Virus genome (UHGV): UHGV-0175824 | Length of the DNA: 16,817 nucleotides | DNA from: a virus | Reading direction: 5' to 3' (one strand) | The notes under the pieces: generated by a model | The model's database searches: none | What the model was told of the DNA's origin: nothing | What the model saw: the letters and a program-made list of their open reading frames with translations, nothing else | Program-made: the position numbers and the translations under genes | Shown: positions 1 through 16,817 of the stretch, in pieces | Layout: every line of letters begins with the position of its first letter | Position numbering within the stretch: the first letter of the stretch is position 1

Positions 1-234
1 CACAAATCAGAGGAAGATATCCGCGAAGATGAACGGAAACGCCAGCAGGAAATAATGGATAAAGCACAACTTCTTTGCGATGAAATGGCTCAGGCAGAAA
101 ACATGGACGATTTGAAGCGATATTTTGCAGAAGCATATCGCCTGACATCTGGAATGAAATTGCAGCAGAACGTACAAGCCATTTACGCAGAATGCAAAGC
201 GAAACTGGAGGTTGCCAGTGAGCAAACTATATGA
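1..234 (+). CDS. Hypothetical phage early protein, 3' fragment (5' end lies outside the window)
   Basis: Frame 1 is open from the window edge to TGA at 232-234. Product is charged and helical (…EDIREDERKRQQEIMDKAQLL…). It is followed closely by the next gene. Confidence 0.5.
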   Translation, partial: HKSEEDIREDERKRQQEIMDKAQLLCDEMAQAENMDDLKRYFAEAYRLTSGMKLQQNVQAIYAECKAKLEVASEQTI

Positions 235-700
235 AATTGCCAATGAATACGCAAAATTGATGGATTCAGATTTAGAACCAGAGATGATTGCTGACACAAT
301 AGAAGGCATGGAAGGAGAATTTACCGATAAAATAGAGCAACTTCTTTCCATTATTAAAAATGAATCTGGTTATGCCGAACGCCTCAAGGAAGAGGCAAAG
401 TCACTGAATGAGCGAGCCGCAGTAATTCAAAATAAGATTGACAGCATCAAATCATATATAGCGTCATCGCTTGAAATGGTTGGCAAGAAAAATATTCGAG
501 CAGGTATTCACCAGGTAACAATCCGCAAACCGTCAGAAACTGTAGAAATCATCGACTCAAGCGCCCTTCCTCCTGAATACGTTGAGTTTGAAACGACAAT
601 TAAAGCCGACAAACTGGCAATCAAACACCAACTAAAAGCAGGAATAAATATCCCCGGCGCTCAACTCAAAGTTGGGAAACCTTCACTTCTTATCAAATAA
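218..700 (+). CDS. Hypothetical phage early protein, possibly Siphovirus Gp157-family-like
   Basis: ORF 212-700 in the track. Likely start is GTG at 218, preceded by GGAGG at 206-210. The Gp157 assignment is from memory of that family and is unverified. Confidence 0.7.
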   Translation: MSKLYEIANEYAKLMDSDLEPEMIADTIEGMEGEFTDKIEQLLSIIKNESGYAERLKEEAKSLNERAAVIQNKIDSIKSYIASSLEMVGKKNIRAGIHQVTIRKPSETVEIIDSSALPPEYVEFETTIKADKLAIKHQLKAGINIPGAQLKVGKPSLLIK

Positions 701-711
701 CGGTATCGCCT

Positions 712-1026
712 ATGAAAAAGACTCCATGGGAGAAATGGGAAGTCGATTTCTTGCGCGAAGTAGCGGCGACAATGCCAGTTGAAGTTATCGCTGAAAAACT
801 GGAAAGGACTGAAAAAGCAGTAATGGCGAAAGCAACAAGGATTGGCGCTGACATTGTTAGCCGACTTCGTGGAAGACGCTGGACAAGAGCCGAAGTATCA
901 CTTTTCGGTAAGTTCTCCGCAGAAGAAATAGCAATTGCAACCTGCCGCTCAATTTATTCAGTAAGAGCTATGCGATACAAGCTAAAAAAACTCGATGAAG
1001 AAAGAGAAGGCATACGAATAAATTAA
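712..1026 (+). CDS. Hypothetical protein with two tandem HTH-like (Myb/SANT-like) repeats
   Basis: 104-aa ORF. Internal duplication of a roughly 40-aa unit: [10 protein letters not shown]…[19 protein letters not shown] and W-T-R-A-E-V-S-L-F…[20 protein letters not shown]. Confidence 0.7.
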
Positions 1027-1042
1027 CAAAGAGGAATTAATC

Positions 1043-1210
1043 ATGAGAGGTCTTGCATACAATCCCGGCATTCTTCCGGCAGAAATGATTATTCGCCAAC
1101 GCGTAAAGACAATGCCATCGAGAGAAGAATTGCTTAAGAGAAAGAGTTTCGGTTCTGTTAATGACAACAAATATCTGAATGCGATGTGGCGCAAAGGAGG
1201 CAACCAGTGA
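1043..1210 (+). CDS. Small hypothetical protein (55 aa)
   Basis: ATG at 1043 preceded by AAGAGG 7 nt upstream. Stop TGA 1208-1210 overlaps the GTG start of the next gene (GTGA). Fills the gap between flanking genes. Below the ORF-track size cutoff. Confidence 0.5.
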
Positions 1211-1980
1211 GCAAGATTGATTATCAGGCACTGCGTGCTAAGGCAGAAAAAGCAACGTGTGGTGTATGGTCGCTCGAATATGGAGAGAGCCGATTTGATG
1301 GTGATGATGCGCTAATTCATCGTGAAGTTGCTGGATATATTCCCATTTGCAGAATTGAAGGAGCGCATCCAGAAAGCGGTTTCGATGAAGATTTCCAAAT
1401 GGAACAGCAGGCCAATGCTGAATTCATCGCAGCAGCCAGTCCAACTACCGTACTGGCACTGCTGGATGAACGGGAAAGAAACCAGCAATACATAAAACGC
1501 CGCGACCAGGAGAACGAGGAGATTGCGCTAACGGTAGGGAAGCTGCGTGTTGAGCTGGAAGCAACAGAGAACAACCTTATTGATAGTGAATGCCATGTTG
1601 CTGAACTGGAAGAAGCGCTACGCGATAAGCAGGTGTTACTTGAAGCCTCAGAAAAGCGCAACGCAAAATTACAAAGCGAGAATGCATACATCCGCAACCG
1701 GTTCAAAGAACTGGACCTGTTAATCGGGAAAAACATTCTGGTCATGCAGGCTGCCATTATCGAATGGCAGGCAACTGGCGACGCTAAGAGCGGACTGGCA
1801 TGGATTTATAACACACTGTTTGGCCCAGGCGAATTGCCGGACGAATCTGAGCAAGATGCTCAGGCCTACTTTAATCGCAAATATGCACCGATTGACGAAA
1901 AGCTTATGGCGCTTCACAAGTGGTTTTGGGAACAAAGTGAAGCCGAGCGCGCCGCTGGCATCAAGGAGGAGTCTGAGTGA
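1207..1980 (+). CDS. Ead/Ea22-like phage early protein (coiled-coil)
   Basis: Track ORF 1186-1980. AAAGGAGG at 1193-1200 places the real start at GTG 1207. The N-terminus [16 protein letters not shown]…W and a central coiled-coil resemble lambdoid Ea22-family proteins (from memory). Confidence 0.7.
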
Positions 1981-2471
1981 TGGTCATTTCACCTATAACG
2001 CTGAAAGCGGCGCAGGAATTTATCGCACAGCACCACCGACACAATAAACCACCAGTGGGGCATAAATTCAGCATTGGTCTGAGAAATAATGCCGGAGAAT
2101 TGATAGGTGTGGCGACAGCTGGTCGACCTGTTGCACGACATTTCGACGATGGATTAACGCTTGAAGTAAATCGCACATGTACCACAGGAGAACGCAACGC
2201 TAACAGCGCGCTTTATGGTGCTATCTGGCGGGCAGCAAAAGCTATGGGTTATCAACGTTGTATTACGTACACCCAGGCAGATGAATCAGGAGCATCTCTT
2301 CGCGCAGCTGGTTTTGTTCGTGTGAAAGAGCTTCCTCCAAGAAAAAGCTGGGCGGAATCAAGCGTCGCCCTGCGGAGTAAACGCGATCCGGTCGGAAACG
2401 GTGGTATTCCTCGTGTGCTCTGGGAAATCAGGAGAATGAGTACCACTGGCATTCGCATCAAAGGAGAGTGA
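1980..2471 (+). CDS. Hypothetical protein, possibly GNAT-fold (acetyltransferase-like)
   Basis: ATG at 1980 overlaps the upstream TGA by 1 nt (TGATG). Segment …NANSALYGAIWRAAKAMGYQRCITYTQADESGASLRAAGFVRV… loosely resembles the GNAT motif A/B region. Weak, unverified. Confidence 0.65.
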   Translation: MVISPITLKAAQEFIAQHHRHNKPPVGHKFSIGLRNNAGELIGVATAGRPVARHFDDGLTLEVNRTCTTGERNANSALYGAIWRAAKAMGYQRCITYTQADESGASLRAAGFVRVKELPPRKSWAESSVALRSKRDPVGNGGIPRVLWEIRRMSTTGIRIKGE

Positions 2472-2472
2472 T

Positions 2473-2760
2473 ATGGCAACTTTGCAGGAATTAATCGACC
2501 TGACGCCAGAACAGGAAAAAGCGTGGAATCGCCTTGTGAAGGCTGTAAAGGATTTCAGGGCAGCCGGAGGAAAGTTTTATAGCGTCCTGGACACGCTGAG
2601 CGCATACAACGGCGAGCACGTTGCCAGCATTGATAACGATAAGGGCTACCACACTGCAAGCGTCTATATGCCTAGCATTGATGCGCCAGGGCTAACCAGT
2701 TGGGCTGATGATTGGCACGGCATCACGCTGAAAGATGGCGTTGAAGTGGATGAGGACTAA
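2473..2760 (+). CDS. Hypothetical phage protein (95 aa, acidic)
   Basis: ATG at 2473 with AAAGGAGAG upstream; clean ORF. Confidence 0.7.
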   Translation: MATLQELIDLTPEQEKAWNRLVKAVKDFRAAGGKFYSVLDTLSAYNGEHVASIDNDKGYHTASVYMPSIDAPGLTSWADDWHGITLKDGVEVDED

Positions 2761-2763
2761 CAC

Positions 2764-3603
2764 ATGACAACTTTCACCGACAAAAAACTGATTAAAGAAA
2801 TCAAAGAACGAATCAGCAGCCTAGAGGTTCGAGACGATATTGAGCGCCGTGCTTATGAAATTGCTCTGGCATCGCTGGAAGCAGAGCCTGTTCTGTATCA
2901 GTCCTGCACTCGCCCCACCTGGAATAGCGGTGTTCCGTGGACGGAATGGAAAGAACGAAGTCGTGAGTGCTACGAAGACGATTTGCGCTTTACAGACACG
3001 CCTGACCATGCCGGTTGGATATACAAATGTCGAAAACTATATACCAATCCGCCAGCGCCGATAGCGTTGGAGGCTATTGAAAATGCAATTGAATACATTC
3101 GCAGTATCGCTTTTCACATAGATGAAGACGATTACCACGGCAAACATATTGCGTATTTCATGCGACAAGCATTGGCCTGGCTGGAAGGGTATTCATGCAG
3201 CGACGACAGACTGGGTAAAGCCGAGAATCAAACAGTACACGGCAACCAGGCAGCCGAATCCAATCGCGGTAATGAGTGGACCGGCAATCCTGATATTGAT
3301 AACGCCATCATCATGCTCGGCATAGATACGGCGGAAAGTTACGATGATGACCGTATTGAGGCTGTTAAGGCTGTTTTGCGTAGACTGGCTGGCAACTCTC
3401 CGGTAACTCCGGATAGTTGGATAAGCTGTAGTGAGCGAATGCCGAACGACGCGCAGTGGTGCGTAGTTGACGCCGCAGACGCGTATTACGTGCAATGCTG
3501 GTCTGAAGGTCAAGGATGGCTTGGAGATGACATCAGCCTACGTAATTGCGATGTAATCAGATGGATGGCGATTCCTGAACCACCGCAGCAGGATGGTGAA
3601 TGA
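2764..3603 (+). CDS. DUF551-like domain protein (C-terminal Trp/Cys-rich domain typical of enterobacterial prophage early genes)
   Basis: 279-aa ORF. C-terminus …DSWISCSERMPNDAQWCVVDAADAYYVQCWSEGQGWLGDDISLRNCDVIRWMAIPEPP… matches my recollection of DUF551. Confidence 0.7.
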   Translation: MTTFTDKKLIKEIKERISSLEVRDDIERRAYEIALASLEAEPVLYQSCTRPTWNSGVPWTEWKERSRECYEDDLRFTDTPDHAGWIYKCRKLYTNPPAPIALEAIENAIEYIRSIAFHIDEDDYHGKHIAYFMRQALAWLEGYSCSDDRLGKAENQTVHGNQAAESNRGNEWTGNPDIDNAIIMLGIDTAESYDDDRIEAVKAVLRRLAGNSPVTPDSWISCSERMPNDAQWCVVDAADAYYVQCWSEGQGWLGDDISLRNCDVIRWMAIPEPPQQDGE

Positions 3604-3689
3604 TGCCGCCAGTTAAAGTTGTGATTATCACTTTGGTGATGATAGTGATTGCGAGAATCATGTCTGGTGAAATTGGGTGGATATGGTAA
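3603..3689 (+). CDS. Possible small hydrophobic peptide (28 aa, MPPVKVVIITLVMIVIARIMSGEIGWIW)
   Basis: ATG at 3603 overlaps the upstream TGA (ATGA coupling). Single predicted TM-like helix. Followed by a terminator-like hairpin. Confidence 0.3.
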   Translation: MPPVKVVIITLVMIVIARIMSGEIGWIW

Positions 3690-3722
3690 TGGCTAAGGTA
3701 GCAGCAGAGCTCAACTAACAAT

Positions 3723-3747
3723 CCTCGCACTCGCGGGGATTTATTTT
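3723..3747 (+). terminator. Intrinsic terminator candidate inside the early operon
   Basis: Hairpin CCTCGC-actc-GCGGGG (3723-3738) followed by ATTTATTTT. Confidence 0.45.
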
Positions 3748-3760
3748 ATATGGGGATAAT

Positions 3761-4561
3761 ATGACCATCCACTTTCACGGCAGCCCAATATGGGGGGATG
3801 AGCATGCCCCTACAGATATGCTGATTAAAGCCCTTTACCGTGATGGTGGGGCTTTTGTTTCATTTGCCAGACCAGAGCAGATGAAAAAGATTGCCATGTT
3901 CCCTTGTGATATACGCCTTGATAACGGCGCTTTTAGCGACTGGATGAAAGCATTAAAGAAAGGCACTCCGGTAGACTGGAGTAAGAGACGAGCAAAATTC
4001 TACGACTTTGTTGGGAAGTGGTTCAGCAGAATTGAATGGTTTCTTATACCTGACGTTATCGAAGGGACAGAGGCAGAAAACGACGAGCAGATTGAGTTGG
4101 TTCCTGATTGGCTAAAATCAAAAGCGGTTCCGGTCTGGCATACCGACGAATCAATTGAACGTCTTTTACGCCTTTCTGGAAAATTTGAATGGGTGGCGAT
4201 TGGATGCTGCGGCCCACACAGGCACATACGCTCTAAATGGTGGGAACAGAGAATGGATGAAGTTTTTACTGAGATTTATATCAATCGTAATTTGAAAGTG
4301 AAAATTCATGGTCTTCGAATGCTCGACGTGAGAGTTCTTGGTATGTATCCGTTCGCCAGTGCGGATTCTACTAATGTTGCTGTTAACGTACCGAAGACAG
4401 AGAAGCGATTTCCTGAGATTACCGACAAACTGGCACGTACAGCTGTACTTCGCGCTGCTATTGAAAAGGTGCATCCGCCATCGATATCAGCATGGGTAGA
4501 CAGAAAGATGAGAGAGCCGGCGCAAGCCGGTTTTTTATTTGAATTCACCGACGCCGCTTAA
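3761..4561 (+). CDS. Conserved hypothetical protein (266 aa), function unknown
   Basis: ATG at 3761 with GGGGA upstream. Long clean ORF starting MTIHFHGSPIWGDEHAP…, containing GCCGPHRH. No family recognisable by eye. Confidence 0.8.
   Translation: MTIHFHGSPIWGDEHAPTDMLIKALYRDGGAFVSFARPEQMKKIAMFPCDIRLDNGAFSDWMKALKKGTPVDWSKRRAKFYDFVGKWFSRIEWFLIPDVIEGTEAENDEQIELVPDWLKSKAVPVWHTDESIERLLRLSGKFEWVAIGCCGPHRHIRSKWWEQRMDEVFTEIYINRNLKVKIHGLRMLDVRVLGMYPFASADSTNVAVNVPKTEKRFPEITDKLARTAVLRAAIEKVHPPSISAWVDRKMREPAQAGFLFEFTDAA
4517..4536 (+). terminator. Terminator-like hairpin with GNRA loop, inside the last 15 codons of the 3761-4561 CDS
   Basis: CCGGC-gcaa-GCCGG followed by TTTTTT (4531-4536). The stop codon is at 4559-4561. 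Confidence 0.4.
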
Positions 4562-4605
4562 TGCGGATTTCTTTTATCTGAACTCGCTACGGCGGGTTTT
4601 GTTTT

Positions 4606-4917
4606 ATGGAGATGATTATGGCCTGTTCAACATTCAACCATCTAACGTTACAGAAATACCAGCCAGACCCTGAAGATTTATGCTCACTGTGTGGCGGAAA
4701 TCATGGTAAAGCCGCCATGATCGAATGTAAGGACAAAATCCACATTTGCCTTAATTGCGTTGATGTCCTCGTTGATATCAAAAATGAGAGAGAAGATAAA
4801 AAGCGTAGCGAGGCTATTCGCGCATTAGATTCATGGATGCGAGATGGGTATAGTGCTGCGCAAATTTATGACTTCGCAATATCAAAAGGCGAAATACCAG
4901 GAGTGCGCATCGAATAA
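4606..4917 (+). CDS. Zinc-ribbon-like small protein (CxxC…CxxC)
   Basis: ATGs at 4606, 4612 and 4618; GGAG at 4608-4611 favours 4618. Cys pairs CSLCGG and CLNC about 18 residues apart. Confidence 0.7.
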   Translation: MEMIMACSTFNHLTLQKYQPDPEDLCSLCGGNHGKAAMIECKDKIHICLNCVDVLVDIKNEREDKKRSEAIRALDSWMRDGYSAAQIYDFAISKGEIPGVRIE

Positions 4918-4949
4918 GACGTAACCAATATTGGAATTGAAGAACTGAA

Positions 4950-4970
4950 AGAACACCAAGCCGCCTGATG
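4950..4970 (+). terminator. Intrinsic terminator
   Basis: GCCGCC-tgat-GGCGG followed by TTTTTT. Confidence 0.6.
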
Positions 4971-4994
4971 GCGGTTTTTTATTGGAGACAAGAA

Positions 4995-5339
4995 ATGTCA
5001 GATTTGGCTATGAAGGTTTTGAAATGGCAATCGACTGGCGATGTCGGCATCAGTAGCGCAACTCTTGCCTCAATCGCATGTGGCCTGAAAAAGAATATCT
5101 ATGGTCATCACTTCGGCGCTCCACATGACGCAGCAGATTTCCGACGATGCGTTGCACTTGTTGAGCAGATTCCAGAAATCAGAGATTCATTCGACAAGGT
5201 TGCAAAGCGCGTTCCGGCATTCAAAGGAATCCTCAACGAATGGGATTCACTCGTTGCTCTGTTGAAGTCTGAAATGAAGATACACGGAAACAAAGCACCA
5301 GAGACTTACAGAAGAATCAGCGAGCTACGCAAGGACTAA
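4995..5339 (+). CDS. Hypothetical phage protein (114 aa)
   Basis: Track ORF starts at 4968, but that ATG lies inside the upstream terminator hairpin. ATG 4995 is preceded by GGAGACAAG. Confidence 0.7.
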   Translation: MSDLAMKVLKWQSTGDVGISSATLASIACGLKKNIYGHHFGAPHDAADFRRCVALVEQIPEIRDSFDKVAKRVPAFKGILNEWDSLVALLKSEMKIHGNKAPETYRRISELRKD

Positions 5340-5377
5340 CGCCTCACACTCGATGAGGCCTGTACATATCTGATAGA

Positions 5378-5401
5378 GCCGCTATATGGCGGTTTCTTTT
5401 T
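5378..5401 (+). terminator. Intrinsic terminator candidate upstream of alpA
   Basis: GCCGC-tatat-GGCGG followed by TTTCTTTTT. A second hairpin GCCTC…GAGGC lies at 5341-5359. Confidence 0.5.
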
Positions 5402-5416
5402 GCCTGGAGAATTAAG

Positions 5417-5608
5417 ATGACCGATACCAGCCTGATTCCTGAGAAAGAAGTGATGAACAAGCTCGGTGTTTCATCACGTCAGACAATCTGGAACTATACC
5501 AAACGGCACGGATTTCCGAAGCCAGTCAGAACCCACCCCAAATCATACCTTCGTGAAGCTGTTGAAGGGTGGATTCTTAACGGTGGCGTTAATCAGAAAT
5601 GCTCCTGA
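5417..5608 (+). CDS. alpA: AlpA-family phage transcriptional regulator / excisionase-like HTH protein
   Basis: 63 aa. GGAGAATTAAG before the ATG. Pattern …LGVSSRQTIWNYTKRHGFPKPV…YLREAVEGW… is typical of Phage_AlpA/Xis-like proteins. Lies next to the integrase. Confidence 0.8.
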   Translation: MTDTSLIPEKEVMNKLGVSSRQTIWNYTKRHGFPKPVRTHPKSYLREAVEGWILNGGVNQKCS

Positions 5609-6767
5609 TGTTCCAGAACAATTTATCAGCGTGAAGCTCATACGCTTTGCGCTGAGCCTCTATCCAATCGTGTTTATTGTATACGGACATTATCCCGCCA
5701 AGTTCATGACCGAGCATTCGCTCAGTAACATGAGGCTCGACATTCATCTCGGACAGACGTGTAACAAGCGTTCTTCTGAAATCATGTGTTCGCCAGTAAC
5801 CTAGATCCATCCCTCCCCTTATTCTATTTACGAATCGGTTGGCTGCAGCGATGCTGATCGGTTTGTTTATGTCTTCTCCAGGAAAAAGAACATCATTGTA
5901 CGTTGTCATGGCCTTTTCGAGAAAAGGCTTAATTTGTTCGAAGATTGGACGGCGGATAACATTACCCATCTTGCTATGCTCTTTCGGTACGGTCCATACG
6001 TTGTCCAGCAGGTCAAATTCTGTCTTTGTTGCCAGCCTAAGCTCTGAGAGCCTCGCCCCCCACAGCATAAGCATCTGATGAAGGAGCTTATTTGACGTAG
6101 ACGCACGGCTTCTTTCAATAGCAAGCCAAATCTTAGCCAGTTCGTGATACGACAGTACCCGATCCCCTACCTCAGCGCGGGAGCCGAAGTCCCTTGGCTG
6201 GATGCTCATAATTGCGCAACTATCTATCAACTGACGCCGCATGCACCAACTAATTGCTGATCTTAGTTGACTTAGCACCTGCCTTGCTCGGCGTGGATTA
6301 TCTTTTTCTTCTTCGGTAAGCAGGTCAACCCATTGCTTAACCGTGATAGAAGATGCCGGACGATTAGGGAAGGCGTCATGCATGCGCTTCATAACCGTTG
6401 ATCGGTAAAGTGCCTGGGTCTTTTCTCTGAGAGTTGTAGAGACGTAGTTGTCGAACCAGTAGTCGAGACACTGGGCGACCGTCATGGAGTTCTCAACCTT
6501 CTCTTCAAAATAAGTGCGTGGATCCGTTCCTGAGAAATAGAGCTTTCGCAAGTCAGCAGTGATCTGTCTGGCATCCTTCAAAGACAGGGATGGGTATCGA
6601 CCAAGCCCAAGTCGATTAGGCTTGCCATGCCAGCGATAGCGGTACTGGAACTGGATGACCCCCTTCGGTGAAATTCGTACGCTGAGGCCATCAGCATCAG
6701 CCACTTCTTGTGGGCCCGAATATGGTTTACCATAAATAGTACGCAGTTTTGTGTCGCTTATAGCCAT
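5589..6767 (-). CDS. int: Tyrosine site-specific integrase, P4-like family (N-terminal arm-binding domain plus catalytic domain)
   Basis: 392 aa. N-terminal DUF4102-like arm-binding region (…LSVRISPKGVIQFQYRYRWHGKPNRLGLGRYPSLSLKDAR…). Catalytic motifs ARLSELR, HDFRRT, LGH and a Tyr in SVYNKHDW. Confidence 0.93.
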   Translation of the reverse strand: MAISDTKLRTIYGKPYSGPQEVADADGLSVRISPKGVIQFQYRYRWHGKPNRLGLGRYPSLSLKDARQITADLRKLYFSGTDPRTYFEEKVENSMTVAQCLDYWFDNYVSTTLREKTQALYRSTVMKRMHDAFPNRPASSITVKQWVDLLTEEEKDNPRRARQVLSQLRSAISWCMRRQLIDSCAIMSIQPRDFGSRAEVGDRVLSYHELAKIWLAIERSRASTSNKLLHQMLMLWGARLSELRLATKTEFDLLDNVWTVPKEHSKMGNVIRRPIFEQIKPFLEKAMTTYNDVLFPGEDINKPISIAAANRFVNRIRGGMDLGYWRTHDFRRTLVTRLSEMNVEPHVTERMLGHELGGIMSVYNKHDWIEAQRKAYELHADKLFWNIRSISD

Positions 6768-6777
6768 AAATAATATT

Positions 6778-6820
6778 TGGTACGCTCAGAAATAATGGTT
6801 TGGTACACATCTGGTACACA
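6778..6820 (+). repeat. Arm-type repeat cluster 1 (TTGGTACGC, TGGTACACA, TGGTACACA)
   Basis: Direct repeats read in the sequence. Confidence 0.6.
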
Positions 6821-7049
6821 ATATCACATGGACAACAGCGCACAGTAAACAACTATATTTGACGTTCGTAGACATACTCAGGTGAAAAAATGGTTGTTTT
6901 TCGAGTTATAACAGACAGTTAATTAACTACAGTGGACAATGCTAGACAATGACAGACACAGATAAACAACCTACCTTCCTCTTTCACGATTACGCGCAAC
7001 ACCCCTGAGAACCGCCATGAACAAGGGTTTCATGATTTGTGATTTTAGT

Positions 7050-7070
7050 TTGGTACGCACTTTGGTACAC
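7050..7070 (+). repeat. Arm-type repeat cluster 2 (TTGGTACGC, TTGGTACAC)
   Basis: Direct repeats of the same motif as cluster 1. Confidence 0.6.
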
Positions 7071-7407
7071 AACACAATTTTCACTTCAGCGGGTAGTCAT
7101 CAAACTCACCATAACGAGCATCGTTGATGATGTATGTGATCACCACAAATATCACATCTGGACTAGTTCCGTCTTCATGCGCAGGTATCTGTTCACGCCT
7201 CCCTTTCTGCAAATCCTAAAGATGAGATTTTTGGGTTTTGGGATATCTTTTTATCCTCAGTTCTCTATCCATTCTACAAAGCAGTAATGAACCATCACCG
7301 TGTGATAGTGAGGCATCCGCTACGTTAAGCGCAGAGAAATGATGCAGTGGTGGTCGGACTGGATTGATGAAAAGGTGTAGCAACCAACATTGCTATATCT
7401 CAGATAG

Positions 7408-7452
7408 CACAAAGCCTTGCAATCCAGTGCAAAGCTTTGTGTGTTATTTTTT
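7408..7452 (+). terminator. Strong imperfect palindrome / terminator-like hairpin at the edge of the AT-rich cassette
   Basis: CACAAAGCCTTGCA-atccag-TGCAAAGCTTTGTG (13 of 14 bp pair), then TTTTTT at 7447-7452. A smaller hairpin TGCTAT…ATAGCA lies at 7391-7409. Confidence 0.4.
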
Positions 7453-7499
7453 ATGGCTATATAAATTATATACTGCCAGTGCTATCTAACATTTAAATA

Positions 7500-16008: not shown

Positions 16009-16817
16009 CACTGCTCCGCAATGATTTTGATGGTTGTGGCAGTAAACGACGCACCATTCGACTGAACGGTTAACGTACTGCCATTTGTGGCAAGAAAGCC
16101 GTCTTTATCCACACTGAAGAACGTAGCTAACAAGATGTTATCGGTTGTTGTCGCTGAGTTGCGACTGCTTACCAGTGTGTCAGGAACAGAACCTGAAAAT
16201 GTTAGTTGCATTGACCTGTTGGCGGTTCCGCTGGGCCACGTCCCGACGATCGACAGCTTGAAGAACAAGGTTTTGTTCTCGTTGAACACAACCATCTTGT
16301 TGTTAACGGTGTCGAAGAATGGTGCCAACGTGCCGGATGACGGCGTGAGCGTTTTCAGCAGGCTAACAAGGTTGGTCGGCGCTGTCGGGATGGTTACCGA
16401 TACTCCTGAGTAAACAACCTCTGATTTCTTGCGCGTGGTGGCATACTCAAGCGCAGATATTCTTGTTGAGTGATCACCAACTGTGCTTTGTAGCGTCGAA
16501 ATACTTCCCTCTGCCGCTGTGAGCCTGGTATCAAGTGCGTCGATATCGGTTGTATTCTGAGTTATTCGCGCATCATGGTTTGCTAACTCAGATTCATTGG
16601 CAGCAATTCGCGTCTCGTGATCAGCCAGCTCTGTTTCGGCAGCCGTAATCCTTGTTTCATGATCTGCAAGAGTGCTTTCCGCTGCTGCAATTCTATGTTC
16701 ATGATTGATGAGAGTTGCTTCAGCAGCTTCAATTCTGGATTCATGGTCTGCAAGGGTGACATCCTGCTCATCATTCTTCACCTGTGCATCATAAGCCCCC
16801 TTCCCTGCTTCGTTGGC
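16008..16817 (-). CDS. Tail needle protein, P22 gp26-like, 5'-truncated at the window edge, with Sf6-type C-terminal knob
   Basis: Frame stays open to the window end. Segment …[29 protein letters not shown]… matches the P22 gp26 N-terminal region as I recall it. It is followed by 14-residue coiled-coil repeats and a beta-rich C-terminal domain. Confidence 0.8.
16563..16775. repeat. About five imperfect 42-bp tandem repeats encoding the tail-needle coiled coil
   Basis: Units begin near 16563, 16606, 16648, 16689 and 16731 (aattcNNgtNtcatgatcNgcNag…). They encode [14 protein letters not shown] / [14 protein letters not shown] / [14 protein letters not shown] / [14 protein letters not shown]. 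Confidence 0.7.

Follow-up and report, generated by a model that had tools for sequence, protein, structure and literature searches.

A predicted singleton DpdA gene and two neighboring genes at the int-proximal end of a lambdoid early-left operon

The window analyzed here is a 16,817-nucleotide stretch of viral DNA (UHGV virus genome UHGV-0175824). A sequence-only reading of it proposed that three genes immediately upstream of an alpA-int pair form one terminator-bounded accessory unit. This raises the question of whether the region is a single functional unit and what its genes encode. We consider it likely that the locus comprises three swappable, terminator-linked cassettes, in which gene 1 encodes a DNA-modifying DpdA, and that these are expressed lytically from pL via N. 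The locus is largely ordinary and made of known elements.

Layout, linkers and expression

All three ORFs proposed earlier (3761-4561, 4606-4917 and 4995-5339) are present on the + strand (Table 1). The second is real; however, its likeliest start is ATG 4618, giving a 99-aa protein, because GGAG at 4608-4611 is 6 nt upstream, the RefSeq annotation of a sibling prophage gives the gene 300 nt, and its homologues have MAC/MPS N-termini. The leftward operon ends with the alpA/xis-like gene, which shares 20 bp with the 3' end of int. The accessory, int-proximal position in the early-left operon was read correctly, and the window appears to hold this end of a pL-type leftward early operon of a P22-like/lambdoid temperate phage. 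A PICI or P4-like satellite context was ruled out by the neighboring genes, which are lambdoid/P22-like. A tRNA search found none within the window; therefore, the integrase here is not adjacent to a tRNA. An Rfam search of 3400-7200 gave no match.

Table 1. Coordinates of genes, hairpins and linkers in the window
Feature	Position	Strand	Description
Hairpin 1 + T-tract	3720-3750 (stem 3720-3741)	+	9 pairs, 5 GC; -13.1 kcal/mol, z -3.9
Left copy of the imperfect direct repeat GCGG(G)GATTT[A/C]TTTTAT	3733-3750	+	Flanks the DpdA cassette; from comparison with the empty sites of HK022, Stx2-1717 and mEp234
Gene 1	3761-4561	+	266 aa; predicted singleton phage DpdA, TGT superfamily
Hairpin 2	4511-4536	+	11 pairs; -16.8 kcal/mol, z -4.0
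54-nt linker	4562-4615	+	Right repeat 4562-4578, hairpin 3, T-tract, SD GGAG 4608-4611
Hairpin 3	4580-4599	+	z -3.4; in the 54-nt linker
Gene 2	4618-4917	+	99 aa; ClpX-type C4 zinc-binding domain, PHROG 3680
Hairpin 4 + T-tract + SD GGAG	4958-4986 (stem 4958-4977)	+	z -2.9
Gene 3	4995-5339	+	114 aa, all-helical, PHROG 1229
Hairpin 5 + T-tract	5376-5401 (stem 5376-5395)	+	Weak, z -1.3; just upstream of the alpA/xis-like gene
alpA-family HTH/excisionase-like gene	5417-5608	+	PHROG 66, E 1.9e-8; RefSeq annotations
Tyrosine integrase, "type 2851", sbcB-site family	5589-6767	-	Convergent with the operon

The four hairpins proposed earlier (3723-3747, 4517-4536, 4950-4970 and 5378-5401) are real, although their coordinates were a few bases off, and a fifth at 4580-4599 had been missed. 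They were also read as setting the genes off. Hairpin 2, the strongest terminator-like hairpin, falls within the final ~17 codons of gene 1, inside its 3' end and not beyond the gene. A T-run follows the stems of hairpins 1, 2, 4 and 5. The region 3700-5420 contains 9 terminator-like sites versus 1.6±1.2 expected from shuffles. Five + strand sites are located at gene boundaries, with RNA folding z-scores between -1.3 and -4.0 (Table 1), whereas no terminator-like site was found on the + strand over the 3.7 kb of this operon that lies upstream. From their sequences, the hairpin linkers probably act as intrinsic terminators.

These linkers are widespread. Among 5426 E. coli genomes, 2194 carry the 54-nt linker, in 3106 copies with 95-100% identity (mostly 98-100%); the flanks of these copies vary and the cargo upstream of them is diverse. 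Hairpin 1 has its counterpart in the annotated tL4 terminator of HK022 (X51962), with 91% identity, and this terminator too is in a pL operon. The hairpin-3 linker matches HK022 3001-3060, directly downstream of tL4, at 95% identity. In contrast to HK022, the double hairpin is split in the window by an inserted 0.8-kb DpdA cassette. Window positions 4917-4984, which include the stem of hairpin 4, are 96% identical to HK106 5023-5090. Hairpin 4 provides the gene-2 slot with its 3' linker, a sequence that in HK106 comes after a different small ORF. The linkers would also serve as short homologies for cassette gain, loss and replacement.

The same hairpins bear on how the genes are expressed. Cassettes of this kind may be classical morons, with their own promoters, insulating hairpins and a phenotype in the lysogen, such as defense; the gene-plus-terminator arrangement is moron-like, and reverse-oriented genes occur among the cargo beside the same linker in other prophages. 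However, no promoter-like site was detected on the + strand in 3000-7200, and a scan for the sigma-70 consensus alone found 0 promoters in 3700-5420 versus 2.7 expected. Furthermore, the distance from hairpin end to the next start codon is 18-21 nt (19 nt between hairpin 1 and gene 1), which leaves no room for a promoter; therefore, any upstream promoter must read through a terminator. The genes are also co-oriented with pL and, judging from a sibling prophage (99.9% identical) that carries an N-like antiterminator together with a pL-like promoter, are located downstream of an antiterminator of the N type. The N gene itself is outside the window, and its presence here is deduced from that prophage. 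We regard the moron reading as distinctly unlikely; the cassettes differ from classical morons in having no predicted promoters of their own, and the independent transcription implied earlier is improbable. Instead, we favor expression only in lytic growth, with N-modified RNA polymerase from pL passing the hairpins. Expression from pL by N-type antitermination is probable, and the hairpins are predicted to be terminators that N relieves. In HK022, antitermination uses put RNA instead of N.

Distribution of the three genes

The three genes are adjacent, co-oriented and in a region known for accessory genes, and a few genomes have the complete trio (e.g., E. coli MB50 and VG38-53E1). Moreover, bacterial DpdA requires the partner DpdB (PMC10164549). 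These points would be consistent with one co-functional defense/anti-defense module, for example DpdA with two DpdB/DpdC-like subunits. However, the contiguous trio was found in 3 of the 5426 E. coli genomes, whereas genes 1, 2 and 3 were found in 82, 317 and 963, respectively, a distribution that largely refutes a module. HK106, a viable phage, has only gene 1 of the three, while HK022, Stx2-1717 and mEp234 have only gene 3 and lack DpdA. At the empty sites, hairpin 1 abuts hairpin 3, and hairpin 3 abuts gene 3; the comparison with these sites revealed short direct repeats at the cassette joints, with the indel of each gene bounded by repeats of its own. The two small proteins show no similarity to DpdB (an ATPase) or DpdC, and such roles for genes 2 and 3 were rejected on that ground. 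The DpdA of phage 9g also works alone in E. coli (PMC6884629). A single module is therefore highly improbable. The proposed three-gene unit dissolves into genes that assort independently, each a separate indel, and these cassette boundaries and distributions are directly supported by the comparisons. We propose that 3720-5400 is a series of three single-gene cassettes that can be exchanged independently of one another, and that a conserved linker of hairpin, T-tract and Shine-Dalgarno sequence precedes each; genes 2 and 3 would be cargo presumably unrelated to DpdA.

Gene 2 has a ClpX-type C4 domain with four Cys in CxxC-x18-CxxC spacing. Using hhalign, it aligned with E. coli ClpX residues 14-51 (90% probability, E 1.4e-6), with the four Cys paired. 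Within the gene 2 family, the zinc-domain Cys are at least 90% conserved, and the C-terminal motif IYD..GKIPxIRID is also conserved. The likeness to ClpX is at the domain level only because the Pfam score (15.6 bits) is under the curated cut-off of 27 bits. The C4 spacing and surrounding residues align with the N-terminal zinc domain of ClpX (PDB 2ds7, 1ovx); in contrast to ClpX, the gene 2 protein is stand-alone and has no AAA+ module. We speculate that it might be a decoy for ClpX adaptor or substrate binding. Gene 3 is the equivalent of HK022p30, phage 434 ORF114 and the N15 early protein homologue; this lambdoid "ORF114" protein has no known fold.

Regarding the linkers, the roughly 50-nt double-hairpin/T-tract/SD element may be a homologous recombination "slot" for swapping single accessory genes. 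If so, termination at the element would leave newly acquired cargo unexpressed in the lysogen. A RecT recombinase is among the proteins of the sibling prophage.

Gene 1 and its proposed activity

By sequence, the gene 1 protein is a member of the already catalogued DNA-guanine transglycosylase (DpdA) family. In a phage family profile search, it matched PHROG 887 "queuine tRNA-ribosyltransferase" (E 1.2e-102). It is 98.5% identical to HK106 gp29 (YP_007151699), which appears among the DpdA-only phages in the Supplementary Data of Hutinet 2019 (PMC6884629), 58% identical to the DpdA of Salmonella phage 7-11 (YP_004782407) and 43% identical to that of Pantoea phage MED16 (gp38). A profile of the 61-sequence gene 1 family aligned with phage 9g DpdA (hhalign, 98.1% probability, E 7e-14), pairing LDNGAFS with LDSGAFS and SADST with SCDSS, while D98 was locally ambiguous in this alignment. 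The predicted fold is a (beta/alpha)8 TGT-like barrel, with a C-terminal tail (residues 256-266) modeled as disordered (pLDDT <50). Relatives of gene 1 adjoin preQ0/VUT transporters, and one is fused to a Dam methylase. Family membership and fold are directly supported. The earlier reading considered a TGT/DpdA assignment and dropped it, whereas the match to PHROG 887 and the profile homology to 9g identify DpdA as the correct family. Its dismissal of a PAPS-reductase-like assignment was sound, with no support found anywhere. That none of the three genes is recognizable holds by eye only, given the profile match of gene 1 (E 1e-102). With this homology to a characterized function, and independent transcription unlikely, the proposal of a novel unit is largely refuted.

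Other routes to this family were silent. Neither gene 1 nor any of 60 relatives had a match in Pfam, NCBIfam, PADLOC or PDB sequences. The Pfam TGT model PF01702 was matched neither by the protein nor by 60 relatives, none of the 61 family members matched any Pfam model, and the family profiles gave only chance matches to PDB sequences, with no TGT or DpdA. The comparison by hhalign of the family profiles with the single E. coli Tgt sequence did not recover the link; therefore, it had to run via phage 9g DpdA. For the CxCxxC zinc site, there is no Cys after D202. This absence is not diagnostic because the validated 9g DpdA is also without the motif; the structural zinc site CxCxxC...H marks TGT and bacterial DpdA, not phage DpdA.

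The predicted active site comprises D54 (motif LDNGAF), D98, H127, a G148/G151 loop, H183 and D202-S203, with D54 as the predicted general acid/base and D202 as the predicted nucleophile. D54, D98, H127, H183, D202 and S203 are invariant in relatives down to 25% identity, and D54, D98, H127 and D202 in 61 relatives, a conservation that was observed directly. D54 and D202 align with the corresponding motifs of 9g DpdA. From strand order and spacing, and not from superposition, D54, D98, H127 and D202 would match D95/D130/H181/D256 of bacterial DpdA.

No que or folE genes were found within the window, and gene 1 is therefore a "singleton" DpdA. Hutinet 2019 demonstrated that 9g DpdA alone puts dPreQ0 into DNA in E. 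coli from host preQ0 (PMC6884629). We propose that the gene 1 DpdA most likely swaps guanine for a 7-deazaguanine base at a rare motif in replicated phage DNA. The reaction would proceed through a covalent Asp202-deoxyribose intermediate with Asp54 as the general acid/base, and the inserted base would start as preQ0 supplied by the host and end as dPreQ0 or dADG. Both the activity and the identity of the base are predictions from homology. The modified base may give limited protection from DNA-targeting host defenses. An anti-defense hotspot, as suggested earlier, is fitted by the DNA-modification (anti-restriction type) family of gene 1. However, singleton-DpdA phages characterized to date have a very low modification level (PMC8306585); dADG accounts for about 0.02% and 0.13% of G in phage 7-11 and MED16 DNA, respectively (PMC6884629; PMC8306585), and MED16 DNA is still cut by most enzymes tested (Šimoliūnienė et al. 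2021, PMC8306585). Therefore, the protective benefit of singleton DpdA is only putative.

The singleton subgroup may have diverged functionally (Hutinet 2019, PMC6884629). Gene 1 may have a DpdA/TGT fold without being a preQ0 DNA insertase, acting instead in Cap10-like 7-deazaguanine transfer to protein, on host tRNA, as a plain DNA glycosylase or with a different base. Several observations argue against diverged activity: the profile alignment is with a DpdA validated as acting on DNA (9g); the base-exchange catalytic residues are all invariant in the family; two phages whose enzymes are 43-58% identical have 7-deazaguanine in their DNA; relatives have the methylase fusion and preQ0-type transporter neighbors described above; and no QueC/Cap9-like partner or CD-NTase was found within the window. 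We consider diverged activity unlikely and retain the DNA-modifying DpdA. Singleton DpdA may use host preQ0 to write a dADG/dPreQ0 mark aimed at some host defense. Both readings, the linker as a selected cassette-exchange site and singleton DpdA as a portable one-gene module for a rare motif-specific mark, are speculative and have a low probability in our view.

No literature on the function of HK106 gp29 or lambdoid DpdA was found beyond the Hutinet 2019 listing. Among complete E. coli genomes, about 1.5% have gene 1 in a prophage. A gene unrecognizable by eye is corrected to a catalogued DNA-hypermodification enzyme, and a genetically tractable host with an inducible lambdoid prophage would be a convenient system for the role of singleton DpdA.

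Comparison with known systems

TGTs and the DpdA of the bacterial Dpd restriction-modification system (PDB 7ui4; Gedara et al. 2023, PMC10164549) are distant, with 16% identity, and the gene 1 protein differs from bacterial DpdA in having neither the large Ins8 insertion nor the structural zinc site. Unlike the bacterial Dpd system, the present locus has no DpdB ATPase partner and no restriction genes. Phage 9g DpdA1 (YP_009032326), a validated DNA preQ0 insertase, has the LD[NS]GAFS, xxH, HG and S[AC]DS[ST] motifs in common with gene 1; however, it is a 317-aa protein in a FolE-QueD-QueE-Gat-QueC cluster with about 25% replacement of G, whereas gene 1 is a lone gene. The 9g protein lies beyond the reach of single-sequence comparison: a tblastn search with gene 1 (E 1e-5 limit) did not return phage 9g among the matches listed.

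The closest systems are the gammaproteobacterial singleton DpdAs of HK106, 7-11 and MED16, which belong to the same family, have no phage preQ0 synthesis genes and would similarly depend on host-made preQ0. In HK106, the DpdA gene occupies the corresponding place on the map, immediately upstream of xis-int; however, the present phage is P22-like, with a different int/alpA module and different neighboring cassettes. As in lambdoid mosaicism by relaxed homologous recombination (Martinsohn 2008, PMC2327257; De Paepe 2014, PMC3945230), the indels are bounded by short conserved sequences, whereas here a specific terminator-SD element, with about 3100 copies in E. coli genomes, makes up the linker. 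The cassette anatomy provides a clean, countable example of lambdoid accessory-gene exchange at conserved terminator linkers.

Three cassettes at the distal end of the early-left operon

The distal genes of a lambdoid early-left operon lie on the plus strand of the window (in order, Gp157, Ead/Ea22-like, XF1762/Mom-like, DUF551, genes 1-3, and AlpA/excisionase-like), and the operon converges on a tyrosine integrase gene on the minus strand. The 3' ends of the alpA/xis-like gene and int overlap; therefore, leftward read-through transcription would be antisense to int.

Positions of the features discussed in the window
Feature	Position	Strand	Description
XF1762/Mom-like gene	1977-2471	+	
DUF551 gene	2764-3603	+	intact 279-aa ORF
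Unannotated ORF	3600-3689	+	29 codons, MMPPVKVVIITLVMIVIARIMSGEIGWIW; overlaps DUF551 stop (ATGA)
Hairpin 1	3720-3741		
DpdA insert	~3751-4578		0.83 kb
Gene 1	3761-4561	+	266 aa, DpdA family (predicted)
Hairpin 2	4511-4536		
Linker	4562-4615	+	54 nt, non-coding: T-tract, hairpin 3, T-tract, SD
Hairpin 3	4580-4599		
GGAG	4608-4611		
Gene 2 segment	~4613-4986		
Gene 2	4618-4917	+	99 aa
Hairpin 4	4958-4977		
Gene 3	4995-5339	+	114 aa
Hairpin 5	5376-5395		
alpA/xis-int overlap	5589-5608		20 bp, convergent
DUF1796 papain-like and GDSL esterase/lipase genes	7500-8888		
P22-like genes	9008-16781		P22-type tailspike (Head_binding N-terminus), gp16/gp20/gp7-like ejection proteins, DUF2824, Sf6-type needle

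A sequence-only reading had proposed that genes 1-3 form one terminator-bounded accessory unit. Its ORFs were retained for genes 1 and 3, while the start of gene 2 is most probably the ATG at 4618 because GGAG is properly spaced from it, the RefSeq counterpart in a 99.9% identical prophage is 300 nt, and homologues begin at the equivalent Met. The four hairpins it described are real, each being followed by a T-run; however, it overlooked hairpin 3, and hairpin 2 is contained in the final codons of gene 1 instead of following the gene. Nine terminator-like sites were found in 3700-5420, against 1.6±1.2 expected from dinucleotide shuffles, and the same scan found none on the plus strand in the preceding 3.7 kb of the operon. 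Four of the five hairpins folded far better than the shuffles (z -2.9 to -4.0).

The unit itself did not hold. All three genes side by side (80% or more of 3600-5620 covered) were present in 3 of 5426 complete E. coli genomes, and no phage record covered 80% of this interval. Taken one by one, the genes were commoner (82 of these genomes for gene 1, 317 for gene 2, and 963 for gene 3). HK106 has gene 1 and lacks genes 2 and 3; HK022, Stx2-1717, and mEp234 lack gene 1 but carry gene 3. When the window was compared with these loci by BLAST, every homology breakpoint fell at a hairpin. In the latter three phages, hairpin 3 directly follows hairpin 1 (...AATCCTCGCACTCGCGGGGATTTCTTTTATCTGAACTCGCTACGGCGGGTTTTGTTTTATGGAGA...), and of this pair the hairpin 1 portion is what the tL4 feature annotated in HK022 spans. 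The window and HK106 carry an insert in the T-tract made up of an SD, the DpdA ORF, and a terminator hairpin of its own, with the imperfect repeat GCGG(G)GATTT[A/C]TTTTAT on both sides. The gene 2 segment, flanked by TTTTAT(T)GGAGA, is missing from Stx2-1717 and mEp234, in which hairpin 3 runs straight into gene 3. In HK022 and HK106, its slot holds a different, lambda p35-like ORF of 55-60 aa that has the 5' SD-ATG in common with the gene 2 slot and, in HK106, also the 3' linker (4917-4984). These comparisons indicate that genes 1-3 are three separate cassettes; a true three-gene system is the weaker explanation.

The linker between genes 1 and 2, for which no Rfam family was found, occurs at 3106 places in 2194 of the 5426 genomes, mostly with 98-100% identity. 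It is much commoner than any cargo, and its flanking genes vary. At eight sampled places, DUF551, ASCH, LprI-family, dATP/dGTP pyrophosphohydrolase, or reverse-oriented ORFs lay upstream, with host genes at some prophage remnants; the 55-aa ORF usually followed downstream, then xis-int or torI, with a gene 3 homologue in between at one place. Lambdoid phages have been described as recombining by relaxed homology wherever short stretches of sequence are conserved (PMC2327257, PMC3945230), and the cassette layout and linker distribution are consistent with exchange by this process. The sibling prophage of E. coli VG38-53E1 encodes RecT.

Upstream, the DUF551 gene is present in VG38-53E1 (L003 13165-14004, its locus in our comparison) as two pieces, a 147-aa ORF and a fragment annotated as a pseudogene. 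The unannotated ORF just before hairpin 1 would encode a hydrophobic, membrane-peptide-like product; an unrelated Cys-rich 29-aa ORF occupies the equivalent position in HK106.

Gene 1 and probable DNA modification

A TGT/DpdA assignment of the 266-aa protein had been dismissed, wrongly in light of its profile matches and relatives. Gene 1 matched PHROG 887 ("queuine tRNA-ribosyltransferase") over its whole length (E 1.2e-102) and is 98.5% identical to coliphage HK106 gp29 (YP_007151699), a protein that Hutinet et al. 2019 (PMC6884629, Supplementary Data 1) list under phages encoding DpdA alone. Its identity to the DpdAs of Salmonella phage 7-11 and Pantoea phage MED16 is 58% and 43%, respectively; in the DNA of these two phages, 2'-deoxy-7-amido-7-deazaguanosine is found at ~0.02% and ~0.13% of G (PMC6884629, PMC8306585). 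The large family (1832 clusters at 50% identity, E <= 1e-3) has no Pfam or NCBIfam coverage, and its 61-sequence profile gave no HMM-level match among PDB sequences. Against the validated phage 9g DpdA, this profile scored 98.1% probability (E 7e-14), pairing LDNGAFS with LDSGAFS, VWH with CFH, HGL with HGF, and SADST with SCDSS. The CxCxxC zinc motif is missing from gene 1 and equally from 9g DpdA; therefore, its lack is no argument against DpdA. D54, D98, H127, H183, D202, and S203 are invariant in relatives down to 25% identity. They are placed where strands 3, 4, 5, 7, and 8 end C-terminally; these positions and the distance from D54 to F58 appear to fit the bacterial DpdA active-site set of D95 (acid/base), F99, D130, H181, and D256 (nucleophile) (Gedara et al. 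2023, PMC10164549).

Gene 1 is thus very probably a DpdA family member. Phage 9g DpdA alone inserts dPreQ0 from host preQ0 in E. coli (Hutinet et al. 2019, PMC6884629), and preQ0/VUT-type transporter genes adjoin gene 1 homologues in several Vibrio and Escherichia phages. We favor, with less confidence, a low-density 7-deazaguanine mark on phage DNA, which gene 1 would introduce by the TGT/DpdA double-displacement mechanism using host preQ0; a protective role is rated lower than this activity. A diverged activity (Cap10-like, tRNA-directed, or glycosylase) is a weaker reading. A 460-aa relative (P0006; 42 member sequences) with 76% identity to gene 1 carries a fused Dam DNA adenine methyltransferase domain (PF05869), which supports DNA as the likely substrate of this clade.

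In several human isolates (E. coli genomes H107-H111), a 99.5% identical DpdA gene of 800 instead of 801 nt is annotated as two hypothetical proteins, suggesting inactivation by frameshift. The XF1762/Mom-like gene, 1.3 kb upstream of gene 1, matched NCBIfam NF045478 (E 2e-61) and PHROG 1384 "Mom-like DNA modification protein" (E 7e-43), and scored 24 bits against Pfam Mom, under the cut-off. The operon thus has a further candidate for DNA hypermodification besides gene 1.

Genes 2 and 3

Gene 2 belongs to PHROG 3680, a small enterobacterial family with a near-invariant N-terminal YQPDPEDLCSLCGGN...KIHIC..CVD and a conserved C-terminal motif. The single sequence matched the ClpX zinc finger weakly (Pfam E 0.015, under the cut-off; PDB 2ds7 E 0.05), while the family profile aligned all four Cys with E. 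coli ClpX residues 14-51 (hhalign, 90% probability, E 1.4e-6). Gene 2 appears to encode a stand-alone phage protein with a ClpX-type zinc-binding domain. We speculate that it could act as a decoy competing for ClpX N-domain ligands.

Many database "proteins" (P0171, P0173, P0184, P0192, P0207, P0208, and P0219) consist of a piece of gene 3 linked to pieces of other, unrelated early-left genes, namely Ead/Ea22, Kil, Erf, and dATP/dGTP pyrophosphohydrolase. These are apparently recombinant ORFs or ORFs called wrongly, which suggests that exchange joints of this region also lie inside genes.

Expression and comparison with known phages

No sigma-70-like promoter was predicted on the plus strand in 3000-7200. 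Independent transcription of genes 1-3 is unlikely because each hairpin ends 18-21 nt short of the next start codon. The VG38-53E1 prophage, 99.9% identical to the window over 3400-5800, has at the start of its operon a promoter resembling pL and a gene for an N-like antiterminator (PHROG 271, E 7.7e-33), with more terminators after them. Delayed-early expression during lytic growth, dependent on antitermination by an N product encoded beyond the window, is the most probable mode. In the lysogen, the series of terminators would leave the cargo next to the excisionase gene unexpressed; expression of the cassettes from the prophage as morons is a weaker explanation.

All central elements are already known: gene 1 as a singleton DpdA, hairpin 1 as the terminator annotated tL4 in HK022, and gene 3 as 434 ORF114. 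What singleton DpdAs achieve was also asked by Hutinet et al. 2019 (PMC6884629). The genes past int show that the window has the phage (attP-intact) gene order rather than a prophage junction, in contrast to the sibling prophage, in which sbcB is next to int. The DUF1796 and GDSL genes sit roughly at the position of the O-antigen conversion genes of P22-like phages.

Follow-up and report, generated by a model that had tools for sequence, protein, structure and literature searches.

In the attP of phage lambda, the arm-type sites P1 and P2 lie on one side of the core and P'1–P'3 on the other, Int is heterobivalent, and int is transcribed towards the core. Phage 21 and e14 integrate in icd, and a phage-borne copy of the displaced end of the gene restores an intact ORF. 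In KplE1 (CPS-53) and P4, the P' arm sites and the int promoter overlap, and int is repressed by both Int and the recombination directionality factor (RDF) (PMC2951348).

For phages near-identical to the one analysed here, including the Stx2c-converting phage 2851 and the serotype-converting phage Sf101, the attP and its 13-bp core have been published and annotated before. The sequence CGTAATCGTGAAA was reported, with junction PCR, as the attP of Sf101 and is given in the same paper as the attP of phage 2851 as well (PMC4159516). The portions of the literature and annotations on 2851-type phages that were available to us name the core or a 147-bp 'putative attP' only, and not arm repeats; the term 'arm-type' is absent from the Sf101 paper (PMC4159516), and we found no paper in the searchable literature that refers to both sbcB and arm-type sites.

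Overall organization of the attP region

We analysed a stretch of 16,817 nucleotides of a virus genome (UHGV-0175824), referred to as the window. Over int and attP, the window is ~98% identical in DNA sequence to phages 2851, Sf101, mEp234, HK544, and HK140 (98.9% over int in the case of 2851) and has the identical core, so that its att region is essentially no different from theirs. Outside this segment, the window is a P22/Sf6-like mosaic with tailspike and ejection proteins. By these matches, the source belongs among the P22/Sf6-like E. coli phages of the "2851 type". It differs from its 2851-type relatives in the cargo to the right of attP, which comprises a humD remnant, a DUF1796 gene, and a GDSL gene in the window, and humD, oacB, or tail-fibre genes in the relatives.

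The original prediction placed arm-type sites for a P4-type integrase in a repeat-rich region with phage genes on both sides, in either the unintegrated attP arrangement or a junction elsewhere. The region is indeed bordered by early-left genes, xis, and int on the left and by cargo genes and the tailspike gene on the right. The arrangement is the unintegrated one, as the core (6982–6994) sits between the two clusters of repeats and equals the known attP of mEp234, HK544, 2851, and Sf101. We therefore read positions 6768 to ~7075 as the intact attP of a 2851-type, sbcB-integrating temperate phage, in which the repeats are predicted to be Int arm-type sites, and assign this reading a probability of roughly 0.85. 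Judged from sequence, the locus belongs to the known 2851-type attP family, with all the testable defining features present; that the five repeats serve as arm-type sites is a well-supported prediction.

The region had been drawn from 6768, one base past the int start codon (6767; minus-strand ORF 5589–6767), to 7460. Its left part, to ~7075, stands as attP, but its right part does not: positions 7081–7332 are a decayed HumD/UmuD-like gene and positions 7407–7455 a terminator-like hairpin. Therefore, the functional attP probably ends near 7075, not at 7460. The details added here are a five-site arm map conserved across a wide clade, a phage-borne replacement of the sbcB 5' end, and targeting of sbcB well beyond E. 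coli, none of which we found in the searchable literature. They leave the accepted view of how such sites work unchanged, and can be used to delimit prophage ends at sbcB, to design integration vectors, and to plan Int-binding work.

Core and integration target

When attP, the empty attB, the int-side junction, and the far-side junction are aligned, a single exact block of 13 bp is shared by all four, TTTCACGATTACG (= CGTAATCGTGAAA; 6982–6994). Polymorphisms change between the phage and the host type across this block, indicating that strand exchange takes place within the 13 bp. The same 13 bp are annotated as "attP, type 2851" in the mEp234 and HK544 records. Looser similarity between attP and attB reaches back to 6965; the resulting block (6965–6994), delimited by BLAST match ends and alignment, covers the sbcB codons around KQ..TFLFHDY.

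In complete E. coli genomes, int-side matches end at window position 6994 and sbcB follows, and far-side matches begin at 6965 and are preceded by dacD. This int adjoins sbcB in at least 582 of 5426 complete E. coli genomes. The core codes for residues F-H-D-Y of exonuclease I, the product of sbcB. By these junctions, the integration target is the 5' end of sbcB. Alignment to the host chromosome, which had been proposed as a check on the identity of the core, thus yields the 13-bp block and sbcB, and places the core between the two clusters rather than elsewhere in the genome; a core elsewhere had been named in advance as one part of what would refute the prediction.

A tRNA 3' end, as in tRNA-targeting P4-type att sites, was considered as the core and rejected: ARAGORN finds no tRNA in the window, and the core matches the sbcB codons F-H-D-Y. 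An earlier search of the region for a tRNA end had come up empty, as is explained by a core that is the protein-coding 5' end of sbcB. As for core-type Int sites, attB has by eye a GTTTC-N8-GAAAC inverted repeat around the core; its right half is absent in attP, and we therefore make no claim for core-type sites.

In E. coli O157:H7 MB9-1, Show KS 470-1, and STEC799, int, an intact attP-like junction, and the far end of another prophage (nleG7, tail fibre) are contiguous in the chromosome. This arrangement points to tandem prophages at sbcB with a regenerated attP between them.

Arm-type repeats

Five direct TTGGTAC(A/G)C repeats, in two clusters about 250 bp apart, had been noted. Four copies are exact (TTGGTACRC at 6777, 6800, 7050, and 7062, compared with 0.17 expected from shuffles in the window), and the fifth is CTGGTACAC (6811–6819; TGGTACAC at 6812–6819). 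All five match the 11-mer TYTGGTACRCW on the plus strand, compared with 0.02 expected, and five matches are reached in 0 of 200 shuffles; the pattern is post hoc, being derived from the same five copies, so the independent support comes from the sequences of relatives. The three-copy cluster (6776–6820) and the two-copy cluster (7049–7071) are separated by 229 bp, edge to edge. The int-side triplet is 162–206 bp from the core and the far-side pair 55–77 bp, and all copies have the same orientation. A motif unrelated to the core, TG(T/C)GTACCA(A/G)A when read in the orientation of int, is therefore repeated on both arms (3 + 2).

On the int side, the candidate site P'3 (6776–6786, plus strand) reads TTTGGTACGCT, or AGCGTACCAAA in int orientation, and its 8-bp motif ends 10 nt upstream of the int ATG. 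P'2 (6799–6809, plus strand; TTTGGTACACA) and P'1 (6810–6820, plus strand; TCTGGTACACA) correspond to conserved positions ~-39 and ~-50 from the int start. Across the core, the candidate P2 (7049–7059, plus strand; TTTGGTACGCA) is 55 bp from the core, and the candidate P1 (7061–7071, plus strand) is again TTTGGTACACA.

Conservation of the sites among relatives

A genome scan gave 30 species-level relatives (40–99% identity), 24 of which lie divergently beside sbcB. Among relatives with 50–99% Int identity from Enterobacterales, Orbaceae, and others, a GTAC-centred triplet at approximately -50, -39, and -16 from the int start is present in 31 of 33 distinct upstream regions. The spacing within the triplet is 11 and then 23–24 bp; the spacers themselves diverge. 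The equivalent of P'3 is a GTAC-centred site at -14 to -17 in nearly all relatives.

The distal pair, located at -301 and -289 from the int start in the window, has equivalents as well. Three relatives with an intact attP, L076 (72% identity), SEN34 (60%), and L123 (56%), have two further sites at approximately -300 and -288, and L123 keeps them despite a different core. In ArgO145 and the Klebsiella phage Kp4877-4, the pair is at the far ends, and the same layout results once the two ends are joined. The pair is thus kept in all the relatives examined that have an intact or reconstituted attP. In a four-sequence alignment, the GTAC of all five sites is invariant, and the other invariant columns are scattered, with short runs at the core and at the int start. 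In accordance with the layout first claimed, the core lies between the clusters, the neighbouring Int has an arm-binding domain, and the five-site arrangement is conserved even where the rest of the att sequence of a relative has diverged.

The base after GTAC is identical across the proximal triplet in 27 of 29 distinct loci (AAA in 20, CCC in 7), loci that are phylogenetically related, so that these counts overstate the number of independent events. It is uniform over all five sites in the window, L076, and SEN34. Such concerted change within a locus is as expected for sites read by one co-evolving protein, and we take it as strong, if indirect, evidence for that role. A search for single residues found no column of the Int N-terminal domain that perfectly separates GTACC-type from GTACA-type loci. 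Across the window and loci L012–L040, residue ~40 of the arm-binding domain, which precedes FQ[YF]R, is Q, R, L, or N in GTACC-type loci and mostly T, A, or S, with some N, in GTACA-type loci; this correlation is loose and confounded by phylogeny.

In Photobacterium marinum (Int 49% identical, beside sbcB), three copies of GCGTCCAAA take the place of the GTAC-centred sites, and their spacing looks similar when judged by eye. Arm-site specificity appears to have changed in concert here.

Integrase, directionality factor, and proposed recombination

The int gene (5589–6767, minus strand) codes for a 392-residue tyrosine integrase of the P4/CP4 type and is transcribed away from the core. The protein matches Arm-DNA-bind_3 over residues 4–85 (Pfam, E 8e-18), Phage_integrase over residues 204–366 (Pfam, E 1e-16), and PHROG 1 integrase (E 3e-74), and is 99.7% identical in amino acid sequence to mEp234 Int. 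Its matches in the PDB are the N-terminal domain of a CP4-like Int (3jtz, E 2e-11) and lambda Int (1z1b and 5j0n).

A 63-residue xis/alpA-like RDF is encoded at 5417–5608 on the plus strand, convergent with int and overlapping the int 3' end by 20 nt. It matches PHROG 66, excisionase and transcriptional regulator (E 2e-8); its Pfam matches to Phage_AlpA and HTH_17 are weak and below cut-off, and its counterparts in mEp234 and HK544 are annotated as AlpA family. By gene order and strand, the module has predicted arm sites between the core and the int start, and an RDF gene that is not co-transcribed with int.

P'1–P'3 are confined to the 53 bp that precede the int start codon. A scan of positions 6700–7520 for sigma-70 promoters finds no consensus promoter for int. 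Promoter candidates picked by eye, such as an extended -10 at TGTGATATT, are inconsistent across relatives and were dropped. In addition, the exact IHF consensus WATCAANNNNTTR is absent from attP, and its one match with a single mismatch is no better than background; IHF sites are degenerate.

By homology with lambda Int, the N-terminal Arm-DNA-bind_3 domain would dock on the five TG(T/C)GTACCA(A/G)A copies, and the core-binding and catalytic domains would act on the 13-bp core. As the sequences show, recombination with the identical 13 bp at the sbcB codons F-H-D-Y places the prophage in the 5' end of sbcB. Since the three proximal sites fall so close to the int start, Int bound to P'1–P'3 would probably repress int, as in KplE1 IntS and P4. 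On the same model, control of excision would lie with the AlpA/Xis-like gene, which converges on int and is transcribed as part of the early-left operon. Since neither an IHF consensus in attP nor a sigma-70 consensus promoter for int was found, the parts of this scheme that concern accessory factors and autoregulation are proposed by analogy only.

No Shine-Dalgarno sequence is recognisable before the int ATG (...GAGCGTACCAAATATTATTT-ATG), and P'3 occupies the place of the ribosome-binding site, likewise in relatives. Int may have inherently weak translation, or occupancy of P'3 may block it.

The module resembles that of lambda in its heterobivalent-type tyrosine integrase with separate arm-binding and core-binding/catalytic domains (homologous to 1z1b and 5j0n), in the split of five arm-type repeats, candidates here, into 2 + 3 around a short core, and in its separate Xis. 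Unlike lambda int, int of the window is transcribed away from the core. The arm with three sites is the long arm in the window (162–206 bp), the arm motif is unrelated to that of lambda, no IHF consensus sites were found, and the target is within a protein-coding gene. With the KplE1 IntS/TorI and P4 Int/Vis systems, the module shares a P4-type integrase, the use of the region upstream of int as the att arm with the P' sites (candidates here), and an RDF gene that is transcriptionally uncoupled from int. However, KplE1 and P4 target tRNA genes (argW and leuX), whereas the window phage targets sbcB, and the P' sites of KplE1 share TAAA, unlike the arm motif of the window.

Alternative roles of the repeats

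The TGGTACRC repeats could be read by the AlpA/Xis-like directionality factor or another phage regulator rather than by the arm-binding domain of Int. An excisionase-family HTH protein is encoded beside int, direct repeats in att arms are known targets of this class of protein (TorI, for one, has sites in KplE1 attL; PMC2951348), and conservation alone does not tell which protein reads a site. We regard this as very unlikely, because the 2 + 3 layout on both arms and the 11–12-bp spacing are as for Int arm sites, the phased TGTYYA direct repeats of the long arm (see below) are better RDF candidates, and Int has an arm-binding domain that needs cognate sites. Still less probable is that the repeats are purely transcriptional operators of int, with no role in synapsis or recombination. 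The position of the proximal cluster just before the int start fits an operator, and in KplE1 and other E. coli prophages, int genes of the same geometry are subject to negative autoregulation (PMC2951348). The distal pair, however, lies across the core, ~290 bp from the int start and beside the 3' end of a pseudogene, and its position relative to the core is conserved in relatives with 56–72% identity. Moreover, no promoter consensus was found, and the roles of operator and arm site coexist in known systems.

That the repeats are chance matches, or functionless leftovers of local duplication, is hardly credible. Bare GTAC is not enriched across the whole window (30 copies compared with 31 expected), and near-copies in the int coding region (6675–6682 and 6737–6744), considered as arm sites and rejected, are not conserved in relatives. 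Yet five 11-mers stand against the 0.02 expected, and dozens of diverged relatives whose flanks no longer align have sites in the same number, spacing, and orientation; these comparative data effectively refute chance or duplication. We therefore retain the five repeats as predicted Int arm-type sites.

Phage-borne 5' end of sbcB

The attP carries a mimic of the sbcB 5' end (6949–7008, plus strand), which consists of an ATG and the codons MTDTDKQPTFLFHDY, as identified from translations and the RefSeq annotation of a lysogen. In the free phage, the ORF from 6949 is a 19-codon stub. The native sbcB starts with MMNDGKQQSTFLFHDYETFG, and sbcB of the lysogen, which is annotated as intact, with MTDTDKQPTFLFHDYETFG. 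In the lysogen VG38-53E1, the intact RefSeq sbcB starts at the phage ATG (6949), which falls within the second GACAATG copy. As read from these translations, phage bases 6949–6981 substitute for the lost start codon and first 11 codons, so that the sbcB ORF is intact in lysogens.

The situation resembles that of phage 21 and e14 in that integration occurs inside a protein-coding gene and the phage carries the replacement end. Phage 21 and e14 replace the 3' end of the gene, whereas the window phage replaces the 5' end including the start codon, and therefore replaces the promoter region as well. On integration, as the aligned junctions have it, the sbcB promoter, start codon, and first 11 codons are exchanged for phage DNA. 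The sigma-70 scan of positions 6700–7520 finds no consensus promoter for the sbcB' fusion.

As the incoming phage DNA would also be the long arm bound by Int and the RDF, lysogeny might put the host exonuclease I under prophage control, with occupancy of this arm by Int or Xis modulating sbcB' transcription. We consider this idea unlikely. If true, it would be a lysogenic conversion of a DNA-repair and recombination nuclease, and the targeting of the sbcB 5' end by the clade (24 of the 30 species-level relatives, all gammaproteobacterial) would reflect selection for rewiring rather than a neutral choice of site.

Other repeats in the long arm

The segment between the two clusters had also been said to contain further short repeats, GACAATG and ATATCACAT. 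The two GACAATG copies are present (6935–6941 and 6945–6951, 10 bp apart), but the bare 7-mer is not significant (4 in the window compared with 3.0 expected). ATATCACAT likewise occurs twice (6821–6829 and 7149–7157; 0.20 expected), but its second copy is outside the segment flanked by the clusters; it falls within the HumD pseudogene remnant and is probably incidental. The first copy is directly adjacent to P'1, and many relatives have a conserved counterpart of it (CCATGTGATATTG or CCATGCAATATTG).

Both GACAATG copies belong to a set of secondary direct repeats, TRRACAA, at 6829, 6846, 6933, 6943, and 6963 (span 6829–6969, plus strand), with one more copy at 7018. Across the long arms of 32 relatives, we count 47 copies of the reverse complement, TGTYYA, compared with 9.8 ± 3.0 in shuffled sequences and 0 on the other strand; near the core, part of this signal is sbcB-like coding sequence. 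The TGTYYA repeats are often phased by ~10 bp, as judged by eye. The TRRACAA/TGTYYA repeats are possible candidates for the RDF or bending sites of the long arm.

In Klebsiella sp. BIGb0407, int is frameshifted and has stops, and ~12 tandem copies of CTGTTCA are found at the positions of P'1 and P'2; this 7-mer and the TGTYYA repeats share one motif family. The long arm of the window also has, midway along it and 54–65 bp from the core, a perfect 12-bp palindrome, AGTTAATTAACT (6917–6928). L076 retains only part of the palindrome (GTTAAC), and a dimeric or bending protein may bind there.

Sequences to the right of attP

The pseudogene remnant of a HumD/UmuD-like translesion-polymerase accessory gene (7081–7332, minus strand) was identified by tblastn with the UmuD-like protein of HK140. 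The match covers residues 46–129 of that protein (E 1e-24, 55% identity) and is interrupted by an in-frame stop. The ~45 N-terminal residues have been lost; HK140 carries an intact copy of the gene. The remnant is annotated as a RefSeq pseudogene in the lysogen strain p11B.

The terminator-like hairpin (7407–7455, plus strand) is an inverted repeat followed by a U-rich tail, with a fold of -19.9 kcal/mol (z -2.9); a scan for consensus terminators missed it. In a lysogen, it would come directly after the native sbcB promoter and 5' stub left orphaned by integration, and could shield the prophage from host read-through. Facing rightward, it would in the free phage halt early-left transcripts running across attP.

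Between attP and the tailspike gene is a cargo block of low GC content (28–36%; 7500–8900). It contains an ORF for a DUF1796 putative papain-like cysteine peptidase (7500–8192, minus strand; Pfam E 7e-17, no PHROG or NCBIfam match) and one for a GDSL-like esterase/lipase (8088–8888, plus strand; E 2e-20). As listed, these ORFs share 105 nt on opposite strands; therefore, the esterase probably starts later. In Sf6, Sf101, and SEN34, the cargo slot holds O-antigen acetyltransferases, suggesting that positions 7500–8900 may be a surface-modification or moron cassette.
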